From: Nitrososphaerales archaeon | GTDB lineage: Archaea > Thermoproteota > Nitrososphaeria > Nitrososphaerales > Gagatemarchaeaceae | NCBI GenBank assembly: GCA_035622335.1 | Contig: DASPVO010000004.1 | Location: 1,657 to 65,656, forward strand | Direction of reading: 5' to 3' | Length of the DNA stretch: 64,000 bases | Shown here: one piece after another, positions 1 to 64,000 of the stretch | Position numbering within the stretch: position 1 is the stretch's first letter | Layout: the number at the start of each line of letters is the position of its first letter | Program-made: the position numbers and the translations under genes | Notes under the pieces: model-generated | The model's database searches: none | Told to the model about the DNA's origin: nothing | The model's input: the letters and a program-made list of their open reading frames with translations, nothing else

Positions 1-388
1 CCTTCCATTCCAAAGCCTTGTCTAGAGAAAAGCCGAAGACCTCCTCATACGACGTGATGAAGTGAGGGATTCCCAGACTTTCGCTGAGTTCTCGCGCATG
101 GGTCAGTGCTTCCTCCCTGTATCCCTCGACGCCTTCGTCGACCGAAATCGCAGCGACCTCGTACCGGTGGGCCGAACTTAGTTCGTGCATAATCTTCAGC
201 AGTGACAGGCTGTCCTTCCCTCCTGAGACAGCAACGCCGACTTTCTGCCCCCGTTCGAGCATGCCATACTTGGAGATCGTGTGCTTCGTCTTCTCGACGA
301 TAGAGCTCTTGAAACAGGAGGTGCAGAGCGCCTCACCGGAGTATCTTCTCGTGAACGCTGCGCTCTCTCCGCACCTGCAGCTGGTCAA
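1..388 (-). CDS. PP-loop ATPase, tRNA 2-thiolation protein (NcsA/TtuA-like); N-terminal part, gene runs off the window edge
   Basis: Not in the ORF track. Reverse-strand translation from TTG (388-386) gives TSCRCGESAAFTRRYSGEALCTSCF...KVGVAVSGGKDSLSLLKIMH. This is a CxxC..CxxC zinc finger followed by the SGGKDS PP-loop, the TtuA/Ncs6 architecture. Confidence 0.75.
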   Translation of the reverse strand, partial: MTSCRCGESAAFTRRYSGEALCTSCFKSSIVEKTKHTISKYGMLERGQKVGVAVSGGKDSLSLLKIMHELSSAHRYEVAAISVDEGVEGYREEALTHARELSESLGIPHFITSYEEVFGFSLDKALEWK

Positions 389-538
389 GCTCTCAAGCGC
401 CTGTCATGACTCCTTGGGCATATGAACCCTTAAAGCGCAAGCGACCGCGGGACGATTAGTTTGGAAGAGGAGTTCAAGCGCTTTCAGGTTTACGCTCACA
501 TCATAGTTCTGTTCAGGACGCGCAGATTCTCTGGACTG

Positions 539-1708
539 ATGGAGAGGCTAGGCAGACTGAAGATAACGAGGCCCTCCGCATGGTTCATGCTCGTCCTTTT
601 TCCAATCTCTGCCGGGATCGCGCTCTTCATCTTCCTCTCGGACGCCGCGGTTTATCTGTCTCCGAGAGGATCCTCCGTCGCTCACGTGGTAAGCGTTCTC
701 GGACCGAGAGCGCTTCTGGCGCTCCCCGGCCTGAATCCATACGTTCCCTTCGTGTACGGATATCTGGCCATCGTGATCGCCGTGGTGATACACGAAGGCG
801 CACACGGGGTGATAGCGAGAAACCTTGGCCTCCCGGTGAAGTCGTCGGGTCTGATCTTCTTTCTGATCATTCCGATAGGAGCTTTTGTAGAGGTGGACGA
901 GAACGCCCTCCGAACAGCCAGAGCGAGGGATTCTGAGAGGGTGTTGGCGGGTGGCGCGGGTGTGAACCTGGTAGCCGCCGTCGTCGTTCTTCTCCTGCTG
1001 CTCTTGCTCGTGTCGTCCATGAAACCTGCGGTGAATGGGGTGGCCGTCGCCGCGGTGGAAGACCCCTCTCCCGCGTTCAGCGGAGGTCTACTGCCAGGCG
1101 ACTGGATTATCGCGGTGAACGGCTCGCCCGTGAACAGCTCGGGCGCGATCAGCTCAGCGCCTTGGTACCATCCAAGCAGCGTGATCAACCTGACGGTATG
1201 GAGGGACGGTAAGACAATAGAAATCGACGACTTGCAGCTCGCAAACAGCACGTTCAAGACAAGCCACGGGTACATCCTTGGCATCCAGAGCGAGGGTGCC
1301 GTCGAACTCAGGTCCGCGGTCTCGAGCTACACAGGCGCGCTCTTCAACGACCCGGTAGAATACTTCTGCCTCCCCACGTTCGTGGGTGTGACCTTCAACT
1401 GCGCCGACTCTATTCCGTTCGTGGGTCTGTCGCCCTACTACGTCTCGCCGATAGGCGGGTCGGTGATCCCCATCTCCAACCTTCTGTACTGGGTGTTCTT
1501 CATCAACCTAAACTTGGCGATATTCAACGCTCTGCCGATCTATCCCTTGGACGGAGGTCAGGGTTACTTCATCGCGGTGAGAGCCCTCGGACGAGGAAAA
1601 ATCTCTGAAGCCGGAGTGATGAAGGTCACGACGATAACTGCCGTTCTCCTCTTCGCACTCGTCCTCGCCGTGCTTCTGTATCCATACCTGATCGGAGTGC
1701 TGCCCTGA
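539..1708 (+). CDS. Site-2 protease family (M50) intramembrane metalloprotease with PDZ domain
   Basis: ORF 461..1708. HExxH (VIHEGAHGV) lies in a hydrophobic segment. The middle is PDZ-like (GGLLPGDWIIAVNG). Second S2P motif NLAIFNALPIYPLDGG. Start placed at the first ATG (539); TTG 461 is also possible. Confidence 0.85.
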   Translation: MERLGRLKITRPSAWFMLVLFPISAGIALFIFLSDAAVYLSPRGSSVAHVVSVLGPRALLALPGLNPYVPFVYGYLAIVIAVVIHEGAHGVIARNLGLPVKSSGLIFFLIIPIGAFVEVDENALRTARARDSERVLAGGAGVNLVAAVVVLLLLLLLVSSMKPAVNGVAVAAVEDPSPAFSGGLLPGDWIIAVNGSPVNSSGAISSAPWYHPSSVINLTVWRDGKTIEIDDLQLANSTFKTSHGYILGIQSEGAVELRSAVSSYTGALFNDPVEYFCLPTFVGVTFNCADSIPFVGLSPYYVSPIGGSVIPISNLLYWVFFINLNLAIFNALPIYPLDGGQGYFIAVRALGRGKISEAGVMKVTTITAVLLFALVLAVLLYPYLIGVLP

Positions 1709-1743
1709 TTGCGGGTTAAATAATCGGCTCGGCTTCTCGAAGG

Positions 1744-2061
1744 ATGATAGACGCTGCAGTTGAACTCCTAGCGAGCGTTTCGGCGACCAACAGCACATCG
1801 AACTCAGTCGCGGCCCCCAACTACACGACTGTGATCCAACAGATGGCGCAGGACTTCGTCAATTTCACTAGCGTCCTGCTGGGCGCGGTTGACTCCACAA
1901 TCCTGACCATCGCGCGTCTGGTCTACATCTCGGTTCTCTTGATAGGTGTGCTCCTGTACTTCACGCACGCAGAGAAGAGGCTGGGGAAGGACATGATCAA
2001 GGGCGGAATCGTGCTCGCGGTGCTCGCAGAGTTCGTGTTCCCTGCGGTCTCTAGGCTTTGA
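1744..2061 (+). CDS. small hypothetical membrane protein
   Basis: 105-aa ORF with two hydrophobic helices (ILTIARLVYISVLLIGVLLYF, GGIVLAVLAEFVFPAV). No recognisable family. Confidence 0.45.
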   Translation: MIDAAVELLASVSATNSTSNSVAAPNYTTVIQQMAQDFVNFTSVLLGAVDSTILTIARLVYISVLLIGVLLYFTHAEKRLGKDMIKGGIVLAVLAEFVFPAVSRL

Positions 2062-3109
2062 CAGGGTATCGGAGCAGAGCCACAATCCCTCCGAATGAAG
2101 ACACCTGCTTGCCGAACTCGAGAGAAGAGTCAGCGAGATACACTCTACCTCCGCGCTCCTCCACCGCGTTAAGAGTCGAGACGAGCTGGTCCTCACGGAC
2201 GTTGTTCGCGAACACGTCGTCCGAAACGGCGCATGCCTCCACGGCGCCGGCGGTCGCTGCGTCTCTCACCCTGGGATAGGAATAGCAGACCCTCGTGTCG
2301 CCGACCGCGAGCCTCCTGACGACCTCTTCGACCACTCGCTGCATTTCAACAAGGGTGGAGTCCTTCGCGAGCTCTTGAAAGGCAGGATACTTGACCATGC
2401 CCCGGACCCCATCCGGTCCCGCGAGGTCGAAACCATCGATTACCCTGACAGGAGGTTTGCCACCGAGCGCCTGGGACAGCGCGTTTCCGAGGGTGCCCTT
2501 CGACTGCCCGGGGCCAGCCACAACAATCATGTCTTGCTCCTTCGCATCCCTGACTATGATGTCGGCCACCTTTGAAAAGTAGGGCTTCGGGTTTTGCTCA
2601 GCGGTCATTTTCCCCCCGAGACCCGATTCGACGGAGGTGAGGACCGCAAGGTGCGATCCCGAGAGGGTGCCTATACCCGCTTCCCGCCTGTCAATGGCGA
2701 CAAGCAAGACCCTATGGGAAGAGGAGTTAGCGGACTTCACCAGGTTTATCTCTACATTCGTCCACTTCTCCTTTCGAATCGTCAATGCCCTGCCTGCTGA
2801 GAGGGAAACGGAGTGAGAACCTGCCTTGCCTATGCTCTCGTCGTCCGTCTCGACTATCTCGCCCCTAACCTTGAGCCTCTCGATGCTGCTGTCGAGTTTC
2901 GTCTCCTCTACCCTGATCGCCATCGTCACCTTCACCCTCTCTCCCTTATCAGGTCTCGAATACTCATCCTCATTCTTGACGACGCGCGAGCTTCTCGTCA
3001 CTATGACGTCACCCTTGGATATCAGACGGAGCAAAGTCCAGAGATCGTCAGCGGATTCTACAACTAGCGAACAATCGCCGCGTCTGGGATTGAAGCTATT
3101 TACGATCAA
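2051..3109 (-). CDS. pelA: Pelota (Dom34 homologue, mRNA surveillance / ribosome rescue)
   Basis: 352 aa. The N-terminus (SLVVESADDLWTLLRLISKGDVI) and overall eRF1-like layout are typical of archaeal Pelota. Confidence 0.9.
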   Translation of the reverse strand: MIVNSFNPRRGDCSLVVESADDLWTLLRLISKGDVIVTRSSRVVKNEDEYSRPDKGERVKVTMAIRVEETKLDSSIERLKVRGEIVETDDESIGKAGSHSVSLSAGRALTIRKEKWTNVEINLVKSANSSSHRVLLVAIDRREAGIGTLSGSHLAVLTSVESGLGGKMTAEQNPKPYFSKVADIIVRDAKEQDMIVVAGPGQSKGTLGNALSQALGGKPPVRVIDGFDLAGPDGVRGMVKYPAFQELAKDSTLVEMQRVVEEVVRRLAVGDTRVCYSYPRVRDAATAGAVEACAVSDDVFANNVREDQLVSTLNAVEERGGRVYLADSSLEFGKQVSSFGGIVALLRYPVKA

Positions 3110-3118
3110 CCAGAAGTT

Positions 3119-4279
3119 TTACTCTAGGCCGAGGTCTCTGAAGGTGCCGATTCGCACGTCGTCTGGAACGCTCCTGAATTCCCCCGTCCGGTGACCTATG
3201 ATGCCCTTCACTCCCACCTTGGTCGCGGAGTCGACGAGCCTCTGCGTGACAATTCCGTCAAAGACGAGGAAGTGGGCACCGCTGGAGGTCTCCATCTTCT
3301 GTACCAGCTCGCTGATGGGGAACCGACCCACCTCCTGGAGTGATTCGTCCAGAAGGATTGCCTCTAACGTGCCGTTCAGAGTCGGATAAATCTCTCGCGT
3401 CTTCTCGACGATGGGCTCGTCGTGGTCCTGCTGCTCGGTCGGTCGTTCGATCGGTCTCTCTTTTCTCTGAACAGGGTGCGCCTCTTTCTCGCCCCTGACC
3501 AGGTTGATCACCTCGATAGGAGTCAGTTCCTCGACCTCTCTGCCCGGAGGCGCTCTCAGAACCTTCTCGACCCTCACGACCTGCGCGAGCTCCTTTTCGA
3601 TCAGGTCGCCCCCTCTGTCCCCGTCGAGTATCGCTATCAAGCGCTTCTTCTTGCTGAGCTCGATTATCGAGTCGGGAACGCTTGTCCCCTCGAGAGCCAC
3701 CACGTTCTCTATTCCAGCTCTCAGGAAAAGGACGACGTCCGCCCTCCCCTCGACAAGGTAAACAAGATCAGACGTGAAGACGCCGGGCCCGGCGGGAAGA
3801 TTCTCCATGCCAAAGTTCACGACCTTTGCCCTCTTCGTGGAGTCGGTGACGTCCTTCAGCACGTTGTCGCCCTCGCTGGACGTCTTGGAGCTCCAGTCTC
3901 TGACTATGAGCTTGGCCCTGTCAACAATCTGCTTGCGCTTCGTAGCGCGCACGTCGTCGATCGCTTCGAGCATCACTCTGGCGCTGCACGGTCCGACCTT
4001 GTCTACGCTCTCAACGGCTGCGGCTATCAGCGCTGCCGTCCCGATGTCCGTTGACATGGGGACGATGACCTCGCCCTTCGTCTTGTCGTTCTTCGACTCG
4101 AGGTTGATCTCGATTCTGCCGACTTTCCAGCTCTTTTGGAGCTCGTTCAGATTCATCTCTGGACCAAAGAGACCTTCGGTCTGACCGAAGATCGCCCCGA
4201 TCACGTCGGCCCGTTCGACGACTCCGTCTACTTCAAACCTCAGCCTTACGAGGTACTTTACTATACCCGAATCTGGCAA
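3119..4279 (-). CDS. dnaG: archaeal DnaG-type primase (Toprim)
   Basis: N-terminus VKYLVRLRFEVDGVVERADVIGAIFGQTEGLFG is the archaeal DnaG signature. Toprim core: YLVEGRADV...ILDGDRGGD. Confidence 0.9.
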   Translation of the reverse strand: MPDSGIVKYLVRLRFEVDGVVERADVIGAIFGQTEGLFGPEMNLNELQKSWKVGRIEINLESKNDKTKGEVIVPMSTDIGTAALIAAAVESVDKVGPCSARVMLEAIDDVRATKRKQIVDRAKLIVRDWSSKTSSEGDNVLKDVTDSTKRAKVVNFGMENLPAGPGVFTSDLVYLVEGRADVVLFLRAGIENVVALEGTSVPDSIIELSKKKRLIAILDGDRGGDLIEKELAQVVRVEKVLRAPPGREVEELTPIEVINLVRGEKEAHPVQRKERPIERPTEQQDHDEPIVEKTREIYPTLNGTLEAILLDESLQEVGRFPISELVQKMETSSGAHFLVFDGIVTQRLVDSATKVGVKGIIGHRTGEFRSVPDDVRIGTFRDLGLE

Positions 4280-4371
4280 ATTCTTTCATCTCATTTCTCC
4301 AATTGCTAAATCGTAATTAGCCTTACAGTGTTCGCCAAAAATTACATAAATATAAACTCTAGGTTTTGCAA

Positions 4372-4767
4372 TCAGTCACCTAGCTGATCGAAGAACCTAG
4401 AGAGGTTCTCCACGTGTCTGAAGACCCCTCCTGAGGCTTCCAGGAGTCGCCTCCTCTCCTTCAGGGACACCCTGTAGCCTTCGTGCACCAGCCTCCTCGA
4501 ATACCTGGCAGCGAGGCGCCCTCCCTCCCTGTCTAGGTCGGTCAAGATCACGACGCCCTTCGGGAATCCAAGCGATGACCTTCGAGCTTTTGGCCCTGAA
4601 AGCGTAGAGACCCTTCCCGAGTATCCAATCCCCTTCAAGGCTCTGGCGTCCCTGGCCCCCTCGACAAGCACGATCCAGCCCTCCTCTGAGAGGTGGTTCA
4701 GGTCAACGACGAAGTCCTTGAGGCCGTCGACAAACGCGCTGTATCTCTTCTCTTCGCCGATCCTCAT
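4372..4767 (-). CDS. small Toprim-domain protein (RNase M5-like fold)
   Basis: WIVLVEGARDARALKGIGY...VVILTDLDREGGRLA (the Toprim E and DxD motifs). Start placed at ATG 4767; the maximal ORF reaches 4845. Confidence 0.6.
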   Translation of the reverse strand: MRIGEEKRYSAFVDGLKDFVVDLNHLSEEGWIVLVEGARDARALKGIGYSGRVSTLSGPKARRSSLGFPKGVVILTDLDREGGRLAARYSRRLVHEGYRVSLKERRRLLEASGGVFRHVENLSRFFDQLGD

Positions 4768-4984
4768 GTCTGACCTCTGGGTTGAATGTGTTGCCCGTCT
4801 CTGACGGGCCCGGATCATGCCCCAGCTTTCAGCGGGGGACGTCACCGAACCTCTTCAACGGGCAGACGGCCTCCGTCTGTCGCGCGTCTGGGTAAACCAC
4901 CTGCTCATCAAAGCGTTTCCGCCTTCGCACATGGCCGTTTGGCGCGCATAGAACGAAAGCCGTCGAGACCCAGTTTCGGACGGA

Positions 4985-6619
4985 CTATTTTATGTGTTTG
5001 TACATCGAGGTCAGGTTGACCTCGAAGCCAGACACGGGGACGCCGAGGCCGAAGGAGACCAACGCCTCCGCCTTGACTTCTCCTACATACCCAACGGTCT
5101 TTCCGTTCAAAGCGACAGACGCAGAACGACCAGAGGAGAACGGCCAGTAATCGCGTTGCTTGGCTCGAATGTCGAAGCCAGCTAGGTCCCGACAGAATGT
5201 CTCGAGCTGGCTCTTGGCCTCGCTGAATGACGCCTGTGCGTGTGCGATAAGGGAGCCCAGCATCCAAGACTCCACGATGGTGTTTCCTTTTTTGGAGTAG
5301 ACACGGCCCACCTCGAAGACCTGCTGAGGATAATCCTCCTTTGCATTCTTCACCATGGCTGCGATCAAGGTGGGGAGCAGGGAGTCGCGCAACACGGCAT
5401 GCTCGCGACTTCTGGGCGCCTCCACGGATATCGCTTCGCTCGAAGGTCTGCCGAATTTGGTGTAGACGGAGTCCAGGTCGGTCAGCTCGTAGGTCATCAG
5501 TTCCACCATGCCCGCCCCGGACATCAGGTCGGCTACCTTGTCAGCAAAGACATCGAACCCGTTGAACTGACCAGGTCTCGGCGCGACGGGGTAGACCGGT
5601 CTGATTCTGTCCACACCGTATCCTAGCATGGCTTCCTCTGCTACGTCCACTGGGTGCATGATGTCCTTCCTGTAGCATGGATACAGGACGTTCTCGCCAT
5701 GAACTTCGAGGCCGCATCTCGCTAGACATGTTACCAGTTGTCTTTCCGTGAGGCTCAGGCCCGTAACTCTGGAAACGAGGGACGTGTCGAGGGCCATCGT
5801 TCCTGGAGAGAGGTCAGGCGTCACAACCTCGCCCGTCGGGTATCTGATCCTTACTGATGCGAGCCTACCGCCCATTTCCGAGAGCGTGGTCGCGATAATA
5901 GCGAGCGCTTCGTCAACGCCCCGACGGGCGCCGCCCGTTACTTCCACCAAGAGGGCCCTCGTGTCGGTGCCCACCTTCGTCGCTTCCCCGTTAATGATCG
6001 GCGGGAAAGAGAGCACCGTTCCGGAGGAATCTTCGATGATTGGGAACCTCTTCTCGCCCTTGAGCACCGGGCGGTATTCTCTGCCCGAGGTAGTGGCGTC
6101 GAGGATCTTGTCCATGGTCATCTTGCGAGTAGAGCCGAGCGGGACGAAGCCGAAGCTGCGGCCGACGGTCCTGTACGCGATACTCCCAGTCAGGCCGGAG
6201 CTGTCGTGAAGGCCGATTGCAAACAACCTCCTTCGGCGGCCTAGCCCGTTGTGCAGGTCTTCTTGCAGCGAAACGAGCTGTCGGATGTCTTCGTCGTCAA
6301 GCCTGAGGCCCTTCGCCGCCACGCAGGCTATGAAGGGTCTGACATCCGAGACGCTTCGGTCCACCGACACGACGATTCCGCCTTGTCTGACCTCGTACCT
6401 CTCGAGACCTGTCTTCAGGCCGAGCACCCCACGAAGCGCACGAGCTATCCCATAGTCTGTGCCGAAGTCCGGTCTGTTCGGACTGTACTCCACCCTCACG
6501 GTCTCTCTGTCAGAGCTCTCTATGTCAAGGCCGATGTAGGGCAACCGTTCCTCTATCTTGCTCACAGAGGCGCCCACGAGCTTGGCGAGACGCTTCTTTC
6601 TAATTGCGACGACCGGCAA
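4985..6619 (-). CDS. pheT: phenylalanyl-tRNA synthetase beta subunit
   Basis: 544 aa. The N-terminus (RLPYIGLDIES...VEYSPNRPDFGTDYGIARALRG) is typical of archaeal PheT. Overlaps the pheS stop by 20 nt. Confidence 0.92.
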   Translation of the reverse strand: MPVVAIRKKRLAKLVGASVSKIEERLPYIGLDIESSDRETVRVEYSPNRPDFGTDYGIARALRGVLGLKTGLERYEVRQGGIVVSVDRSVSDVRPFIACVAAKGLRLDDEDIRQLVSLQEDLHNGLGRRRRLFAIGLHDSSGLTGSIAYRTVGRSFGFVPLGSTRKMTMDKILDATTSGREYRPVLKGEKRFPIIEDSSGTVLSFPPIINGEATKVGTDTRALLVEVTGGARRGVDEALAIIATTLSEMGGRLASVRIRYPTGEVVTPDLSPGTMALDTSLVSRVTGLSLTERQLVTCLARCGLEVHGENVLYPCYRKDIMHPVDVAEEAMLGYGVDRIRPVYPVAPRPGQFNGFDVFADKVADLMSGAGMVELMTYELTDLDSVYTKFGRPSSEAISVEAPRSREHAVLRDSLLPTLIAAMVKNAKEDYPQQVFEVGRVYSKKGNTIVESWMLGSLIAHAQASFSEAKSQLETFCRDLAGFDIRAKQRDYWPFSSGRSASVALNGKTVGYVGEVKAEALVSFGLGVPVSGFEVNLTSMYKHIK

Positions 6620-8084
6620 ACTCCACCCTGCTCCTCAACCATCCCAGGTCGCTGTCGTAGAGGCTCCTGATGTCGTCCAAACCATACTTCAGGAGCATCA
6701 AACGTTCGATTCCGGGCCCCCAAGCCAAGACCGGGACTCTAACCCCGAGCGGGACGGTGACTTCGGGCCTGAAGACTCCTGACCCTCCCAGCTCGATCCA
6801 ATCCTTGACAATCTCAGAGTATCCCATGACTTGGAGTGAAGGCTCTGTGTAGGGGAAGAACGTTGGCCAGAGCTTGACACCCCTCATGCCCAACTTCTTG
6901 TAGAACTCCGTCAGAAAGCCCATCAGGTGGCGCACGCTCAAGCCCTCACCGACTATGATACCGTCCATTTGGTGAAACTCGGCGATGTGCTTGTAGTCGA
7001 GACTCTCGTTCCTGTAGACCTTGCTGACCGCGAAGACTCGCGCCTCTCTTTCTCCTGACTCGAAGAGAGAACGGACTGTGAGCACTGTGTTGTGGGTGCG
7101 AAGAACTAGTCTCCTTGCCTCTTCGGTGCTCCAAGCGTACCCCCAGCCCCTGCTCCCCGAGGCCCCTCCTTTCTCGTGAGTGGATGCGACTCTGTCCACC
7201 ACGCCCTTTCGTTTCAGACCAGGTTCTCTGTATCCTGAGATGTAGAAGGTGTCTTGCATCTCTCTACCCGGATGGTCTTGCGGGATGAACAGGGCGTCGA
7301 AGTTCCAGAATGAGGGTTGGATGCTGTTCCCCTCGAGCTCGGTGAAACCCATGGAGAGGTAGACCTCCCTGACTTCGCGTATGAAGTCCCGGACTGGATG
7401 TCTTCTGCCCGGGTACAGCTTCGCTGCGGGTGCTTCGACGTCGATGGGTCTAAGGGGTTTCCTCCAGCCGCCAGAAGCGAGAGCCTCGGGAGTCAGTCTG
7501 TCGAGGTATTCCTCCTGCGAGCCTAGCGCGGCCGAGTCGCCGGCGGCGGTCGTCCTGACCGAGACCGTAGAAACGGTCTCTTCCATCACGTAACCCCTCC
7601 TCATCAAGTCGTCGAGCAATCGCCTGCGCTCATTCGGAACCTCGACTTCGCCAGCCCCCGCCGACAGAGACTCGATCAAGGCTTCTAGAGCCCTTGGCCC
7701 CGACGAGTCTGTCTGGGAGACAAACGGCTTGCCGTCCTTCGATTCGACGCGTATCCATCCGTTCGATCTGGCCCTGCCCAACGCGGCTGAAAATTCGTCC
7801 CCTGAACCGAACTTCTTCCTCAGCTCGTCGAAGCTGACCCCCCCATTCTTCGACACCAGCCTAGACAGAAGGACCTCAGGAGGGGTCTCTTGCTTCACGA
7901 CGAGCTTCCTTGAGGTAGCCTCTTTCGTTTCGACGAGGCTTTTCGAGCCGAGCCATGACAGAGACCTCCTCACCCTGTCTGGGGAGAGACCGCTCGAGTC
8001 GACAAGCTGTTGGAATGTCATCCATCCCCTCCCCCTCAACGTGGACAGGACAGTTCGCTCTATGGGGTGTAATGGGTTGGGCAT
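6600..8084 (-). CDS. pheS: phenylalanyl-tRNA synthetase alpha subunit
   Basis: 494 aa. Class II core motifs: FIPQDHPGREMQDTFY, GGSGVFRPEVT, AWGPGIERLMLLKYG. Confidence 0.92.
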   Translation of the reverse strand: MPNPLHPIERTVLSTLRGRGWMTFQQLVDSSGLSPDRVRRSLSWLGSKSLVETKEATSRKLVVKQETPPEVLLSRLVSKNGGVSFDELRKKFGSGDEFSAALGRARSNGWIRVESKDGKPFVSQTDSSGPRALEALIESLSAGAGEVEVPNERRRLLDDLMRRGYVMEETVSTVSVRTTAAGDSAALGSQEEYLDRLTPEALASGGWRKPLRPIDVEAPAAKLYPGRRHPVRDFIREVREVYLSMGFTELEGNSIQPSFWNFDALFIPQDHPGREMQDTFYISGYREPGLKRKGVVDRVASTHEKGGASGSRGWGYAWSTEEARRLVLRTHNTVLTVRSLFESGEREARVFAVSKVYRNESLDYKHIAEFHQMDGIIVGEGLSVRHLMGFLTEFYKKLGMRGVKLWPTFFPYTEPSLQVMGYSEIVKDWIELGGSGVFRPEVTVPLGVRVPVLAWGPGIERLMLLKYGLDDIRSLYDSDLGWLRSRVEFAGRRN

Positions 8085-8090
8085 GCTCCA

Positions 8091-9224
8091 TCACTTCTCA
8101 GGGGAAGTTCTCAGGTACTGCCTGCTCTTGACCAGGAGTTCGCGCGCGTCGCTCATGAGGGAGTCTCGTTTTTTCTGCTGCTCCTCCAGAGAGGCCTTCA
8201 CAAGGGCCGCCGCCTCCTTCTTGCAGGGACCGCACATCCTGATCCCCTCTACGCACTCGTAGTGGACTCGGTTCACGTGGTCGTCGTCCGGGTCGAAGTG
8301 ATAGCTGTAGAGTTCGAAGACGGGGCACTTGTCTGCCTCTCCCCCGAGGCGCCTTTGTTCCTCCTCTGTGGCACGTCCTCCGGTGAAGGCGGAAAGCACC
8401 TTCTTGCTGGCCAAGGAAGGCGGGTCTTCCAGCGTCAGAGAGGAAGACGCATCCCTCTTGGACATCTTGGTCTGCCCGTTCAGGCTCAGGCTCAGCCTGT
8501 GATAGATGGCGGAAGGGAGTATGAAACCGAAGTCGTCGTGATACTTTGCCGCGAGGTCTCTGGCGAGCCTGATGTGGGGGTCCTGGTCTGCCCCCACCGG
8601 GACCAGGACGGGCTTTGCCCCTCCGAACTCAGGCAGCTGCGGCATGAGTATGTCGCCTGCCTGCACGAGCGCAGAGAGGTAGAGGCCGATTGGCCTCTCG
8701 CCATAGATAGCCCTGAGCATGTTGTTGGTGACTCCACGGGAGAAGATGGCCGCGAACCTCATCACTCGCGCCTCTTCGCTCTGGAAGTAGACCACCGTCC
8801 TGTCCGGGTCTAGGCCCAGCGCCAGGGCGTCGGCGACGTTCTGGACCGCGAGTTTGGCGCTGTCCTTGAAGGGAATGCCGTTGTCGCAATAGGCTTCGAC
8901 GTCGGCGATCGCATAGTAGACGATCGCTTTCTTCGACAGCGACTGGAAGAAGATCATGTCATCGGCGGTCATCTTGTTCCCCAAGTGGAAAGACCCGGTC
9001 GGTTTGATACCGCTCATAATGGCGAAGCTCTTGTTGTTCGCCACCGCGTCTAGAACTCTGGCCAGGTCGCGCTGCCCGAAATCGATCCTTCTCCTGATAT
9101 GGCTGCTCAGCCGGGGAAACTTGGGCAGAATGGAGTCAATGGGCTCGATCCCGAACTCGGATTGGAGACGGCCGTAGTCCTTTATCGCAGATGCTCCCCA
9201 AGGATCGAGCTGGTCTCCCGGCAC
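8091..9224 (-). CDS. trpS: tryptophanyl-tRNA synthetase
   Basis: Class I motifs: HIGH-like PTGSFHLGN and KMSKS-like KMSKRD. Archaeal/eukaryal-type TrpRS length. In line with pheS-pheT. Confidence 0.88.
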   Translation of the reverse strand: MPGDQLDPWGASAIKDYGRLQSEFGIEPIDSILPKFPRLSSHIRRRIDFGQRDLARVLDAVANNKSFAIMSGIKPTGSFHLGNKMTADDMIFFQSLSKKAIVYYAIADVEAYCDNGIPFKDSAKLAVQNVADALALGLDPDRTVVYFQSEEARVMRFAAIFSRGVTNNMLRAIYGERPIGLYLSALVQAGDILMPQLPEFGGAKPVLVPVGADQDPHIRLARDLAAKYHDDFGFILPSAIYHRLSLSLNGQTKMSKRDASSSLTLEDPPSLASKKVLSAFTGGRATEEEQRRLGGEADKCPVFELYSYHFDPDDDHVNRVHYECVEGIRMCGPCKKEAAALVKASLEEQQKKRDSLMSDARELLVKSRQYLRTSPEK

Positions 9225-9282
9225 GGTTCAGTCGCCCGCTCGCCGGTGAATTAATCCCTTTCCGACCCAGGAGGCGATGGGG

Positions 9283-9759
9283 TCAACCTTTGGTCCCAAC
9301 AAGTTCTCCTGACTCGTCTATCTCTCCGTTTCGTATGCGGCTTGATGAGATCGGGGTCCCGTCTTCGGCTAGGACGTAATCGAGGACCACGACCTTGAGA
9401 GGAGGGAATCCTTTCTCCTCCCGAAGCTTGTTTGCTATTTCCACGCGGGGCTCCGTCTCCGTGCTGACGACTATCGCCTCCACCTCTGGAGATGCGATAC
9501 CAGGTCCGAAGTAGTCGTCCAGCTTGGAGATGCGGTACTCTCGCCCAGGAAAGTTCGTTCGGATGTACAGTTCCAGGGCTCGAACCCTTTCGGAGTAAGT
9601 TTGGTCTGGCGTCTTTCCCTCCCTCCTCACGAAGGAATCTGACGTGACGCCCACGACTACTCTCTCTCCGACTTCGAAGCTCTTTGAAATCAAAGCCTCG
9701 TGCCCCTTGTGAAGATGGTCGAAGGTACCCCCGGTGGCTACCGTTCTGAACTTCATCAT
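9283..9759 (-). CDS. coaD: archaeal-type phosphopantetheine adenylyltransferase (cytidylyltransferase fold)
   Basis: ATGGTFDHLHKGHEALI nucleotidyltransferase motif near the N-terminus when started at ATG 9759. The upstream part of the 207-aa ORF overlaps the divergent map gene and looks non-coding. Confidence 0.8.
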   Translation of the reverse strand: MMKFRTVATGGTFDHLHKGHEALISKSFEVGERVVVGVTSDSFVRREGKTPDQTYSERVRALELYIRTNFPGREYRISKLDDYFGPGIASPEVEAIVVSTETEPRVEIANKLREEKGFPPLKVVVLDYVLAEDGTPISSSRIRNGEIDESGELVGTKG

Positions 9760-9838
9760 TCCAACCCTGGCAAGAGTATCAATTGAAATAATCCAGCGAG
9801 GCGGAGTCAAATGCCGCAATAAGAGTTGTGAGTCAGAA

Positions 9839-10726
9839 TTGGTCGCTCCAGAGCTGGTGAAGTCGGGAATGATAACGAGGGAAGTGAGGGCTTGGATCAA
9901 GGACAACGTGGAGCCCGGAGACGGATACCTGCAGACTTGCGAATCCGTCGAGAAGGAGATCGTCGCGCGGGGCGGAGCCCCCGCCTTCCCGACGGGGATC
10001 GGCGTCGATGAAGTGACGGCACACTATTCACCACAGAAGGACGACTCTTCCGTCTTCGACGAGAGGGACCTCATCAAGGTGGATTTCGGAGTCCAGGTTG
10101 ACGGATATCTCACGGACACGTCGGTCACCCTGACTTACAATCCCGAGCACGAAGCACTGCTGGAGGCGGCCGAGAGGACGCTTTCGGTCGCTGTCGAGAC
10201 CCTCAGGAAGGACACACGGACCGGCGAGATAGGACGGGCGGTCTCCCGGGAAGCGGCCAAGTACGGCTTTAGGACAATAGAGAACCTCACGGGGCACACG
10301 ATTGAGAGGTACGTTGTGCACGCCGGGAAGAGCGTCCCCAACATATACACTCCTGGGGCCCAGCAGCTCAGGAAGGGGGAAGTGGTGGCCATCGAACCTT
10401 TCCTGACGTGGAAGAAGGCAGCCGGATACGTCGTAGACTCGACCCCTCAGACGATCTTTTCCCTTCTTCTGAGGAAGAACACGGGCAAACCAGACCTAGA
10501 CGGTTTTGTCACAAGGATATGGGAAGAGAGGAAGACTCTGCCATTCACTCCGAGATGGTACTCGGACGATTACGGGAGAGAAAAGCTCACGACCATTCTA
10601 GGCGAGCTTGTGAAGCGAAGGATAGTAAGGTCGTACCCCACGCTAGTGGAGGCTTCGGGCTGCCCGGTGGCTCAGTTCGAGCACACCATCGCCCTCGAGG
10701 ACGACGGGATGCAGATCCTAACCTGA
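9839..10726 (+). CDS. map: methionine aminopeptidase, type 2 (archaeal)
   Basis: AFPTGIGVDEVTAHYSP, VDFGVQVDGYLTDTSVT, GHTIERYVVHAGKSVP and AQFEHTI metal-ligand motifs. The start is uncertain: TTG 9839, ATG 9869, or the maximal ORF at 9734. Confidence 0.88.
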   Translation: MVAPELVKSGMITREVRAWIKDNVEPGDGYLQTCESVEKEIVARGGAPAFPTGIGVDEVTAHYSPQKDDSSVFDERDLIKVDFGVQVDGYLTDTSVTLTYNPEHEALLEAAERTLSVAVETLRKDTRTGEIGRAVSREAAKYGFRTIENLTGHTIERYVVHAGKSVPNIYTPGAQQLRKGEVVAIEPFLTWKKAAGYVVDSTPQTIFSLLLRKNTGKPDLDGFVTRIWEERKTLPFTPRWYSDDYGREKLTTILGELVKRRIVRSYPTLVEASGCPVAQFEHTIALEDDGMQILT

Positions 10727-10921
10727 AATCTTCGAGGCCTCGGCGTAGACGAGGCTAACCCTCGTAGGATTCCCGCACTTTGTGCACGGAACCGACTCCT
10801 TGGTTACGAAGTCCCCGACTTGAAAAGCACGCTTGGTCTTTTGCCCGCAGACGGGGCACTCCTCGATTGTGTAGACAAGTAGCTTTGACTTCTTGTCCGC
10901 GGTGGGGACTGAGCTCATCAT
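10718..10921 (-). CDS. small zinc-ribbon protein
   Basis: 67 aa with CPVCGQ...CTKCGN. Its start overlaps the stop of the upstream gene as ATGA. Confidence 0.55.
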   Translation of the reverse strand: MMSSVPTADKKSKLLVYTIEECPVCGQKTKRAFQVGDFVTKESVPCTKCGNPTRVSLVYAEASKISG

Positions 10922-12045
10922 TGGGCGACACCGAGTGTGTTACCGATGCCGGCGACCACCACGCTGTCACCCTCCTTCGTCTTCTCTTCGATGACCCGGT
11001 TGAGGACCTGGACCACCTTGTCAGAAGCTTCGGCAATCTCCTTCCTCATCACTGTAATCGCTTCCAGTATGCTCTGCTTCACGAGAATCGCGTAAAGCGG
11101 TACCTTCTGATTGGTTGCCACTTCCTCTATCTGGAACTTTTCCACGCCGATACCGCCGATCGCTGCTCCAACACCCTCCGCAATCTCGCCCGTCTTCTCC
11201 CCTTCTAGCTTCAGCGCGGCGTCGATCATTATTATCGCACTCGGCTTCACTCCCATCTCCTCCACTATCTTCTTGATTCCGATCCCTGGCTGCCCCACAT
11301 AACCCATCGGCCCCTCAGCCTTGAGGACGTACAGCGTCCTCCCCTTGTACTCAGTCGTCGCCATCACGGTGTCCTTGGCCACGATTCTCTTCTCCTTCCC
11401 GGCCATGAACCGCGACACGACCACGGGACCTATCCCGTCCCCGACCGGCTCTCCGACCTTGAAGGAGTCTATGGCGTTGAGAAGCGCATCGGCTTCCTGA
11501 ATGATCATCGGCATGATCATCTGAAGCTGAATCAGCGTGAAGTATGAGTTGGTCTTCTTTCCGAGAAGATAGTAGTGTCTCACTATCTTGTGGATTATGT
11601 TCAGCGACGATGCGACTTCGAGTAGATTCTCCGAAATCGACAGTGTGACAGGGTTGTTGGGCGCGATCAGCGTCGCCACCTCTGCCCGCACACGGTCATT
11701 ATTGGTGGAAACGACGTGGTCAATCTTTCCCACCAGGCCCTGTGGGTCGATGTCCACCGGCATGATGGTCACGTAGTCGAGGAACTGGTCGACCCTCTCC
11801 GTGGGGTCTTTCGGTGCCTTGCCTACGTTAATCAGGTAGTCTATGGCTTCTTTTCTCGACTTGTCCTTCATCACCTTCAGCTTGTTGAGCCCACGGCCGA
11901 TGTCGTTGAGCGCGAGATACACCTGGAGTCTCGTCGCGTACAATGAGTAAACGAGGAAGAAACCGAACGTTCCGATGTACAGAAGTTCGCTTACTGTTCC
12001 AGAACCAAATCCCAAGCCTTGCAAGATAGAGCTAGTAGTAAGCAC
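10918..12045 (-). CDS. conserved archaeal membrane-anchored protein (DUF1512-like, from memory)
   Basis: 375 aa. N-terminal TM helix (LLYIGTFGFFLVYSLY) followed by a soluble domain. The family assignment is by recollection only. Confidence 0.55.
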   Translation of the reverse strand: MLTTSSILQGLGFGSGTVSELLYIGTFGFFLVYSLYATRLQVYLALNDIGRGLNKLKVMKDKSRKEAIDYLINVGKAPKDPTERVDQFLDYVTIMPVDIDPQGLVGKIDHVVSTNNDRVRAEVATLIAPNNPVTLSISENLLEVASSLNIIHKIVRHYYLLGKKTNSYFTLIQLQMIMPMIIQEADALLNAIDSFKVGEPVGDGIGPVVVSRFMAGKEKRIVAKDTVMATTEYKGRTLYVLKAEGPMGYVGQPGIGIKKIVEEMGVKPSAIIMIDAALKLEGEKTGEIAEGVGAAIGGIGVEKFQIEEVATNQKVPLYAILVKQSILEAITVMRKEIAEASDKVVQVLNRVIEEKTKEGDSVVVAGIGNTLGVAQ

Positions 12046-12463
12046 GGCGAAACGAATTCTCGCCAGCGGGAGGCCGAACTTAAATGTTCTGCTAAAATTG
12101 GGAGATTTGATTCAGACCAGATGAAGTTCCGCTCAAATTGATTGGGCGACCGAAGACCGACTCTTTCACTGTGTTTGAAACCCAGATTCAGAGTAGGTCG
12201 AAGTGCTCTGAGAGCCTTAGCGAGAAGGATGGCGACGTCGAGTGTTTTGAAAGTTGCCAGCATCAGGGCTTCGCAAGGGCTCTCGCACCTCACTAACACC
12301 CTGACGACACACGGTTTGACTTCTGGGGTCGGAAAGAGTCCAGGTCGGACCCGTGCGCTATGGCCGGCTGAGTTTGTCGACTCCGCCAAGGCGATTTAAC
12401 TGTTTTGGGACGGTATCGCTATCCGTCGCCAGCCTAATATCGAACGGCAAATGGACCGCAGCT

Positions 12464-13306
12464 GTGAAGTCGCAAATCGAAAAGGCGGACTTCTTCCGGT
12501 CGTTGCATCGAAGGGGCGACCCTTTCGTGCTCCCAAACTGCTGGGACGTGCCAAGCGCGAGAATCTTCGAGAACTCCGGGTTTCAGGCGATTGCTACTTC
12601 GAGTGCGGGTGTTATGGTTTCTCTCGGCTTTCCTGACGGTGAAGCCATTGGGCTTCCCGAATACTTGGCCGCCGTAGGCAGAATAGGTAAGGTTCTATCT
12701 CTACCTTTGAGCGTGGACATTGTCGGCGGATTCGGTTCTTCCCCGATTGATGTGGAACACTCGGTAAAGTACGTACTTGAACTGGGAGCCGTTGGTATAA
12801 ACATCGAGGATCTCGATCACGAGACAGGAGCGCTTCGCAGTGCTAAGACTCAGGTCGAAAGAGTCAGAGCAGCGAAGACGGCGGGGGTGACGAAGGGGGT
12901 GCCGGTGGTCATCAACGCGAGAACAGACGCGCTCAGGGTGGGGGGAGGGGATGGAGACTCGAAGTTCGAAGACGCCGTCAGTAGAGCGACTGCCTACCGC
13001 GATGCAGGGGCAGACTGCGTTTATCCGATGGGGCTTACAGAAGCCAGCCCAATCAGGGAGTTCGTAAACCGTCTCTCCTTTCCCGTGAACGTAATGGTGA
13101 GGAAGGGGCTTCCGTCCTTGCCTGAACTCAAGCAGCTGGGAATCGCCAGGGTCAGCTTTGGGCCGGCTGCTTCCTATGCCGCCCTAGGACTTTTGAAACG
13201 GGCGTCAAAGGAGATCATGGAAAGGGGAACGTTCGAAACGTTGGTGGACGGCGCAATATCCTTTGATGAGTTGAACGACCTCGCCAGACCAAAGCCGACA
13301 GGATGA
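12464..13306 (+). CDS. isocitrate lyase / PEP mutase superfamily enzyme (methylisocitrate lyase or phosphorylmutase-like)
   Basis: FVLPNCWDVPSARIFENSGFQAIATSSAG, GAVGINIED, ADCVYPMG. Start placed at GTG 12464; the maximal ORF from 12353 adds a non-homologous leader. Confidence 0.75.
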   Translation: MKSQIEKADFFRSLHRRGDPFVLPNCWDVPSARIFENSGFQAIATSSAGVMVSLGFPDGEAIGLPEYLAAVGRIGKVLSLPLSVDIVGGFGSSPIDVEHSVKYVLELGAVGINIEDLDHETGALRSAKTQVERVRAAKTAGVTKGVPVVINARTDALRVGGGDGDSKFEDAVSRATAYRDAGADCVYPMGLTEASPIREFVNRLSFPVNVMVRKGLPSLPELKQLGIARVSFGPAASYAALGLLKRASKEIMERGTFETLVDGAISFDELNDLARPKPTG

Positions 13307-13372
13307 GTTGGTTACAGCGACGGCGATAAATCGAAACAAGGCAAATATAGACGAGATGGCTCGCCGCGCCAC

Positions 13373-13648
13373 ATGCAAAGACGCCTAATGGAGATACTGG
13401 CGTGCCCCATAGACAAGCATCATCCTCTGGAGTTGTTGGAGTTTGCAACCAGCGGTGATGTAATCGTCGAAGGACTCATCACTTGCAGCCAGTGTGGCAG
13501 GTACTATCCTGTCTCTGAAGAGATACCGGTCATGCTCCCTGACAGCCTGAGGAACAGGAAAGAGGACATCTCATTCCTGGAAAAGTGGAAAGATAGAATA
13601 CCGGCTTCGGTGCTCAGCCAAGGAAAGCCGTGGTCTCTTGGGACCTAG
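13373..13648 (+). CDS. trm112: Trm112-family methyltransferase activator
   Basis: LMEILACPIDKHHPLE...CSQCGRYYPVSEEIPVMLPD, the Trm112/DUF343 zinc-knuckle pattern. Confidence 0.75.
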   Translation: MQRRLMEILACPIDKHHPLELLEFATSGDVIVEGLITCSQCGRYYPVSEEIPVMLPDSLRNRKEDISFLEKWKDRIPASVLSQGKPWSLGT

Positions 13649-14331
13649 GCGATCAGAGCCGCTATAATCCCAGTCAGAAAGACACCATCGAACGTGCCCG
13701 CCCCTCCTATGCTCATCAAGGCGGCTCCGGAGCGATAGACCCGCCTCATGTTGGAGAGGTCCGCTCCGATGAGAGCCCCCAGGGTCCCCGCGACGTACGC
13801 CACGACGCCCGCGGATCCCTCAGCTAGCAAGAACGCCGCCACCGCTGCAAAGATGGGTGGCAAAAGAGCGGGCGTGACGACTCCGACCCCGGGTACCTGC
13901 TTTGCCACTGCATGAACCAGGACAGAAGTAACCGCGGTCGCGACGACGAACTGGAGGATTAATCCATGATGCGTTGCGATGAGGTATGACGACGCGAGGA
14001 TGGGGATGACAGCCCCTCCGACGTTTATCGCGACCGTCGTGGACACTCTTGCCTCTTCATAGTATGGTATCCTGTATGTTACCCAGAACGCCTGGACTTC
14101 TCTGACCCTTGGCACGGCCACCTCTCCGCTCGAACGCCACAGTGGAATGTTCACCATGCTGCCGATGAGCGTCCCTGAGAGTATGAGCGCAAACTGCAGG
14201 CGTGTGAACCCAATCTTCTCGAAGGCGGCCTCGGTCACCAGCAGGAAGATCAGAGCGACCACCACGATGAGCAGGAGGGCGAGAAACGCAACGAAGCTGC
14301 GTTTGTGGGTCTCGACGAAGATTCCGCTCAA
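13645..14331 (-). CDS. polytopic membrane protein (possibly DUF1614 family)
   Basis: 228 aa with about 6 hydrophobic helices. The family guess is from memory and is not verifiable here. Confidence 0.5.
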   Translation of the reverse strand: MSGIFVETHKRSFVAFLALLLIVVVALIFLLVTEAAFEKIGFTRLQFALILSGTLIGSMVNIPLWRSSGEVAVPRVREVQAFWVTYRIPYYEEARVSTTVAINVGGAVIPILASSYLIATHHGLILQFVVATAVTSVLVHAVAKQVPGVGVVTPALLPPIFAAVAAFLLAEGSAGVVAYVAGTLGALIGADLSNMRRVYRSGAALMSIGGAGTFDGVFLTGIIAALIA

Positions 14332-14540
14332 GCGGCCTTCCGGCTTCGGACCATTAATTGAGCGTATCCGAAGAGACCGCGAAGACGCACCAACTGCGGA
14401 ACGGGAACGAACTCATCGACATTCTTATACCATCAGAGCCAAACGCCGTTTCGAGGGAGATGAGCGCGGGGCTCGGGGCACGGGTCGGAGCTGGGCCTGC
14501 CCTACGACCCCCCATTCGAAGGCGTCTCACCTTCCCGGTT

Positions 14541-14678
14541 GGGGGCGTAGCCCAGCCAGGCAGGGCGACAGGCTCCAGTGGTCAAACAAAACGTTTGATG
14601 ACACAGCAGCGTGGATGATTAGGCATTGGAGCTGCGTAAGAAACCTGTAGACCGCCGGTTCAAATCCGGCCGTCCCCA
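14541..14678 (+). tRNA. tRNA-Trp (CCA) with a ~64-nt intron in the anticodon loop (about 14579-14642)
   Basis: Acceptor GGGGGCG/CGTCCCC. D-arm GCCC-AGCCAGGCA-GGGC. Anticodon stem ACAGG (14568-72)/CCTGT (14644-48) with loop start CTCCAG (anticodon 14575-77). T-arm GCCGG-TTCAAAT-CCGGC. Discriminator A. No encoded CCA. Confidence 0.85.
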
Positions 14679-14687
14679 CTCTTAGTT

Positions 14688-15257
14688 TCAGCGAACGTCG
14701 GCCGAGATCATGTCGATCTTGGTTACTATCCCGGCGATTTCTTCGCCGGACGTAACAAGCACGGCTGGGACGAATTCAAAGAGGGAGTACAGAGCGTCGA
14801 CGGGGGTCTCAGCGTCGACTATGGGGAAGCTCGCTTCGGCCAGCTTTGACACCGGAGTCGCCAAGAGTTCCTTAGGTTGTGCGGCACCGCTCAGCAGCAG
14901 GACGATTCTAGCTTCGGAGAGCGATCCCAGCACCTTCTGTCCCGAATAGATCGGGACCTGGGAGATGCCCCTCTCACGCAGCAGATTGATGCATTCAGCC
15001 AAGGTGCTGCTCGACTGAATCGAGAGCACTGGCTTCGACATGATGTCCGAAGCCTTCCTGCCTTCCGACTGTATGTGAGAGCGAAGAGTCTCTGACACCG
15101 CTTTCATGGTTGCGAAGGATGGGTCCACGTGCCCCGACTCCAGCTTCGCGATGAGAGATTGGCTCACGTTCGACGCGCGAGCAAGCTCGGCCTGCGTCAT
15201 CCCCAGGCGAACGCGAATTCTCTTGAGCTGCTTGGGGTCGATTAGAGGTACTGACAC
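14688..15257 (-). CDS. XRE-type HTH + CBS-pair transcriptional regulator
   Basis: The N-terminus (LGMTQAELARASNVSQSLIAKLESG) is an HTH_3 motif. The C-terminal half has two CBS repeats. Confidence 0.8.
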   Translation of the reverse strand: MSVPLIDPKQLKRIRVRLGMTQAELARASNVSQSLIAKLESGHVDPSFATMKAVSETLRSHIQSEGRKASDIMSKPVLSIQSSSTLAECINLLRERGISQVPIYSGQKVLGSLSEARIVLLLSGAAQPKELLATPVSKLAEASFPIVDAETPVDALYSLFEFVPAVLVTSGEEIAGIVTKIDMISADVR

Positions 15258-15353
15258 GGCGAGCCCGCAGGATATTCGGATATGAATCTTGCGCCCTAGA
15301 AAAGATTCCTACTCTCGTTCATCTATAGAACCCGGCTTTCGTCCTCGGTTCGG

Positions 15354-15662
15354 TCAGAAGTTGGGCGGGAGGTAGCTGTTCTGAGAGAGCCACTCTTCGT
15401 GGGCTTTGATGTACCTCCACAGCACATCTGCCCTGTCGTCGTCGAAGTCCCAGGGTGCCACTAGCACTATGTCGTGCTCCCTTATCCAGACTCGGCGTTT
15501 CATCTTGCCCCTTATCCTGCAGAGTCTGATCTTCCCGTCGGTGCACTTGACCATCACGTGGTCGCCGCTTGCGATCTTGTTGACTCTTCCGAGTAGTTCG
15601 CCCTGCTGAGGGAGCACCAGCTCCTTCAGATTCGATTCACTTAGCACTTTGCGCTTACCCAA
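15354..15662 (-). CDS. eif1a: translation initiation factor aIF-1A
   Basis: ELLGRVNKIASGDHVMVKCTDGKIRLCRIRGKMKRRVWIREHDIVLVAPWDF is the S1-like OB fold of eIF1A. TTG start. Confidence 0.9.
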   Translation of the reverse strand: MGKRKVLSESNLKELVLPQQGELLGRVNKIASGDHVMVKCTDGKIRLCRIRGKMKRRVWIREHDIVLVAPWDFDDDRADVLWRYIKAHEEWLSQNSYLPPNF

Positions 15663-15746
15663 TCTTGTTCATCCCAATTTCTTGCCAGAGCCGAAACGTC
15701 GGTCGGCAGCAGTCCAGAAATCTACCGAAAAAAGGGGTTCCACGCC

Positions 15747-15755
15747 TATATAAAA
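15747..15755 (+). promoter_or_regulatory. TATA box candidate for the glycosylase gene (leaderless transcript)
   Basis: TATATAAAA lies 23-31 nt upstream of the TTG start at 15778, preceded by a purine-rich BRE-like GAAAAAAGGGG. Confidence 0.4.
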
Positions 15756-15777
15756 TGTCCCCTGTGGCCTGGCCTGC

Positions 15778-16407
15778 TTGGCAAGGCTCTCCAAGAAAGC
15801 ACTCGACGGTCCGACCCTCCAAGTTGCCCACCGCCTCATCGGGAGCAAGCTCGTCAGGGTGCTCAGAGGCGAGAGACTCGCCGGTCGCATCATCGAGGTC
15901 GAAGCCTACGGTGCCTTCTCGGACCCAGCCAGCCACGCTTACATCGGAGAGACCGCGAAGAACAGGGTGATGTACCTCTCTGCGGGCCGAGCGTATGTCT
16001 ACTTCACCTACGGCTTCCACTATTGTCTGAACGTAGTCACCGAGCCTCCGGGGGTGCCTGCAGCCGTCCTGATCCGGGGACTAGAGCCGCTCGAGGGACT
16101 CAACACCATGAAAAAACTGAGGAAGAGTAACAGTACTGGTGTTCTGTGCAGCGGCCCCGGAAGAGTCACTCAGGCGCTGGCTATCGATGCGGGCTTTAAC
16201 GGGTTGGACATGATCAACTCAGAGACTCTCTTCTTGGAGACAGGGCCCGATAGTCCGGTGGTGAGAACAAAACGGGTTGGAGTGTCGGCTGGGGAGGAGC
16301 GCCTTTGGAGGTTTGTTGAGAATCAACGGGGGAGATCAGAAGATGGCAGAGCGGAAAGAGCCTATATCACCCGAAGAAAACCGGTCACACATGGGGTCGT
16401 CGGCTAG
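15778..16407 (+). CDS. DNA-3-methyladenine glycosylase (MPG/AAG family)
   Basis: LIGSKLVRVLRGERLAGRIIEVEAYGAFSDPASHAYIGETAKNRVMYLSAGRAYVYFTYGFHYCLNVV is the MPG core. The last 15 nt of the ORF overlap the tRNA-Pro 5' end, so the true C-terminus may be shorter. Confidence 0.85.
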   Translation: MARLSKKALDGPTLQVAHRLIGSKLVRVLRGERLAGRIIEVEAYGAFSDPASHAYIGETAKNRVMYLSAGRAYVYFTYGFHYCLNVVTEPPGVPAAVLIRGLEPLEGLNTMKKLRKSNSTGVLCSGPGRVTQALAIDAGFNGLDMINSETLFLETGPDSPVVRTKRVGVSAGEERLWRFVENQRGRSEDGRAERAYITRRKPVTHGVVG

Positions 16408-16537
16408 ATCGCAGTAGGGTGTTAAGCCCGAGAACGAGGCTAGTCTGGTCTAGGCTTCAAGCAACGTTTGGAAGAAGCCTTGGGATTGTGGACAAGAACG
16501 CTTGAGACCGCCGGTTCAAATCCGGCCGACCCCACCA
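16393..16537 (+). tRNA. tRNA-Pro (UGG) interrupted by three insertions (D-loop ~36 nt; 29/30 16 nt; 37/38 14 nt); CCA encoded
   Basis: Acceptor GGGGTCG (16393-99)/CGACCCC (16527-33). T-arm GCCGG-TTCAAAT-CCGGC. Anticodon loop CTTGGG|C with UGG at 16481-83. Strict bulge-helix-bulge motifs surround 16461-16476 and 16485-16498. See findings. Confidence 0.7.
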
Positions 16538-16544
16538 CAGAAAC

Positions 16545-17087
16545 TCAAGCCCGCTCTTTGTCTTTCTTCGGCTTCGATTCGACCCATTCTAGCCAGTCAA
16601 ATATCGGCACGTCAAAGTCAATCTGCCAGAGCAGTGCGTTCAGTTCTCCCCTGTGCTGCAGTTCCTCTTCCACTAGGTGCCACAGCACGTTCCGAACGGA
16701 AATCGTGGTGTCGCCGTGACGGGAAGCTACGTACTTCGGCATGGGGATGGTCCTCTGTAGGTCTTCTTCCACGAGTTCGCTGAGGAACTTGTCCACGCGG
16801 GACTGACACTCGTGCTCGAAGCGAGCAATTTCCTCCAGGGATGGAGTCTCGCTCGTATCTTTGATGGGTTCGAACAGTGGGAGGGCGTCATTCCCCTTCG
16901 AGACTCTCGTGAACCAGAAGTGATAAGCCCCGAGTGTGTGCTCGAGGATGTTCAACAAGGAAGGATAAGACGCGCCGCGGTCCCTTGTGAGTTCCTCCGT
17001 TGACAGCTTCGATAGCGCTTCGAAGTACCCTTGCCGCGCCCGTGCGTTGTATGCGAACCACTCGCGGATTAGGTCGAGTTCCGACAT
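16545..17087 (-). CDS. DinB/YfiT-family four-helix-bundle protein
   Basis: WFAYNARARQGYFEAL...LNILEHTLGAYHFW...WHLVEEELQHRGELN (DinB-family His motifs). Start placed at ATG 17087. Confidence 0.75.
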   Translation of the reverse strand: MSELDLIREWFAYNARARQGYFEALSKLSTEELTRDRGASYPSLLNILEHTLGAYHFWFTRVSKGNDALPLFEPIKDTSETPSLEEIARFEHECQSRVDKFLSELVEEDLQRTIPMPKYVASRHGDTTISVRNVLWHLVEEELQHRGELNALLWQIDFDVPIFDWLEWVESKPKKDKERA

Positions 17088-17196
17088 CGTCCGGAGAAAG
17101 CTCTTTGTCGTATAAAGGGTTGATTGCTGTGCAGAGGCTCGCGAGTTAATCTGGTCTGGCAAACAGTAAAATACAATTGACAACGACCGCGATGCG

Positions 17197-19284
17197 TTGC
17201 AAGCAGCACCCCGCCGAGTAAAGACGATCTACAGCGTCATCGCATCTCCTCAGCGCCTCGAGATACTCAGGATTCTGAACATCAAAGGCCCGCTCACTTA
17301 CAGCGCGCTCAAGACTCTGGCGGGCTTCAAGTCGAAGAAGGAGTCGGGAAAGTTTGCGTACCACCTCAGAAAACTGGTGAAACAGCTCCTCATACAGCTG
17401 AACAGACAGGAGAGAAAGTACACCGTGACCAATCTGGGGAGGCTCGTCCTCAATCTCACCCGTCAGATCGAGGAGCAGTCGCTCGTCGAGAGCGGCAAGC
17501 TCTACGTGAGGACCTCCCACCAGACGATGGAGGAGTTCAACGCGAACAAGATCCTTCAGTCCTTGGTCAAGGAGGCCGGGATGCCGGTGGAGCTGGCGCA
17601 GAGGATAACTAGCGAGACTGAGTCAAGGCTCTACAAGTTCCAGACGCAGTACCTCACTGCTCCCCTGATCAGAGAGATAGTCAACGCACTGCTGGTTGAG
17701 CACAGTCTAGAAGAATATCGGCACAAGCTCACTCGGCTGGGGATGCCCATCTATGACGTCACCCAGCTACTGAACAAGGCTGGCGACGACGGAGGGAACG
17801 CAGAGGTCCTGGTCCACGAGACCGGGCATGCCGTCTTCTCGGAATACCTGTTGCTGGAGCAGCTGCCGAGAGACGTCGCCGACGCCCATCTCTCAGGGGA
17901 CATACACATCAGCAGCGCGGGCTCTTGGGGGCTCAATCCCGACTCCGTCTTTGTCGACCTTCTGTCCGTGAGGAGCCGAGGCTTCAACCCCAACGGGAGG
18001 CTCCTGAACGCGCCGATGATGCAGAGCCCCGAAAACGCAGAGAGGGCTCTGAACATAGCGCTCAACCTTTCATCCATGCTGTGCAACGAGGTCTCCGACG
18101 AGATCGTCTTCGGTAACTTCCTCCAGTACCTCGCACCCCACTGCAAGTCGAGAGGGAAGCACGAACTCGAACAGATGATCCTCAGGTTCTTCGAGACTTC
18201 GAGCGCCCCGCTCGCGACGTCCGAGAGACCGACGATAAGCATCGAGCTCAACCCGTTCAGACACGATGAGGTGGGGAGGGACGTGGTGGACAAGACACTG
18301 GATTCGGCGTTGGCGGCCTACAGAGCATACGTGGAGGAGACTCCGAGACCCGACGTGCGGCTTCTTCTCGCAAAACCGAACCGGGTCGACGACACCAAGA
18401 CGCTGAAGGATGCCGCCGCAATAATCTTCAACGGTGGCAGAATAGCCTTCTTCTCGCCAGATTCACGGAGGAGCTTCATGGGCGTGAACGTCGGAGCGCT
18501 ACCTCCAGACATGCAGGCTGACAACATAAGCGTCCTGCACAACCTGAGCCTGAACCTCCCCCGACTAGCCTATGACTCAAACCAAGATGAGACATACTTC
18601 AGAGCTAAACTAGCTCTCCTGATAGGCGTGGCGGCCGACGCTCTTTCCGCGCGAAGACGGGTGGTCGACAAGGTGCTGAAACGTGGGCTTCTACCTGCGC
18701 TCGCCAACGGGTCTGACTCGGTGACGTCCGAGACGATGCCCTTGGTCATGAACTTGGTGGGATTGGACGAGACGCTTGCGAGCCTAGTCCGTGACCCCGT
18801 CTCGCCGCTGAAGGCCGAGCTGGCTGACAAGATCGTTCAAACCGCGGCTCAGGTCGCGGCTGAGAAGTCGAGCAAGAGCGACCGCATGGCGGTGGCCATG
18901 ATGGAGTTGGACGGGGCTCAGAGGATGGCCAGCCTCGACGCGGAGAAGTACGGCAGGGCCAACATCTCCCCTCTGCAGAAGGGAGGCTACTCTCAGTCCC
19001 CCAGGCTCGTGATGAGCGACCTGGAGAATCCCGATAGGGTCGAACAGGTCTCACGACTGTCTTCGGGGCTGCAGGGTGGACTCTCTGTGACTTTGGATGG
19101 GTCGGCGGACGAGGTGAGGGGCGTCTACAACCTGATACTCAACGCGACGCCAAAGCTCCCGTTCTTCAAGGTCGAGAGGACCATATCGGTCTGCAGGAAC
19201 TGCGGTTGGAAGCTTCCACCCAAGGCGAACAGGTGCAAGAACTGCAAGTCCGTCGCCTCCGTCCAGTATTCGACGGCAGTCTAG
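17197..19284 (+). CDS. wHTH (ArsR-like) + ATP-cone + class III ribonucleotide reductase (NrdD)-like protein with C-terminal zinc ribbon but no glycyl-radical motif
   Basis: N-terminus ASPQRLEILRILNIKGPLTYSALK...FAYHLRKL (wHTH). ATP-cone segment EEFNANKILQSLVKEAGMPVELAQRITSETESRL...LIREIVNALL. NrdD-like DAHLSGDIHIS. C-terminus CRNCGW...CKNCKS, then only VASVQYSTAV. Confidence 0.7.
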   Translation: MQAAPRRVKTIYSVIASPQRLEILRILNIKGPLTYSALKTLAGFKSKKESGKFAYHLRKLVKQLLIQLNRQERKYTVTNLGRLVLNLTRQIEEQSLVESGKLYVRTSHQTMEEFNANKILQSLVKEAGMPVELAQRITSETESRLYKFQTQYLTAPLIREIVNALLVEHSLEEYRHKLTRLGMPIYDVTQLLNKAGDDGGNAEVLVHETGHAVFSEYLLLEQLPRDVADAHLSGDIHISSAGSWGLNPDSVFVDLLSVRSRGFNPNGRLLNAPMMQSPENAERALNIALNLSSMLCNEVSDEIVFGNFLQYLAPHCKSRGKHELEQMILRFFETSSAPLATSERPTISIELNPFRHDEVGRDVVDKTLDSALAAYRAYVEETPRPDVRLLLAKPNRVDDTKTLKDAAAIIFNGGRIAFFSPDSRRSFMGVNVGALPPDMQADNISVLHNLSLNLPRLAYDSNQDETYFRAKLALLIGVAADALSARRRVVDKVLKRGLLPALANGSDSVTSETMPLVMNLVGLDETLASLVRDPVSPLKAELADKIVQTAAQVAAEKSSKSDRMAVAMMELDGAQRMASLDAEKYGRANISPLQKGGYSQSPRLVMSDLENPDRVEQVSRLSSGLQGGLSVTLDGSADEVRGVYNLILNATPKLPFFKVERTISVCRNCGWKLPPKANRCKNCKSVASVQYSTAV

Positions 19285-19290
19285 TTTTTT
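19285..19290 (+). terminator. oligo-T terminator candidate
   Basis: TTTTTT immediately follows the TAG stop at 19282-84. Archaeal terminators are typically T-tracts. Confidence 0.4.
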
Positions 19291-19445
19291 CTCGTCTCTG
19301 AGCACGTACCATGGCTCATGTCAAAAAGAGTAAAGCAGGACCATCTCATGGAAACCCTGGACAGCCACCAGAGTATAGTTTTTGTCAACTCCGCGTTAGC
19401 CGAGCGGAAGATATATACCGTTGAGGAGGGGAATGGGGCGAATTT

Positions 19446-21743
19446 ATGACGTCGATAGTTGAGAAACCACGAGACACTACGGATGGAGGAAGTCAGCGCA
19501 GCACCGAGATAAAGCTGCCAGCGGAAACCCTCGCTGCGTTCGGAGGAGACGAACTCCGCGCGAGGGTGTTCTATGAAAAATATGCGCTCCGGGACCCGAC
19601 GGGCAAGCAGGTCGAGAACAGGCCCGAAGACATGTGGAGAAGGGTCGCGACAGAGCTATCCTCGGTCGAGTCAGAGGATGACAAGAGGCGCGAATGGGCG
19701 ACGAAGTTCTTCTGGCTGCTCGAGGACTACCGCTTCGTCCCTGGGGGACGGATACTCTTCGGGGCCGGACAGCCCAGGAAGTCGACGCTGCTGAACTGCT
19801 ACTTCTTCAAGATAAGGGAAGACTCCATCGAATCGATCTTCGACTTTTGCAAGGAGGCCGCCAGGACATACACCTTCGGCGGTGGCGTCGGGACAGACAT
19901 CTCGAACCTCAGACCCAAGGGTTCCCCGGTCAACAACGCGGCGATCTACAGTTCAGGCTCGGTCTCCTTCATGGAGCTGCTCTCCACCACTACGGGGACG
20001 ATAGGGCAGGCTGGCAGGAGGGGGGCGCTGATGATAACGATCAGGGTGGACCACCCTGACATCTTCGACTTCATCAACGTCAAGAGGGACCTGAAGAAGG
20101 TGAACTACGCGAACATCTCAGTCAAGATAACGGACCAGTTCATGAAGGCGGTGGAGAGCGACGGTGAGTTCCTGCTGCACTTCAAGAACGAAAAGGTGGA
20201 GGTCAACAGGACGGTGAAGGCGAGGGACGTGTGGAAGCAGCTCATCAGAGGGGCTTGGGAGTCAGACGAGCCCGGCGTCCTCTTCTGGGACACGATCAAG
20301 AGGGACTCCACCACGGAGTACAACGGGATGGAGGTCGAAGGGGTGAACCCCTGCAGCGAGCAGACGCTCGAGAGCTACGGCTGCTGCTGTCTGGGCTCGG
20401 TGAACCTGAGCTCGTTCGTCAAGGAGCCCTTCTCCGAGAAAGCAAGCATAGACTGGGACTCCCTGGCGAGGGCGTGCCAGTTCGGTGTCCGCTTCCTCGA
20501 CAACGTGCTCGACTACAACGCGGAGAGGCACCCGCTCCCCCAGCAGAAGAAAGCGTCGCTCTGGAGCAGGAGGATAGGCGTCGGGATCACGGGCCTGGGA
20601 GACATGCTGATCAAGCTCGGCCTGAAGTATGACGACGCGTCCACCATAGAGTTCGTCGACCATCTGTTCGAGAGGATCAAGAACCAGATCTACGAATACT
20701 CCACTGAGCTCGCTAAGGAGAAGGGGAGCTTCCCTGCCTTCGACGCGGACAAGCACCTGTCGCAGCCCTTCATCCAGAGGCTCGAGCCCAAGGTGAGGGA
20801 GAAGATCAGGATCCAGGGGATAAGGAACGCGGCGATCTCGACGATACCTCCGGTCGGCTCTGGTTCAATCCTTGCGGGTTGCTCGAGCGGTGTCGAGCCC
20901 GTCTTCGCGCTCTTCTACACGAGGAGGAGCAAGTCGCTCAGCGAGGGCGAGTTCAAGGTCTTCCACCCGCTGGTGAAGGAGTACATGGCGCTCAACAAGG
21001 TCTCGGACGAGCATCAGCTTCCAAGCTACTTCGTGACGGCTCACCAGATCAGACCCGAGATGAGGGTGAAGATGCAGGCTACGATCCAGAAGCACATCGA
21101 CACCGCAATCTCGAGCACGGTCAACCTCGCGGAGGAGACGACTCCTGAAGAAGTGGATAAGATCTACATGCTCGCGTGGAGGATGGGTTGCAAGGGCATG
21201 ACGGTCTACCGAGAGGGGAGCAGGGAGGGCATCTTGGAGACCGAGAAGGTCGCAAAGAAACCCCAGACCCCTTCTGCCGACTTCGAGAGGCCACGAATGA
21301 TGGAGGGCAGGACGATGAAGCTCAGGCTTCCCCAGGGCGGCATCTACGTCACGACCAACATGATAAACGGGGAGCTGAAGGAGGTCTTCGTGACCCTTGG
21401 AAAGTCCGGTGGTGACGAGAAGGCCGACGCTGAGGCGCTAGGCAGGCTGATCAGCCTCTACCTCCAGCACGGGGGGGACATCAAGAACGTCATCTCCACG
21501 CTGAAGGGCATCAAGGGGAAGTACGCTTCCTGGGACGAAGGGACGCAGCTCCTTTCGATACCCGATGCGGTCGCCAAGGCGCTAGAGATGGAACTCAACG
21601 CCGGCAGCCTCTCGGTCGTGTCAGTCCAGGGACAGAAGGGAGAGCCGCAGGCCGCGACGTGCCCGGAGTGCCACGAAAGTGCCCTGATCTTCGAGAACGG
21701 CTGCTACCGCTGCACGAACTGCGGTTACTCCAGATGTGAGTGA
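19446..21743 (+). CDS. nrdJ: class II (adenosylcobalamin-dependent) ribonucleotide reductase
   Basis: RVFYEKYALRD..., FVPGGRILFGAG, LLNCYFF, GGGVGTDISNLRPKGSPV, EGVNPCSEQTLESYGCCCLGS, and a C-terminal CPEC...CTNCGY zinc ribbon. Confidence 0.92.
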   Translation: MTSIVEKPRDTTDGGSQRSTEIKLPAETLAAFGGDELRARVFYEKYALRDPTGKQVENRPEDMWRRVATELSSVESEDDKRREWATKFFWLLEDYRFVPGGRILFGAGQPRKSTLLNCYFFKIREDSIESIFDFCKEAARTYTFGGGVGTDISNLRPKGSPVNNAAIYSSGSVSFMELLSTTTGTIGQAGRRGALMITIRVDHPDIFDFINVKRDLKKVNYANISVKITDQFMKAVESDGEFLLHFKNEKVEVNRTVKARDVWKQLIRGAWESDEPGVLFWDTIKRDSTTEYNGMEVEGVNPCSEQTLESYGCCCLGSVNLSSFVKEPFSEKASIDWDSLARACQFGVRFLDNVLDYNAERHPLPQQKKASLWSRRIGVGITGLGDMLIKLGLKYDDASTIEFVDHLFERIKNQIYEYSTELAKEKGSFPAFDADKHLSQPFIQRLEPKVREKIRIQGIRNAAISTIPPVGSGSILAGCSSGVEPVFALFYTRRSKSLSEGEFKVFHPLVKEYMALNKVSDEHQLPSYFVTAHQIRPEMRVKMQATIQKHIDTAISSTVNLAEETTPEEVDKIYMLAWRMGCKGMTVYREGSREGILETEKVAKKPQTPSADFERPRMMEGRTMKLRLPQGGIYVTTNMINGELKEVFVTLGKSGGDEKADAEALGRLISLYLQHGGDIKNVISTLKGIKGKYASWDEGTQLLSIPDAVAKALEMELNAGSLSVVSVQGQKGEPQAATCPECHESALIFENGCYRCTNCGYSRCE

Positions 21744-21788
21744 AGCCGCAGAGACACCTTTAGCGGGGAGGCTCATGGTCTTCGCTCC

Positions 21789-22022
21789 ATGAGCAAGTCG
21801 AACTGGAGTCCGGTGTTGCTGGTCCTCCTGATCACGCCGATCGTGATCGCCCCCTTTGTCCTGCTGGGGGTCTACCTCGGATTCTACCTGGGGGGCGCGA
21901 CGGGAGTTTCGAAGGCGATCCTGGCTATAGCCCTCTCGACGGTCGGGTTTCTGGTCTCGGTGGTGATACTCGTGAAAGTTGTCATAGTCCGCATGGCGAG
22001 AAAGTGGCGTCCTAGCGCTTGA
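21789..22022 (+). CDS. small two-TM membrane protein
   Basis: 77-aa ORF with two clear hydrophobic helices. No family recognised. Confidence 0.45.
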   Translation: MSKSNWSPVLLVLLITPIVIAPFVLLGVYLGFYLGGATGVSKAILAIALSTVGFLVSVVILVKVVIVRMARKWRPSA

Positions 22023-22139
22023 GCTTCCTGAGGGCTTCGGCCTTGGCCTGCTCGACCTTGGACCTGACGTCCGCCACTGCCTGCTCGTGAGACTCCTCGA
22101 CCCGCCTTGCGGCCTCGTCGAAGCCTTCCTCTTCGGTCT

Positions 22140-22784
22140 TCATTCCAGTGCGGCCTTCCTCTCGAGGACCTTCTTTACATGCTTTAGCCTGACGAACTCC
22201 TCCCGTTCCCTCTCTTCGAGCGTGGCCTGGATGAAGCGGATGGACGTCTCGTACCTCGGTATGATCATGTATTCGAGGGCGTTCAGGAGCCTCTGGGTCT
22301 TTTCGAGCTCCTTCGCAAGCCTGAAGATGGCGTTCTCGAACTCCGCGGCCCTGAAGATCGAGGGCAGGACCCTTCTCATCTGCCTCGATGCTCTGTCGAC
22401 GGCGACGTTGGAGTCCGCGAACCCATACGTGAGACCGACGTCCTTCTCCGAGAGCTTGAGGGAGGGTATGTCGACGTCCACTATCCTCTTGACGCTGATG
22501 TCCGTCTCGATCATCGGAGGCGTGTTCGACGCAAGCCCTTCGAGCCTGACGGGGCCCAGCTTGAGGTAGGCGTCGTAGAGTGCGAGGTAGGCTTCTGAGA
22601 GAGGCTGGGAGATCTCATCCCTCGCCTCGCTCGCCTGCTGGATCATCTCGTCCAGTCGCTTGAGGAGCACGTCTCTCTTGTCGTCGAGCACCTTCTGGAC
22701 GCGCTTCGCCGTCTGGAGCCGCCGCCTCGTGCCGATCAACTCGATCTTGGTCGGAAGTACGTTCCCGCCAGAAGCTACGGACAT
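22140..22784 (-). CDS. atpD: A-type ATP synthase subunit D
   Basis: LPTKIELIGTRRRLQTAKRVQKVLDDKRDVLLKRL is the typical V/A-ATPase D N-terminus. Follows atpB. Confidence 0.9.
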   Translation of the reverse strand: MSVASGGNVLPTKIELIGTRRRLQTAKRVQKVLDDKRDVLLKRLDEMIQQASEARDEISQPLSEAYLALYDAYLKLGPVRLEGLASNTPPMIETDISVKRIVDVDIPSLKLSEKDVGLTYGFADSNVAVDRASRQMRRVLPSIFRAAEFENAIFRLAKELEKTQRLLNALEYMIIPRYETSIRFIQATLEEREREEFVRLKHVKKVLERKAALE

Positions 22785-22789
22785 TGAAC

Positions 22790-24193
22790 CTACTGGCCCT
22801 TCACGTAGTACTTCTGGATGAACTCTTCCTTTATGTTGGTGAGCTCAGACTCTGGAAGGTCAGAAAGGACCTCCCACGCTATCCTCAGGCTGTCTTCGAA
22901 CGTCCTGTTCTCGTCGTACCCCTGGTTGAGGTACTTGCTCTCGAAGTCGTCCCCGAACTGAAGATACTTCAGGTCGGACGCCGTGAGGCCCGACTTTCCC
23001 ACGATCTCTGCGAGCGCCCTCAACTCTATCGACCTCGAGTAGGCGTTGTAGAGCTGGTTCCCGACCTGGGAATAGTCCGGCCGAGCGCCGCCTCTCTTGA
23101 TCACCGTCCCCAGAGCGGGTCCCATGAGCCTGCTCAGACTGGAAAGGACGTAGACTGGAGGATAGATCCCCTTCCTGAAAAGGTCTCTACCGAGGAATAT
23201 CTGCCCTTCGGTGATGTAGCCCGTGAGGTCAGGGATCGGGTGGGTGACGTCGTCGCTTGGCATGGTCAGAATGGGCATCTGAGTGATGCTGCCCTTCCTG
23301 CCCTTTATCTTCCCGGCTCTCTCGTAGAGAGTCGACAGGTCGGTGTAGAGATACCCCGGGAATCCCTTCCTCCCCGGCACCTCCTCTCTCGCTGCGGAGA
23401 TCTCGCGCAGGGCCTCTGCGTAGTTGGTTATGTCGGTGATGATCACGAGGACGTGCATTCCTAGTTCGAACGCGAGGTACTCGGCGGCTGTCAGGGCTAC
23501 CCTGGGTGTGATTATCCGCTCTATCGCGGGGTCGTCTGCCAGGTTGAGGTAGAGGATGCTTCTTCTGATGGCTCCCGACTGCTCGAGTGTCTTTTGAAAG
23601 AAGGAGGCTTCGCTGTGGGAGACTCCGACCGCCGCAAAGACCACCGCGAACTCCTCTCCCTGACCCGCGACGGTCGCCTGCCTCGCAATCTGGGCTGCGA
23701 GGTTGTTGTGGGGCATTCCCGCGCCCGAGAAGATCGGGAGCTTCTGCCCCCTCACGAGAGTCAGCATCCCATCGATCACCGAGACGCCCGTCTGAATCAG
23801 GTCCGTGGGGTACTCCCTCCTCTCGGGGTTAATCGGAGCGCCGTTCACGTCGAGGAACGTCTTGGCCACGGGCTCCGGGAGCCCATCAAGCGGCTTGCCC
23901 AGGCCGTCGAAGACCCTGCCGAGAAGCTGGTCCGATACGGGGATTTCCATCGTCCGTCCGAGAAACTTCGCTCGTGTACCGCTGACCGAGAGTCCAGAGG
24001 TCCCTTCAAAGACTTGGACCACGGCCTTCCCGAAGCCCGTCTCGAGGACCCTGGCCAGCCTGCGCGTGCCGCTCCCGTCCTCGATCTCCACGAGCTCATC
24101 GAACGCCGCCTTCTCGACCCCGTCGACCACAAGCAGAGGACCCTTGATCTCCGCGACCTTACTGTATTCCAGACCCGAGGAGGACTTAGCCAG
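22790..24193 (-). CDS. atpB: A-type ATP synthase subunit B (5' end extended beyond the first canonical start codon)
   Basis: The ORF-track version starts at GTG 24130. The in-frame upstream codons encode ...[16 protein letters not shown], the conserved first strand of AtpB. Only CTG (24193, 24172) or ATC are available as starts after the in-frame TGA at 24238-36. Confidence 0.88.
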
Positions 24194-25976
24194 CGACGGC
24201 CACCGCCTGAACCGTCCCGAAAGAAGCGAACTCGCTCAACATCTCCTTCACGACCGCGTCCAGCTTGTCCATCTCGTCATTCTTGATGGCGAACTTCGCC
24301 CTCAGCATCTTGGAGGTGACCTGCATCCCCCTGACCTTGGCGAGCGGCACCCCGTTCCTAAGGCATTTCAGAGCCTCCTGATGAAACTGGACGAACATCT
24401 TCATCATCACGAACTGCTTCTGCGGGCTGCAGTAGGCGTCCGTGTCGTCGTACGCGTTCTGCTGGAGGAAGCCTATCTGGATCATCCTAGCGACGTCCAG
24501 GATCAGCTTCTCCTCGTCGGGGAGGGCTTCAGGCCCGAGGAGCCTGACTATCTCCTTAAGCGCGTCCTCTCTCTGGAGGATTCCGTAGGCTTCGCTCCTG
24601 ACCGAAGCCCACTCCTTGTCTACCTTCTCCGCCCACCACTTGGCGACCGAGTCGACGTAACCTGAGTATGAGGTCATCCAGTTGATCGAAGGATAGTGGC
24701 GTGAGTAGGCGAGCCTTGCATCTAGCGCCCAGAAGTTCTTCACGAACCTGATTGTCTGCGCCGTTACCGGTTCGGTGAAATCGCCCCCGGCGGGCGACAC
24801 CGCCCCGATGAGGGTGATGGAACCTGTCCGTTCAGGGGAGCCGAGCACTGTCATCCTGCCCGCTCTCTCGTAGAACTCGGCGAGCCTTGAAGCCAGGTAG
24901 GAGGGGTAGCCCTCCTCTGCCGGCATCTCTTCGAGCCTTCCGCTTATCTCTCGCAAAGCCTCGGCCCATCTGCTGGTCGAGTCCGCAACCAGAACGGTGT
25001 CGTAACCCATGTCCCTGTAGTACTCTGCCATGGTCGCGCCCGTGTAGATGCTGGCCTCCCTTGCGGCGACCGGCATGTTGCTGACGTTCGCCACGAGGAT
25101 CGTCCTCTCCATGAGGGGCCGGCCCGATGCAGGGTCGATCAGCTCTGGGAACTCGACGAGGACTTCGGTCATCTCGTTCCCACGTTCTCCGCAGCCGATG
25201 TGGAAGACGACCTTGGAGTCGGCCCACTTCGCTATAGAGTGAAGGGTGACAGTCTTGCCGGTGCCGAACGCGCCGGGTATGGCGCCCGTACCGCCCTTTG
25301 CCATCGGAAATACAGAGTCGAGCACTCGCTGGCCGGTCATGAGCGGTATCGCGGGGTCCAGTCTCGCTCTGATGGGGCGGGGCGTCCTCACCGGCCAGCG
25401 GTGGTAGAGTTTGAGCTCGTGCTTGTCTCCGGCCTTGTCCTCGGCCACACAGACCGTCTGGTCGAGCGTGAACTTCCCTCCCTTGACAACGTCCTTCGCC
25501 TTCGACCTTTGGAGTGTTGGCGGGGCGAGTATTCTGTGCTCGATCAGAGGCGTCTCCTGGACCGTCCCGAGCACTGTTCCTCCTTCGACCTCGTCGCCGG
25601 GTTTGACCCGCGGCGTGAACTCCCACTTCTTGTCGAACGGAATCGAGTCGGCCGTCACTCCTCTGGTGATGAATGCGCCTGCCTTCTTCGCGATTACGTC
25701 CAGAGGCCTCTGAAGTCCGTCGTAGATCGTCCCGATCATGCCCGGACCCAAGGTCGTCGAGAGGGGTTGACCCGTCCCCGTGACAGGCTCGCCTGGCCTG
25801 AGGCCGCTGGTCGATTCGTACACCTGGACGAATGCTATGTCGCCCGTGAGCTTGATGACCTCCCCGACGAGCTTCTCTTCGCCGACCTGTACCACCTCGT
25901 ACATCTTGGCCGCTGCCATGCCCGATGCCTTGACGGCCGGTCCGGAGATCCACTCAATCTTCCCCTTGACGACCAA
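24186..25976 (-). CDS. atpA: A-type ATP synthase catalytic subunit A
   Basis: 596 aa. [10 protein letters not shown]-terminus, Walker A GAFGTGKT, non-homologous region insert. TTG start. Confidence 0.95.
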
Positions 25977-26137
25977 GGCTAAGAATCAAGAAAGCCTCGG
26001 GCGAGTACCTTCAAAAGCCTTGTGATGGGTCAAGAGGTTTTTCCGCTCGGTGAAGCGCACCCGGACCTTAGGGTTGTGCCAGTCCCGTTCCCTTCGTGAA
26101 CAAGGGTTTATCATCCACTCAGGGTCTCAGGCACTGG

Positions 26138-26860
26138 ATGCCCAAGCCTCACGAAGGGAAGATAGTGGTCTCGAAGGACGGTCCATACGTGGTCTCCGCT
26201 GGGATTCCGCTCACCATGGAAATAATTGAGCCCAACGAGGAAGGCCTGTCTTGGAACTGGAAGAGGGCGAAGAGCTTCGAGACCAAGGGGGAGTACAGGC
26301 TCTGCCGCTGTGGTCGGTCGAAGACAAAGCCATTCTGCGATGGTTCGCACGCTCGGGCTCACTTCGACGGCGAGGAGACGGCGACACGCCAACCATATGC
26401 GAGGCAGGCCGACGTGTTCGACGGCGCGACCATGACGCTCAGCGACGCAGAGAATCTTTGTGCCTTCGCCCGCTTCTGCGACCCGGGAGGCAAAATCTGG
26501 TCACTGCTGGATTCGACCGACGACCGAGAGACCCGAAAGCTCGTCATAAGAGAAGAGGAGCATTGTCCCTCGGGAAGGCTGGTGCTCCACGACAAGAAGA
26601 CGGGTGAAGAGATCGAGCCGGAGCTCGAACCCTCGATAGGTGTGGTGGAGGACCCCGCTCTGGGGTGCAGCGGCCCCCTCTACGTGCAGGGAGGAGTGAG
26701 GGTCGAGTCCGAGGATGGGATACCTTACGAGGCTAGAAATCGCGTGACCCTCTGCCGCTGCGGGGCGTCGGCCAACAAGCCATTCTGCAACGGGAGCCAT
26801 GCGAGCATCCGCTTTAGGGACGGCCTGGTTGAGTTCATCCCTCTAAAGAAAGGTAAGTAA
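26138..26860 (+). CDS. iron-sulfur protein with two CDGSH-type domains
   Basis: CRCGRSKTKPFCDGSHA and CRCGASANKPFCNGSHA flank a Cys-containing middle (CAFARFCDPGG...CPSG). ATG 26138 is preferred over GTG 26096. Confidence 0.8.
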   Translation: MPKPHEGKIVVSKDGPYVVSAGIPLTMEIIEPNEEGLSWNWKRAKSFETKGEYRLCRCGRSKTKPFCDGSHARAHFDGEETATRQPYARQADVFDGATMTLSDAENLCAFARFCDPGGKIWSLLDSTDDRETRKLVIREEEHCPSGRLVLHDKKTGEEIEPELEPSIGVVEDPALGCSGPLYVQGGVRVESEDGIPYEARNRVTLCRCGASANKPFCNGSHASIRFRDGLVEFIPLKKGK

Positions 26861-26885
26861 GTCAACGGGTAAGCCCGAGCGATCC

Positions 26886-27506
26886 CTAAGGCTTCTTGGA
26901 CGCACCGGCGCTCTGACCTGTCAGGAGGTCGGATACACTCTTGCGCAGCATCGGTCGCATCCTCTCTAGCCTGGCCTCGTACGTGTTGTCGAACCTCACG
27001 CTGCCGTCCAAAGACACGAGCACCGCACCCCCGAGAGACTGTATCGCTTCCTCTGACAGTGAGAGCTTGACGGGACCCTTGTTCAGCTTCTTCAAGACGG
27101 ATGCAATCACTTTGTGGTCTTCCTTGTTGCAGTGCACGCTCGCGACCGGTCCTATCGCCTCCATCCCCTCTTTGATCAGCCTCCCGAGGGATGCTTGGCG
27201 TTCTTCGAGAGGAGCTGACGCCAGCCTCTTGTTCGCTTCATCGAAGACGTCGTTGACAGCGCGCTCTAGAGCTTTGAGCTGCATGTTTCTCGATTCTAGT
27301 TCTGCGGAACCTATGATCTGCCTACGCAGCTGCTCCGCCTGCCTCCTCCCCTCTTCGAGGATCTTAGCTGTCGCGTCGGTGCTCTCCTTTCTCGCTTCTT
27401 CGATTAATCTCAGTGAAGCATCCTTTCCTTCGGCGAGATCGGAGATTACTCCCTCCTCGAATTCGGAGGAGACCTTCGAGAGCGTCATCTCTGCTGCTTC
27501 GCTCAC
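26886..27506 (-). CDS. atpE: A-type ATP synthase subunit E
   Basis: 206 aa. Long N-terminal charged helix (EEGRRQAEQLRRQIIGSAELESRNMQLKALE) plus a globular C-terminus. Sits next to atpF. Confidence 0.8.
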   Translation of the reverse strand: MSEAAEMTLSKVSSEFEEGVISDLAEGKDASLRLIEEARKESTDATAKILEEGRRQAEQLRRQIIGSAELESRNMQLKALERAVNDVFDEANKRLASAPLEERQASLGRLIKEGMEAIGPVASVHCNKEDHKVIASVLKKLNKGPVKLSLSEEAIQSLGGAVLVSLDGSVRFDNTYEARLERMRPMLRKSVSDLLTGQSAGASKKP

Positions 27507-27508
27507 TC

Positions 27509-27805
27509 TCAGACCCCCAGGATAGACCGGAGCATCGCCCTATACTCGACCTTCTCTTGTTTGCTGCCTGGTCCAGGAACTTCGTAAATGAGCGGCACCG
27601 CCTTCTTTGCCCTGATCGCAGTCAGCTCGTCCCTTATTGGCTTCGCCACGTCATCGCTGATCATAATCAGCCCTACTTTGGAGTCCCTGACCAGGGCGTC
27701 GACCTTCGAAAGCGCCTCCCTCCCCGACGAAACGTACTCCCCCGAAACGCCCGCGAGCACGAAGCCCGTCACGAACGCCTTTCCGCCTATTGCCACCACT
27801 TTCAC
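27509..27805 (-). CDS. atpF: A-type ATP synthase subunit F
   Basis: MKVVAIGGKAFVTGFVLAGV...GLIMISDDVA is the typical subunit F pattern. Confidence 0.85.
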   Translation of the reverse strand: MKVVAIGGKAFVTGFVLAGVSGEYVSSGREALSKVDALVRDSKVGLIMISDDVAKPIRDELTAIRAKKAVPLIYEVPGPGSKQEKVEYRAMLRSILGV

Positions 27806-28131
27806 GAGCTGTCACCGAGCAGCCTCTTTGTAACGTGGTCGACCGCCGTCGCCTTCTTCTTCGAAATCATCTCCTTGAATTCGGCGAGCGCGTCCTCGCC
27901 TGCGTCCTTGATCTTCTCCGCTTCCTTGTTCGCGGCTCCTCGTACCCTGGCCACGTCGTGCTCCGCGTCGGAGCGAGCCTTGGTTATCGCCCTGGACTTC
28001 GCGCTCTCTGCCCAGTCGCTCGCGGACTTCACTATGCGTTTCTTCGAGTCCGCTGCCTCGGCCTTGATCGAATCGAGGGAGGATTCGAACTCCTTGAGTG
28101 CCTTTATGGCCTCTTCTAGGGCTTGAGACAA
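27802..28131 (-). CDS. atpH: A-type ATP synthase subunit H (peripheral stalk, coiled coil)
   Basis: 109-aa all-helical Ala/Lys/Glu-rich protein, first gene of the H-F-E block, with a 4-nt overlap onto atpF. Confidence 0.6.
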   Translation of the reverse strand: MSQALEEAIKALKEFESSLDSIKAEAADSKKRIVKSASDWAESAKSRAITKARSDAEHDVARVRGAANKEAEKIKDAGEDALAEFKEMISKKKATAVDHVTKRLLGDSS

Positions 28132-28176
28132 TTCGACTTCGGCCTCTCGAGTGTCGTTGCGTAATTAAACGTGACT

Positions 28177-28509
28177 CTAAGTCGTCAGCCTCAGTATCGC
28201 CCTGGCGACTTCTCCGTCTGACTCCTGAAGCGCTGAGATCGCCCTCTCCCTTGTAACGTTCGCCTGCTGTTGGACGAGCAGTACGTCTTCTTCGTTGTAT
28301 GACCTCTTTTCCCGCTCGACCTCCTCGACTTCGCCCGTCACTTGGAAGATCCTGTTCCCCTGGAAGTTGACCTCGGTTACTGCCGCTCCCGCCAGGTGCA
28401 GCTCCTTGTCCTTTGTGATGATGACGACCTCCTCGACGTCGGGCATCTCCACTTGATTGATGCCCATCTTCTCCATCGCCCTTCTAGCCTGTCTGTTGTC
28501 CATCTTCAT
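28177..28509 (-). CDS. nac: nascent polypeptide-associated complex protein (archaeal NAC)
   Basis: ARRAMEKMGINQVEMPDVEEVVIITKDKELHL (NAC domain) plus a C-terminal UBA-like segment ERAISALQESDGEVARAI. Confidence 0.88.
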   Translation of the reverse strand: MKMDNRQARRAMEKMGINQVEMPDVEEVVIITKDKELHLAGAAVTEVNFQGNRIFQVTGEVEEVEREKRSYNEEDVLLVQQQANVTRERAISALQESDGEVARAILRLTT

Positions 28510-29003
28510 GACTTTGCGCCTTGCCTGACCTTTACGGCGACCCCGCTCTTAAATTGTGTCATGTGTCTCCCGTTAATGACAGCCGTGCCCACGGCGACCA
28601 CCTGGCCCCGCCGGTCCAGGACCACGACCTCGCCCCTCGGCCAGACGTTCTCGCCAGCGGCGTCGACGAACTTGCAGAAGACGGACTTGCCTGATTGCAC
28701 GAACGGGACGGCGTCCTCGGAGATCGTGACGCAGTTCTTCCTGAACTCGCGGCTGTTTACCAAGATCCGCGCCCCGTATATCGATAGCGCCATAGCCCCA
28801 TTGGGTTTGACGGTCGCGAACAGCTCTCGGTTGAGGTAGACCAGTTTGAGCCTCCCCGAACGCCGTGAGAAGACGAGGCTGAACCCGTTGGTTGGAAGCG
28901 CTTTGCTCGCTCCCCTTCCAAAGAGGTAGTCCACAAGGATCTCGACCCGCCTCATGGCATCCGGCTCGCTCGCCGATATGTAAAATGGATTCCCAACGTT
29001 CAA
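28506..29003 (-). CDS. PUA-domain RNA-binding protein
   Basis: The C-terminal segment VVVLDRRGQVVAVGTAVINGRHMTQFKSGVAVKVRQG is a PUA domain. The gene precedes nac, as in many archaea. Confidence 0.7.
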   Translation of the reverse strand: MNVGNPFYISASEPDAMRRVEILVDYLFGRGASKALPTNGFSLVFSRRSGRLKLVYLNRELFATVKPNGAMALSIYGARILVNSREFRKNCVTISEDAVPFVQSGKSVFCKFVDAAGENVWPRGEVVVLDRRGQVVAVGTAVINGRHMTQFKSGVAVKVRQGAKS

Positions 29004-29061
29004 ATAAACTTGAGAACAGAAATCGATTCGTGGTCGTTCAGCCCGCTCGAGACGGAAACCC

Positions 29062-30138
29062 TTGACGCAGAAGGCTCTGCTGATTCACTATCCCGACCCA
29101 AACGTCGCCGAAGAAGCCAAGGGTCTGGCCGAGGCGGCGGGATACGAGCCCACGGCCACCGTTGTCCAGAGGTACCTGTCGAGGTCTAGGATGGGCATTG
29201 GAGTAGGAAAAGCTCAGGAGGTCTCGGCTATCGTCAGAGAGCGAGGAATCGACACCGTACTCTTCGACTCAAGGCTCAATGCGTCGCAGACATACAACCT
29301 GGCGAAGCTCTGCAAGGTGGAGGTCAAGGACAGGGAGAAACTGATTCTGGAGATCTTCGCTAGGAGGGCTACCACAGCCGAGGCCAAACTCCAAGTAAAG
29401 CTCGCCGAACTGAACTACGAGCTGCCGAGGGCGCGAGACAAGGTCAGGATGGCCAAGTCCGGGGAGCAGCCCGGTTTCTTCGGGCTAGGCAAGTACGAGG
29501 TCGATGTCTACGTGAGGATGATGAAGAGACAGGTCGCGGTTCTGAGGCGTAAGGTCGAGGAAGTCAGGGGTCAGAGGGGCGTGCAGAGGAGGCAAAGAGA
29601 CAGGGCAGGGCTCACCACGGTTGCAATCACGGGTTACACTGGCTCAGGCAAGACCACTCTCTTCAACTCCCTCACTGGCGAAACGAAGGAGGCCGGAGGC
29701 GGCGCCTTCACGACTCTGGCCCCCACCACGCGCTCTGTGTACATCGAAGGCAGGAAGGTACTCTTCTCGGACACGGTCGGCTTCATCAGCAGGCTTCCCA
29801 CCTATCTCATCGAGGCGTTCAAGTCTACCCTAGAGGAAGTCTCGTTGGCGAGCGTCGTTCTGCTGCTCCTCGACGCTAGTCAACCGGCCGACAAGTTCCA
29901 GATAGCCTACGAGAGCTGCATGGAGACGTTGGCCGAACTGGGTGTGTTCCCCTCGAGGGTGTTCGTCGTCTTCAACAAGATAGACTTGGCACGCGGTGCA
30001 ATAGACGAAATGACGAGACGATTGAGCATCGTCGAACCCGTCTCCATCTCCGCCAAGACCGGAGAGGGCCTGTCCGAATTGGAGCGCAGGCTGTCGACCA
30101 CTCTGAGCAGGATCCAGGAAACAGTGATAGCACACTGA
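29062..30138 (+). CDS. hflX: GTPase HflX
   Basis: HflX N-domain (LEIFARRATTAEAKLQVKLAELNYELPR) and G-domain (GYTGSGKTTLFNSLTG, DTVGFI, NKID). Confidence 0.88.
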   Translation: MTQKALLIHYPDPNVAEEAKGLAEAAGYEPTATVVQRYLSRSRMGIGVGKAQEVSAIVRERGIDTVLFDSRLNASQTYNLAKLCKVEVKDREKLILEIFARRATTAEAKLQVKLAELNYELPRARDKVRMAKSGEQPGFFGLGKYEVDVYVRMMKRQVAVLRRKVEEVRGQRGVQRRQRDRAGLTTVAITGYTGSGKTTLFNSLTGETKEAGGGAFTTLAPTTRSVYIEGRKVLFSDTVGFISRLPTYLIEAFKSTLEEVSLASVVLLLLDASQPADKFQIAYESCMETLAELGVFPSRVFVVFNKIDLARGAIDEMTRRLSIVEPVSISAKTGEGLSELERRLSTTLSRIQETVIAH

Positions 30139-30146
30139 CGAGAAGC

Positions 30147-30662
30147 ATAGAGGTCCTCCGTGTAGGACAGCGATACGTGAGAGACGACAGGACGCTCACG
30201 CACCTCTGCCTCGTCTCGAGGGCGCTAGGCGCTGAAAGAATCTACCTCCAAGAAGTCGAGAAGGACGTTCCAGGCACGGTGCAGAAGGTGAACGAGGACT
30301 GGGGAGGAGAGTTTCAAGTGGTGACGAGCGCCAGCTGGAAGAAGGTAATCGCTGACGCGAAGTCAGCGGGGAGGAAGGTTGTGCACCTCACAATGTACGG
30401 AGTGCCACTGCAGGACGTCGTCGAAGAGCTACAGCGCCAGGAGAAGCTGCTCTTCGTCGTGGGAGGGCCGAAGGTCCCTGGCTTCGTCTATCACGAGTCA
30501 GACTACAACGTCGCGGTGACCTCGCAGCCTCACTCCGAAATCGCGGCTCTCGCAATAACGCTCCATGACGTCCAGTCCGGAGAAGAACTTAAGAAGAACT
30601 TCGGCAAAAGTAGACTGCGCATTCTTCCCACAGCCAGAGGGAAGCGCGTCGTGAGAAATTGA
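30147..30662 (+). CDS. trm56: tRNA (cytidine56-2'-O)-methyltransferase aTrm56 (SPOUT); start codon non-canonical
   Basis: The ORF-track version starts at GTG 30177. The in-frame upstream codons encode IEVLRVGQRY, matching the conserved aTrm56 N-terminus (M-I-V-V-L-R-L-G-H-R in Pyrococcus, from memory). Only ATA 30147 or CTG 30135 are available. Confidence 0.8.
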   Translation: MEVLRVGQRYVRDDRTLTHLCLVSRALGAERIYLQEVEKDVPGTVQKVNEDWGGEFQVVTSASWKKVIADAKSAGRKVVHLTMYGVPLQDVVEELQRQEKLLFVVGGPKVPGFVYHESDYNVAVTSQPHSEIAALAITLHDVQSGEELKKNFGKSRLRILPTARGKRVVRN

Positions 30663-31168
30663 AGATAGAGTATGAAGACACTTTCGTAAAGGTCGCCGGT
30701 CTCATAGGAGGACCGGACTACGTGAGGGTAGCCAGGGCTCTACTCAACAATGAAAACGCGACCGACGAAGAGATCGCCTCGGCCACGGGTCTGAAGATCA
30801 AGACGGTGAGGAAGGCTCTCTATGATTTGTTCGGAAGGAGCCTCATCACAGGCGTCCGAGTTCGAGATCCGAAGAGAGGCTGGTTCGTCTACAGGTGGAA
30901 GGCACAGCGAGACCAGACCGATGGGTTCATTCAGACTCAGAGAAAGAAGATACTGACCAGGCTACGGCAGAGGCTCGAGTTCGAGGAGACTCATGAATTC
31001 TACCACTGCGGGACGCCGACCTGCCAGACCAGGACCTTCGAGGACGCCATGGAGAACTTCTTCAAGTGTCCTACCTGTTCCAAGCCCCTCAACAGGCTGG
31101 ACAACACGGAGCTGAAGGATGCTCTACGCTGGAAGACGAAACAGCTCGAAGACGAGCTGGTCAAGTGA
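30659..31168 (+). CDS. tfe: transcription factor E (TFE alpha)
   Basis: wH domain (ATDEEIASATGLKIKTVRKALYDL...WFVYRW) and zinc ribbon (YHCGTPTC...FKCPTCSKPL). Confidence 0.85.
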   Translation: MKIEYEDTFVKVAGLIGGPDYVRVARALLNNENATDEEIASATGLKIKTVRKALYDLFGRSLITGVRVRDPKRGWFVYRWKAQRDQTDGFIQTQRKKILTRLRQRLEFEETHEFYHCGTPTCQTRTFEDAMENFFKCPTCSKPLNRLDNTELKDALRWKTKQLEDELVK

Positions 31169-31716
31169 TTCCTGACCGAGAAGAGGCCCTGGCGCTTCAC
31201 GAGAGGTATCATAGCGACCCCGTCATAGTGGAGCACTGCCTGGCTGTAGCCGAGGTGGCCGATATACTCGCCAGCGGTTATGTTAGGGCAGGGAGGTCGG
31301 TCGACTCGTCCGTCGTTCAGGCCGCGGCGCTGCTCCACGACATAGGTCGGAGCCGAGGCCACACGGTGAGGCACGGCCTCGAAGGAGCGCGGATCCTGGA
31401 GTCTGAGGGCGTAGACTCCTCCGTGGTGGAGGCGGTGCGCAAGCACGTCGGTGCGGGCATCTCGTCGGAGGAGGCGAAGACCCTCGGATTCCCTGACCAC
31501 GACTACATTCCTAGGACACGGGAGGAACGGATCGTCTGTTTCGCGGACAAGATGGTTGATTCCAACAGGGTAAGACCCTTCGACGGCGAAGTCAAGAGGT
31601 TCGTCAAGAAGGGGCACGACGTGCCTAGGCTCCTGGCGCTGAAGAAGGAGATAGAGGATGACCTCGGCGAAGACCCGGAGAGACTGATCTTCGACAAGAT
31701 TAAAGAATCTCACTGA
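31165..31716 (+). CDS. HD-domain phosphohydrolase
   Basis: AALLHDIGRS...RKHVGAGIS. The GTG start overlaps the tfe stop (GTGA). Confidence 0.75.
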   Translation: MIPDREEALALHERYHSDPVIVEHCLAVAEVADILASGYVRAGRSVDSSVVQAAALLHDIGRSRGHTVRHGLEGARILESEGVDSSVVEAVRKHVGAGISSEEAKTLGFPDHDYIPRTREERIVCFADKMVDSNRVRPFDGEVKRFVKKGHDVPRLLALKKEIEDDLGEDPERLIFDKIKESH

Positions 31717-31730
31717 TTCGCGCGGTTGAG

Positions 31731-31850
31731 ATGCCCGCTTGCATATGCAGGAGCTGCAGACACAGGACTCTGGAGAGCTGCTCCAAGTGCAACTGCTGCG
31801 AATACCACAGGTGTGCCTGCATGCAGAAGCCTCCCTCAGAATTTGGCTGA
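31731..31850 (+). CDS. candidate 39-aa cysteine-rich micro-protein
   Basis: Hand translation: MPACICRSCRHRTLESCSKCNCCEYHRCACMQKPPSEFG, with 9 Cys including CRSC and CSKC knuckles. Below the ORF-track cutoff. GGTTGAG lies just upstream of the ATG. Confidence 0.4.
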   Translation: MPACICRSCRHRTLESCSKCNCCEYHRCACMQKPPSEFG

Positions 31851-32055
31851 ACCGCCGAGAAGAGGGCCGAGCGCTACCAAGCAGGGCGGCTATGACGGAA
31901 ACGTTGCTTCCGAGAAGGATATAAGACGAGTAATTCGGCTTCCTTCTCAGCGAGGTGGGGAAGCCAGGTTTATCCCGGCGGGCTCATAAGACTCGCTGAG
32001 AAACCCGCAGATCGGTGGTTCGAAAGGGAATCAAGCCCTGAAACTCCACCCCTCG

Positions 32056-33243
32056 CTACTCTTGTTCTAGCGCCTGGTCCAGGTCTTCTATGAGATCCTG
32101 TACGTCCTCAATGCCAGTCGAGTAGCGTACTAGCCCTTCCGGGATGCCCATCGCAGCTCTGTCTCTGGCGCTCACCTCCACGTGGCTCGTCGTGGAGGGA
32201 GGGCCGACGGTCGTCTCGACCGACCCAAGGTTGGCGGCACGGTGCACGAGCTTCAGCCGGCGAAGGAAGGCCTTGACCGCAGGGATGTCTCCCTTGATGA
32301 CGAAGCTCAGCACTCCCCCAAAGCCTCCGGTCATCTGTCTCTTCGCGATGGCGTGCTGCGGATGAGAAGATAGCCCTGGGTAGTAGACTCGTTTCACGGC
32401 ATCGTGACCCTCCAGGTGCTTCGCAATCTTCATGGCACTCGCATTCTGGCGTTGGACCCTGACCTGCAGCGTCTTCATGCCACGCAGAAGCAAGTAGGCA
32501 GCGAAGGGGTCGAGCGCCGCTCCTGTTATCTCCCTGTAGTGGAACGCGTTCTGTATCACATCCTTTTGACCACATGCGACACCGCCGAGGGCATCGGCAT
32601 GGCCCCCGAGGAACTTGGACGCGCTGTGGACGACGACGTCTGAACCCAGCTCGAGCGGCCTCTGGTTGATTGGGGTCGCGAACGTGTTGTCCGTCACAAG
32701 AATCGCTCCTGCTCTATTCGCTGCTTTCGCCACACGCCCGATTTCCACGACCTTGAGAGTGGGATTCGTGGGCGTCTCGATGTAGACCAGGCGGCAACCC
32801 TTCGAGATTTCGCGCTCGATCGACTGCTCATCAGAAGTCTCGCACATCTCCACTCTTATGCCTAGTCTGGGAAGGAACTCTCTGAAGAGCTGGTTCGTCC
32901 CCCCGTACGTGTCCTTTATCGTGACTATCCGCTCTCCCGGCTTCACCAGGCTGAAGACGACCCCGCTGACCGCGGCCATCCCCGAGGAGAAGCTCGTCGC
33001 GGCCTCGGCGCCCTCGAGTGCCCGGACCTTCTCTTCGAGCGCTGACACGGTCGGGTTTGTGTTTCTGGAGTAGATGTGACCACGCTTCCGCCCCTGTGCG
33101 ACGGCCTGCCACTCTTCCAGGTCAGAGTAGCCGAAGGCGACGCTCTGGACGATCGGAACCTGGGTCGGCCCCCCGCTCGACTCTGGCTCTCCCGCCCAGA
33201 CCGCCTTCGTCCCCGGACTGGCCCGTGAGAGTTTGCGCTTCAT
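32056..33243 (-). CDS. Cys/Met-metabolism PLP enzyme (cystathionine gamma-synthase/lyase or O-acylhomoserine sulfhydrylase family)
   Basis: PIVQSVAFGY, YSRNTNPT, HSASKFLGGHADALGG (PLP lysine). Confidence 0.88.
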   Translation of the reverse strand: MKRKLSRASPGTKAVWAGEPESSGGPTQVPIVQSVAFGYSDLEEWQAVAQGRKRGHIYSRNTNPTVSALEEKVRALEGAEAATSFSSGMAAVSGVVFSLVKPGERIVTIKDTYGGTNQLFREFLPRLGIRVEMCETSDEQSIEREISKGCRLVYIETPTNPTLKVVEIGRVAKAANRAGAILVTDNTFATPINQRPLELGSDVVVHSASKFLGGHADALGGVACGQKDVIQNAFHYREITGAALDPFAAYLLLRGMKTLQVRVQRQNASAMKIAKHLEGHDAVKRVYYPGLSSHPQHAIAKRQMTGGFGGVLSFVIKGDIPAVKAFLRRLKLVHRAANLGSVETTVGPPSTTSHVEVSARDRAAMGIPEGLVRYSTGIEDVQDLIEDLDQALEQE

Positions 33244-33329
33244 CTCCCCTCTCGGCCGCCTTCAAGGTATTAAGAGGTTGAGAGGCCGGTTCGCTACCTT
33301 TTTGCGATGCTGTCTCCGAGGACCGACCG

Positions 33330-34496
33330 TTGGTCGGAAAGTCTACACGCTCTGTTCATGAAGAGTCGCCCGAGGACCAGAAGGGCTCCGTGGTTCCCCC
33401 GATCTACGAGACCTCGACCTTCAGCTTTCCAAAGGCGGAGGAGGTGCCCAAGGCGGTTCATGGAGAGAGCCCTAGGTACGTGTACACGAGATGGGACAAC
33501 CCGACCCTCGCAAGGCTCGAAGCGAAAATGGCCGCGTTCGAAGGGGCGGAAGCCGCTGCCTTCTTCTCTTCTGGGATGGCGGCGATATCAACCTCGGTTC
33601 TATCGTTCGTCAAGGAAGGAGACCACGTGGTCGCTACCCGTGACCTCTACGGGGAAGCGCACAAGCTCATGGCCGAAGTGCTCCCCAGATTCGGAGTAGA
33701 GACCTCGCTGGTCGACACGGTCGACTTGCGAGAGATGGAATCTGCAGTCAGACGCAGTACCAAGGTCGTCTACATAGAGAGCCCTGCCAACCCGACGCTA
33801 AGACTCGTGGACATTCGGAGGGCCGCGAAGATAGCTCATCTGAGAGGCGCTTTGCTCCTGATAGACGGTACGTTCGCTTCGCCGATCAACCAGCAGCCCC
33901 TGAGGCTCGGTGCGGATGTTGTTCTTCACAGTGCGACGAAGTACATCAATGGTCACGCCGATGTGGTGGCAGGCGCAGCGAGCGGGAGCGAGGAGAAGAT
34001 AGCTGCAATCAAGATGATGAGACGGACGCTGGGAGGAAGCCTCGACCCGCACGCGGCCTGGCTGGTGATGAGGGGGATGAAGACCATGGCATTGAGGGTA
34101 AGGGCTCAGAACGAGAACGCGATGGCTCTCGCGGAGTATCTCTCGAAGCACAAGAAGGTTCGCAAGGTCAACTATCCCGGGCTGAAGAGCCATCCGCAAC
34201 ACTCCCTCGCGATGAAACAGATGAGCGGTTTCGGTGGAGTGCTCAGCTTCGAGATAGAAGGGGACGCGCGGGCCGCCGCCAGGGTCGTCAATCGGCTGAG
34301 GTTAGCCTCGATAGCAGCCAGCCTCGGTGGTGTCGAGACTCTTGTTTCGCTCCCGTTCGTCCTCAGCCACCATCAGGTCTCAGACGAGGAGAAGAGGAGG
34401 TCGGGTATACCAGAGTCGCTGATCAGAGTGGCGGTTGGAGTGGAGGACGCTGATGACCTCATCCAGGACTTTGGACGAGCTCTTTCTTCGACGTAG
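33330..34496 (+). CDS. second Cys/Met-metabolism PLP enzyme paralogue
   Basis: PPIYETSTFSF, YTRWDNPT, HSATKYINGHADVVAG. Divergent from the paralogue at 32056-33243. TTG start. Confidence 0.88.
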   Translation: MVGKSTRSVHEESPEDQKGSVVPPIYETSTFSFPKAEEVPKAVHGESPRYVYTRWDNPTLARLEAKMAAFEGAEAAAFFSSGMAAISTSVLSFVKEGDHVVATRDLYGEAHKLMAEVLPRFGVETSLVDTVDLREMESAVRRSTKVVYIESPANPTLRLVDIRRAAKIAHLRGALLLIDGTFASPINQQPLRLGADVVLHSATKYINGHADVVAGAASGSEEKIAAIKMMRRTLGGSLDPHAAWLVMRGMKTMALRVRAQNENAMALAEYLSKHKKVRKVNYPGLKSHPQHSLAMKQMSGFGGVLSFEIEGDARAAARVVNRLRLASIAASLGGVETLVSLPFVLSHHQVSDEEKRRSGIPESLIRVAVGVEDADDLIQDFGRALSST

Positions 34497-35788
34497 GTAA
34501 ACCGCCCGACCCAAGCTTCGACCTCAGGCGCAACCAACCCTGGGACCTCTCTGCCGTACCTCACCAGTGGTTTTGCCAGGTGCCTGTTGGACCTCGGTGA
34601 AACCGCGTAGACGCCGGGCACGAGCAGCCTGCTCAGAGGCTTAGAGCGGACAGACTCCACAGGGAACTTCATGCCGCAGCCACGACATTGGAAGCCCTTT
34701 CTGAACCCCTCTGACTTCGCCGCGTGATGACAATGAGGACACGCGGGATTGGATTCCTCGAGCAGCGCCGCGACGGAGATTACCTCGATTTTTTCCACGT
34801 TGAGCAAGGAGGCGTGCTTGGAGCTGGGTCGTCTTACGCCGCCGTATGCCCTCACCTGATCACCTTCTGAGAGGAGCTTGGCGGTCCTTTGCAGTTCCCC
34901 CGTGGGTCTATACACTGCGCATTCGACTCGGCCGACATTGAAGTACACGTGACCTCCGCGACCGATTCTCAGAGAAGAGACGCGCCCCTCCGTCCAGCCC
35001 GACGAGTAGACTCGGAGGTCCGTCTCCCGCACCAGATGGGCGTCGGTGTACTGGTTCGAAACATACGTGATCCAGCCCTCCAGCTCCTCGGAGTGGCGGA
35101 GCATCCTGGACGCTGAAATCACCACGTCTGGAGAGCTACCTCGGACCCCGAAGAAGACCGGGTCTGGACCCGAAGGAGCGACAAGGACCTTCCTCTTTTG
35201 GTAGTCGTAATTGTTGAACGTCTCCGGAAAGGTCTTGACGTCCATCTCTTCGACGGAAGGTCCGTCGACCATTCTCCGAGTCCCGCGCCGACTCGGCCTG
35301 CGGTATGCGATCAGTTCGTATGTGTGGTCGCTCGCCTCGTCGAAGCCAAGAGACGCCGATGCTCCGACGAGACCCATTCCGTTCCCGAGCGTGAACGTCT
35401 CCGCGCGTAGCTCACGTAGGGCCTTCTCGACCGAGTGGCGGTTGACCATTCCTCGTACTGCCCTATCATAGAGCCCGCGAAAGTACGCGCCAGTGTCCCC
35501 TCTCCAGAAGACGACCCCGGGGTTCGCGCCGTTCTTCACGTCAGATAGCAGAGATACGAGTTCGCAGACCTTGTCGAATGCGGCATCAGGGTCTTCGGTC
35601 GAGATTGGCATGCAGACCGCCGCGTTCCCTCGCGTCTTGAAGGGTACGTTTGGATTGAGTCTGACGAGCCTGGGATACGCCCTGACTCGGAGAACTCGAC
35701 GGAGGTCGGTCGCGATGCGGTAGCCCAGGTAAGTCGTGCAGAGGCCTGATGAGGAGTCCGTGTCGTCGAAACCAAGCAGGCAGTCCAT
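34373..35788 (-). CDS. tiaS: tRNA(Ile2) 2-agmatinylcytidine synthetase TiaS
   Basis: N-terminus LLGFDDTDSSSGLCTTYLGY...YPRLVRLNPNVPFKTRGNAAV. OB and zinc-ribbon region CPHC...CRGCG. The C-terminal ~40 aa overlap the convergent gene. Confidence 0.85.
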   Translation of the reverse strand: MDCLLGFDDTDSSSGLCTTYLGYRIATDLRRVLRVRAYPRLVRLNPNVPFKTRGNAAVCMPISTEDPDAAFDKVCELVSLLSDVKNGANPGVVFWRGDTGAYFRGLYDRAVRGMVNRHSVEKALRELRAETFTLGNGMGLVGASASLGFDEASDHTYELIAYRRPSRRGTRRMVDGPSVEEMDVKTFPETFNNYDYQKRKVLVAPSGPDPVFFGVRGSSPDVVISASRMLRHSEELEGWITYVSNQYTDAHLVRETDLRVYSSGWTEGRVSSLRIGRGGHVYFNVGRVECAVYRPTGELQRTAKLLSEGDQVRAYGGVRRPSSKHASLLNVEKIEVISVAALLEESNPACPHCHHAAKSEGFRKGFQCRGCGMKFPVESVRSKPLSRLLVPGVYAVSPRSNRHLAKPLVRYGREVPGLVAPEVEAWVGRFTYVEERARPKSWMRSSASSTPTATLISDSGIPDLLFSSSET

Positions 35789-35837
35789 GAATTTGAGTGA
35801 CGCGAACTGTTTCCGTATTTAACGGAGCGTTCGCAGT

Positions 35838-36089
35838 CTAGCCTTCGACGGCGCCGACGTCGTCCACGACTATCATGGTGAGGGTGCTCCTGACCCTGTC
35901 GAGGCGCCTGATCTTCCACGTAATGGTCTCCTTGACCTTCTCCATCGTCTCGCCCTCTATTCTTGCGATGATGTCGTAGACACCATAGACGATGTAGACA
36001 TCCTTGACATTCTCCGTGTTCTTGAGGTCCTTGTAGAGCTGCTCTTCAGCACCAAGGTCAGCGTTAATTAAAACGAAAGCCATCGGCAA
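35838..36089 (-). CDS. stand-alone Lrp/AsnC ligand-binding (RAM) domain protein
   Basis: 83 aa: AFVLINADLGAEEQLYKDLKNTENVKDVYIVYGVYDIIARIEG... Confidence 0.75.
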   Translation of the reverse strand: MPMAFVLINADLGAEEQLYKDLKNTENVKDVYIVYGVYDIIARIEGETMEKVKETITWKIRRLDRVRSTLTMIVVDDVGAVEG

Positions 36090-36173
36090 TTGTCGAAGTT
36101 CGACCTCTCGCTGATGATTGGTTCAGTCCAGTAATAACCGTTGCTGCTTTATTCCTCGCAAGCACTTTCTACC

Positions 36174-36863
36174 GTGCCTAGATACGATTCGTGGGGGCAG
36201 GTCGCCGGTTACTTCGATGGTGATGGCACTATTGCGTTCTCTGACATCACAAATCAGCCATACAAGATCAGTGTTTCTCTGGTTTTCGTGGACCAATCGG
36301 TTGACCAGATCAACACAGTCAGAGACTTCCTCCAAAGGCAAGGCCTGAGAACGAGTAACGTTCTGAAAACATCAAAAGGAACAGCTGAGATGGTCGCCGT
36401 GAGCGAATTCAAATCGGTTGTAACTGCGCTAAAGGAAATGCTTCCATTTCTTTGCAAGAAAGAGAACGAGGCCAGAGCCACGCTTGAGTACTACGAAGGC
36501 AGAACAACTGGAAATAATCTCGTAGATGTCTTCGCTGCAGAAGTCGAGGCAGGCCGAAGGGAGAGGCGAGTGAGAAAGGTTCACCTGTATGTTCCATACA
36601 CTCGACCCGATGGTGACAGAATCATGAAGTTGATTCGCCATGACAGGATTCGTGACGCCCTTGGCAGATACAGGGCCAAGGTCACCCCCGAAGACTACGA
36701 TTCGATTAGAAGCGGTCACTTCGAGCAAGGTAAGAGGCTGTGCGACCTGGCCAGGGAGTACCCCCAGTACGCCCGTGAGACGATACGCAGGGTGCTCGGC
36801 GGTGGCAGAGGCTACGTGCTCGTGAGGGGCCGAGGAAGGGTCGTAGCGACGAACAGCACATAA
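36174..36863 (+). CDS. free-standing LAGLIDADG-type homing-endonuclease-like protein with C-terminal HTH-like region
   Basis: Single LAGLIDADG motif WGQVAGYFDGDGTIAF near the N-terminus, and LKEMLPFLCKKENEA. The C-terminal segment CDLAREYPQYARETIRRVL is HTH-like. Start GTG 36174 or TTG 36141. Confidence 0.65.
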   Translation: MPRYDSWGQVAGYFDGDGTIAFSDITNQPYKISVSLVFVDQSVDQINTVRDFLQRQGLRTSNVLKTSKGTAEMVAVSEFKSVVTALKEMLPFLCKKENEARATLEYYEGRTTGNNLVDVFAAEVEAGRRERRVRKVHLYVPYTRPDGDRIMKLIRHDRIRDALGRYRAKVTPEDYDSIRSGHFEQGKRLCDLAREYPQYARETIRRVLGGGRGYVLVRGRGRVVATNST

Positions 36864-36892
36864 GGAAGCTCCGGAGCGTACGACGCAGAGTC

Positions 36893-37405
36893 ATGCTCAG
36901 CGTCTTCGTCATAGAACTCTGCCAGGACGACCCCGCGAAGTGCACCGCAAGAAAAATGATTCACATGGACCTCGCCAAGGGGGTCGGGAGAAAGTTCCAT
37001 GCGTCGGACAGCATGATAGTCCTCAACCCTTACGGCCACAGGGTAGTGTCTCCCGACGACGTGGGGGTGAAGGGGATAGTGGTGGTCGACGCGTCCTGGA
37101 ACCTGGCGCAGGAGGTCTTCTTTAAGAAACTCGGCGGAAAGCACAGAAGGCTTCCCATCCTTCTTGCAGGGAATCCCACCAACTACGCGAGGCCCGGGGT
37201 GCTGAGTTCGGTGGAGGCTGTTGCGGCGGCGATGTACGTGCTCGGCGAGGTGGAGGAAGCGGAGAGGTATCTCTCGATCTACAAGTGGGGGCCCACGTTC
37301 TTGAGCCTCAACGCAGAGCCACTCGAGGCGTACAGGACTGCGAGGGACGAATCGAAGGTCCTCGTGCGAGAGAGGGAGTACTTCCCGAAGCTCTTCGCCG
37401 AGTAG
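36893..37405 (+). CDS. tsr3: 16S rRNA aminocarboxypropyltransferase Tsr3
   Basis: CQDDPAKCTARKM...VVVDASWN...LLAGNPTNYARPGVLSSVEAVAAAMYVLGE is the Tsr3/DUF367 pattern. Confidence 0.85.
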   Translation: MLSVFVIELCQDDPAKCTARKMIHMDLAKGVGRKFHASDSMIVLNPYGHRVVSPDDVGVKGIVVVDASWNLAQEVFFKKLGGKHRRLPILLAGNPTNYARPGVLSSVEAVAAAMYVLGEVEEAERYLSIYKWGPTFLSLNAEPLEAYRTARDESKVLVREREYFPKLFAE

Positions 37406-37440
37406 AAAGGGTTAATTCGAGAGCGCTGAGAGGCGAGATA

Positions 37441-37733
37441 GACGCGAGCCGGTGGACGGGCCACGGGGGTCTCCTGGGGAAGTTCCTCCCTCACTGCAGG
37501 ACGCACGGCGCCAAGAGGCGCAGCCGGAGACGGCTGGCTCCAGAACAGAAACGAGACCCGACCCATCATGTGCGATGATGGGGCGACCCAGAGATCGGTG
37601 GAGTCGGGATGAAACGGCTGACCCGTGCGGAGCAAGGCCGAACGTGGTCGATGAAACGCCTGCGAGAGACCAGGGTGGGCCGCTCAGCTGAATCCCGTCT
37701 AGAACAGAAGGAGGACTACGGCCGGGACGCGTC
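37441..37733 (+). ncRNA. rnpB: RNase P RNA (type A-like)
   Basis: CR-I/P4 5' strand GGGGAAGTTCCTCCC (37476-90) pairs with the CR-V/P4 3' strand ACAGAAGGAGGACTA (37704-18), leaving one bulged U. GGGATGAAACGG (37606-17) resembles the conserved GGGUGAAACGG element. P1 is GACGCG (37441-46)/CGCGTC (37728-33). An AT-rich TTAATT lies ~25 nt upstream. Confidence 0.8.
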
Positions 37734-37743
37734 GAAATACGAT

Positions 37744-37774
37744 CCTCGGCGGCGGAGAGATGCCCCCGCCGAGG
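37744..37774. terminator. 9-bp perfect hairpin between the rnpB 3' end and the convergent gene
   Basis: CCTCGGCGG (37744-52) / CCGCCGAGG (37766-74) with a 13-nt loop. Confidence 0.3.
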
Positions 37775-37777
37775 GCC

Positions 37778-38353
37778 TCACAACACCCAAGGGATGATTG
37801 TCTTTGCCTTCTTCTTGTAGTCCTTGTATTCGTCGCCAAACTGTTCGAGCATCAGTCCTTCTTCTTGACGTATCCTGATCCACACGAAGACGACTGAGAT
37901 CACGAGCACAAGAAGGCTGGCGAATGTTCCCAGGACCAAGGCGGACCCGAGCTGCCCCATCAGAATTCCCGTGTAGATTGGATGGCGGACGACCGAGTAT
38001 GGTCCCGTCACGGTCAGAGTATGTTCCTTCTTCAGGGACGGGATGGCGCTCCAGTTCGCTCCGAGATACCTTCTCGCCCAGATTGCGAGGCCTACGCCTG
38101 AAGCAGTGACCAAGAGGCCCAGAGTCTTGACTGTCGCCGATGGCTGGAAAAACAGGAGGCCCAACGGAGGGGTTGACCCGATCGGCGAGAGCACGAAGAG
38201 GAGGAGTATTAGGAACAACGAAAAGCCTCTCGCTCTCCGCTCCGTCGGTTTGGCCTTCCCCGTAGCCCTCTCGTAGAGGACAGCGGCCAACCAGTAGACA
38301 CCCCATACGACCCAGAGCAGAACGAGGATGTCGTAGTAGACGTGAAGAACCAT
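37778..38353 (-). CDS. isoprenylcysteine carboxyl methyltransferase (ICMT/PEMT) family membrane protein
   Basis: VTGPYSVVRHPIYTGILMG...IRQEEGLMLEQFGDEYKDYKKK is the ICMT C-terminal signature. Confidence 0.75.
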   Translation of the reverse strand: MVLHVYYDILVLLWVVWGVYWLAAVLYERATGKAKPTERRARGFSLFLILLLFVLSPIGSTPPLGLLFFQPSATVKTLGLLVTASGVGLAIWARRYLGANWSAIPSLKKEHTLTVTGPYSVVRHPIYTGILMGQLGSALVLGTFASLLVLVISVVFVWIRIRQEEGLMLEQFGDEYKDYKKKAKTIIPWVL

Positions 38354-38389
38354 GCTCGACGTTCGGCACTCCCGGAGTGGCTAAAAAAT

Positions 38390-39151
38390 TCACTGATGGT
38401 AGACTGAGGGGTCTCTAACGCGTGCCTGAGAGAAGGCGAGCTTCCTTCTCTTGCAGTTGGAGCACGTCCCGCAATGGACCGGGAGGAGCCGGCCTCCCAC
38501 TCTCCGGAAGCCCCCGCCAGCATAGCAGCTGTATGTGTACTCCCATGGTACCCCCAGCTTCTCGCCGAGCTTCACCACCATGTCTTTGTCGTGGGCGATG
38601 AGAGGCGCCTTCACGTGATAACCGCCGAAGTGCGTTGACTGCTCCGCAACCCTGTCCATCAGCTTGAGAAACGCTGGAGTGTTGTCCTTCATGGCGACGG
38701 GCGTCTCTCTCCTGATTCCTATGTATACGTCCCAGACTTCCCTCTTGCCCTTAGAGAGGTAGCTGTTCAGGTCGACAGACTCTGCATGGGCGAGCCCGAC
38801 GGTCACGAGCTCCAGGTTCCGGACGACATCCCACCACTTCAATATCCGCTGCTCCGCCTTCTTGGGATCCCACAAGTCTCCTTCCTTGGTCTCTGGGATT
38901 GGGACCTCCTTCTTCGTGAGAAGGCTCGTGCTCAGGTCTCCCAACCAACTGAGGTCGATTAGCTTGACCGGGCAAGCGAGGTCTCTTCCGACGGCTTCGA
39001 TGCAGAACCGTTCGAAGTCGTATGTCCTCTGCTTGTAGTTTGCGAAGACAAGGATCATCCTCGGCGCCCTCAGCCGTTTCTTCACGTAGTAGGCCGTGGT
39101 GACCGAGTCTACTCCGCCAGAGGTCAGCATCACGGCCGGTCGCGCGGTCAC
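38390..39151 (-). CDS. queC: 7-cyano-7-deazaguanine synthase QueC
   Basis: PP-loop MLTSGGVDSV. C-terminal zinc site CYAGG...HCGTCSNCKRR. The GTG start overlaps the queE stop (GTGA). Confidence 0.88.
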   Translation of the reverse strand: MTARPAVMLTSGGVDSVTTAYYVKKRLRAPRMILVFANYKQRTYDFERFCIEAVGRDLACPVKLIDLSWLGDLSTSLLTKKEVPIPETKEGDLWDPKKAEQRILKWWDVVRNLELVTVGLAHAESVDLNSYLSKGKREVWDVYIGIRRETPVAMKDNTPAFLKLMDRVAEQSTHFGGYHVKAPLIAHDKDMVVKLGEKLGVPWEYTYSCYAGGGFRRVGGRLLPVHCGTCSNCKRRKLAFSQARVRDPSVYHQ

Positions 39152-39909
39152 GTCCCCCTCCTGTTCCCGAAGAGCAGTATCTGAAGTCTGGGCGAGAATC
39201 GGTACCCCTTCTCCTCGCACGCTCCCGCGAGCCAGGCTCCTCGGGAGAGGACAGCTTCCGCATCAGTTCCCTCGGGCATCAGAATCACCCTGTCCTGTGG
39301 GAGCTCGAGCTCACCGACCAGTTCTTCGACCTCCTTGATGTCCGCGGGTTCGGAGATGACGAATTTGAACCAGGCCTTTCTCGAGCGAAGTAGAGCCGAA
39401 AGCGAGGCCTCTCGGACTCGTAGCCTCTGCTCGACCTTGCTGTTGGAGGTCTTGGGGGAGACGTTGAAGCAATCGACGAGAGCGGTGAGCCCTGGCTCGG
39501 GGGCCATCGTGCCGTTGGTCTCGACCTCGATGAAAAATCCGTTTTGCTTGAGGTCCGAGAGAATCGGGAGCAGCGCCTCCTGGTGGAGAAGGGGCTCTCC
39601 CCCAGTGACCACAAGGTGCCCGCAATGGAATCCCGAGATCTGCCGCACGACTTCTCTTGCCTCGAGGCTCTTGTAGTCGACTCCTTCCTTCGATTCAGCT
39701 TGGTTCAGCCAAGTGTATTTGGTGTCGCACCAAGTGCACGACAGGTTGCAGAAGTAGGTGCGGAGGAAGACGCTCGGAGTGCCCGCGTGAACGCCCTCAC
39801 CCTGGATGCTGAGGAAAATCTCCGATACCGGCAGCTTTCGATCTGGTGTCTGTATCTTCTTCTCTCCTCCGACTCCGGGGTTTGTATGGCGGAACGGGTG
39901 GAGGCCCAC
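39148..39909 (-). CDS. queE: 7-carboxy-7-deazaguanine synthase QueE (radical SAM)
   Basis: VSEIFLSIQGEGVHAGTPSVFLRTYFCNLSCTWCDTKYTW (CX3CX2C cluster motif). Confidence 0.88.
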   Translation of the reverse strand: MGLHPFRHTNPGVGGEKKIQTPDRKLPVSEIFLSIQGEGVHAGTPSVFLRTYFCNLSCTWCDTKYTWLNQAESKEGVDYKSLEAREVVRQISGFHCGHLVVTGGEPLLHQEALLPILSDLKQNGFFIEVETNGTMAPEPGLTALVDCFNVSPKTSNSKVEQRLRVREASLSALLRSRKAWFKFVISEPADIKEVEELVGELELPQDRVILMPEGTDAEAVLSRGAWLAGACEEKGYRFSPRLQILLFGNRRGT

Positions 39910-39975
39910 TCAACCCGCCACGATGTTTGTGGTCGTGACGAGTTAAAAGCGTTTTCAGGCGCCTTGGTGTCGATC

Positions 39976-40449
39976 TCACATCCATCGTCGTACCCTTCTT
40001 CTGTAGTCCTCGTATGCCTCTCCGAAGGCTCCCGCCAACTGCCTCTCCTCACCGGGAATTTCGACCCAGTTCAGGTAACAGACAACCGCTAGAAGGGGAA
40101 TTATGGACCACAGAGAGAGCGACACGAAGGAGATACCGATGAAGAATAACAGGAGGCCAAGATACATCGGATTGCGGCTGAACCGGTATGGGCCCCAGGT
40201 CACCAGTGTCGTGGAACCCTCCGATGGGACGGTGGTCGTGTGCACACTCCCGAAGATGCGGAGGGCCCACGCGGCCACGCTCCCCCCGAGGGCTAGCAAG
40301 AGAAATCCAACGAGAAGCAAGGTTTCGAACGCGGCGCCCGAGCCGACGCCGATGGGCGATAGGAACTGAAGAGCGACACCGAGCAGGTATGCTATCGCAT
40401 AGATCCATGGAATGGGAATGTGAAGGGGGTTGACGTTAGACTCCGTCAC
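39976..40449 (-). CDS. second ICMT/PEMT-family membrane methyltransferase
   Basis: VTWGPYRFSRNPMYLGLLL...IPGEERQLAGAFGEAYEDYRRRVRRW. Confidence 0.75.
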   Translation of the reverse strand: MTESNVNPLHIPIPWIYAIAYLLGVALQFLSPIGVGSGAAFETLLLVGFLLLALGGSVAAWALRIFGSVHTTTVPSEGSTTLVTWGPYRFSRNPMYLGLLLFFIGISFVSLSLWSIIPLLAVVCYLNWVEIPGEERQLAGAFGEAYEDYRRRVRRWM

Positions 40450-40456
40450 AGGGGAA

Positions 40457-42484
40457 TCACGTCCTCGAGACCCTTGAAAATCCGCTTGTCTTGTCGACGA
40501 GGAAGACGTGGTCCGCCATGGACTCGAGTTCCCTCTCGTGAGAGACCAGTATAACCTGTTTCGAGTTGAGTTCCTCCAGCAGGCTCCTCACCTTGTAGAT
40601 TTGTTCCTTGCTGAACCCGTCGGTGGGCTCGTCGAGTATGACCAGCTCTGACTGGGCTGAGAGGTCTTCTCTGACGACCGAGTTCAGGGCGAAACGGTAT
40701 GCGAGAGCCATGCTCGTCCTTTCACCTCCGCTCAGAGCGTCAAAGTCCTGCTCGAAGCCCTGTCTCTCGAACACCGGGGAGAAGTCCTCCCTGACCCTCA
40801 CGACCATGTCTTGGTCGTCGACTAGCGAAGAGAAGTACCTCTGAAAGTGATGGTTGAAGCGGGCGTTGGCCAGTGAGAGAGTCTTCTCTTCGATCATCCC
40901 GACGGTGGGCACGAAGAAGTCCAACAGCCATCCCCGATGTTCCTCCAGCCTTCTCGCCTCCGACCTCATCTTCTCCTTTCTCTCCACTTCCCCGACGATG
41001 TTGCCGATCTCGGTGTCTAGCATCTTCTTGTCATCCTTTGCGCGAACGAGTGCGCTTCCCGCAGACCTGTTTGTCTCTCGCGCCACGGCCAGTTCCGATT
41101 CGAGGGCTTCGATTCTGTCTGACAGAATCCTGCTCGACTCCAGTTGACTCCTCATCCTTGAGAGCTCCTCCGTTTGTCTCGAGAGCTCTTCTTTTCTCTC
41201 CACCTGGCTGGACTTCAGACCTGTAATCTCCTCCTCCATCGTTTCCCTCTGCTTGAGGCACGATTGATACTCGCGTTTCTCCATCTCATAGTTTCGGGCT
41301 TCGCGGACCTTTAGGGAGAGAGTGACGAGCAGGGGCTCCATCGGGCGTAGCCCCGCCCTCATCGTCACGGACTCAGCCTCCAGATGCTCAGACTTGCTGG
41401 CAAAGTTCTGAGGTATCTTCTGCCCGCAGGTGGGACAGAAACCCAGGCTAGCGAGCTCCTTAGCAGACTTTAGTCGAGACTCGAGGACCGCCAGGTCTTC
41501 CATCAACTTCTGCCTGTGGTTCCTCGTTTCTTCGAGCTCGACTTCGAGGGCTTCGGACCCTCTTTCGGGTCTCGGCAAGCGTTCGAACGACTCGATCTTG
41601 GACGTGATCTCGCGAGCCAGGCGGGTCTGGAGCGCTGACACCTTCTTTTGGTCTGAAGATTGGAGGGATTCCATCTGCTTGATGGCGCGAACTAGGTCTG
41701 GAATCCTTCCGGTCATCGCGCTGATCTGTTCGCGCTTGTCACGAAGGTTCTTCCAGTCAGCCTCCAGCCTCTCGACCGCGAGCGCCGAACTCTGGGCTTC
41801 CTTCTCCAGCGTGGGTATCCTTGCCTGAACCTCTTCGAGCTCCTCTCGCTTCTTCTTCAGGGAAGTCCTCCTTTCGGGCAGGTCGTCGGAGGCCATCCTT
41901 AGACCATAGCCCATCTTGTCTATCCTCCGTGCGACCGTCTCTGAATTGAGGGAAGCCACTTCGTAGATCTGGACGCCCAAGACTCTCCTGATGACTTGGA
42001 GACGCTCTTCCGCCTTCTGCAGGAGAATCTCTTTCATCTGCTCCTGAGGAGTGAACACCGCGTATCTGTAGACCAGGCTCTCCGCCTTCGGATGGGTCGG
42101 CTCGTTGAACTTCAGCACCGCCATCAGCCTCTGCTTGAGGTCGCTGGGCGAGAGCTTCGTGGTATTCCCATCCACCGAAATGTAGCAGCCCGCCTGGAGG
42201 ACTTCCTGACCGTGCCTTGCCAGTGATCTCTTGATCAGGTAGTCTTTCCCTTCGGCGGAGAATTTGACCTCGACGTACCCCTCCTTCTTGCCCTCGCTGA
42301 GCAGGTGACTCCCCTCCATGTTGCTGAAGCCAAAAAGAGCGAATTCCACGGCATAGAGCAGGGTAGACTTTCCCGAGCCGACGTCCCCCTCGAAGAGAAT
42401 CGTCCCCTCGGGCACGTCGACGGCCGTCTCGCCATCATCGCTGTAGCTTCTGATGTTCTTCAGCACGACTCTCCTGATCAGCAT
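40457..42484 (-). CDS. rad50: Rad50 ATPase (short coiled coil, 675 aa)
   Basis: Walker A GDVGSGKST, zinc hook CPTCGQ, signature LSGGERTSMALAYRFAL, Walker B ILDEPT. Confidence 0.9.
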   Translation of the reverse strand: MLIRRVVLKNIRSYSDDGETAVDVPEGTILFEGDVGSGKSTLLYAVEFALFGFSNMEGSHLLSEGKKEGYVEVKFSAEGKDYLIKRSLARHGQEVLQAGCYISVDGNTTKLSPSDLKQRLMAVLKFNEPTHPKAESLVYRYAVFTPQEQMKEILLQKAEERLQVIRRVLGVQIYEVASLNSETVARRIDKMGYGLRMASDDLPERRTSLKKKREELEEVQARIPTLEKEAQSSALAVERLEADWKNLRDKREQISAMTGRIPDLVRAIKQMESLQSSDQKKVSALQTRLAREITSKIESFERLPRPERGSEALEVELEETRNHRQKLMEDLAVLESRLKSAKELASLGFCPTCGQKIPQNFASKSEHLEAESVTMRAGLRPMEPLLVTLSLKVREARNYEMEKREYQSCLKQRETMEEEITGLKSSQVERKEELSRQTEELSRMRSQLESSRILSDRIEALESELAVARETNRSAGSALVRAKDDKKMLDTEIGNIVGEVERKEKMRSEARRLEEHRGWLLDFFVPTVGMIEEKTLSLANARFNHHFQRYFSSLVDDQDMVVRVREDFSPVFERQGFEQDFDALSGGERTSMALAYRFALNSVVREDLSAQSELVILDEPTDGFSKEQIYKVRSLLEELNSKQVILVSHERELESMADHVFLVDKTSGFSRVSRT

Positions 42485-43734
42485 CTCTGGTCCTCCCCCA
42501 GGCCCAGCACATGAATCCCCAGCTCCTCGACCCTCGAGTCGTATTCGCTCTTCTTCTCGTTCTCCGACCGTTCCTCCTTCATCTTTCTCAGAAGTTCAAG
42601 GGAAAGTTCGACGCCCCGCTCTCCGCGCAGTCGTCTGTCTTCAGCCTTCACGTTTGGAATCTCCTTCTCGAACACTTGCTTCTCGGTGTCGCGAGGCTGG
42701 ACGGGAAGCGCGTCCTGGACCGTTAGTTCCTTCGAAGCGAGATGACTGTAGTTGGTCAGGACTACGAGCGGGCCCGAAGAGTAGAGCGTCTTCTTCACCG
42801 ACGAGAAGTCGACGTCGGAAGTCTTCCCGCTCCCCAGTTCGCCGTCCACGGTCAGGAGCACAACTTCGCCCTTCACTTCGGCCTCGCCGGCGAGCGCTAG
42901 TAGGTCCTCGGAGACACGGCCAGAGGACTTGCCGCCCGCGGTGTAGTGCAGCTCGTGGACGCGACAGACCTCAATCGGAACGAATTCGACGTGCTCGACC
43001 TCTTCGGCAAAGTCCACCACGTAGAATCCCCTATTCAGTCCGTGCGCCAGGGGGGCGAGCTCGGAATACTCGGTCGCGAAGAGGGGGCCAGGGAATGCTA
43101 TGTTCTTCCTTCCCGGAAGGGACCTTATCGAGCGGTCGTGTACGTGGCCGCCCGCGTAGTAGTCGAAATTCGCGGGCAGGAGTGAAGCTGGGATCGCATC
43201 GATCATCGACAGGTTCCGGGGCTTTAGCTCCTCGACAGCTCCGTGAAAGACGAAGACCTTGAACCCCGATGTCCTCTCTAGGCTCTCCCTGTCCAGCACC
43301 TTGTAGTCTTCGATGTCGAGCGAGAGCTTTCTGCCCGAGACTCCGCAGAGCGACGCTCCGGACGGGTCCCTGACGAGGTCGAGCCTGACCTTTCCATCCT
43401 GCTCGGTTCGTCTCTCGACCATGGAGAAGAGGCCTGCTCCCTCCAAGACATCCACGATCGATGCATAGTTGGGTGAGAAGTCGTGGCTCCCGTAGACGGC
43501 GTAGAACCTGATCCCTCTTTCCGTGGCCTCCCTTATTTTTCGCGCCGCCCGCCGCACCGATGCGAGGTCGGGGACGTTCGAATCGAAGATGTCTCCTGAT
43601 ATCACCGTGAAGTCGACGCTCTCCGCGATGCAGCGGTCAACTGCAGCCTCGAATGCTCGGGTCACGAGCTCTTTCAGCTCTGGCTGCCGGAACGCCCCGA
43701 TGTGGACGTCTGAGATGTGCGCAAAACGAGGCAT
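42478..43734 (-). CDS. mre11: Mre11 nuclease
   Basis: Phosphoesterase motifs: HISDVHIG, SGDIFDS, YAVYGSHD, GGHVHD. 7-nt overlap with rad50. Confidence 0.9.
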   Translation of the reverse strand: MPRFAHISDVHIGAFRQPELKELVTRAFEAAVDRCIAESVDFTVISGDIFDSNVPDLASVRRAARKIREATERGIRFYAVYGSHDFSPNYASIVDVLEGAGLFSMVERRTEQDGKVRLDLVRDPSGASLCGVSGRKLSLDIEDYKVLDRESLERTSGFKVFVFHGAVEELKPRNLSMIDAIPASLLPANFDYYAGGHVHDRSIRSLPGRKNIAFPGPLFATEYSELAPLAHGLNRGFYVVDFAEEVEHVEFVPIEVCRVHELHYTAGGKSSGRVSEDLLALAGEAEVKGEVVLLTVDGELGSGKTSDVDFSSVKKTLYSSGPLVVLTNYSHLASKELTVQDALPVQPRDTEKQVFEKEIPNVKAEDRRLRGERGVELSLELLRKMKEERSENEKKSEYDSRVEELGIHVLGLGEDQRC

Positions 43735-43817
43735 GAAGCGCGGTTAACGGTGCAGCGTATTTATCGATAGGGCGGTCAGTTTCACTCTGGTCTCCAGGGG
43801 CAGCTTAAGAGCGTCAG

Positions 43818-45155
43818 ATGCGGGACCGTCCATCGTCCATGCAGAGGAAGGTTTCGTGGCTGTCCAATGTGTTACCCGAGAGTGTGACAGGCCTGGACGA
43901 AGGCATCGGTCGTTCGATTGATGTGATCGAGAGCCCCCCGGCGTGGATGTGCCTTCAGTGCAGGGGGGCCAAGCTCTTGTGCGGAAAGCCCCGCTGCCCC
44001 ATCATTGTCAAGGCTCAGGCGATGGCCAAGTCGAGCGGGTACCTTGCCACTCAGGAGGTCCAGGGCGCATCACCTCCCGGCGTCTTCGTCGGACGACTGG
44101 GATACCCGAGAGTGTCAATCGGACCCATGGTTCCACAGCAGTTCGGCGACACCGAGATACTTGACACGCCAGAGCGTTGGCTGGGTCGCCCCATCGAGCA
44201 GATCGTCGACTATCGCTACAGCCTGGTGCGTGGGAACGTCAGGGCCAAGGTAGCCGAAGCCGCGGACCCTGGGAGGCTTCTGAGCTCACTTCAGGAGGTC
44301 GCGATGGCCGCGAGGCCAGTCGACGCGGAGTTGAAGCTGAGCAAGGCCCCGAGGAAAGTCCTGACTCTCAGCGAAGACACTCAACCATACGGTCCATCAG
44401 CGCCGATGGACAGCGTCAAATTTGGCAGTACGTCGGTCGACCGCCGAATCGAAGGATTCTTCTACGACAGAGACCTGAACGCGACTGAAGCCGTCGAGGG
44501 TCTCTATTCGAAGGGGGTGCTCGTGACGAGGATTCAGCGGGCCTTCAGCCTGGGCATGTTCGGACAGGGACCCAGGAGGAGGATTGTGCCCACGAGATGG
44601 AGCATAACCGCGGTCGACAGCACAATCAGCCTAGGACTCGTCGACCGCGTCAAGCGCTTCCCCACGATAGACGAATACAGGGTCTACAGCTACAGCGTCT
44701 ATGACAACCAGTACGTCGCGATTCTGCTGCCAGAGCCCTGGAGGTTCGAGTGGATCGAAGCGTGGTTCCCAAACACGACATGGAACCAGTTCCAGACGAC
44801 CCCCTACATGATAGGCGACTACGAGGAGTACTTCGGAAGGACGAGGTATGCGAAGGTTGGCGGATGTTACTACTCTACACGGTTGGCTGTAGCGGAGGCT
44901 CTGGACAGAGAAAGGCGTCAGGCCGCCGCGATAGTGCTTCGCGAGACCTATCCAGGATACATCATGCCACTCGGCGTCTGGAACGTGAGGGAGAGCATCA
45001 GAGCGCTGATGAAAGAGTCCTATGAGAGGCACGACTCCTTCCGTGGAGCCCTGATCTCCGCGCTGTCGAAGTTCAGGATTCAGAGAGAGAGTTGGGTGAG
45101 GACGAGCGTCCTCATCTCGAGGGAGCTCACACAGACCAAGATCACCAGGTTCTAG
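43818..45155 (+). CDS. nreA: archaeal Nre-family DNA repair protein (NreA-like)
   Basis: N-terminal CLQCRGAKLLCGKPRCP cysteine cluster typical of the Nre family (recollection). The C-terminus QTKITRF is PIP-box-like. Divergent from mre11-rad50. Confidence 0.65.
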   Translation: MRDRPSSMQRKVSWLSNVLPESVTGLDEGIGRSIDVIESPPAWMCLQCRGAKLLCGKPRCPIIVKAQAMAKSSGYLATQEVQGASPPGVFVGRLGYPRVSIGPMVPQQFGDTEILDTPERWLGRPIEQIVDYRYSLVRGNVRAKVAEAADPGRLLSSLQEVAMAARPVDAELKLSKAPRKVLTLSEDTQPYGPSAPMDSVKFGSTSVDRRIEGFFYDRDLNATEAVEGLYSKGVLVTRIQRAFSLGMFGQGPRRRIVPTRWSITAVDSTISLGLVDRVKRFPTIDEYRVYSYSVYDNQYVAILLPEPWRFEWIEAWFPNTTWNQFQTTPYMIGDYEEYFGRTRYAKVGGCYYSTRLAVAEALDRERRQAAAIVLRETYPGYIMPLGVWNVRESIRALMKESYERHDSFRGALISALSKFRIQRESWVRTSVLISRELTQTKITRF

Positions 45156-45191
45156 AGAAGTTAAAGCGGTCGCAGTCACCGGCTGTGCCTA

Positions 45192-45884
45192 ATGACGAGG
45201 CGCTTGTTCTGGGAGGATGCCTATACGAAGGAGTTCGATGCGAGGGTCATTTCGGTGGGCGACGACAGGGTCGTCTTGGACCAGACGGCCTTCAACCCGA
45301 GGGGTGGGGGGCTCGTCTCCGACACGGGAACACTGGCCGATGCAGCGGTGCGAGAAGTAGTGAAGGAAGGAGACGAGATTTTCCACCTTGTTGCTGGCGG
45401 TAGCTTCAAACCTGGAGACGTGGTCCATGGTAAGTTAGACTGGGAAAGGAGGTATCGGATAATGCGGATGCACACCTCGGCACACATCATCAGCGCAATC
45501 GTCAACGGACTCTCAGGGGCGATGATAACCGGGAATCAGATAGCTCCGGACGAATCGAGGGTCGACTTCAACCTCGAGCCCTTCGACAAGGATGTAGTCT
45601 CAGGATACATCGACAAAGTCAATGCCGAAGCAGAGCGCGGACTGGATGTCCGCAGCTACTTCATGAAGCGCGATGAGGCGCTTAGAATGCCTGGCATGGT
45701 CAAGCTCGCGAACGCAGCTCCACCCTCGGTGGAGACCCTGAGGATAGTCGAAATAGGAGACGTGGACACGCAGGCCGACGGGGGAGTTCACGTGAAGAAC
45801 ACGAGGGAGATCGGAACGGTCTCGGTCGTGAGGACGGAGAACAAGGGCAAGAGCAACAGAAGACTCTATTTCACGGTGGGTTGA
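45192..45884 (+). CDS. alaX: alanyl-tRNA editing protein AlaX (AlaX-M type)
   Basis: FWEDAYTKEFDARV...DQTAFNPRGGG, MRMHTSAHIIS and GGVHV zinc/editing motifs. Confidence 0.85.
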   Translation: MTRRLFWEDAYTKEFDARVISVGDDRVVLDQTAFNPRGGGLVSDTGTLADAAVREVVKEGDEIFHLVAGGSFKPGDVVHGKLDWERRYRIMRMHTSAHIISAIVNGLSGAMITGNQIAPDESRVDFNLEPFDKDVVSGYIDKVNAEAERGLDVRSYFMKRDEALRMPGMVKLANAAPPSVETLRIVEIGDVDTQADGGVHVKNTREIGTVSVVRTENKGKSNRRLYFTVG

Positions 45885-45887
45885 GGT

Positions 45888-46064
45888 CTATCTTCGCCTG
45901 GCGACCCATACCGGCATGCGCTTCGCTGTGCAGTTTCCGCAGAAGGACTTCATCGCTCGCGTGCCTTCGTCGAAGATGGTCGTGCTGTGCGACATGCAAA
46001 CCTGGATACCACAGTCCGCACACGTGGCGACGGCGTGTCCCTTGCATACCGAGCATCTTGCCAT
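45888..46064 (-). CDS. candidate 58-aa zinc-finger micro-protein
   Basis: Hand translation: MARCSVCKGHAVATCADCGIQVCMSHSTTIFDEGTRAMKSFCGNCTAKRMPVWVARRR, with three CxxC pairs plus C/H. AT-rich AATAAA lies before the ATG. Below the ORF cutoff. The listed 61-aa ORF is in another frame. Confidence 0.45.
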   Translation of the reverse strand: MARCSVCKGHAVATCADCGIQVCMSHSTTIFDEGTRAMKSFCGNCTAKRMPVWVARRR

Positions 46065-46191
46065 TTTATTCGACTCTTATTTGGCCAAACGGACGGTCAA
46101 GCTGCCTTTGAACCCAGCAAGATTTCAGTGGCTGCTAACCGGACCAGATTGGGTGCCATTGGTAGGTTGCAGTAGTTAATAAAGTCGTGCG

Positions 46192-46512
46192 TCACAATGG
46201 AAGTTTGACCACACCGATGTATTCGACGAGCCCGCGAGTCCTTAGCTCCGCTGCGTAGCCGCTTGCGGTCGCCTCGGAGAACCACGCTGACACGGCTTTT
46301 GAATTGCCATCTGCGTCGCAAATCACCAGCGCAGCTGTGCCGTCTCCTCGCCTGAGCGTGGAGAACAGTTGCTCGTCGCCGACAGGAGTCCAGTCTGCGA
46401 GGCCGGTCTTGAGGAAGAGCATGGGGTAGCAAGGACCTGCAATGGCCTGAAGGGTCTCCACCGAGACCTTCACCCTAGACTTTCCCTTCTGGACAGCCGT
46501 GAAGTAATCCAT
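46192..46512 (-). CDS. hypothetical protein
   Basis: 106-aa ORF with genome-typical codon bias. No motif recognised. Confidence 0.4.
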   Translation of the reverse strand: MDYFTAVQKGKSRVKVSVETLQAIAGPCYPMLFLKTGLADWTPVGDEQLFSTLRRGDGTAALVICDADGNSKAVSAWFSEATASGYAAELRTRGLVEYIGVVKLPL

Positions 46513-46624
46513 CCTTCAGAGAATCAACGAGAACGCTGCCTCGCCGTGGCTCTTCAGACCGATTCTGTGTCACCGCCAATTGCTTTGCCAAGCCTTCTTA
46601 AGCACTTTTTGCCCTGCGTCGACG

Positions 46625-47632
46625 TTGAAGATAGACGCCGAGTTCGCCCTCGGTGACCCTAGTGATGTTCCGGCACTTGCGAAGAGGGCCGAAGACATCG
46701 GCTTTGACGCCTTCTGGGTAAACGAGACCAAGCACGACCCGTTCATCGAACTGGCCCTAGCTGCACAGAGCACGCGCAGGATTTCGATAGGCTCCTCAAT
46801 CGCCCTTGCGTTCACTAGGAGCCCCATGGAGCTGGCCTATTCGGCTTGGGACATCCAGGGACTCAGCAACGGAAGGATGATCCTCGGGCTTGGTACCCAG
46901 GTGAAGGGCCACATAGAGAGGCGGTTCGGGTTGAAGTGGGAGTCCCCTAGGAGGAAGATGAGGGAGGTCGTGCTGGCTCTGAAATCTATCTGGAACACGT
47001 GGCAGACTGGCGAGAGGCTCGACTTCAAGGGAAGGTTCTACAACCTGGACCTGATGACTCCCTTCTTCAGCCCGGGACGGATATCGAACCCTAGAATTCC
47101 TGTCTACATAGCGGGAGTCAACAGGGGAATGTGCACCCTGGCCGGCGAGGTGGGAGACGGTCTGCACGTTCACCCCCTCCACACCGTCCGATACCTGAGA
47201 GAGGAAGTCTTACCTTCTCTGGAGCGGGGATTAAAGTCCAGCGGCAGAGAAAGAGACGATTTTGAGGTTGCAGCGTCCGTCTTTGCGGCGCCGGGGCGGG
47301 ACCGCGCCGAGTCGTCACGGCTCCGAGAGGAGCTCAGGGGGCAGATAGCATTCTACGCTTCGACGAGGACGTACAGACAAGTCATGGACCTCCATGCTTG
47401 GGGCGAAACAGCAGATAGGCTCCACGAACTCTCGATGGCGGGGAGATGGGAGGAGATGGGCAGGGAGGTGAACGACGAGATGCTGAGCGAGTTCGTGGTC
47501 GATGGGAGGTGGGAGGAAATTGGCAGCAGGATACGCGAAAGGTACTCGGGAATTGCGGACAGGGTTAGGCTCTACGTCCCGTTTGACGGCAATGAGGGCT
47601 GGGGGAAGGTCGTGACGGGATTTCACGACTGA
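46625..47632 (+). CDS. luciferase-like (LLM class) F420-dependent oxidoreductase
   Basis: AEDIGFDAFWVNETKHDPF...GRMILGLGTQVKGHIERRFG. Start placed at TTG 46625 (MKIDAEF...). Confidence 0.8.
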   Translation: MKIDAEFALGDPSDVPALAKRAEDIGFDAFWVNETKHDPFIELALAAQSTRRISIGSSIALAFTRSPMELAYSAWDIQGLSNGRMILGLGTQVKGHIERRFGLKWESPRRKMREVVLALKSIWNTWQTGERLDFKGRFYNLDLMTPFFSPGRISNPRIPVYIAGVNRGMCTLAGEVGDGLHVHPLHTVRYLREEVLPSLERGLKSSGRERDDFEVAASVFAAPGRDRAESSRLREELRGQIAFYASTRTYRQVMDLHAWGETADRLHELSMAGRWEEMGREVNDEMLSEFVVDGRWEEIGSRIRERYSGIADRVRLYVPFDGNEGWGKVVTGFHD

Positions 47633-48195
47633 ACGGGCTTGAGCCGGAGAGGGTCACCATACCTCTCCGAGAATGCTATTTCTTCGAGGGGTTTTCTGTT
47701 CTTTCGCCCCAATATCTTTCTGCTGGGGTATCCGAATGCGACCACCATTACGAGCCTCAGGTCCTCAGGGATCTTGAAATCTCTTGACATCGCCTCCTTG
47801 TTGAAGCCGGTGTAGACCCCGGACGCGACGCCGTAGTTCCATGCTGCGAGTTGCATGTCCTGAACCACTCTCCCGATGTCAAGAAGATGGATGGAGAGTC
47901 TCGGGTCGGTAAGGACTAGGACGGCGAAGTTGGACGCGCTTACCCAGGGCCCGGTGACCGAGTCCTCAGAGAGAGTCTCGAGGTTTTTCTTGTTCTCGAC
48001 CACCACAAACCTCCAGTGCTGAGTGTTCATGCTGCTCTGCGTGAGTCGAGCGGCCTCCAGAATCTTAGCCTTCACCGAGTCGGGGACCGGCTTTTCTGCG
48101 AACTCCCTGACCTCCAGTTTCGAAGATATGCATTCGTACGCGTCCATAGCCTCACGCGGACAGGCTTCGCGATAAGACTTTCCTGAGTTGGGCAA
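47623..48195 (-). CDS. nitroreductase-family flavoprotein
   Basis: ILEAARLTQSSMNTQHWRFVVV...VAFGYP. Confidence 0.8.
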   Translation of the reverse strand: MPNSGKSYREACPREAMDAYECISSKLEVREFAEKPVPDSVKAKILEAARLTQSSMNTQHWRFVVVENKKNLETLSEDSVTGPWVSASNFAVLVLTDPRLSIHLLDIGRVVQDMQLAAWNYGVASGVYTGFNKEAMSRDFKIPEDLRLVMVVAFGYPSRKILGRKNRKPLEEIAFSERYGDPLRLKPVQS

Positions 48196-48228
48196 AATTT
48201 ATAGACGCGCCCAACGAAAAAACGCGAG

Positions 48229-48561
48229 ATGGCATCAGAGCAGGTTGACGTGAGGGAGATACAGAGGCAGGTCTCGAAGATTGTCGACCCAGAGATAGGC
48301 ATGCCTATCGTGGAGATGAACCTCATCGACAAGCTCGAAGTCAAGGAAGGGAAGGTTGACGTCGAGTACCATGCCACAACTCAGTACTGCCCGCCGGTGT
48401 TCGCGCTCAAGATTTCCCAAGACCTGAGGGACAACATAATGCACGTGAACGGCGTCAAGGAGGTCAAGGTCATCGTCACTGGACACTACTTCGCCGATGC
48501 AATCAACAGACAAGTCAACAAGGCCCCGCAGCCGCCGCAGGGCTCCCCGGTTCAATCCTAG
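48229..48561 (+). CDS. DUF59/MIP18-family Fe-S assembly protein (SufT-like)
   Basis: VSKIVDPEIGMPIVEMNLI...TTQYCPPVFAL. Confidence 0.8.
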   Translation: MASEQVDVREIQRQVSKIVDPEIGMPIVEMNLIDKLEVKEGKVDVEYHATTQYCPPVFALKISQDLRDNIMHVNGVKEVKVIVTGHYFADAINRQVNKAPQPPQGSPVQS

Positions 48562-49178
48562 GCCAGCGTAAGCGCCGCAGAGACGGCTCCCAATCCTGCT
48601 GCGATCTCATCGCCCGCACCGCTCACTATTACCACATCATCGTTTCGCGGGTGTAGCTCCTCCCTGAGCCTCTTCCAAATGGCGCCGGGGAAGTCCCTCT
48701 CGCAGTCCTTCGATCCGTTCGGGACTGTGAACTTGGAGTCTCTGAATACGTACGTGATCGCGCCCGAGGCTCCCACCCTCACCGCAGAATCCCTCTGCTC
48801 GATTCCATGGTTGACACGCGCAGAAGCTCCCCTAACTCCAATCGCTGACTGGAACTTCCCCAACGCGAGCTGAGAGCCTTCCACGTCTACAGTGGCGGTG
48901 ACCCTGCTCGCCAATCTTCGGTATTCTGCTCTCCCCTTTCCAGTGAGCGAGCACCCAGCAGCGATCACCCTCACCAATCCCTCCTCCCTGAGTTTCTTCA
49001 CCACTGTCCGGACTGAGCCGCCACCCAAGCCTGCTCGCTCAGCCAGCGCCTGTCTGCCTATCGTCCCGCTCTGTCCTATGATCATGAAGGCCAAGACGAA
49101 GTGCGCAGGAGAGAAGCTGGGAGATGGCCCCTGCTCGCGGGCGGCGGAGATGCGAATAAGACCGGCGGCTTCCGACAA
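48558..49178 (-). CDS. wHTH-domain putative regulator with an uncharacterised C-terminal domain
   Basis: GTIGRQALAERAGLGGGSVRTVVKKLREEGLV is a winged-helix segment. Divergent from the membrane / DUF4430 pair. Confidence 0.55.
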   Translation of the reverse strand: MSEAAGLIRISAAREQGPSPSFSPAHFVLAFMIIGQSGTIGRQALAERAGLGGGSVRTVVKKLREEGLVRVIAAGCSLTGKGRAEYRRLASRVTATVDVEGSQLALGKFQSAIGVRGASARVNHGIEQRDSAVRVGASGAITYVFRDSKFTVPNGSKDCERDFPGAIWKRLREELHPRNDDVVIVSGAGDEIAAGLGAVSAALTLA

Positions 49179-49217
49179 CGGCTCGGGAAACGGAGTCGTC
49201 GTATAACTGAGTTCCGC

Positions 49218-49817
49218 ATGCAGGGAACACGCAGGAGGCTTTTATACTGGATGGTTTATCCAGCCTGCGTGAAAGGGACGAAGTCTCTGTCGCTCATCAT
49301 CAGCTTCACGGCCATCATAGTCGGCTCAGACTTCGCTCTGGCGGGAGCCCTCGATGTCAAGCTCATGGATTCAATGGTCTTTCTGGCAGCGTTTCTCTTT
49401 GGCTTCAGGGCAGGCGCGGCCATCGGGATCCTCTCAGAGGCAATTTGGAGCTTCGTGAGTCCGTGGGGCGTCGCGGGTGCAATCGCGCCTTTTCTCATTG
49501 CGGGAGAGCTTCTCTTCGCCGCCGCGGGCTGGGCCGCCTCGAGAGTCTGGGGTACGGAGGTCAGACAAGGATCGGTCAAGGCTCTCTTCATAGGCGCGAC
49601 GATGTGCATCTGCGCCTTCTTCTGGGACTTCGAGACCAACGCCGCCACGGCTCTTCTCGGTTACTGGCCTCACCTGACGGTGAGCGAGCTGGTGCTGACA
49701 GAGGTCGCTGGGGCGATGTTCTTTCTGTCGCACGACGTTTCAGACTTCCTTCTCGGTCTGTTCTTCATACCCGCCGCGATCCCTTTGGTCATCAAAGCCT
49801 ACAGATGGAGAGCTTAG
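49218..49817 (+). CDS. polytopic membrane protein resembling ECF-transporter S components
   Basis: About 6 TM helices rich in small residues (FLFGFRAGAAIGILSEAIW...). Start at ATG 49218; the upstream part of the ORF is Arg/Gly-rich and non-membrane. Confidence 0.5.
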   Translation: MQGTRRRLLYWMVYPACVKGTKSLSLIISFTAIIVGSDFALAGALDVKLMDSMVFLAAFLFGFRAGAAIGILSEAIWSFVSPWGVAGAIAPFLIAGELLFAAAGWAASRVWGTEVRQGSVKALFIGATMCICAFFWDFETNAATALLGYWPHLTVSELVLTEVAGAMFFLSHDVSDFLLGLFFIPAAIPLVIKAYRWRA

Positions 49818-50503
49818 ATTTGGTCTCTCGAGGAAATTTCATTGGGATAGCCGCTGTCCTCGTCGCACTGCTTCTAGTCGTCTCCATCCTAGCGGGCTTC
49901 TATTACATCAAGGCAGGGGAGGAGGAGACCGATAGCTCGGACTACGCGAGCGAACTCAGCACCGCTCTTGCTTCGAACACCGTCGCCGCGGGCGGCTTGG
50001 CTGCTTCGCTGAGTCAAGAAAATTCGACGCTCGTGTTGCTGGGGGAGACAGTCTCCGGACTCAATACGAGCTCTTCGGCTTACAAGAACGCGAGCGCACA
50101 GCTTCCAGTTCTCTGGAAGGACTACCTGTCGCTGGCAAAGGAGGAAAAGAGCGTAGTCGAAACGTACTCTGTTCGCATGCTGCTCGTGTATGGCAACGGC
50201 ACAAAGGCATGGTACAACGACACTGTCGTGCAGCCGGGTTGGAACCTCTATGTGTCAACTCTGGTTCTTCTAGGCGGTCGAGTCAACTCTACCTGGTACC
50301 CCGCCTACTCGGAACACTACGTCACAGGGCTCAACGGAGTTCAGGGGAACTCTACAGCTTCATGGTTCCTATGGCAGTTCTCGACAGGAGCCTGGCAGTT
50401 GGCGGAAAGCGGGGCCGATGGGATTCAGGCTGTCAATGGGACCGTCTACGCATGGACACTGTGTGGTTACAACCAGAACTACACCCCGACGTGCAGTCTG
50501 TAG
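49805..50503 (+). CDS. membrane-anchored extracellular protein with DUF4430-like C-terminus; many N-glycosylation sequons
   Basis: Starting at ATG 49805 gives a TM anchor (IGIAAVLVALLLVVSILAGFYY). Multiple NxS/T sequons (NST, NTS, NAS, NGT, NDT...). C-terminus TASWFLWQFSTGAWQLAESGADGIQAVNGTVYAWTL. The first 120 codons of the listed 352-aa ORF overlap the previous gene and are rejected. Confidence 0.6.
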   Translation: MESLDLVSRGNFIGIAAVLVALLLVVSILAGFYYIKAGEEETDSSDYASELSTALASNTVAAGGLAASLSQENSTLVLLGETVSGLNTSSSAYKNASAQLPVLWKDYLSLAKEEKSVVETYSVRMLLVYGNGTKAWYNDTVVQPGWNLYVSTLVLLGGRVNSTWYPAYSEHYVTGLNGVQGNSTASWFLWQFSTGAWQLAESGADGIQAVNGTVYAWTLCGYNQNYTPTCSL

Positions 50504-50726
50504 ATAGCGCTAGTCGCGTCGCGCCTAATACAATCCCTCAGCCGCGACCGTGACTCAGCAGAGGATGGCGGGCTTCGGCCCGTTGAAGCGAGTCGCTTTA
50601 GGGCCGTTTATCGCGATATGTCGAGACCTTCGGTACATAGTGTCGTAGTCTTCAGTGATGGACTTGAAGGGCGAAATCAATGAAACATGACCCAAGACTC
50701 AAAGAAGCAAACGCGAACTTCGACAA

Positions 50727-51926
50727 GTGTTTAAATCGCGCGTGCGCGACAAGGGCCAGTTGAAACAGTCAGTATCGACTCTAGACTTCGAGTCCTATGA
50801 CATAGGCAGCACCCACGGCTTCTTGCCGGAAGAAGAGCCGACGAGCACATTCGGGGACTCGGCCAGCGCCAATCTCAAGTCTCTGGAAGAGTTGGGCAAA
50901 GAGATACCAGAGTTGCTCGAAGAGCACAAGCTTAGGCGTACGGTCGACAAGATGAAGCTGATCCCATCGGGAGCGTTCGAGATGCTTTCGAGGGGTGAAG
51001 TCGTGATGGCGACGAGAATCTACGCCTTCCTCGCGAGCGCGTATGTTCATCAGTTGGAGGAACCGCCCGTGAGAAAGCTGCCGCGCGCTCTGGCTGTCCC
51101 TTTCAGTGGCCTGAGCAAGCGAATAGGAAGAAACTTTCCGATCCTATCTTACGACCTCTACGCACTCAACAACTGGCGAAGACTGGACAAGAACGGTCCG
51201 ATCGCGCTCGAGAACATGGACACCATCCAGAAATTTGTGACGCTGAAGGATGAGCCCTGGTTCGTGCTGGTGCACGTGGAAATGGAGGCCGAAGCCGCCC
51301 CGGCAATCACTTCAATCGGGAGACTGCAGCAAGCGGTCCTGAGGGACGACCAAGAGTCTGCTAGGTTTGCGCTCGAGACGATAGCAGAATCAATCAAGAG
51401 GACGATCAAGACCCTGAATAGGATGCCCGAGGGCAACGACCCAAACCTGTACGCCTTCACCTTCCGGCCTTACATCGGCATGTTCGAGAAGGTGACCTAC
51501 GAGGGCGTCGAGAACCTGGGCAAGTCTCCAACCTTCAGGGGAGAGACCGGCGCCCAAAGTTCCATAATCCCTTCTCTGGACCTCGCTCTTGGGATACGCC
51601 ACCAGAAGACCGGACTAACAGACTATGTGGCGGAGATGACGAACTACATGCCTGGTGCCCATCGAGAGTTCATAGAAGAGGTGAGGAAGAACGAGACCGC
51701 TCGCCCCGTCCGGGAATACATCAGGGACGAGGGGAAGCCGAGCACCGTCAAGAGGTACAACGAGTGCATCGAAACGATAATTGAGTTCAGGCAGAAGCAC
51801 CTCGAATTCGCAGTGAACTACATCTTCACGAAGGTGAAGGACAGTCACGGAACGGGAGGCACACCCTTCATGAAGTGGCTCGCTCAGCTAAGAGACGAGA
51901 CGAAAGAGCAAATACTTCCTACCTGA
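50727..51926 (+). CDS. indoleamine 2,3-dioxygenase (IDO) family heme dioxygenase homologue
   Basis: It aligns by eye along the whole length with human IDO1 as I remember it: YDIGSTHGFLP, RIYAFLASAYVH, LPRALAVPF, FRPYIGMF, FRGETGAQSSIIPSLDLALGI, YMPGAHREFIEEV, FRQKHLEFAVNYI, GTGGTPFMKWL. Confidence 0.8.
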   Translation: MFKSRVRDKGQLKQSVSTLDFESYDIGSTHGFLPEEEPTSTFGDSASANLKSLEELGKEIPELLEEHKLRRTVDKMKLIPSGAFEMLSRGEVVMATRIYAFLASAYVHQLEEPPVRKLPRALAVPFSGLSKRIGRNFPILSYDLYALNNWRRLDKNGPIALENMDTIQKFVTLKDEPWFVLVHVEMEAEAAPAITSIGRLQQAVLRDDQESARFALETIAESIKRTIKTLNRMPEGNDPNLYAFTFRPYIGMFEKVTYEGVENLGKSPTFRGETGAQSSIIPSLDLALGIRHQKTGLTDYVAEMTNYMPGAHREFIEEVRKNETARPVREYIRDEGKPSTVKRYNECIETIIEFRQKHLEFAVNYIFTKVKDSHGTGGTPFMKWLAQLRDETKEQILPT

Positions 51927-51943
51927 GATCCGAGGACGGGGAA

Positions 51944-52354
51944 TTGGACACCGAGGCCGAACGCTTCAAGGCTGCGGTCGTCGCTTCGATACTCGACTCA
52001 AAGACGGAAGATGCGATAGAGATGCTGTCCCGCCACTACCGCGTGAAGAAGCCGAGGCTGGGCGTTGGCGTCTTCGAAGGCAGGACGAAGGGTGTGGGAG
52101 CGGTCTACTCTGTGCAGCGGCGCGAGATAAGAGCCGCCAACAGGGAGTTCTACTACAACCCCTTTGTGATCATCCACGAGTTCTATCATCACCTGAGGTC
52201 TTCAAGCGGGAAGCACAGAGGGACAGAGAAGGACGCCGACAGGTTCGCGATCGACTTCATAGAGGCTTACAAAAGGGTGGCTCGAGGTTACTTGGCGGGA
52301 GAAGCTGGTCACAGGCCCACTGCGGACCACACGTCATCGTCGTTGTCTAGCTGA
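51944..52354 (+). CDS. small HExxH-motif protein (putative mini zinc-metallopeptidase)
   Basis: NPFVIIHEFYHHLRS contains HEFYH. Start guessed at TTG 51944, just after the IDO stop. The maximal ORF from 51875 overlaps IDO. Confidence 0.45.
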   Translation: MDTEAERFKAAVVASILDSKTEDAIEMLSRHYRVKKPRLGVGVFEGRTKGVGAVYSVQRREIRAANREFYYNPFVIIHEFYHHLRSSSGKHRGTEKDADRFAIDFIEAYKRVARGYLAGEAGHRPTADHTSSSLSS

Positions 52355-52467
52355 GTGTAGCCGCACCGGTCGCACTTGCTCCCCACTATGGTGACGGTTC
52401 TCTCCCCTGAACCGACCTTTCGCTCGTACTTCACCATCATCCCCGCGTGGCACTTGTCGCAAATCAA
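52309..52467 (-). CDS. candidate 52-aa zinc-ribbon micro-protein
   Basis: Hand translation from TTG: (M)ICDKCHAGMMVKYERKVGSGERTVTIVGSKCDRCGYTQLDNDDDVWSAVGL. Two CxxC knuckles. Overlaps the 3' end of the previous gene by 46 nt. Confidence 0.35.
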   Translation of the reverse strand: MICDKCHAGMMVKYERKVGSGERTVTIVGSKCDRCGYTQLDNDDDVWSAVGL

Positions 52468-52540
52468 CTACAACGACTCCCGCCTACCGTTCCCCGGACT
52501 CTGAGAAAGCTTTTCAGATTGCAGAACACCCTGTGACAAG

Positions 52541-52999
52541 ATGGAGTTCGGAAGGAGGATAGTCAACTCCTCGAGCGTGCCGTCAGAGAGGTGCGTCTTC
52601 TGCAAGATAGTCCAGGGAAAAGAGCCCGGGAACGTGGTCTTCGAGGACGACAGCTACATCGCGTTTCTTGACATAGCTCCTTTCTCCAGAGGTCACACTC
52701 TGGTCTGTCCAAAGAAGCACGGCGAGACGATCTGGGAGATGGACGAGTCTGAGATAGGCGGACTCTTCAGCACGGCAGCGAGAATCTCGAAGGCGGTTGT
52801 CGCAGCGGTGGAAGCCGACGGCTTCAGGTTCGTGCAGAACAACGGGGAGGCTGCAAATCAGGTCGTTTCGCACGTCCACGTTCACGTCATTCCTGTGAAG
52901 ATGGCCGACAAGGGGAGGTTCACAGGCCGTAAGTCCTTTACTCAAGAGGAGCTTCGTGAGACCGCCGAGACGATAAAGGACGCCCTCCGCGGGAGCTGA
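52541..52999 (+). CDS. HIT-family (histidine triad) nucleotide hydrolase
   Basis: CVFCKIVQGKEP...AFLDIAPFSRGHTLV...VSHVHVHVIP. Confidence 0.88.
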   Translation: MEFGRRIVNSSSVPSERCVFCKIVQGKEPGNVVFEDDSYIAFLDIAPFSRGHTLVCPKKHGETIWEMDESEIGGLFSTAARISKAVVAAVEADGFRFVQNNGEAANQVVSHVHVHVIPVKMADKGRFTGRKSFTQEELRETAETIKDALRGS

Positions 53000-53016
53000 A
53001 TCTTCTGGATCCCGGA

Positions 53017-53667
53017 CTACGCTGAAAGGTCCTCGCTTTCGCGCTCTGTCTGGACGCCCGCGGGGATGGCGGGGAAGTCCTCTCTCATCCTTTCTTCAGC
53101 CACTTCGGAAGCTTCCTCGAGCACGCGGACCGCCTCCTCGTTGGCTGCTTCAAAATTCATCGAAATCCCTCCCGTGGTGCCTGCGTCAACGAGTATGCTG
53201 CTGAGGAGTCCGGATATCTCTCCGATCTCTCTGTCAGCTTCAGGAAGCGCGAACGATAGGCTGTCCTTCATCGACCTTATCACCGTGACTGCTGGCGCGA
53301 GAGTGCTCGCGATTTCTCCCAAGTCTGTAATCGTTCCGAGCCTGAGGGAGATCTGTTCCATTGCCAATTGTGCTTGCGTGACCATCTTGCCCATCTTTCG
53401 GATCTCCGAGAGTTCGTTGGCGTAGACCATCGCGTGCTCGTTGTCATGCTTAGCCAGTGACGACACGACGTGCCTGAATATGGTCTCGTCCCTCTGCTTG
53501 ATTCTCTGGACAGAGTTGTCGAGTTGAGAAATCAGAAGCTTGATCTGTCTGTTAGCGGCTTCAATCTGTACCTTCAGCGGAGTGGTCTGGCCCGTGCCCA
53601 CGCGGAGCCTGTTGATTATTCCGCCGCCGCCCTGGTCCTTCTTTTCCCACTTTTCGGAGAAAGGCAT
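53017..53667 (-). CDS. cdvB: ESCRT-III / Snf7-family protein (CdvB paralogue without winged-helix tail)
   Basis: AMVYANELSEIRKMGKMVTQAQLAMEQISLRLGTITDLGEIASTLAPAVTVIRSM closely parallels Sulfolobus CdvB (ATIYAQEISDIRKMIKII...KLDTVQEL..., from memory). Acidic C-terminus. Confidence 0.8.
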   Translation of the reverse strand: MPFSEKWEKKDQGGGGIINRLRVGTGQTTPLKVQIEAANRQIKLLISQLDNSVQRIKQRDETIFRHVVSSLAKHDNEHAMVYANELSEIRKMGKMVTQAQLAMEQISLRLGTITDLGEIASTLAPAVTVIRSMKDSLSFALPEADREIGEISGLLSSILVDAGTTGGISMNFEAANEEAVRVLEEASEVAEERMREDFPAIPAGVQTERESEDLSA

Positions 53668-53950
53668 CGGTATCCCTTTGGTCTGTCGCGGGCGCTATAT
53701 CCCGCGGGCTAAAATCTGGATGCCAGTTTGAATAAAATAAGTTGACGCCCAAATCTAGTCCCATATTTCCGGTTGATGCACCGCGAAGATCGTAATCTAG
53801 ATTCCATTTGCTCGATGGATTCGGCCATTCTCTTTCACGGATGTCAAAGACAGGTTGGTGAGACAAACTCTCGGCTCTCAGAATCAGCAGGCTTAAAGCA
53901 AGATTGCGATACTGGCGAATTGCTTGGCAAGGGACAGAAGAGACGACGAG

Positions 53951-54109
53951 ATGAAATGTCCAAAGTGCGGGAGATTCGACTTGCACACGACCTCGAGCGG
54001 GGTCGGATGCAAGACGTGCGGATACGAGCTGACTCCTGGCGAGGTAGACAAGTACAGACTATTCAAGCTCCTGAAGGAAGAAGGAAAAGGGGGCCAGCCA
54101 AGGCTTTAA
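53951..54109 (+). CDS. small zinc-ribbon protein
   Basis: MKCPKCGRFDLHTTSSGVGCKTCGYELTPGEVDKYRLFKLLKEEGKG. Confidence 0.5.
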   Translation: MKCPKCGRFDLHTTSSGVGCKTCGYELTPGEVDKYRLFKLLKEEGKGGQPRL

Positions 54110-54135
54110 CGCCGTCTTCACGCGTCGCTGGGGTC

Positions 54136-54348
54136 GTGTCTCTCCGTGTTAGTCCTGTATCTAGAATCGCAGCGATTCTCATAGTGATACTTGGGCTGTT
54201 CACTCTGACCGTAAGCTACCCGGGTGGAGAAGTGATCGGGGAGATAATGGGAGTCGCGTTCGTGGTCCTAGGCTTGGTCCTTTATGGCATGCTGTACAAG
54301 GTCAGATCCTGGGTCGAACGAGAGCTGGACGGCCGAGAGGGCGCCTAG
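54136..54348 (+). CDS. small two-TM membrane protein
   Basis: From GTG 54136: SRIAAILIVILGLFTLTV and IMGVAFVVLGLVLYGML helices. It is the C-terminal part of the listed 191-aa ORF. Confidence 0.35.
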   Translation: MSLRVSPVSRIAAILIVILGLFTLTVSYPGGEVIGEIMGVAFVVLGLVLYGMLYKVRSWVERELDGREGA

Positions 54349-54791
54349 AGCGCAACTCGAGGCACCTTCATCTCCAACTCCGCAACACCTGCCTCGCCAG
54401 CTGGACCCATTCTCGTCACCCATATCTCGCAGTTCCTCCTGACCCGCATCTCCAGCGCTGAGAGTCTGCCCCGGGGGACCAACAGGACCCTTCTCAGGGA
54501 CCTTACGTGGTCCAAAGAAGATTGGAACGACACGTGAAGGAATTCCTTCTGTTCTATCCTCTTGGTCTGCGGGTGTGTCTCGCACTCCACGAGGACAAAC
54601 TCGCTGCCTTCATCCGTCTCTCGCACTCCAAACAAGTCTGGTCTGTACCTAGACCATCCGATCGAGGAGACTGGGGAGTAGCTTGGTTCGAACGTGACTT
54701 CATACCCCTCGCCGGATAGGCTTCTGTATGCCAGTGTCTTCATCGCAAGATGAAGAGAGGACTCTGCCATGGTCAGCCATGCATCATGCAC
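54345..54791 (-). CDS. hypothetical protein with PD-(D/E)xK nuclease-like motif
   Basis: ...SRYRPDLFGVRETDEGSEFVLVECETH resembles the PD...ExK core strand arrangement. Weak. Confidence 0.35.
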   Translation of the reverse strand: MHDAWLTMAESSLHLAMKTLAYRSLSGEGYEVTFEPSYSPVSSIGWSRYRPDLFGVRETDEGSEFVLVECETHPQTKRIEQKEFLHVSFQSSLDHVRSLRRVLLVPRGRLSALEMRVRRNCEIWVTRMGPAGEAGVAELEMKVPRVAL

Positions 54792-54839
54792 GCATTTCTC
54801 AATTGACGTGACGATTTGTTGACAGTAGGTTGAACGCTG

Positions 54840-55376
54840 TTACTGTGGGCCTCGGGGAACGTCGCTCGGCTGGAATCTCTTCTTCAAATTCCTCTCCCAG
54901 AGTCTTGCTGCCACGAAGCCTCCGAGCGTCCCGCTGATGACTCCTACAATCACTATGGGGAGATATATGTCGACGAGGGGCGCCGACGTCCCGAAACCGA
55001 GCACGATGAATCCGTAAGTCGCAACCACGCCAGTGAGAAGGGTGCTCAAGGTCAGCGACACGATTAGTCTCTTCGTCCTCACCTTCCCTTCCGACACAAC
55101 ACCGAGAAGAGTGCAGAAGACGTCTATTGAAACTCCGTACAGAACTGCAGCGAGTAGAGCGAAAGCCCCGTATCCAAGCTGAAACGGTGTCTCGATCAGT
55201 CCGTTGATGAGAGCCGTGTAGGTCGCTCCTCCTTTGCCCAGTAGGATGAAACTCAGTGAAAGAATGATAGCCTCGAAGACGATTAGGGAATCGCCGATTT
55301 CGAACGGGATAGGGCCATAGACTACGCCGATGACGACGCCGAATAGAGTAGCCGTGATCAGCTTTCTTCTGTCCAA
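54840..55376 (-). CDS. polytopic membrane protein (S-component-like)
   Basis: 178 aa, 5-6 TM helices, no soluble domain. Confidence 0.5.
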   Translation of the reverse strand: MDRRKLITATLFGVVIGVVYGPIPFEIGDSLIVFEAIILSLSFILLGKGGATYTALINGLIETPFQLGYGAFALLAAVLYGVSIDVFCTLLGVVSEGKVRTKRLIVSLTLSTLLTGVVATYGFIVLGFGTSAPLVDIYLPIVIVGVISGTLGGFVAARLWERNLKKRFQPSDVPRGPQ

Positions 55377-55474
55377 GGCTGCGGGGCGGCCTTGAATGGA
55401 GGTCTATTTAACGTTAGATAAAGGACGACCTATTGCGGATAGCGAGAAATACCTAGAAGCGGCTCGGTCTATGT

Positions 55475-56311
55475 TTGGTCAAGCTCTACAACGAGATTCT
55501 CGGGAAGGAAGTCGACCTGCCGGAGAGGCCGAGAAGAATCGTCAGCTTCAGTCCGGCTCTAACTGAAGGTGTGTACGCGATTGGTCGGGGCGAAAGCTTG
55601 GTCGGAGTGAGTGCATTCTGCTCGAGACCAATTCAGGTGAGGGAAAAGAGGCGAGTGGGAAGCTACAACACAGTGAGCTACGATTTGCTCGACGAGCTGA
55701 GACCTGACCTTATACTCGCGGTCACCGGATATCAAAGGGACTTCTCATTGAGGTTGTCGGAGAGGTATCCAGTCTACCCTCTAGAGCTTCCCGTCTCTGT
55801 CGCTGGCATAGTCGATGCGGTGGTCAAGCTTGGGCTGATAACGAATGCGGCCGACGACGCGAGAAGGGTGGCTGCAGACCTTCTGGCCAGACTCTCGTTG
55901 ATAAAGAAACGAGCAGAGGGTCCCAAGGTCTACGTCGAGATCGACCTAGGAGGTCCGGTTTCGTTCGGGTCTCACAGCTACATCACAGACGCCCTGCACC
56001 TTCTCGGTACGACAACCGTCTACGACGAAGTCCGTGCGGAGTGGTTGACACCGGATTTTGATGCGGTGACTAGGGCCGACCCTGAGGTCATGATTTTTGA
56101 GGCCAAAATGTTCTCCCACTTCTCTCTCGACGACCTGAGGGCTCATTTGAAAGAAAGGAGGTGGAACGAACTGAGTTGCGTCAAGGGCGGACGCTGCTAC
56201 CTGACACCCGGGCCGCTAGATTTCCTCGCACACCACGGCCCGAGCTTCGTAGTCGAGGTAATGCCCTGGCTTCAGGAGAGGCTGTCTACTTCGATTTCAG
56301 TTCAGAAATGA
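55475..56311 (+). CDS. TroA/BtuF-like periplasmic-binding-protein-fold protein (cobalamin/siderophore binding family)
   Basis: PRRIVSFSPALTEGVYAIG...LVGVSAFC, PDLILAV and VYVEID are typical of Peripla_BP_2. I noticed no signal peptide or lipobox. Confidence 0.7.
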   Translation: MVKLYNEILGKEVDLPERPRRIVSFSPALTEGVYAIGRGESLVGVSAFCSRPIQVREKRRVGSYNTVSYDLLDELRPDLILAVTGYQRDFSLRLSERYPVYPLELPVSVAGIVDAVVKLGLITNAADDARRVAADLLARLSLIKKRAEGPKVYVEIDLGGPVSFGSHSYITDALHLLGTTTVYDEVRAEWLTPDFDAVTRADPEVMIFEAKMFSHFSLDDLRAHLKERRWNELSCVKGGRCYLTPGPLDFLAHHGPSFVVEVMPWLQERLSTSISVQK

Positions 56312-56936
56312 ACCTGATTGTCCTGTCCCACGCGTTCTCCGCGGCGGAAGGATCGTGCCCTTCCCAACCAGGCCTATGGAAGCCGTGCCTTGTATCTGGA
56401 TAGAGCTCGAGCTCGACTCTCTTGCCGTATTTCATGGCGGCCGGAAGAAACTTCTGGAAGGCCCAGGGGTTTATTCTCTCGTCCTTCCCTGCAAGAATAA
56501 GGAGAGTCGGCCCCTTCAGCTTGGAAACGTCTTCCTCGTTCTCAATCATCCCATAGTAGTCTACGCAGAAGTCTGCTCCTAGGTCGCAAGCTGACTGCAG
56601 GGCGAACCCTCCTCCCATGCAGAAGCCCATCGCCCCGACCTTCTTGACTCCGGGCTCTTGCTTGATCAACTCTATCCCCTTGGCGATTGCGTCCAGTAGG
56701 TCGGTCCTGACGAGGGACTGTCTGAACCTGATGCCTTCCTCGACGCTTGAAGCCACCTTGCCACGGAATAGGTCCACGGCCGCTGCTGTAATGCCAGCAC
56801 CCGCAAGCTGATTGGCCACGGACTCTAGGTAGGGAAGCAGCCCGTAGATTTCGTGTACCACCACGACTCCGACTTCGCTCTTGCCTCGCGAAACGTAGAA
56901 GTCCCATCCTCGGTGTGGTGTCCGAAGCAAGGTCAT
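56286..56936 (-). CDS. dienelactone hydrolase family protein
   Basis: GVVVVHEIYGL, nucleophile motif GAMGFCMGGGFAL, C-terminal YPDTRHGF. Confidence 0.85.
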   Translation of the reverse strand: MTLLRTPHRGWDFYVSRGKSEVGVVVVHEIYGLLPYLESVANQLAGAGITAAAVDLFRGKVASSVEEGIRFRQSLVRTDLLDAIAKGIELIKQEPGVKKVGAMGFCMGGGFALQSACDLGADFCVDYYGMIENEEDVSKLKGPTLLILAGKDERINPWAFQKFLPAAMKYGKRVELELYPDTRHGFHRPGWEGHDPSAAENAWDRTIRFISELKSK

Positions 56937-57013
56937 CGCCTCAACTCTGACAGGGGTTAAAGGGCTTTGGCGGGGTCTCTTGACTTTAAATCAATCAACC
57001 TGACCTTTACTTC

Positions 57014-58570
57014 GTGGCAGTTCGCAAGAGCATACCGTTCGACTCCTTGCTTTCAAAGTCATACTGGACCTGGCGTCGATACCCAGCATTGTCGGTCCCT
57101 ACAATGTTCTCGACTGGGTTGACCGCCCTCGTAGAGTCGATTGTCGGCGTCTTCGTCTTGGCTCTGGTGGTAAGGCTCGATGGTTCGACCACGCTGCTTG
57201 CGGCAGCGACGGACCTCAGCTCTGGGAACGCGAGTGCCCTCAGTACCCTGGTACTGTCTTCATCATTCATCGCAGTCGTCCTCGAATACATGGTCCCCGC
57301 GGCCGTCGTGGCACTCGTGGTCTTCATCTTGGCAAGCGGGTTCGTCTACTCTGCTGAGTACGGGTCATACTGCCAGGCGGTCGATGGATCCAGTGTGGGT
57401 ATCTCGGAGGTGATGACCAAGTTTACCGAGAGATGGAGACCGATGGCATGGACGCTCTTCCTGTCTTATCTGTTGACGCTTCTTCCCGCAGGAATAGGAA
57501 TCGGCGTGGCGTTGTGGATCGTCGCGCTGCGTGGAGCTGGCTTTCTGGTGGTTCCTGCTCTGTTGGCCGCGGCTGTAGGGGTAGTAGCAAGCCTGACTCT
57601 GTCGCTGTTGTTCATCTACACCCCGGTAGCGGTGTCGGCGGAGAAGAGCTCCGGTCTCCGAGCCATCCTCACGAGCGCGAGGTGTGCGCGAAAGGACCTC
57701 GGGGCGGCCCTCGCCTACTCTGTGGTGTACATCGTCTTGGTCGGGGCGGTCACAGGGCTCGCTTCCATAATTCCTGTGGCGAACCTTCCCCTGTCCTCTC
57801 TCGCATCGGTGGGAATCCTGATTCTTGTCACTCCTGTGCTTCACCTGACGAAGACTGAGATCTTTGTCGAGATCAACAGGGACGAGCCAGTCGAGCGAGA
57901 ACTGTTCGACCCGTTATTTTCTGACCTGTTGCCCTTCGCCAGAGTGGTGTGGAGGAAGTTCAGGGAGGGCCTGACTGAGCTCAAGAGCTTCACTCTCGAC
58001 GTTCGAAACGTTCCCTATCACGTACTGGCTTCCTTCGCGCTTCTCGTCGGAATCTTACTCGGCGAGAGGATTGGAACTCAGGGTCTGACACAGGTCTTTT
58101 ACGCTCTGGGTTACGTCCCGGGGAAGATCAACCCTCTAGTGACAGGAAGTGCGCCAGGGACGGTGGGGGTCTACATCTTCTTCCACAACTGGGAGGCTGC
58201 GCTGTCGACCGCCCTCTCGGGCGTCTGGTTCTCTGCCGCCTCGTTTGTGACCCTGGTCTTGAACGGGGCGCTCATTGGGGTCGTGGTCGACCTCGTACCG
58301 AATACAACTATGCTCTTGGCCGCTCTACTCCCCCACGGGGTCATCGAGCTACCATCATTTGTGGTTGCCAGCTCGGCCGGGATAAAGCTGGGAGTGACCT
58401 TCCTGAAGTGGGTCAGGTCTGGAGACGCGGGAGACGAGACCGCCTTTCACGTGGCGGCGAGGCAGACGGTGTACGTGGTGATAGGGCTGGCTCTCTTCTT
58501 CTTCGTGGCTGGGTTCATCGAGGGCAACATAACTCCGGTGATAATGAAGATGGCTGGATGGTCTAGCTGA
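57014..58570 (+). CDS. large polytopic membrane protein with C-terminal SpoIIM/DUF95-like domain
   Basis: FFHNWEAALSTALSGVWF...LLPHGVIELPSFVVASSAGIKLG matches the SpoIIM-family pattern. The N-terminal half has additional TM helices. Confidence 0.6.
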   Translation: MAVRKSIPFDSLLSKSYWTWRRYPALSVPTMFSTGLTALVESIVGVFVLALVVRLDGSTTLLAAATDLSSGNASALSTLVLSSSFIAVVLEYMVPAAVVALVVFILASGFVYSAEYGSYCQAVDGSSVGISEVMTKFTERWRPMAWTLFLSYLLTLLPAGIGIGVALWIVALRGAGFLVVPALLAAAVGVVASLTLSLLFIYTPVAVSAEKSSGLRAILTSARCARKDLGAALAYSVVYIVLVGAVTGLASIIPVANLPLSSLASVGILILVTPVLHLTKTEIFVEINRDEPVERELFDPLFSDLLPFARVVWRKFREGLTELKSFTLDVRNVPYHVLASFALLVGILLGERIGTQGLTQVFYALGYVPGKINPLVTGSAPGTVGVYIFFHNWEAALSTALSGVWFSAASFVTLVLNGALIGVVVDLVPNTTMLLAALLPHGVIELPSFVVASSAGIKLGVTFLKWVRSGDAGDETAFHVAARQTVYVVIGLALFFFVAGFIEGNITPVIMKMAGWSS

Positions 58571-59378
58571 CCACAGGCGTGAGCAGCTGAATTATTGCGG
58601 GTTCGAACATGGCGTGGTTGACGAAGTGGTTGTTCGGGTCCTTAATCAGGCAATACTCCCAGTATAGAGCGAAGAGACCCAAGGTTATGATGCTGAGTAT
58701 GAGGTAGAGCACGAACGAACGGTGCGGAATAGGGTCAGTCCTATGATAGACGAATTGCATTCCCATCGCGGAGAAGGCCCTGTCCAAGTCGGATAGGATG
58801 TTATCCTCCATCCTTTCGTGCTTGTAGTAATCTGTGGTTAGGAAGTAGAGGATGTACAGACCAGCGATTATGTTCAGCAAGGGAATGATTAGGAGCACCA
58901 CCCAGACGACAGCGCTCTTCTCCGTCTCTTCCAACTGGGCTCTTCTCGCGGTGGAATCTATCGACCCCACGAAGGCGTCGATGTTGGTATTCTTCTTGGA
59001 CGCGGCGAGTCTCATGGCGGGGACGAGGTCTGACATTAGTCGCTGTTGACGCTGAAAGTGCAGGTTTCTTCTGCGAATGAGGAGGTAATAGAAGTAGAGG
59101 AACAGCAGGGCCGGAATCAGCAAGAGAACTGTGGAAATCCCGAGCGATGCTGCTGGAAATGAAGAATTCGAGATGAGCGAGGACGAATTACTCAACGAAT
59201 AGCCAGAAGAGATGCTGGAGAAGGAGGACGCGACGGCCCCGAGGGCCAGCGCGAGAGATGCGATGACGACCAGCAACGAGAGAAGAGGTAGGAGAATCCA
59301 GAGGACGGAGAGCTGTCTGTCGGTGATTGTGCGTTCATCCGAATCTCTCTTCAGGTTCTGAAGAACGACCGAGGACAC
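58563..59378 (-). CDS. membrane protein with DUF4234-like C-terminal motif
   Basis: FVLYLILSIITLGLFALYWEYCLIKDPNNH. Several TM helices. Confidence 0.5.
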   Translation of the reverse strand: MSSVVLQNLKRDSDERTITDRQLSVLWILLPLLSLLVVIASLALALGAVASSFSSISSGYSLSNSSSLISNSSFPAASLGISTVLLLIPALLFLYFYYLLIRRRNLHFQRQQRLMSDLVPAMRLAASKKNTNIDAFVGSIDSTARRAQLEETEKSAVVWVVLLIIPLLNIIAGLYILYFLTTDYYKHERMEDNILSDLDRAFSAMGMQFVYHRTDPIPHRSFVLYLILSIITLGLFALYWEYCLIKDPNNHFVNHAMFEPAIIQLLTPVVS

Positions 59379-59480
59379 GCTCTTTTCTTTCGATGACGTG
59401 ATTTAAACGTGACCCGCGCTCTGACGTAAACGTCCCGCCAACACAGAACTCTTCATTACGTTCCTAGCGGTAACAGGACC

Positions 59481-60611
59481 GTGGAACACTACGACGTTCT
59501 GGTGATCGGATGTGGCGCGATGGGCTCGTCGACCAGCTACAACCTGGCTAAGAAAGGTATGAAATCGTTGACGCTCGAACAGTTCGACCTGAATCATCCC
59601 TTCGGGTCTTCCCACGGTAGGACGCGAATCTTCAGAACCGCATACTACGAAGACGCCAGGTACGTACCTCTGCTGAAGCGGGCGAGGGCCCTCTGGGAGG
59701 AGCTCCAGGCGGACTCAGGGAGAAGGATACTCGAGCTGACGGGAGGTCTGATGATAGGAGATCAAGATTCAACTCTGGTACTTGGGGCATCGCAGAGCGC
59801 TAAGCTCCACGGGCTTGATCACGAAGTCTTGTCCGCTTCAGAAGCGATGTCGAGGTTTCCCGCATTCAAGCTGGGAGAAGAGTTGACGGCACTGTACGAG
59901 CCCGCAGCGGGGGTGCTCTTCCCGGAAGAGTGCATCACGGCGTTCGTCTCACTCGCTCAGGGCAGAGGCGCCGAGTTCTCGTTCAACGAAACAGTCGTAG
60001 GCTGGCACAAGGAAGCGGGCGGTCTTCGTGTTCAGACCTCCAAGGGATCATACCTGGCGGATAAGGTGGTCGTCGCGGCAGGCGCTTGGGCGGCGAAACT
60101 CCTCCCCGGAACGCTCGACCTCTCCTGCGAACGCCAAGTCCCCTTCTGGTTCAGGCCGAAGACGGGAGGGTCACATTCCTCACACTCGATGCCCATCTTC
60201 ATCCTCCAAGAGGGGCGGCACATGTACTACGGGATTCCTGACTTCGGGGACGGGGTCAAGGCCGCGGTGCATCACGAAGGTAGGATTGGGGACGTGGAGG
60301 CGATGGAAAGAATGGTGACGCCGGAAGACGAGACGCCGGTGGTGGACTTTGTCAGAAGGCACCTACCCGGAGTTGAAGAGCGGCCGATAAGTTCGACGAC
60401 CTGTGTGTACACCAACACGAGGGATGAGAACTTCGTAATCGACGATGTCTCCTCCAACGAGGACGTTCTGTTGGTAAGCGCCTGTTCTGGGCACGGCTTC
60501 AAATTTTCGAGCGCCATAGGCGAAGCAGTGGCCGAGCTGGTCTCATCTGGGCGAACTACTCAGGACATCGGGTTCCTCAAGCTCGGAAGGTTCGCCCCGT
60601 CGCGCTCGTGA
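59481..60611 (+). CDS. FAD-dependent monomeric sarcosine oxidase / N-methyltryptophan oxidase family enzyme
   Basis: YDVLVIGCGAMGSSTSYNLAK (FAD dinucleotide fold). SACSGHGFKFSSAIGE (covalent-FAD Cys region of the MSOX family). GTG start. Confidence 0.85.
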   Translation: MEHYDVLVIGCGAMGSSTSYNLAKKGMKSLTLEQFDLNHPFGSSHGRTRIFRTAYYEDARYVPLLKRARALWEELQADSGRRILELTGGLMIGDQDSTLVLGASQSAKLHGLDHEVLSASEAMSRFPAFKLGEELTALYEPAAGVLFPEECITAFVSLAQGRGAEFSFNETVVGWHKEAGGLRVQTSKGSYLADKVVVAAGAWAAKLLPGTLDLSCERQVPFWFRPKTGGSHSSHSMPIFILQEGRHMYYGIPDFGDGVKAAVHHEGRIGDVEAMERMVTPEDETPVVDFVRRHLPGVEERPISSTTCVYTNTRDENFVIDDVSSNEDVLLVSACSGHGFKFSSAIGEAVAELVSSGRTTQDIGFLKLGRFAPSRS

Positions 60612-60645
60612 GCGTCTTTGACCGTCGGGGTTTTTACTCCCAACC

Positions 60646-61290
60646 ATGGAGGGAGGACTGTTGTTTCCGACTCTGGACGACCGGAAGGTGTTGGAGGAGG
60701 GAGTTACTCACCTCAAAGCTGCCGACCCTAAGGTCAGGGCGCTGATCGAGGAGCAGGGGGTTCTGGAACTCAAGCTAAGGAGGAGAGTCTTCCCCGCTCT
60801 CGTAGAGTCGATACTGTCGCAGCAGTTGAACGGTCACGCTGCAGACGTGATCATCTCGAGGGTTCACGCTCTCTTTCTGCCCGGCAGGATCACGCCCGAG
60901 AAGCTCAACGGAATCCACGCCAGAAAGTTGAGGAAGGCCGGGGTCTCGCCTCAGAAGCTTTCCTACCTCAGGGACCTCTCCGCGAGAATAGTGTCTGGGA
61001 GACTCGACTTGAAGGACATTCACCTCAGGAGCGACGAGGATGTCCTAAAGAGCCTCGACGAGATAAAGGGGGTGGGAGCTTGGACGGCTCAGATGATTCT
61101 GATTTTCTCTCTCGGCAGGGCGGACGTCTTGCCGGTGGATGATTTTGGAATCAAAAAGGCTGTGATGAATGTCTACGGGCTGCCAGAACTGCCCGACAAG
61201 AAAACAATCGAGAGGGTCGCAGAACCTTGGCACCCGTACAGCTCACTGGCTTGTTTGTACCTTTGGAGACACAAAGACTCGATCGACTGA
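60646..61290 (+). CDS. alkA: DNA-3-methyladenine glycosylase II (AlkA-like, HhH-GPD)
   Basis: LVESILSQQLNGHAA, GVSPQKLSYLRDL, IKGVGAWTAQMILIFSLGRADVLPVDDFGI. Confidence 0.85.
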   Translation: MEGGLLFPTLDDRKVLEEGVTHLKAADPKVRALIEEQGVLELKLRRRVFPALVESILSQQLNGHAADVIISRVHALFLPGRITPEKLNGIHARKLRKAGVSPQKLSYLRDLSARIVSGRLDLKDIHLRSDEDVLKSLDEIKGVGAWTAQMILIFSLGRADVLPVDDFGIKKAVMNVYGLPELPDKKTIERVAEPWHPYSSLACLYLWRHKDSID

Positions 61291-61292
61291 AT

Positions 61293-62381
61293 TCAACCCG
61301 ACCAGCTGTCGAGCCTCGCTGGGGTGCTCTCCACTTTCTTCAAGTCCGCTACCCGGATGCCTATCAGTCGGACTGGCTTTGGGCTGGTCTGGAACTCGTC
61401 GAGCAAGCTTGCGACGCTATCCTGAAGCGACTCTTCGCTCTCAGTGTAGCTCACCAGTGTCTTCTCCCTAGTGTGGGTCTCGAATCCCCGGAAACGGATC
61501 TTGATCCCCGCCACCCTGTAGACGAGGTTTGAGCTTCGCACCCGTCTGATTAGTTCGGCTGCGGCATCACCAGCTTCGCGACGGACCAGGCCGAAGTCGG
61601 TCTGGTCTTCCCGAAATGTTCTCTCCACGCTTAGAGACTTGGGCAGCTCCTGCTGCCTCACTTCGACCCTTTCCTGGCCATGAATCACCCCCCAGAGCCA
61701 GACCCCGTTCTTCCCGAACCAGGACGACAGCTGTTTACCCTGGATCTGCTGAAGCTGGCCGATGGACTCGATCCCTTTCTCCTTCAGAAACTCATGAGTC
61801 TTCTTCCCTATGCCTGGCACGACCGAGACGGGCAGGGGAGAGAGGAAGCGTTCCACGTCGCCGAAGGGCACGACTGTGATGCCGTCCGGCTTGTTGCGGT
61901 CAGACGCGATTTTGGCCGCAGACTTGTTGGGAGCTATCCCGATAGAGCAGGTCAAGCCGTTCGAAGAGAGCACCTCGGACTTGACCTCCTTTGCCAAGGC
62001 CAGAGCCTCCTCTTCTGTGTGGGCCCTCGAGGAGACGTCCATGAAAGCCTCGTCTATGCTCGACTGCTCGAACTCATCAGAGAATCGCCTGAGCGTGGCC
62101 ATCACATCGGTCGACGCTTGCTCATACAGGTGCCAGTTTGGCCGAATGTAGATGGCGGTCGGGCAGAGCCTGTAGGCTATCGAGATCGGCATCCCAGACT
62201 TCAGGCCGAATTTCCTTGCCTGGTAGGAGCAGGTGACCACCACGCCCCTCCCCTTCCCGCCCTCCGGGTCGGCTCCGACCACGACAGGAAGGCCCCTGAG
62301 CGCTGGATTCTCCCTCATCTCGACCGAGACATAGAATGCGTCTAAGTCCACGTGGAAGATCACCCTCTGCACTTCGGACAT
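61293..62381 (-). CDS. dinB: Y-family DNA polymerase IV (Dpo4/DinB)
   Basis: VIFHVDLDAFYVSVEMRENPALRGLPVVVG, SIDEAFMDV, GIAPNKSAAKIASD. Confidence 0.92.
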   Translation of the reverse strand: MSEVQRVIFHVDLDAFYVSVEMRENPALRGLPVVVGADPEGGKGRGVVVTCSYQARKFGLKSGMPISIAYRLCPTAIYIRPNWHLYEQASTDVMATLRRFSDEFEQSSIDEAFMDVSSRAHTEEEALALAKEVKSEVLSSNGLTCSIGIAPNKSAAKIASDRNKPDGITVVPFGDVERFLSPLPVSVVPGIGKKTHEFLKEKGIESIGQLQQIQGKQLSSWFGKNGVWLWGVIHGQERVEVRQQELPKSLSVERTFREDQTDFGLVRREAGDAAAELIRRVRSSNLVYRVAGIKIRFRGFETHTREKTLVSYTESEESLQDSVASLLDEFQTSPKPVRLIGIRVADLKKVESTPARLDSWSG

Positions 62382-62391
62382 GCTCTAGCTA

Positions 62392-63192
62392 CTACCCGAA
62401 CAGCGTCTGCTGCGTCGTCCCTTCGCTCTTCCACTCGAGCTCCATCATCCCCAAGAGCCTTCTGAATTCGTTCGCAGACTCTGGGCTGAAGCCTGCGAAG
62501 TGGTTGTTGAAGAAGATGAATGCGTCTTCAACTTTGTCAGAAGCGTCTTTGACCGAACCCGACCACTTCTTCATCTCCTCCGTCCTGTCTCTCTGCTTTC
62601 CGGTGAACTCGGTTATCGCCCTGTCTCCGACCATCCTCACGTAGATGAAATCCGCGGTCAGCTCGGGCGGCGTCTCGACGTACTGGTTGAGAGCCCAGAT
62701 CATGGCCAAGTTGTTCTTCCTCAGCAGCTCGTAAGTCTCGGGCGCGAACCAGGATTTGTGCCTGAACTCGATTGCGTGTCTGAACTTGGGGTCCAGGAGC
62801 GAGACGAAGTCCTTCATGGCGTTCCAGTGTGTGGAGACCTTGACTGAAGGGGGAAGCTGAATCGCTATCGGTCCGAACTTGCTCCCCATCTTGCTCATCA
62901 CGCTGTAGAAGTAAGCGAGCTGCCCCTGAGAATTGAGAAGCTTGTTTTCATGTGTTATCTTCTTCGGGAGCTTTGGCGAGAAGAGGAAGCCGTCTGGGGT
63001 CCCCGTCCTCCATGCGCTTATCATCGAGGCGTTGGGCACCCTGTAGAAGCTGGAGTCGATTTCGACGCAGTCGAAGACCTTGGAGTAGAACTTCAGATAG
63101 TCTCTCTGCGGCAGGTCCTTCGGGTAGAAGATGCCAGCCCAGTCCTTGTAAGACCAGCCGCTGCAGCCTACGCGGAACTTTGCATCTGCCAA
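62392..63192 (-). CDS. DUF72 (UPF0759) family protein
   Basis: FRVGCSGWSYKDWAGIFYP...FDCVEIDSSFYR...IEFRHKSW. Start guessed at TTG 63192; the maximal ORF reaches 63252. Confidence 0.8.
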   Translation of the reverse strand: MADAKFRVGCSGWSYKDWAGIFYPKDLPQRDYLKFYSKVFDCVEIDSSFYRVPNASMISAWRTGTPDGFLFSPKLPKKITHENKLLNSQGQLAYFYSVMSKMGSKFGPIAIQLPPSVKVSTHWNAMKDFVSLLDPKFRHAIEFRHKSWFAPETYELLRKNNLAMIWALNQYVETPPELTADFIYVRMVGDRAITEFTGKQRDRTEEMKKWSGSVKDASDKVEDAFIFFNNHFAGFSPESANEFRRLLGMMELEWKSEGTTQQTLFG

Positions 63193-63295
63193 CGAGAACA
63201 GCGCGAGCCGCGGTGATAAAAAGCTGGCCAGAATTGCACCGTTGAGGCCCAAGATTTATATGAACGCGAACGGGCCTCGTTCAAGGAAAACCGTA

Positions 63296-63844
63296 ATGTC
63301 TCAGGGAAACGCAGACATCAGGCAGACGGTAGAGGACAACAGGGGGAGCCTCAAGAAGCTTCAACTGATCATCCCCGGACTGAGGGGATACAGGGAGAAA
63401 GAAGACATCCGCGTCTCGGATGAGCTGCTGAGGAACCAGATGGCGGACAAGTTGGACGGGGCGAAGAGCAACCTCGAGACGGTTAGGAAGCAGCTCGCCT
63501 CTGCCAACGACTTCACGAACCTCACGAGCCTGGGATCAGTCATCTGGCAGATTCAATCTGTGAGCGGCGAGGTCAGGCACGCTGCGCAGGGCTACTCAGG
63601 GTGGGTCGCCCCGATAACGATCAACGAAGACAAGCTGAACAAACTCTACGACTACGATTATGACTTTGTCAGTTCGGTGCTCCAGCTGGAGACGAGCACG
63701 TCGCCATCGAACGTCAAGTATGACCCGGCGTCTCCAAACGCGATACAATCTACGATCAACCAGCTGACGCAGACGATCGCGGAAATCAAGCAGAAGTGGT
63801 CGACCAGGATGGAAGCGATTGAAGGAATCGCGATTCAGCAATAG
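63296..63844 (+). CDS. hypothetical helical (coiled-coil-like) protein
   Basis: ATG 63296 lies ~35 nt after a TTTATAT box (63255-61). Helix-rich sequence, no family recognised. Confidence 0.5.
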   Translation: MSQGNADIRQTVEDNRGSLKKLQLIIPGLRGYREKEDIRVSDELLRNQMADKLDGAKSNLETVRKQLASANDFTNLTSLGSVIWQIQSVSGEVRHAAQGYSGWVAPITINEDKLNKLYDYDYDFVSSVLQLETSTSPSNVKYDPASPNAIQSTINQLTQTIAEIKQKWSTRMEAIEGIAIQQ

Positions 63845-63854
63845 GTGATTGGAC

Positions 63855-64000
63855 GTGGTATTTGGGAAGAAACAGGATCAGAGCGGAATTCCCGCCACCG
63901 GCGGAAGCCTGCTTGGATCCACGACGATAGTGTGGGAGGACCAGTTCAAGCAGGACAACGTTCTGTGGAAGGTCCCCAGAAACATTCGATTGAACGACAA
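63855..64000 (+). CDS. SPFH/band-7 protein of the YdjI-like type; N-terminal fragment, continues beyond the window
   Basis: From GTG 63855: VVFGKKQDQSG...TTIVWEDQFKQDNVLWKVPRNIRLND resembles the N-terminus of COG4260-type SPFH proteins (recollection). Confidence 0.45.
   Translation, partial: MVFGKKQDQSGIPATGGSLLGSTTIVWEDQFKQDNVLWKVPRNIRLND

Follow-up and report, generated by a model that had tools for sequence, protein, structure and literature searches.

A tRNA-Pro(UGG) gene interrupted by three small introns in a Nitrososphaerales archaeon

Archaeal tRNA genes with several introns are a known kind. The tRNA-Pro(UGG) gene of Pyrobaculum islandicum has introns at positions 25/26, 37/38, and 56/57 (Sugahara et al. 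2007/2008, as cited in PMC4090602), and a 2021 tRNAscan-SE census found all 16 of its 16 three-intron genes in the Thermoproteales and none among 498 thaumarchaeal tRNA genes (PMC8450103, Table S7). The Thaumarchaeota are credited there with 39 two-intron tRNA genes in 11 genomes, and tRNAscan-SE 2.0 includes a bulge-helix-bulge (BHB) covariance model specific to them (PMC8450103). The relaxed motifs HBh' and hBH are known substrates (PMC4090602), the HBh' form having been described by Marck and Grosjean (as cited in PMC4090602), and the type of splicing endonuclease (EndA) reported for Thaumarchaeota is (alpha-beta)2 (PMC4090602). The number of introns may also vary within one gene: in tRNA-Thr(GGU) of Caldiarchaeum subterraneum it differs among related environmental genomes, a variation linked to an inserted segment of 1.9 kb with a recombinase and a duplicated piece of the tRNA (PMC3293823). 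Our literature search turned up no three-intron tRNA described from Nitrososphaerota.

The gene described here lies on the forward strand at 16393-16537 of a 64-kb stretch of metagenome-assembled DNA, referred to below as the window. An earlier note, made from the letters alone, had proposed one tRNA-Pro(UGG) gene with three interruptions at this position. The analysis confirms a real tRNA-Pro(UGG) gene with three small introns: the spliced product, a syntenic intronless ortholog, and introns at these sites in dozens of relatives all bear it out, and the coordinates that had been given for arms, introns, and repeat agree with the sequence throughout. The features of the locus, in order along the forward strand, are as follows.

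15778-16407, + strand: upstream ORF for a 3-methyladenine/purine DNA glycosylase (Pfam Pur_DNA_glyco), overlapping the tRNA
16362-16369, + strand: putative TATA-box-like element CTATATCA, 24-31 nt upstream of the tRNA 5' end
16393-16407, + strand: exon 1, tRNA positions 1-15 (acceptor 5' strand, U8, C9, D-stem 5' strand G10-U13, A14, G15)
16408-16443, + strand: intron 1, 36 nt, in the D-loop at 15/16, with a relaxed HBh' motif
16444-16460, + strand: exon 2, positions 16-29 (remainder of the D-loop with G18 G19, A21, D-stem 3' strand G22-U25, U26, C27 A28 A29)
16461-16476, + strand: intron 2, 16 nt, in the anticodon stem at 29/30, with a strict hBHBh' motif
16477-16484, + strand: exon 3, positions 30-37 (G30 C31, loop C32 U33, anticodon U34 G35 G36, G37)
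16485-16498, + strand: intron 3, 14 nt, at the canonical position 37/38, with a strict BHB motif
16499-16534, + strand: exon 4, positions 38-73 (C38, anticodon stem 3' strand, variable loop AGACC, T arm, acceptor 3' strand, discriminator A73)
16535-16537, + strand: CCA, genomically encoded

Excision of the three introns leaves a 76-nt cloverleaf plus CCA. Its acceptor stem pairs GGGGTCG (16393-99) with CGACCCC (16527-33), its T arm pairs GCCGG (16510-14) with CCGGC (16522-26), and A73 falls at 16534. The conserved nucleotides U8, A14, G18 G19, A21, G37, and A73 are all in place, and the length, the first five of these residues, and the CCA at 16535-37 are as the earlier note had listed them. 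ARAGORN calls the spliced product (79 nt with CCA) as tRNA-Pro(tgg) with a normal cloverleaf, so that removal of the insertions restores a standard tRNA, and the product is colinear with the intronless ortholog. The four exons are contiguous, in order, and on one strand within 145 nt, which rules out a split or permuted tRNA gene. About 40% of relatives have CCA 3' of the gene and the rest TCA, CCT, or CTA; an encoded CCA is thus not a fixed feature of the family.

The unspliced gene is hard to find. ARAGORN, the check that had been proposed and that succeeds on the spliced product, calls no tRNA at the locus in the raw DNA, with or without its intron option, and the Rfam tRNA model matches 16393-16534 at 30.3 bits against a threshold of 29. 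Intronless orthologs score 55.8-56.5 bits, and of the relatives with two or three introns nearly all score under the threshold. Since ARAGORN misses the gene, Rfam barely detects it, and most relatives are sub-threshold, MAGs of this lineage will seem to be without tRNA-Pro unless intron-aware tools are used. The same faint signals are what one might expect of a decaying pseudogene that has accumulated insertions while a working tRNA-Pro(UGG) resides elsewhere, and with the view confined to 64 kb of the genome an intact second copy could exist outside it; a sub-threshold Rfam scan of the whole window found no further tRNA and hence no second tRNA-Pro. The relatives make this reading very improbable. 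Their exons are intact, 96-99% identical (73-75 of 76 positions) to those of the gene described here, while the introns diverge to 34-69% identity; a conserved splice motif flanks every insertion; and conservation extends to a promoter-like box. Independent metagenomes show the same architecture again, and no tRNA-Pro other than the syntenic gene was seen at that locus in relatives. We found none of the degenerate exons, broken cloverleaf, or motif-less insertions of a pseudogene, and the gene is very probably a functional tRNA-Pro(UGG) of a Nitrososphaerales archaeon, with a precursor of about 145 nt from which EndA would cut introns at 15/16, 29/30, and 37/38, and probably with its own TATA-type promoter near -30.

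In the relative L003, where tRNA-Pro(UGG) likewise follows the glycosylase gene in the syntenic position, the tRNA gene has no introns. It aligns colinearly with the predicted product and matches it at 73 of 76 positions, the differences being a compensatory change of the 28:42 pair from A28-U42 to G-C and one base of the variable loop. More than 30 related metagenomic loci have the same exons with 0, 1, 2, or 3 introns at exactly these three sites, and the same tRNA-Pro(UGG) gene occurs in at least six of the eight possible states of intron occupancy. In L134, the closest relative, introns occupy the D-loop and 29/30 sites and the 37/38 intron is absent; all three are present in the tRNA-Pro(CGG) genes L064, L072, and L103. 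Synteny is kept at the locus, occupancy varies as simple presence or absence at the three fixed sites, and no mobile element was seen there. Because the window comes from a metagenome assembly, insertions created from mis-assembled reads have to be considered, but the chance of this is negligible: an identical tRNA sequence occurs in the ENA contig ERZ27251333 k141_2163090, and homologous introns with the same ends are found in many independent assemblies from JGI, ENA, and NCBI, long-read MAG contigs among them.

Relatives were sought by other routes as well. The 25-nt 3' end of exon 4 is identical in at least 119 metagenomic stretches, and the scan with this 3' end also yielded tRNA-Pro(GGG) genes with three introns, which are placed by the shared 3' end and not by lineage. 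A scan of the genome collection with the neighboring glycosylase gave relatives at no more than 54% identity, several of them bacterial, and its main yield was L002 and L003. In the group L135-L137, whose ribonucleotide reductase is 83% identical, neither a glycosylase nor a tRNA-Pro occupies the matching position in L136, and L135 and L137 have the same gene layout.

In the BHB scan we looked for a 4-bp helix with a 3-nt bulge at either end, the two bulges lying on opposite strands and containing the splice sites, and found this arrangement at all three junctions. The strict hBHBh' form further demands an outer and an inner flanking helix, each at least 2 bp long, and both junctions for which textbook motifs had been claimed, 29/30 (outer 3, inner 3) and 37/38 (outer 4, inner 2), have it. 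At 29/30, the central helix CUUC/GAAG (CTTC 16455-58 with GAAG 16471-74) lies between bulges AA↓G (16459-61) and AA↓G (16475-77; arrows mark the cut), with an outer helix of 16452-54 and 16478-80 and an inner helix CAA/TTG of 16462-64 and 16468-70. Comparison of 18 distinct homologs shows 100% pairing in both the outer and the central helix, and the variants GAAG, GGAG, and GAGG occur. At 37/38, the central helix CUUG/CAAG (CTTG 16479-82 with CAAG 16493-96) lies between bulges GG↓A (16483-85) and AA↓C (16497-99); the inner helix is 2 bp, and the outer helix is 16475-78 with 16500-03 before intron 2 is excised and the full 5-bp anticodon stem afterward. Here the intron strand tracks the U34 or C34 of the anticodon in relatives, UGG going with CAAG and CGG with CGAG. 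Compensatory or compatible substitutions thus maintain the 29/30 helices, the 37/38 helix, and, as described below, the inner helix of the D-loop intron.

BHB-like motifs are frequent by chance in the window (~19 per kb strict, ~48 per kb relaxed), so that a motif alone is not evidence. At one fixed junction the chance expectation is ~4e-4 for a strict and ~1e-3 for a relaxed motif, and since the junctions are set independently by colinearity with the intronless ortholog, three motifs there are far beyond chance. Other BHB-like matches, e.g., 16406-16433, 16410-16455, and 16421-16454, do not restore the cloverleaf.

The D-loop intron fails the strict hBHBh' definition (outer 0, inner 3) and has the relaxed HBh' form. 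Its central helix pairs G10-U13 (16402-05) with the 3'-terminal GGCU of the intron (16438-41) as G.U, G-C, C-G, and U.G; the bulges are 16406-08 and 16442-44, the inner helix is TCG/CGA (16409-11 with 16435-37), and there is an internal hairpin of 16417-20 with 16426-29. The central helix thus has two G.U pairs, and 6 of 14 relatives show one mismatch in it. In the 14 homologous introns, the inner helix is 94% paired, with two-sided changes at four of its five pairs; 22 cells are changed on both sides, a level that none of 500 shuffles equaled, and pairing falls to 28-53% in slid controls.

The exact cut is harder to place, because the direct repeat GGCTAG at 16402-07 and 16438-43 allows seven junctions that give an identical product and are indistinguishable within this gene alone. 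The same architecture might therefore be processed with a D-loop cut at 13/14 or 14/15, or through another structure such as pairing of AGCC (16425-28) with the GGCT copies, the explanation offered in the earlier note; its 36-nt length, repeat, and AGCC coordinates hold, while the pairing is not conserved: the homologous introns of L064, L072, L015, L002, and L134 contain no AGCC. Exon 1 is invariant across the family with the sole exception of L002, whose one extra G (GGCTGAG) fits a 15/16 rule poorly, and alignment inspection shows that a helix of G10-U13 with A-G-U16-C17, which the minimum free energy (MFE) fold uses, is nearly always possible in relatives. Against such alternatives, none of the cuts from 9/10 to 14/15 gives a 4-bp helix between two 3-nt bulges, which only the 15/16 cut provides, and the inner helix that positions the bulges covaries. 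The intron of L072 ends in GGCTGG, which limits the cut to 14/15 or 15/16, and a cut at 13/14 would cost L072 its A14. The insertion is best explained by the relaxed HBh' motif, with the cut placed, we infer, at 15/16 rather than 14/15; a different cut or structure is improbable. We note that alternative D-loop cuts would give different products in two relatives: GGCUAG↓UCUGG versus GGCUAAUCUGG (G15 versus A15) in L068, and A14 versus G14 in L072.

The tRNA gene overlaps its upstream neighbor by 15 nt, the last four codons and TAG stop of the glycosylase ORF being tRNA positions 1-15, and the overlap recurs in L002, L015, L028, L041, L060, and L079. The TATA-like element lies inside the glycosylase ORF, with a purine-rich stretch, a putative BRE, 5' of it. 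Relatives have an A/T-rich box at equal distance (CATAACTA, GATAYAAC, or AATATAA), and the element, conserved at -24 to -31, would serve as a promoter.

A precursor of roughly 145 nt would probably be transcribed from this TATA-type promoter at about -30. Each intron would then offer two 3-nt bulges around a 4-bp helix, the site cut by archaeal EndA, and an RtcB-type ligase would join the exons into the 76-nt tRNA. The relaxed motif in the D-loop would imply a broad-specificity heterotetrameric (alpha-beta)2 EndA; Pfam scans of 30 ORFs of 105-765 aa in the 64-kb window found no EndA (tRNA_int_endo) gene. In the precursor, the D-stem would be blocked on both sides: the 3' end of intron 1 would occupy its 5' strand G10-U13, and the intron 2 motif its 3' strand (C24-C27 plus A21-G23). 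Residues C31-U33 take part in two helices, the outer one of intron 2 and the central one of intron 3, so the complete 29/30 and 37/38 motifs cannot coexist, and the introns are likely removed from alternative conformers or one after another.

Plain MFE folding was dropped as a guide to splice sites, since it does not recover the BHB motifs: the MFE fold of the precursor (-57.5 kcal/mol) is without them, and the BHB conformers lie at about -43 kcal/mol. That fold uses the helices GGCUAG/CUAGUC and AGGCUUC/GAAGCCU. The first is mostly available in most relatives; the second depends on the GAAGAAG repeat of the window and is impossible in relatives.

Multiple and non-canonical introns had been taken in the earlier note as a clue to a Thermoproteales-type lineage, and this is contradicted by a neighboring gene. 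An NCBI protein labeled "Nitrososphaerales archaeon" matches the ribonucleotide reductase at 19446-21743 with 100% identity, and relatives of this reductase at 80-87% identity are labeled Nitrososphaerales, Nitrososphaerota, Thaumarchaeota, or Ca. Gagatemarchae...; the record titles of L002 and L009 read Nitrososphaerota. By these protein matches, the host is assigned to a soil-type, thaumarchaeal Nitrososphaerales MAG and not to the Thermoproteales.

The gene resembles P. islandicum tRNA-Pro(UGG) in isoacceptor and in having one canonical and two non-canonical BHB or relaxed-BHB introns, and, like the Thermoproteales three-intron genes, it presumably depends on a broad-specificity (alpha-beta)2 endonuclease. 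It differs in host order and in its non-canonical sites, 15/16 and 29/30 versus 25/26 and 56/57. With thaumarchaeal tRNA genes it shares the phylum and short BHB introns, of which several per gene are common, but those genes are known with one or two non-canonical introns and this gene has three introns in all. As in C. subterraneum tRNA-Thr(GGU), related genomes differ in intron number of the same tRNA gene, although here the sites are fixed, synteny is kept, and no mobile element accompanies the change. A eukaryotic nuclear gene with three BHB-dependent introns, one in the D-arm, is similar in intron number and type; its enzyme complex is different, and its introns and positions are not homologous.

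What is new is the Nitrososphaerales host: three-intron tRNA genes, confined in the 2021 census to the hyperthermophilic Thermoproteales, now extend to this order, and the known mechanism of archaeal tRNA splicing is unchanged. The relatives form a comparative set for intron gain and loss and for minimal relaxed BHB recognition in the D-arm. Up to three introns occur in the tRNA-Pro(UGG) and tRNA-Pro(CGG) genes of this family, and we suggest tentatively, at somewhat under an even chance, that Nitrososphaerales from soil and peat, not resembling ammonia oxidizers and near Gagatemarchaeaceae, had a tRNA-intron burst of their own, independent of that in Thermoproteales. If so, the tRNA-Pro(UGG) series would be natural material for dating intron gain and loss and for testing whether introns that sequester both D-stem strands order tRNA folding and splicing; most such genes would be invisible to standard finders, and MAG tRNA sets would be systematically under-called.

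Another observation of the earlier note also holds, namely, that 24 nt of the gene are identical to those in tRNA-Trp at 14649-72.

The tRNA-Pro(UGG) gene occupies 16393-16537 (+), and the sequence there matches the description in the earlier note exactly. Its acceptor strands, GGGGTCG (16393-99) and CGACCCC (16527-33), are fully complementary, and the 3' part of the gene is laid out as follows:

16510-26, + strand, T arm GCCGG-TTCAAAT-CCGGC
16534, + strand, A73
16535-37, + strand, CCA, directly after A73

The helices and bulges quoted for the introns at positions 37/38 and 29/30 are correctly placed, as are the two GGCTAG copies (16402-07 and 16438-43) and the AGCC between them (16425-28); the reported 24-nt identity to the tRNA-Trp gene at 14649-72 is likewise correct. 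The Rfam tRNA model matches 16393-16534 with 30.3 bits (threshold 29), and ARAGORN, proposed as a check, makes no call on the genomic sequence. Joining 16393-16407, 16444-16460, 16477-16484, and 16499-16537 yields 79 nt (76 nt plus CCA), which ARAGORN calls as tRNA-Pro(tgg) with a standard cloverleaf. The D stem of this product is G10.U25, G11-C24, C12-G23, and U13.G22, and the anticodon stem CAAGC/GCUUG closes the loop CUUGGGC. Choosing three segments to delete gives the analyst large freedom in such a test, and independent evidence for the junctions was therefore sought in relatives. There is no other tRNA-Pro within the 64-kb window.

The gene upstream of tRNA-Pro encodes a purine DNA glycosylase (Pur_DNA_glyco), and a protein scan of species-representative genomes revealed relatives at ~47% identity. 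One of these, L003 ("archaeon isolate 13_2"), has after its glycosylase gene a 76-nt tRNA-Pro(UGG) without introns (Rfam, 56.5 bits), which is colinear with the splicing product predicted for the window gene and identical to it at 73 of 76 positions; the sole differences are the compensatory change of A28-U42 to G28-C42 and one variable-loop base. The syntenic gene of L002, a Nitrososphaerota MAG, is interrupted in the D loop, by an intron whose ends are homologous to those in the window, and at 37/38, by a longer intron, but not at 29/30. L002 6622-6630 reads GGCTGAGATCG, where the remaining family members have GGCTAGATCG; the extra G would give either a 4-nt 5' bulge or an added nucleotide between U13 and A14, and it could be a real variant (the stop codon TGA of the overlapping ORF is kept) or a long-read indel.

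Our scan for bulge-helix-bulge (BHB) motifs required 4 bp in the central helix, 3 nt in the bulge of either strand, and a cut after the second bulge nucleotide. The 29/30 intron (16461-76) has the strict form, with a 3-bp outer helix, central helix CUUC/GAAG, bulges AA|G and AA|G, and a 3-bp inner helix, as does the 37/38 intron (16485-98), with a 4-bp outer helix, central helix CUUG/CAAG, bulges GG|A and AA|C, and a 2-bp inner helix. Owing to the GGCTAG repeat, the D-loop intron has seven equivalent junctions, and the required geometry is found in one register only, 16408-16443 (position 15/16). There, G10-U13 (16402-05) pairs with the 3'-terminal GGCU of the intron (16438-41) as G.U, G-C, C-G, and U.G, with bulges AG|A and AG|U and a 3-bp inner helix UCG/CGA (16409-11/16435-37); lacking an outer helix, the motif is of the relaxed HBh' type. 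By the BHB rule, the cut would fall at 15/16 rather than 14/15. Chance BHBs occur in the window at ~19 per kb (strict) and ~48 per kb (relaxed), but where the intronless ortholog has already defined the junction, the expectation is only ~4e-4 and ~1e-3, respectively.

The 25-nt 3' end of the gene matched at least 119 stretches in a metagenome collection, and 32 distinct sequences among them have the exons of the window gene, GGGGTCGTCGGCTAG-TCTGGTCNAGGCTTCAA-GCCTYGGG-CGCTTGAGANC... Introns in this family are confined to the three sites of the window gene, and almost every combination is represented.

Table. Intron combinations in the tRNA-Pro family (anticodon, introns: loci)
UGG, intronless: L003
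UGG, 29/30 only: L028, L056, L059, L060, L101
UGG, 37/38 only: L071
UGG, D loop + 29/30: L015, L016, L049, L051, L058, L068, L095, L104
UGG, D loop + 37/38: L002, L041, L054
UGG, all three: the window
CGG, intronless: L031, L045
CGG, 29/30 only: L023, L040, L050, L076, L115
CGG, 29/30 + 37/38: L081
CGG, all three: L064, L072, L103

The closest relative fetched, L134 (neighboring ribonucleotide reductase 87% identical), has the D-loop and 29/30 introns without that at 37/38, and its spliced product is tRNA-Pro(tgg). Relatives are identical to the window at 73 to 75 of 76 exon positions but at only 34 to 69% of intron positions; judged from sequence, this contrast is that of a presumably functional gene with fast-evolving introns, and a pseudogene pattern was rejected on these figures. 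The same 3' end is shared by a family of tRNA-Pro(GGG) genes (L108, L113, L091, L018, L038, L080, and L062/L121) in which as many as three introns occupy other sites (~24/25, 37/38, and the variable loop); the family members L066 and L086 have two each, and the spliced product of L113, with strict or relaxed BHBs at two junctions, is tRNA-Pro(ggg) by ARAGORN.

Homologous introns were aligned by their anchored ends (D loop, n = 14; 29/30, n = 18 distinct). The D-loop inner helix is 94% paired, with two-sided changes in four of five pairs (e.g., UCGUU/AACGA, UCGUG/CACGA, UCGAA/UUCGA, CAGAG/CUCUG, and CUG/CAG); in 500 column shuffles the observed score was never matched, and sliding the partner strand by 1 to 3 columns reduces pairing to 28 to 53%. 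The central helix is 89% paired across the 14 sequences and, since its exon strand is fixed, shows one-sided changes only: GGCU, GGUC, and AGUC pair fully, and GACC, GGCA, and GGCG have one mismatch each. The intron of L072 ends in GGCTGG, so that a cut at 13/14 would swap the invariant A14 for G, which leaves 14/15 or 15/16 as the junction. The AGCC put forward earlier as the pairing partner is missing from homologous introns, which share an internal GGG...CCC hairpin. At 29/30, the outer helix (A21 G22 G23 with C31 C32 U33) and the central helix (C24-C27 with GAAG, GGAG, or GAGG) are both paired in 100% of cells. The intron strand at 37/38 tracks the anticodon, being CAAG, CGAG, or UGAG with UGG and CGAG with CGG; in L002 and L071 it is AAAG, with one mismatch.

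In the precursor, G10-U13 would be held by intron 1, and A21-C27 by intron 2 together with C31-U33; with both D-stem strands tied up, the D arm would form only once introns 1 and 2 are both gone. Bases are shared between the intron 2 outer helix (C31-U33) and the intron 3 central helix (C32-G35), which makes the complete motifs mutually exclusive. Folds constrained to one or the other are nearly isoenergetic (-43.4 and -43.1 kcal/mol). Whichever intron went first, the other motif would stay intact, so that alternative conformers or sequential cutting would be the natural reading. The unconstrained minimum-free-energy fold (-57.5 kcal/mol) has instead the helices GGCUAG/CUAGUC and AGGCUUC/GAAGCCU. 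The latter needs the GAAGAAG repeat of the window and is impossible in relatives; most of the pairing of the former is possible in most relatives too (alignment A1). We infer that the BHB conformers are probably the biologically relevant ones. The GGCTAG and GAAGAAG (16471-77) repeats permit helices that thermodynamically beat these conformers. L064 and L041 also have GGCTAG, which has elsewhere decayed to GGTCAG, AGTCAA, GACCAG, or GGCAAG, and GAAGAAG occurs in the window only; GGCTAG looks like a by-product of the wobble self-complementarity of GGCU rather than a target-site duplication. Cleavage at the relaxed D-arm motif would require a broad-specificity endonuclease. The thaumarchaeal enzyme is assigned to the alpha2-beta2 type (PMC4090602); Pfam scans of 30 ORFs found no splicing endonuclease in the window.

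An A/T-rich box, CTATATCA, lies at 16362-69, 24 to 31 nt upstream of position 1, and relatives have a comparable box at equal distance, which suggests an archaeal promoter of the gene's own with a very short leader. The glycosylase ORF (15778-16407, +) overlaps the tRNA gene by 15 nt (16393-16407), and the putative promoter therefore lies within coding region. The last four glycosylase codons, G-V-V-G, are tRNA positions 1 to 12, and the stop TAG is U13-A14-G15 (TGA in L002). This overlap is found in seven loci (the window, L002, L015, L028, L041, L060, and L079), with the D-loop intron present or absent; elsewhere among relatives the stop lies 3 to 83 nt upstream of the tRNA.

The ribonucleotide reductase (adenosylcobalamin dependent, 19446-21743) is 100% identical to an NCBI protein labeled "MAG TPA ... 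[Nitrososphaerales archaeon]," and its next relatives (80 to 87%) are labeled Nitrososphaerales, Nitrososphaerota, Thaumarchaeota, or Candidatus Gagatemarchae... The titles of L002, L009, and L012 read Nitrososphaerota or Nitrososphaerales, and synteny around the tRNA is kept in such relatives. The Thermoproteales-type affiliation suggested in the earlier note is therefore unsupported. tRNA genes with several introns, spliced at BHB or relaxed-BHB motifs, are well described, and 29/30 is a listed noncanonical site (PMC4090602). The textbook three-intron case, also a tRNA-Pro(UGG), is that of Pyrobaculum islandicum, with introns at 25/26, 37/38, and 56/57 (PMC4090602), compared to 15/16, 29/30, and 37/38 here. 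Many noncanonical introns are known in Thaumarchaeota, for which tRNAscan-SE 2.0 has a dedicated model (PMC8450103). A census covering 217 genomes of archaea placed all 16 three-intron genes in Thermoproteales, and among the 498 tRNA genes of 11 thaumarchaeal genomes it counted 39 with two introns and none with three (PMC8450103, Table S7); no later account of such three-intron genes in Nitrososphaerota turned up in the literature searched. The gene is thus a known type of feature whose phylogenetic range is modestly extended.

Intronless copies score ~56 bits with the Rfam tRNA model and 29/30-only copies ~38 bits; the window gene exceeds the gathering threshold by 1.3 bits, and all two- and three-intron relatives scanned (L016, L054, L002, L064, L072, L058, L104, L068, L081, and L095) fall below it. 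The tRNAs of this Nitrososphaerales lineage will be undercalled by standard annotation.

The tRNA-Trp(CCA) gene (14541-14678, +), which has no encoded CCA, unlike tRNA-Pro and as noted earlier, contains an intron of ~68 nt with two UGAUGA-like boxes, TTGATGAC and GGATGATT, conserved in L003 (211-340) and recalling the box C/D guide RNA that euryarchaea have in their tRNA-Trp introns. Other RNA-related features of the window are the following:

12252-12371, - strand, 5S rRNA
30177-30662, + strand, aTrm56 (tRNA Cm56 methyltransferase)
37444-37730, + strand, archaeal RNase P RNA (186 bits)
38390-39220, - strand, QueC (archaeosine/queuosine precursor pathway)

In L135-L137 (9374-14316), with an 83% identical ribonucleotide reductase, the A-type ATPase A and B subunits contain inteins (LAGLIDADG); the ATPase genes of the window (22790-25976) are intein free by size.

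Follow-up and report, generated by a model that had tools for sequence, protein, structure and literature searches.

An inactivated anaerobic ribonucleotide reductase fused to a winged helix, a probable transcriptional regulator of ribonucleotide reductase genes in archaea

RESULTS

The locus and its gene products

The window (the whole 64-kb stretch of DNA analyzed) contains a gene for a 695-amino-acid protein in which a winged helix-turn-helix (wHTH) domain, an ATP-cone, a body resembling the anaerobic class III ribonucleotide reductase (RNR) NrdD, and a zinc ribbon follow one another (Table 1). In anticipation of the function inferred below, this protein is referred to as the regulator. Its open reading frame starts with TTG, a start codon that is kept in homologous loci. 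On the same strand, after a spacer of 161 nt that opens with a T6 tract (19285-19290) directly behind the regulator stop codon, lies nrdJ, encoding a B12-dependent class II RNR with lgN, barrel, and TSCPD domains in Pfam and no ATP-cone. The T6 tract was considered as a conserved terminator and rejected, given that it is not kept in relatives. An earlier note, made from the sequence alone, had claimed this four-part architecture at these coordinates, as well as the T6 tract, a gap of about 160 nt, and an nrdJ gene with a TATA-like box; all of this held.

Table 1 Features of the regulator-nrdJ locus (positions in the window)
Feature	Position	Strand	Evidence or remark
Regulator gene (695-aa wHTH, ATP-cone, dead NrdD, and Zn-ribbon protein)	17197..19284	+	
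ArsR-type winged helix-turn-helix, aa 11-85	17227..17451	+	Pfam DUF7347 and HTH_20
ATP-cone, aa 103-178	17503..17730	+	PF03477; divergent "VRTS" subtype
NrdD-like alpha/beta barrel body, aa ~185-660	17749..19176	+	Profile versus PDB, Foldseek, residue table
C-terminal Cys4 zinc ribbon, C666/C669/C680/C683	19180..19266	+	Invariant Cys, 29/29 relatives
Degenerate distal position of the putative operator, regulator promoter	17143..17154	.	TTAAT versus TTGAC in most relatives
Putative proximal operator GTAAAATACAATTGAC, inverted repeat GTmAA-N6-TTGAC	17166..17181	.	Pattern matches, position matrix
Putative nrdJ operator box 1 GTCAAAAAGAGTAAAG, consensus GTCAA-N6-TTcAC	19320..19335	.	~126 nt 5' of nrdJ ATG
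Putative nrdJ operator box 2 GTCAACTCCGCGTTAG	19384..19399	.	Strong left half, degenerate right half
TATA box of nrdJ GATATATAC	19410..19418	+	28-36 nt upstream of ATG
nrdJ, B12-dependent class II RNR, presumed target	19446..21743	+	TIGR02504 545 bits (cut-off 400)

The regulator belongs to a family of more than 4,000 clusters at 90% identity that extends from Thaumarchaeota to Bathyarchaeia, and the residue and domain counts given below were taken over 29 diverse relatives. The named matches of the two protein searches were MAGs only, and therefore no claim is made on model ammonia oxidizers.

The domain assignments proposed by the earlier note were confirmed by significant profile matches for the winged helix, the ATP-cone, and the NrdD body. 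The N-terminal domain matched DUF7347 (E = 1.6e-9) and HTH_20, and among the relatives DUF7347 was found in 29/29, HTH_20 in 25/29, and HTH_5 (ArsR) in 13/29. The family profile also matched the winged-helix structures of ArsR (6j05), NmtR, and HlyU. In the structural model this domain consists of four helices, a two-strand wing, and a fifth helix (pLDDT 83-93), thus displaying the wHTH fold with its recognition helix and beta wing. The putative recognition helix, GKFAYHLRKL, is nearly invariant in the family, with Y55 and H56 invariant and G51 and F53 conserved in at least 90%. There is no indication of metal sensing, the score for NF033788 (HTH_metalloreg) being 18.7 bits against a cut-off of 55.

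The ATP-cone scored 30.0 bits with PF03477 (gathering score, 25.8) and was found in 28 of the 29 relatives. Its model, with two strands followed by four helices (pLDDT 83), shows the beta-hairpin and four-helix bundle expected of PF03477, and its top 50 PDB matches are all ATP-cone proteins, with NrdR structures matching best (TM 0.69-0.76); the cones of NrdDs match it at 1.8-2.0 Å rmsd. The family carries an invariant V-R-T-S...E-x-F...(K/R)-I motif in place of VxKRDG..E.F...KI, the canonical motif of nucleotide-contacting residues, such that the letters E, F, and I are retained and KR is replaced by R-T. This "VRTS" subtype is common to the regulator family and genuine archaeal NrdDs. No sequence match of the regulator cone to solved cones was obtained, whether with the single sequence or with a profile of 18 sequences; only the fold comparison worked, and retention of the ligand-binding residues is therefore not established.

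The body of the protein scored 93.9 bits with PF13597, and the family profile matched solved NrdDs over aa ~195-690 with E values from 1e-37 to 3e-29. The structural comparison led to the same assignment: the top 36 PDB matches (Foldseek) of the AlphaFold model (pLDDT 85) are all class III RNRs, with E = 1e-19 and TM up to 0.68, and the homologous ten-stranded alpha/beta barrel of NrdD is present. The regulator motif DAHLSGDIHISS aligns to KAHESGIIHVHDI of T4 NrdD, and the NLPR, RxxxLD, and GG motifs are retained in the family. The C-terminal zinc ribbon is the only one in the protein and aligns with the ribbon of NrdD. The N-terminal Zn-ribbon DNA-binding domain typical of NrdR is absent, the N terminus of the regulator being the wHTH.

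Loss of the residues of radical chemistry

The residues needed for radical chemistry have been lost from this NrdD-derived protein. After the ribbon only the 10 residues VASVQYSTAV follow, without a Gly, and the protein ends 12 aa past the last Cys; the alignment-based residue table shows no residue of the regulator aligning to the Gly of RITGY. The thiyl-radical Cys of the finger loop (C290 in T4) is replaced by Val or Arg, depending on the alignment, and a Cys occupies this position in only 1 of the 29 family members. The second (bottom) active-site Cys (C79 in T4) is a Ser here and is a Cys in none of the 29 (0/29), and the window protein has no Cys at all between aa 317 and 665. Across the family, the glycyl-radical tail is deleted in the thaumarchaeal forms of ~695 aa and mostly mutated in the forms of ~750 aa. 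On the NrdD equivalog TIGR02487 (cut-off, 326.35 bits) the regulator scores 85.1 bits, whereas the genuine NrdD encoded next to the regulator in the non-thaumarchaeal locus L081 carries RITGY and scores 487.7 bits. The claims of the earlier note that the glycyl-radical tail is missing and that the protein is a catalytically dead RNR are thus supported, the alignment showing neither an intact Gly-radical motif nor catalytic Cys residues.

The absence of an NrdG activase gene from the 64-kb window, also claimed earlier, held as well, the rest of the genome being outside the scope of the search. The sole radical-SAM open reading frame (39148-39909, minus strand) was rejected as NrdG: it scores 35 bits with NrdG2 against a cut-off of 131, adjoins QueC, and finds its four best matches in QueE families, each under its equivalog cut-off.

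The loss of catalytic residues is accompanied by a shift in constraint. Within the family the ATP-cone is the most conserved module, the wHTH the second, and the barrel the least. When two lineages were compared, their genuine NrdDs were 46% identical in the cone and 54% in the barrel, whereas the dead paralogues of the same two lineages were 78% identical in the cone and 34% in the barrel. This shows that the barrel has drifted under relaxed constraint while the cone and the wHTH have been kept. The cone of a dead paralogue shares 48-49% identity with that of the genuine NrdD encoded next to it.

Linkage to RNR genes

Conserved synteny with RNR genes was established by comparing the neighborhoods of related loci, for which ~10 kb per locus and no whole genome was scanned. 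An RNR catalytic gene lies downstream on the same strand in 135 of 162 related loci, most of the others being cut contigs. Among the genome loci the figure is 75/80, the remaining five being cut contigs, and in the metagenome loci the downstream RNR gene is kept down to 43% regulator identity. The other flanking genes vary between loci. In Thaumarchaeota the RNR gene is directly downstream of the regulator, and in two distant lineages the order is dead NrdD, genuine nrdD, thioredoxin; the class III enzymes accompanied by the regulator family carry an ATP-cone of their own.

The linkage that the earlier note had proposed to check is thus found, and is only partial outside Thaumarchaeota, where an RNR gene adjoins the ~750-aa forms in only 2 of the 9 sampled lineages. 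In four of these nine the regulator abuts pyrB/pyrI, and some members adjoin a gene of the AA-kinase family. Since the pyrBI neighborhood co-occurs with mevalonate-pathway genes, this linkage may reflect nothing more than the shared ancestry of those lineages.

A phased palindrome at both promoters

Cross-locus comparison revealed a 16-bp inverted repeat, GTCAA-N6-TTnAC, that flanks the TATA box of the regulator gene and lies upstream of the TATA box of nrdJ. GTCAA/TTGAC is the top-ranked 5-mer, present in 107/107 distinct regulator-nrdJ spacers and 116/116 distinct regulator upstream regions, against 0.27 expected from shuffling and 0.22 in 349 control upstream regions. With up to one mismatch allowed, the 16-mer reaches densities of 2.8 and 3.9 per kb at the two promoters, against 0.030 per kb elsewhere (1.59 Mb), that is, it is enriched ~100-fold at the regulator and RNR promoters relative to flanking DNA. 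It is kept in clades that are only 43-51% identical, and perfect copies recur in divergent AT-rich clades. The loci used for this footprinting are phylogenetically related, so that the counts are not independent events.

The positions of the palindrome are fixed relative to the TATA boxes. At the regulator promoter, the proximal copy lies 16-31 nt upstream of the TTG and overlaps a TATA-like box (17167-17174); among the 116 distinct upstream regions, TTGAC is found at -25..-21 in 66 and a TATA-like box at -35 in 107, and both half-sites are visible in the position matrix. The distal TTGAC of the relatives lies at -55..-51 from the start codon, 21, 32, or 42 bp 5' of the proximal box, with 32 bp the commonest spacing. 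In the nrdJ spacers, the GTCAA of box 1 is at -130..-126 in 76/107; anchoring on this left half only, the right half is recovered as T98, T77, A100, and C96 (%), although the window copy is degenerate there. Box 2, 64-66 bp from box 1, has its GTCAA at -65..-61 (at -80..-71 in other loci) and ends ~10 nt upstream of the nrdJ TATA box. ATATAT is present in 79% of the spacers, and a TATA-like box at -40 in 58/107. The paired spacings at both promoters are helically phased. Both promoters are therefore marked by conserved, phased palindromes; there are no binding data for the regulator, and the term operator is used here in a putative sense. The location of box 2 upstream of the BRE/TATA region leaves activation possible as well.

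Only the comparison between loci brings the element to light. Scans of both intergenic regions for repeats, promoters, and terminators found nothing, and within the window alone neither the strict pattern GTYAA-N6-TTNAC (one match, 0.38 expected) nor GTCAA-N6-TTGAC with up to one mismatch (four matches, 1.73 expected) is significantly enriched. Three extra near-matches in the window were taken as chance because they lie inside an open reading frame or between unrelated genes, none of them at nucleotide-metabolism genes. In the non-thaumarchaeal loci L081 and L082 the GTCAA palindrome was not matched even with two mismatches, and the operator may therefore differ outside Thaumarchaeota.

DISCUSSION

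Proposed function and mechanism

These data make it likely that the gene encodes a nucleotide-sensing transcription factor for RNR genes that derives from an anaerobic RNR, and that it is probably the archaeal equivalent, so far missing, of NrdR, the repressor found in bacteria. Its binding to DNA, its ligand, and the direction of its effect on transcription are inferred. In this respect the suggestion of the earlier note, a dNTP/ATP-sensing DNA-binding regulator, is supported, with both DNA binding and nucleotide sensing remaining inferences.

The proposed origin is a duplication of an archaeal nrdD with an N-terminal ATP-cone, after which one copy would have gained an ArsR-type winged helix at its N terminus and lost the residues of radical chemistry while retaining the fold, the dimer-forming body, the structural zinc site, and the ATP-cone. 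A dimer of this protein would bind the 16-bp inverted repeat GTCAA-N6-TTnAC. Because one putative operator overlaps the TATA box of the regulator gene, autorepression is predicted; two others would act on the adjacent RNR gene, nrdJ here and nrdD in some anaerobes, from sites 5' of its TATA box. The ATP-cone would report the ATP/dATP state of the cell: loaded with dATP, the regulator would form a higher oligomer on both operators and switch off RNR transcription, and ATP would lead to release. The higher oligomer is proposed because the operators are whole helical turns apart and the ATP-cones of NrdDs drive a dimer-to-tetramer switch, for which there is a precedent in the NrdD of P. copri, tetrameric with dATP and dimeric with ATP (PDB entries). 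Given that the NrdJ encoded here has no ATP-cone, the regulator would supply the missing dATP feedback. Neither DNA binding nor nucleotide binding has experimental support, and hence the binding of the palindrome, the ATP/dATP ligand, the oligomer switch, and repression are all inferred.

On a bolder reading, all of the allosteric machinery of an RNR now serves to control transcription. The ATP-cone would distinguish ATP from dATP, the barrel, though inactivated, would go on binding dNTPs at its former specificity site or active site, and the dATP-driven dimer-to-tetramer switch would create a four-headed repressor bridging two phased operators. The family would then be a general means of RNR gene control in archaea, a replacement for NrdR that arose independently from an enzyme, outlived the loss of nrdD in aerobic Thaumarchaeota, and switched its target to nrdJ. 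Taken jointly, these proposals seem to us considerably more apt to fail than to hold.

Alternative explanations

The regulator might instead control nucleotide metabolism or DNA replication more broadly, for instance pyrimidine synthesis as well, with RNR as one of several targets. This is suggested by the four of nine non-thaumarchaeal lineages in which it abuts pyrB/pyrI, by the members next to an AA-kinase-family gene, and by the several lineages without an RNR neighbor, and the neighborhoods compared span only ~10 kb rather than whole genomes. We nevertheless consider it unlikely, since the palindrome is ~100-fold less frequent in the flanking 1.59 Mb than at the regulator and RNR promoters, the three additional near-matches found in the window are in line with chance and do not lie at nucleotide-metabolism genes, and pyrBI travels with mevalonate-pathway genes, perhaps by mere shared ancestry. 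Less likely still is the alternative of the earlier note, a protein partner that gives NrdJ its dATP/ATP control through the ATP-cone, the wHTH being secondary or serving protein contacts. The tight adjacency to nrdJ, whose product has no ATP-cone, is compatible with it, and ATP-cones are known on other RNR subunits, e.g., NrdB (PDB 5olk). It leaves unexplained, however, why the wHTH is the second most conserved module, with a nearly invariant recognition helix, why the family also accompanies class III enzymes that have their own ATP-cone, and why many members adjoin no RNR gene. Above all, the DNA-binding regulator is favored over the sensor partner because a symmetric, phased palindrome is conserved at both promoters, including that of the regulator itself.

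The reading that can be all but excluded is that of a working class III RNR, or another barrel enzyme, with an N-terminal extension. In its favor, automated annotation names many members "anaerobic ribonucleoside-triphosphate reductase," and the family has kept the Zn ribbon as well as the NLPR, RxxxLD, and GG motifs. Against it, both active-site Cys residues and the radical Gly are gone, with no Cys left from aa 317 to 665; the score is far under the NrdD equivalog cut-off; the window has no NrdG; the barrel evolves faster than in the genuine NrdDs of the same genomes; and in anaerobic lineages a genuine NrdD adjoins the dead copy. The database label carried by these family members is thus likely to be an annotation error.

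Significance

Cells cannot do without RNR, and the way it is controlled determines dNTP pools and mutation rates. No prior description of the regulator family was found in the literature searched, which was mostly open access and did not extend to arCOG and InterPro annotations; no described archaeal RNR regulator was found there either, in agreement with the earlier note, which knew of no characterized archaeal equivalent of NrdR. The control of archaeal RNR genes now becomes a testable question, with a candidate protein, a 16-bp putative operator, and candidate ligands. If the inferred function is correct, this is a case of a pseudoenzyme turned regulator, in which a radical enzyme without its chemistry serves as the transcription factor of its own pathway, and some genomes still hold the ancestral arrangement of a dead copy directly upstream of a live nrdD. 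On a practical level, metabolic reconstructions of Thaumarchaeota and Bathyarchaeia could, through mislabeled members, falsely credit these archaea with anaerobic dNTP synthesis.

Comparison with known systems

NrdR, which is rare in archaea (PMC9110341), resembles the regulator in having an ATP-cone as its sensing module, a role that is inferred for the regulator, and NrdR structures are the best fold matches of the regulator cone. Each is encoded alongside RNR genes or acts on them, the action of the regulator being inferred, and both are probably autoregulated. The boxes used by NrdR, two 16-bp palindromes, are separated by a linker of 15-16 bp (PMC13584703), and the regulator promoters likewise carry paired 16-bp partial palindromes whole helical turns apart, for which binding by the regulator is inferred. 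The two families are, however, homologous only in the ATP-cone. The DNA-binding domain of the regulator is an N-terminal ArsR-type winged helix, whereas that of NrdR is a Zn ribbon; the Zn ribbon of the regulator is C-terminal, structural, and inherited from NrdD. The regulator is also ~550 aa longer, containing a whole inactivated RNR barrel, and its putative operator is unrelated in sequence to NrdR boxes and is found at promoters of the archaeal TATA/BRE type.

With the NrdDs of T4, T. maritima, P. copri, and S. thermophilus the regulator shares homology over ~500 aa, the same fold, and the same C-terminal Cys4 ribbon, and with archaeal NrdDs the "VRTS" cone subtype and, in two lineages, a position directly upstream of the genuine nrdD. 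It differs from them in the added wHTH, in the absence of the thiyl Cys, the second active-site Cys, and the glycyl-radical motif, in a barrel under relaxed constraint that fails the equivalog threshold, and in its presence in Thaumarchaeota, next to the gene of a B12-dependent RNR, NrdJ.

The wHTH fold and sequence signature are those of the ArsR/SmtB family, and also of DUF7347, an archaeal wHTH of unknown function. ArsR-type regulators usually act as dimers on a palindromic operator that overlaps the promoter. The regulator differs in being 6-7 times larger and in having the ATP-cone and RNR barrel as its presumed sensors, with no metal sensing indicated. The closest parallel in logic is provided by ThiR (wHTH and an inactive ThiN domain) and RbkR (wHTH and riboflavin kinase), archaeal one-component regulators derived from enzymes. 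In these, the ligand sensor is a paralogue of an enzyme from the regulated pathway, joined to a DNA-binding domain, and the same logic would apply here. Unlike in ThiR and RbkR, the enzyme recruited in this case is large, works by radical chemistry, and brings allosteric controls of its own; the target may be an isozyme of a nonhomologous class, NrdJ.

Domain architecture of the probable regulator

The 695-aa regulator combines an archaeal winged helix, an ATP-cone and an NRDD body, and nrdJ, for a B12-dependent class II ribonucleotide reductase (RNR), lies directly downstream. The TTG start is kept across homologous loci, and the regulator-nrdJ spacer is 161 nt. With the NCBIfam equivalog model for the class III anaerobic enzyme, NrdD, the window protein scored 85 bits (cut-off, 326). 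The earlier note had proposed this ORF, this architecture, the B12-dependent RNR, a T6 tract at the gene end and a TATA-like box before nrdJ. All of these held, the coordinates of the ORF being exact; the HMM check for ATP-cone, NRDD and ArsR-type HTH matched all three, and the observation as a whole was confirmed.

Features of the window (nucleotide positions in window coordinates; aa, residues of the encoded protein)
Feature	Position	Strand	Evidence or remark
5S rRNA	12252-12371	minus	Rfam
Long tRNA gene, 138 nt	14541-14678		Rfam; probably intron-containing
Long tRNA gene, 142 nt	16393-16534		Rfam; probably intron-containing
DinB/mycothiol-S-transferase-family gene	16545-17183	minus	divergent from regulator gene
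Distal position, own promoter	17143-17154		degenerate
Proximal site, own promoter	17166-17181		predicted operator
Regulator ORF	17197-19284	plus	695 aa, TTG start
Winged helix, Pfam DUF7347 (archaeal)	aa 11-85		E=1.6e-9; HTH_20 also matched
ATP-cone	aa 103-174		Pfam, 30.0 bits (gathering score 25.8)
NRDD family	regulator ORF		Pfam, 93.9 bits
T6 tract	19285-19290		right after regulator stop codon
Box 1, nrdJ promoter	19320-19335		predicted operator
CGtCTCATG	19342-19351		conserved spacer element
Box 2, nrdJ promoter	19384-19399		predicted operator
TATA box, spacer	19410-19418		
nrdJ	19446-21743	plus	B12-dependent class II RNR; TIGR02504, 545 bits
TSCPD domain, NrdJ	aa 630-715		
C-terminal CxxC...CxxC zinc ribbon, NrdJ	aa 737-765 (21650-21743)		
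Archaeal RNase P RNA	37444-37730		Rfam
QueC	38390-39220	minus	
Radical-SAM ORF, QueE-like	39148-39909	minus	

Descent from NrdD and loss of catalytic residues

A family profile built from 29 diverse members aligned over ~500 residues with solved class III RNRs, with E values of 1.1e-37 (S. thermophilus), 9e-35 (P. copri), 7.5e-30 (T4) and 2.7e-29 (T. maritima). The top 36 PDB matches of the AlphaFold model of the window protein (mean pLDDT 85.1, pTM 0.75) were class III RNRs (best E of 1.4e-19, TM ≤0.68), other glycyl-radical enzymes and class I/II RNRs being matched at E ~1e-6 only. The regulator is thus an NrdD by descent and fold.

Key catalytic positions were tabulated over the 29 members, using as reference P0262, a genuine archaeal NrdD from the same search, with its intein removed. 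The equivalent of T4 C79 is Cys in no member and the thiyl-radical Cys (T4 C290) in only one, while the radical Gly is deleted in the ~695-aa thaumarchaeal forms and mostly A, S, T or K in ~750-aa forms. The four zinc-ribbon Cys are invariant (29/29) and, with Cys 296 and 316, make up the six cysteines of the window protein. Alignments with T4 were consistent with this table. The loss of the catalytic residues is shown at the sequence level, and from it we infer that the regulator is incapable of radical chemistry.

The missing glycyl-radical tail described in the earlier note was therefore upheld, and the alignment run for the thiyl Cys, the Cys pair and the Gly loop found the catalytic residues absent, which makes an ordinary NrdD very unlikely. 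The absence of an NrdG activase gene from the 64-kb window also held: the sole radical-SAM ORF there reached 35 bits on NrdG2 (cut-off, 131) and adjoins QueC, and its four best NCBIfam matches are QueE families, all below equivalog cut-offs. The two genes (38390-39909, minus strand) form a 7-deazaguanine/archaeosine precursor pair, although the radical-SAM ORF might at first sight pass for an activase of NrdG type.

Conservation was highest in the ATP-cone (majority fraction 0.67; 55% identity even with the distant group), followed by the winged helix, and lowest in the barrel (16 to 29% identity). As a control, two lineages were compared: identity between their genuine NrdDs is 46% (cone) and 54% (barrel), versus 78% and 34%, respectively, for their dead paralogues. 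This shows that constraint has shifted away from the catalytic barrel and now lies on the modules assigned to sensing and DNA binding. The cone belongs to a divergent "VRTS" subtype common to the family and genuine archaeal NrdDs, and no sequence-level match to any solved ATP-cone was found. When the module was modelled alone (pLDDT 83), all 50 top PDB matches were ATP-cone proteins, with NrdR repressors first (TM 0.69 to 0.76) and NrdD cones at 1.8 to 2.0 Å rmsd. The ATP-cone fold is predicted by this model; retention of the nucleotide contacts is unverified.

Family size and annotation

At E<1e-5 the word-indexed search returned 4,777 clusters; the best 120, from Nitrososphaerales/Thaumarchaeota MAGs, all combine the three domains. 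The exhaustive search of 50%-identity representatives gave 211 at E<1e-30. Two size groups occur, the ~695-aa forms and ~720- to 800-aa forms with a vestigial C-terminal tail, Bathyarchaeia being among the latter. NRDD and DUF7347 were matched in 29/29 aligned members and the ATP-cone in 28/29. The family is large and crosses archaeal phyla, and no prior description of it was found in the literature searched.

The best 120 clusters are labelled "ArsR family transcriptional regulator" or "anaerobic ribonucleoside-triphosphate reductase"; "ribonucleoside-triphosphate reductase (formate)" is a further public label, despite the missing catalytic residues. The reductase labels, which many members carry, are probably a systematic error of annotation, and metabolic reconstructions could be misled by them.

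Linkage to RNR genes

Conservation of the RNR neighbourhood, a check proposed in the earlier note, was found. Of 80 species-representative genome loci, 75 have nrdJ as the next gene downstream, in the same orientation, and the other five are contigs cut too short; the regulator C-terminus is followed by an RNR N-terminus in 135/162 fetched loci. Across the 80 genome loci the MPG, aIF1A and ATPase operon flanks vary in place while the pair is constant. Even in metagenome loci whose regulators are just 43 to 51% identical, an RNR catalytic gene comes next (32 to 64% identical to the window NrdJ). In two distant lineages, represented by P0153 and P0189 (~30% identity with the window protein), the dead NrdD gene is followed by a genuine nrdD and then by a thioredoxin gene. 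Scores of 488 bits (TIGR02487) and 531 bits (PF13597) were obtained for these nrdDs, and RITGY is present in the genuine NrdD downstream in locus L081. The association is therefore with RNR genes of any class, and the tandem suggests an ancestral duplication still visible.

Linkage is only partial in lineages other than Thaumarchaeota: among nine sampled, nrdD is adjacent in 2, pyrB/pyrI abut in 4 and no nucleotide-metabolism neighbour occurs in 4. The regulator gene adjoins convergent pyrB/pyrI (aspartate carbamoyltransferase) in L081, L166/L167, L163 and L082, and an AA-kinase-family gene is nearby in L082 and L163. This neighbourhood may reflect a link to pyrimidine metabolism or else inherited synteny, because mevalonate-pathway genes travel along.

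Locus L057 is the only one where nrdJ is adjacent yet inverted (8096-10354), convergent with the regulator gene, so the pair can persist through rearrangement even when no spacer promoter is shared. Separately, in about ten loci (L003, L005, L015, L037, L046, L050, L054, L073, L096 and L113) 1.0 to 1.4 kb of additional coding sequence, probably an intein, splits nrdJ after about residue 117 (L096: 3374-3724 and 4751-6700). The window nrdJ is uninterrupted; P0262 also carries an intein.

A palindromic element at both promoters

The spacers are poorly conserved overall, and their alignment revealed conserved islands beyond the TATA box, as did that of the regulator's own upstream regions. An unbiased k-mer test ranked GTCAA/TTGAC top in both regions, with occurrence in 107/107 distinct spacers and 116/116 distinct upstream regions, versus ~0.27 in shuffled sequence and 0.22 in control upstream regions of the same loci (n=349). 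At the own promoter TTGAC lies at -25..-21 and -55..-51, either side of the TATA box (-35); the nrdJ promoter has its TATA box at -40 and GTCAA at -130..-126 and -65..-61. When box 1 was anchored on its left half only, the right half-site was conserved (T98, T77, A100, C96 %), and the left-anchored proximal box showed TTaAC overlapping the TATA box. These half-sites thus define a 16-bp inverted repeat, GTCAA-N6-TTnAC. Allowing ≤1 mismatch, the density of matches is 2.8 per kb upstream of the regulator gene and 3.9 per kb in spacers, versus 0.030 per kb in the remaining 1.59 Mb that was fetched. The distance between paired sites is 21, 32 or 42 bp at the own promoter and 64 to 66 bp at nrdJ, which shows helical phasing. 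Divergent AT-rich clades repeatedly carry perfect palindromes, for example GTCAATAAGCCTTGAC, a persistence consistent with the almost invariant probable recognition helix GKFAYHLR. This case rests on comparison across phylogenetically related loci; in the window taken alone the signal was not significant.

Two further spacer elements are not accounted for by the palindrome: CGtCTCATG, ~10 nt downstream of box 1 (TCATG in 68% of spacers versus 26% expected), and a conserved AGCC right of box 2. The mechanically listed TTG start of the DinB-family gene would reach into the regulator promoter and its predicted operator, so the true start of that gene is probably Met33 (near 17088), which would leave a shared divergent promoter region of ~108 nt.

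Proposed mechanism and comparison with known systems

The earlier reading of a dead RNR recruited as a regulator is supported by the architecture, lost catalytic residues, synteny, phased palindromes and constraint shift, all of which are shown; DNA binding, nucleotide sensing and the sign of regulation remain inferred, and regulon size is undetermined. We propose that the regulator would bind the palindromes as a dimer, because NrdD is a dimer, and that the site over its own TATA box may mediate autorepression. The ATP-cone would sense ATP versus dATP, although the ligand is untested. At high dATP a higher oligomer on the paired operators would repress nrdJ, by analogy with P. copri NrdD, a tetramer with dATP and a dimer with ATP (PDB titles), and with NrdR, which acts at paired 16-bp boxes (PMC13584703). 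Since Pfam finds no ATP-cone in the window NrdJ, dATP feedback would come from the regulator, through transcription. Least secure is the sign of regulation at nrdJ, because box 2 is situated a short way upstream of the BRE/TATA region, and in archaea such a position is compatible with repression as well as activation.

The regulator descends from NrdD yet fails four of its defining catalytic features. At the N-terminus it carries a winged helix of ArsR type, with no sign of metal sensing. NrdR, the zinc ribbon-ATP-cone repressor of bacteria, is rare in archaea (PMC9110341); the proposed likeness is one of function, the ATP-cone being the only shared part, and the regulator is not an NrdR since its DNA-binding domain differs. 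The family would be an undescribed ATP-cone-based RNR regulator, in the literature searched, built here from the RNR enzyme itself, by the same logic as other archaeal regulators that join an enzyme paralogue to a winged helix.

Follow-up and report, generated by a model that had tools for sequence, protein, structure and literature searches.

Indoleamine 2,3-dioxygenase (IDO) is among the most studied of human drug-target enzymes, yet its prokaryotic relatives have barely been characterized. Yuasa et al. (2011; Gene 485:22) reportedly deal with the bacterial IDO homologues. Such bacterial proteins had been reported already in 2007 from Global Ocean Sampling data (PMC1821046), and the IDO-like proteins of Shewanella had no known function in 2008 (PMC2652831). 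[quoted passage not shown]

Within the Archaea, the annotation 'indoleamine 2,3-dioxygenase' is already carried by sequences from Thaumarchaeota and Nitrososphaerales MAGs, from Haladaptatus sp. DFWS20 and from a Nanohaloarchaeon. A search of the open-access literature found no paper characterizing or discussing an archaeal IDO and nothing on kynureninase in Thaumarchaeota. The paper on the Gagatemarchaeaceae and its supplements mention neither IDO nor tryptophan (PMC10640624). It appears that no archaeal IDO has been tested biochemically, and the sequence-only reading of the present DNA, which knew of no characterized archaeal member, agrees with the outcome of this search.

The window (the whole stretch of 64 kb that was analysed) carries a genuine, intact IDO gene in a thaumarchaeal genome. 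Its product is an uncharacterized archaeal addition to a well known enzyme family. For annotation the finding is an ordinary one, since the gene is correctly recognizable and its relatives are already publicly labelled as IDO.

The gene, its start and its family

Two features of the window are needed at this point.

50760..51926, + strand: coding sequence of the IDO-family haem dioxygenase, 388 aa from TTG 50760, recognized by PF01231, fold and catalytic residues
50722..50740, + strand: putative BRE/TATA-like promoter element, GACAAGTGTTTAAATCGCG, near-identical, and equally far from the start of IDO, in the related contigs L081 and L083

The gene had been described as an open reading frame of 399 aa that starts with GTG at 50727 and ends at 51926 on the + strand. 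The frame is present exactly as described and its translation contains all four of the motifs that had been quoted from it; the start, on the other hand, probably needs to be moved. GTG 50727 falls within a conserved promoter-like element (GACAAGYGTTTAAATCRCG, 50722-40), and TTG 50760, located 33 nt further on, is therefore the better candidate. Initiation at TTG 50760 yields a protein of 388 aa with the N-terminus MKQSVSTL, while the IDOs of the closest relatives comprise 387-388 aa and begin with MEQRVSTL. Since the length and N-terminus of the relatives agree with the position of the promoter, TTG 50760 is probably the true start.

The element has the consensus GACAAG(T/C)GTTTAAATC(G/A)CG, common to the window, L081 and L083. 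Within it, TTTAAAT at 50730-50736 is placed 27 nt upstream of TTG 50760; the element itself precedes the start by about 25 nt in all three contigs. Such a spacing would be expected where an archaeal BRE/TATA box gives rise to a leaderless mRNA. The spacing of the TATA-like box suggests that the IDO mRNA is leaderless or has a short leader, and 50722-50740 would act as an archaeal promoter.

Membership of the IDO family is clear. The Pfam profile PF01231 (IDO), which the sequence-only reading had put forward as a check, matches the ORF with 260.2 bits (E = 3.8e-77, cutoff 26), aligning residues 21-372 of the ORF with positions 2-363 of the 412 in the profile, and it is the sole Pfam family for the ORF at E <= 0.01. 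Among PDB sequences searched with phmmer, human IDO2 matches residues 17-397 of the ORF with E = 1.8e-47 and human IDO1 matches residues 56-397 with E of about 5e-33. In these alignments the histidine of FRQKHLEF corresponds to the proximal histidine of human LRSYHLQI, placing H358 opposite human H346. The protein had been proposed to be collinear with eukaryotic IDO and to have a histidine at the proximal position; both proposals are upheld, the former by the profile score, the collinearity with the two human enzymes and the fold discussed below.

No NCBIfam model matches the window IDO, and Pfam at E <= 0.01 gives no TDO family. Pfam and the PDB sequence matches likewise point away from PrnB-type enzymes: Pfam gives IDO only, and no PrnB chain occurs among the PDB sequence matches at E <= 1.

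The view that the family is eukaryotic with scattered bacterial members is outdated. Besides the bacterial IDOs known since 2007, IDO relatives were located at more than 575 loci in prokaryotes when each GTDB species was represented by a single genome, and 5557 protein clusters were found at E <= 1e-5 among the 8000 candidates examined. The species-level matches listed are mostly bacterial (Nitrospira, Fimbriimonadales, Chloroflexi, Hyphomonadaceae, Myxococcota, cyanobacteria and others). The nearest named homologues of the window protein come from soil MAGs designated 'Thaumarchaeota archaeon' and 'Nitrososphaerales archaeon'.

In a neighbour-joining tree (358 columns, 100 bootstraps) the window IDO and every sequence named as thaumarchaeal form a clade of 37 sequences with 99% bootstrap support. 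The clade nests within the bacterial IDO radiation. A group composed of P0001-P0036 was considered as the archaeal clade and discarded, as it is not monophyletic in this tree, P0036 falling outside and P0046 inside. The closest neighbour of the thaumarchaeal clade is a CPR bacterium, with the Nanohaloarchaeon and Haladaptatus group farther out, at support values of 29-48%. These placements are poorly supported and point to no particular donor lineage. The phylogeny that had been called for separates the prokaryotic IDOs from human IDO1 and IDO2 at 100% bootstrap.

Fold model and active site

An AlphaFold2 model of the window IDO, built on 23 homologues, has a pLDDT of 77.9 and a pTM of 0.81. 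The best 50 of the 161 Foldseek matches at E <= 0.001 are all to IDO2 or IDO1, with TM scores of 0.74-0.83; the lowest E value, 3.5e-17, is to IDO2, and the TM score for IDO1 reaches 0.83. The predicted structure has the two-domain IDO fold, consisting of a small and a large helical domain. The pLDDT is less than 50 at 243-251, 267-277 and 371-377, which are active-site loops.

The active site was surveyed in an alignment of 200 sequences, for which the human IDO1 numbering was checked against the PDB rows. All 37 members of the thaumarchaeal clade keep the equivalents of human H346 (H358), R231 (R247), Y126 (Y142), F163 (F179), R343 (R355) and Q266/S267 (Q277/S278), and 36 of them keep that of T379 (T376, in the GTGGT loop). 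The proximal haem-ligand histidine, H358, is matched in 160 of 161 other prokaryotic sequences. The substrate-binding residues are present in the window IDO, with a conservative replacement of F226 by Y242 and a different residue, A243, in place of F227. The strict conservation of residues across genomes of ~60% AAI indicates purifying selection on IDO.

Several positions set the prokaryotic sequences apart from the human enzymes. A histidine occupies the position of human Ser167 in all 198 prokaryotic sequences (H183 in the window IDO), the position of human C129 is a tyrosine in 196 of the 198 (Tyr145 in the window IDO) and the human G-G-S-A (261-264) is usually G-E-T-G. The loop preceding GTGGT is ~15 residues shorter in the window IDO than in the human enzymes. 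Ala243, at the position of human Phe227, is specific to the thaumarchaeal clade, bacteria having Tyr or Phe, and may alter the substrate pocket of the clade. Prokaryotic IDOs, that of the window included, thus combine a TDO-like distal pocket with the IDO scaffold.

Genomic setting and history of the locus

The contig is archaeal. The window contains an RNase P RNA of archaeal type (186 bits) and a 5S rRNA, besides two long matches to tRNA. Its protein-coding genes include those for subunits A, B, D and E of the A-type ATP synthase and for TiaS, aTrm56, Nre, Rad50/Mre11, Pelota, DUF1512 and DUF4443. Archaeal genes are found on both flanks of IDO on the one contig. The possibility raised earlier, that the contig might be contamination, is contradicted in particular by the RNase P RNA, A-type ATPase, TiaS, aTrm56 and Nre. 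The GC content of the window is 57.6%, within the 54-62% reported for the non-ammonia-oxidizing soil family Gagatemarchaeaceae (PMC10640624), although this fit is only suggestive.

Three neighbours of IDO had been described, and all were located.

51944..52354, + strand: small HExxH gene (the mini-protein), 136 aa from TTG 51944, 18 nt past the IDO stop
52541-52999: HIT protein, a neighbour downstream of IDO
59481-60611: DAO-family (MTOX-like) flavoenzyme, matching the NCBIfam N-methyl-L-tryptophan oxidase equivalog with 419 bits against a cutoff of 257

To place the locus in context, we compared the window with the IDO-bearing contigs L081 (187 kb), L082 (613 kb) and L083 (464 kb), which are from independent sources, and L002, and with the IDO-less loci L084 and L085 (1.8 Mb). 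IDO is found at the same position in the window and in all four IDO-bearing contigs. The upstream block consists of Nre, AlaX, an F420-dependent LLM oxidoreductase, a nitroreductase, an FeS-assembly protein, DUF4443 and two small genes, and in L081, L082 and L083 the insertion site lies between a 227-aa gene and the mini-protein gene. L084 and L085 keep the synteny (mini-protein, HIT, periplasmic binding protein, DAO/MTOX-like oxidase and Y-family polymerase) without IDO. The intergenic DNA that precedes IDO has its homologue in front of their mini-protein gene, which fits a clean deletion, and a tblastn search (1e-5) of the empty site in L084 and L085 found no IDO remnants.

Identity to the window is 57-68% for IDO and 58-62% for the flanks (four concatenated proteins). 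The two matrices are congruent, with L082 an outlier in both. By flank identity the IDO-less L085 nests among the IDO-bearing lineages and is closest to L083 (65.9%). The most economical interpretation is that the common ancestor of these rather divergent genomes (~60% identity) already had IDO at this site and that one lineage has since lost it. The gene is therefore a long-resident one and, since some relatives have lost it, accessory.

The composition of the gene, for which a comparison with the flanks had been proposed, points the same way. The codon usage of IDO is the sixth closest to the window mean among 47 genes and GC3 is 0.725 compared with a window mean of 0.733; the GC content of the coding sequence, 0.551, is ~1.5 SD lower than the window gene mean of 0.579 (SD 0.019). 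A recent transfer or a genomic island was rejected in view of the typical codon usage, the fixed site in four lineages and the congruent divergence. Horizontal acquisition, which had been held possible, is thus not recent and, if it occurred at all, is old.

The neighbouring genes do not serve as clues to the role of IDO, for the same arrangement persists in the IDO-less relatives. Functional ties between IDO and the MTOX-like gene, or between IDO and HIT, were rejected: both genes are present in the IDO-less relatives and both are displaced in L082. Because the IDO-less lineage keeps the same neighbourhood, we take the mini-protein, HIT and MTOX-like genes to be independent of IDO.

The mini-protein merits separate consideration. 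Its gene is co-directional with IDO and is positioned directly 3' of it in the window, L081 and L083, ~0.5 kb past it in L002 and ~3 kb past it in L082. It is found at the same site without IDO in L084 and L085 and elsewhere in L086 and L087. The motif HEFYHH...GTE..AD is invariant, the residues concerned being H78, E79, H82, H83, H91, E95 and D99. All 476 proteins of the family are hypothetical, and those with a named source all belong to Nitrososphaerota. Searches of Pfam and of PDB sequences gave no match, and a confident model (pLDDT 86.9) resembles peptidases with an HExxH motif only weakly (E = 0.31 for CapP and 1.6 for deuterolysin). The gene may be co-transcribed with IDO, on which it does not depend, and its predicted product is a lineage-specific protein, possibly a minimal zincin. 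We considered whether it could be a new N-formylkynurenine formamidase acting as a partner of IDO. This idea was abandoned: at 476 members the family is far larger than the IDO clade, the gene occurs without IDO (L084 and L085) and in other contexts (L086 and L087), and the zincin match is weak.

No member of the kynurenine formamidase, kynureninase, KMO, HAAO or QPRT families is present among the 58 ORFs scanned in the 64 kb window, so that the earlier statement that formamidase, kynureninase and KMO are absent from the surroundings of the gene stands. Similarly, no kynurenine-pathway genes were seen within 10 kb of IDO in L081-L083. Neither the window nor L081-L083 therefore presents a clustered kynurenine pathway of the type kynA/IDO-kynB-kynU. 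In Haladaptatus a kynureninase gene lies 3 kb from IDO, and at least this one archaeal IDO probably belongs to a kynurenine route.

Function and comparison with known enzymes

We favour, with moderate confidence, the assignment of the window gene as a stand-alone, accessory L-tryptophan 2,3-dioxygenase that yields N-formylkynurenine. Haem binding, L-tryptophan as the substrate and the physiological role are inferred. In this soil thaumarchaeon (Nitrososphaerota) the protein would be monomeric and would function as a dioxygenase with haem b. L-Tryptophan would most likely bind above the ferrous haem. Its carboxylate would be held by Arg247 and its ammonium group by Thr376 in the GTGGT loop, while Tyr142, Phe179 and Tyr242 would hold its indole ring. 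The distal His183 would be positioned, as in TDO, to form a hydrogen bond to the indole NH, and O2 would be inserted across the C2-C3 bond to produce N-formylkynurenine. The gene would be transcribed from its own TATA-type promoter, outside any kynurenine-pathway cluster, and its product would probably serve an aerobic host by oxidatively scavenging or disposing of tryptophan or closely similar compounds. Some considerations count against this assignment. No formamidase, kynureninase, KMO or HAAO is present in the 64 kb window or within the 10 kb surrounding the gene in the relatives. In addition, some IDO-family proteins have weak or no activity towards tryptophan; the activity of IDO2 is reported as weak. 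Ala243 may reshape the substrate pocket, and the active-site loops fall in the low-confidence parts of the model.

The absence of kynurenine-pathway neighbours would also suit a dioxygenase acting on some other indole compound, with a part in detoxification, signalling or secondary metabolism and not in tryptophan catabolism. Candidate substrates are D-Trp, 5-hydroxy- and methyl-tryptophans, N-methyl-tryptophan, a Trp-containing peptide, tryptamine, indole-3-acetate and indole. The clade-specific change of Phe227 to Ala243 would widen the pocket, L082 has a GH3-family (acyl-acid amido synthetase) gene adjoining IDO and L002 a fragment of one, and the PDB complexes of human IDO2 with 5-HT, 5-hydroxy-, 5-methoxy- and 5-methyl-Trp and D-Trp indicate that the family binds varied indoles. 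The GH3 and MTOX-like genes are, however, not consistently linked to IDO, and the Arg and Thr that would hold the carboxylate and ammonium groups are retained throughout the clade and in its bacterial relatives. Because of this conservation the substrate should keep an alpha-amino-acid group, which disfavours indole, tryptamine and indole-3-acetate. We judge the alternative unlikely as a whole, even though the conserved Arg and Thr would still leave room for modified tryptophans, especially given Ala243. An entry enzyme of a full kynurenine pathway, leading to de novo NAD or anthranilate with the other genes placed elsewhere in the genome, would perform chemistry identical to that of the assignment we prefer; pathway genes need not be clustered, and Haladaptatus does pair IDO with kynureninase. 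Nevertheless, archaea are described as making NAD by the aspartate pathway (PMC4217691), the 64 kb window holds no pathway gene and a closely nested relative of otherwise identical synteny is without IDO, a situation ill-suited to an essential cofactor pathway. We consider this role quite improbable.

Less probable still is that the protein is a non-catalytic haem sensor or carrier of O2, NO or CO, in the manner of the molluscan IDO-like myoglobins, or a 'proto-IDO' of very low activity. The existence of IDO-like myoglobins (PMC1821046), the Shewanella IDO-like proteins without known function (PMC2652831) and the closer match of the window protein with IDO2, itself weakly active, than with IDO1 lend it some credit. 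Gas binding, though, would require none of Arg247, Thr376, Tyr142 and Phe179, all of which are conserved at only ~60% flank identity. Finally, bacterial or eukaryotic contamination, mis-assembly or a very recent horizontal acquisition would accord with the family being far commoner in bacteria and with the coding-sequence GC lying ~1.5 SD under the window gene mean. Such an origin is extremely hard to reconcile with the archaeal genes on both sides of IDO in a single contig, with IDO occupying one and the same site in four independently sourced assemblies, with codon usage that is among the most typical of the window and with the congruent divergences of IDO and flanks.

An accessory L-tryptophan dioxygenase, as we prefer, would add an oxygen-dependent step of aromatic amino-acid cleavage to the predicted metabolism of soil Thaumarchaeota. 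A bolder proposal, which we regard as unlikely, is that the clade, which has a TDO-like distal His and its own Ala243, starts a tryptophan or indole route without the known kynurenine enzymes or acts on a modified tryptophan. Such a route might employ an unrecognized formamidase, or N-formylkynurenine or kynurenine might itself be the end product and serve in signalling or protection. If true, this would give the IDO family its first defined role among the Archaea and among the abundant soil Thaumarchaeota. The presence and absence of IDO among syntenic relatives offers a clean comparison for identifying genes that co-vary with it. At 388 aa, moreover, the enzyme of this clade is a compact IDO with a natural distal histidine of the TDO type, and it lends itself to studies of what this residue does, a matter long debated.

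With human IDO2 and IDO1 (PF01231; PDB entries 9uz0, 2d0t and others) the window IDO is collinear over the full length at 30% and 25% identity, respectively, and its predicted structure shares their two-domain all-helical fold (TM 0.76-0.83). The proximal His, the carboxylate Arg, the Thr of GTGGT, the Tyr126 and Phe163 equivalents and Arg343 are common to them. The archaeal protein differs in having His183 for the distal Ser167 (Thr in IDO2), Tyr145 for Cys129, G-E-T-G for G-G-S-A (261-264) and Ala243 for Phe227, in the loop before GTGGT that is shorter by ~15 residues, and in a host without the immune-regulatory context.

The bacterial IDOs (from Nitrospira, Fimbriimonadales, Chloroflexi, Hyphomonadaceae, Planctomycetes and others) comprise 360-410 aa, are 36-46% identical to the window protein and share with it the distal His, Tyr145, E-T-G and the short loop that mark prokaryotic IDOs. 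The thaumarchaeal clade is separate from them (99% bootstrap) and has Ala243 where bacteria have Tyr or Phe. The IDOs of Haladaptatus sp. DFWS20 and the Nanohaloarchaeon, which belong to PF01231 and are annotated as IDO, are 40-42% identical to the window protein; they branch elsewhere in the tree, at low support values, and the Haladaptatus gene is 3 kb from kynureninase, a neighbour that the thaumarchaeal IDO genes do not have. TDO (KynA) carries out the reaction predicted here and likewise has a distal histidine placed for the indole NH (His55 in X. campestris; PMC2652831). It is nonetheless a separate family, with a tetramer fold in contrast to the two-domain monomer architecture predicted for the window IDO.

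Apparent loss of IDO and neighbouring genes of the locus

The site corresponding exactly to the position of the IDO gene (window 50504-51943) is empty in two relatives' contigs of window-like synteny, L084 and L085 (gap 7733-8001). Since the intergenic block upstream of the window IDO is homologous to a block in the L084/L085 gap, a clean deletion seems to have removed the IDO open reading frame from this one lineage. The following genes lie near IDO in the window and in two relatives that carry it.

window 49101-50503, +, mechanical ORFs 49101-49817 and 49445-50503, mutually overlapping
window 59481-60611, +, DAO-family flavoenzyme (NCBIfam N-methyl-L-tryptophan oxidase equivalog, 419 bits versus a cutoff of 257)
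L082 12616-13770, -, GH3-family gene (acyl-acid amido synthetase, auxin-conjugating type) directly downstream of IDO in a thaumarchaeal MAG
L002 7656-7940, -, GH3 N-terminal-like fragment downstream of IDO in another thaumarchaeal MAG

At the equivalent of 49101-50503 the relatives have two successive genes, of ~183 aa (weakly ECF-S-component-like) and ~227 aa, and the 352-aa window ORF is therefore probably over-extended at its 5' end. The archaeal flavoenzyme, which scores above the N-methyl-L-tryptophan oxidase cutoff, is kept in relatives with and without IDO. The window contains no GH3-family gene.

A small HExxH protein encoded beside IDO

Directly 3' of the window IDO lies the gene of a mini-protein, which was also located in five relatives.

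window 51944-52354, +, member of a Nitrososphaerota-specific small-protein family
L081 11184-11567; L083 11172-11606; L002 8301-8675; L082 14113-14496, mini-protein gene, relatives with IDO
L085 8001-8375, mini-protein gene, relative without IDO

This family has 476 members of ~125 aa, all annotated as 'hypothetical' and, where named, all from Nitrososphaerota, with an invariant HEFYHH...H..GTE..AD motif and no Pfam match. The AF2 model is confident (pLDDT 86.9) and its resemblance to HExxH peptidases is weak. The family may represent a new minimal zincin.

RNA and ribonucleotide reductase genes of the window

window 12252-12371, -, 5S rRNA gene on its own, neither 16S nor 23S close by
window 14541-14678, +, tRNA match, 138 nt
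window 16393-16534, +, tRNA match, 142 nt
window 17197-19284, +, NrdD-like protein (N-terminal HTH/DUF7347 and ATP-cone)
window 19446-21743, +, class II-type ribonucleotide reductase (TSCPD domain)
window 37444-37730, +, full-length archaeal RNase P RNA, 186 bits

Because both tRNA matches cover the full span of the Rfam model, the two genes presumably contain long introns; ARAGORN predicted no tRNA across the window. The NrdD-like gene is directly upstream of that for the class II-type reductase.

Kynureninase linkage and the prokaryotic active site

In a Haladaptatus sp. contig (L088) an IDO homologue is accompanied by a kynureninase.

L088 1792-3078, -, and 6001-7155, +, the pair of kynureninase (Aminotran_5 and KYNU_C) and IDO homologue

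The two genes are 3 kb apart, which points to a haloarchaeal kynurenine route. Among the prokaryotic IDO sequences aligned, the 261-264 stretch (human IDO1 numbering) is usually G-E-T-G, the loop preceding GTGGT is short and Cys129 is replaced by tyrosine (196/198). All 198 carry histidine (His183 in the window) at the position of human Ser167, which is that of the TDO distal histidine.
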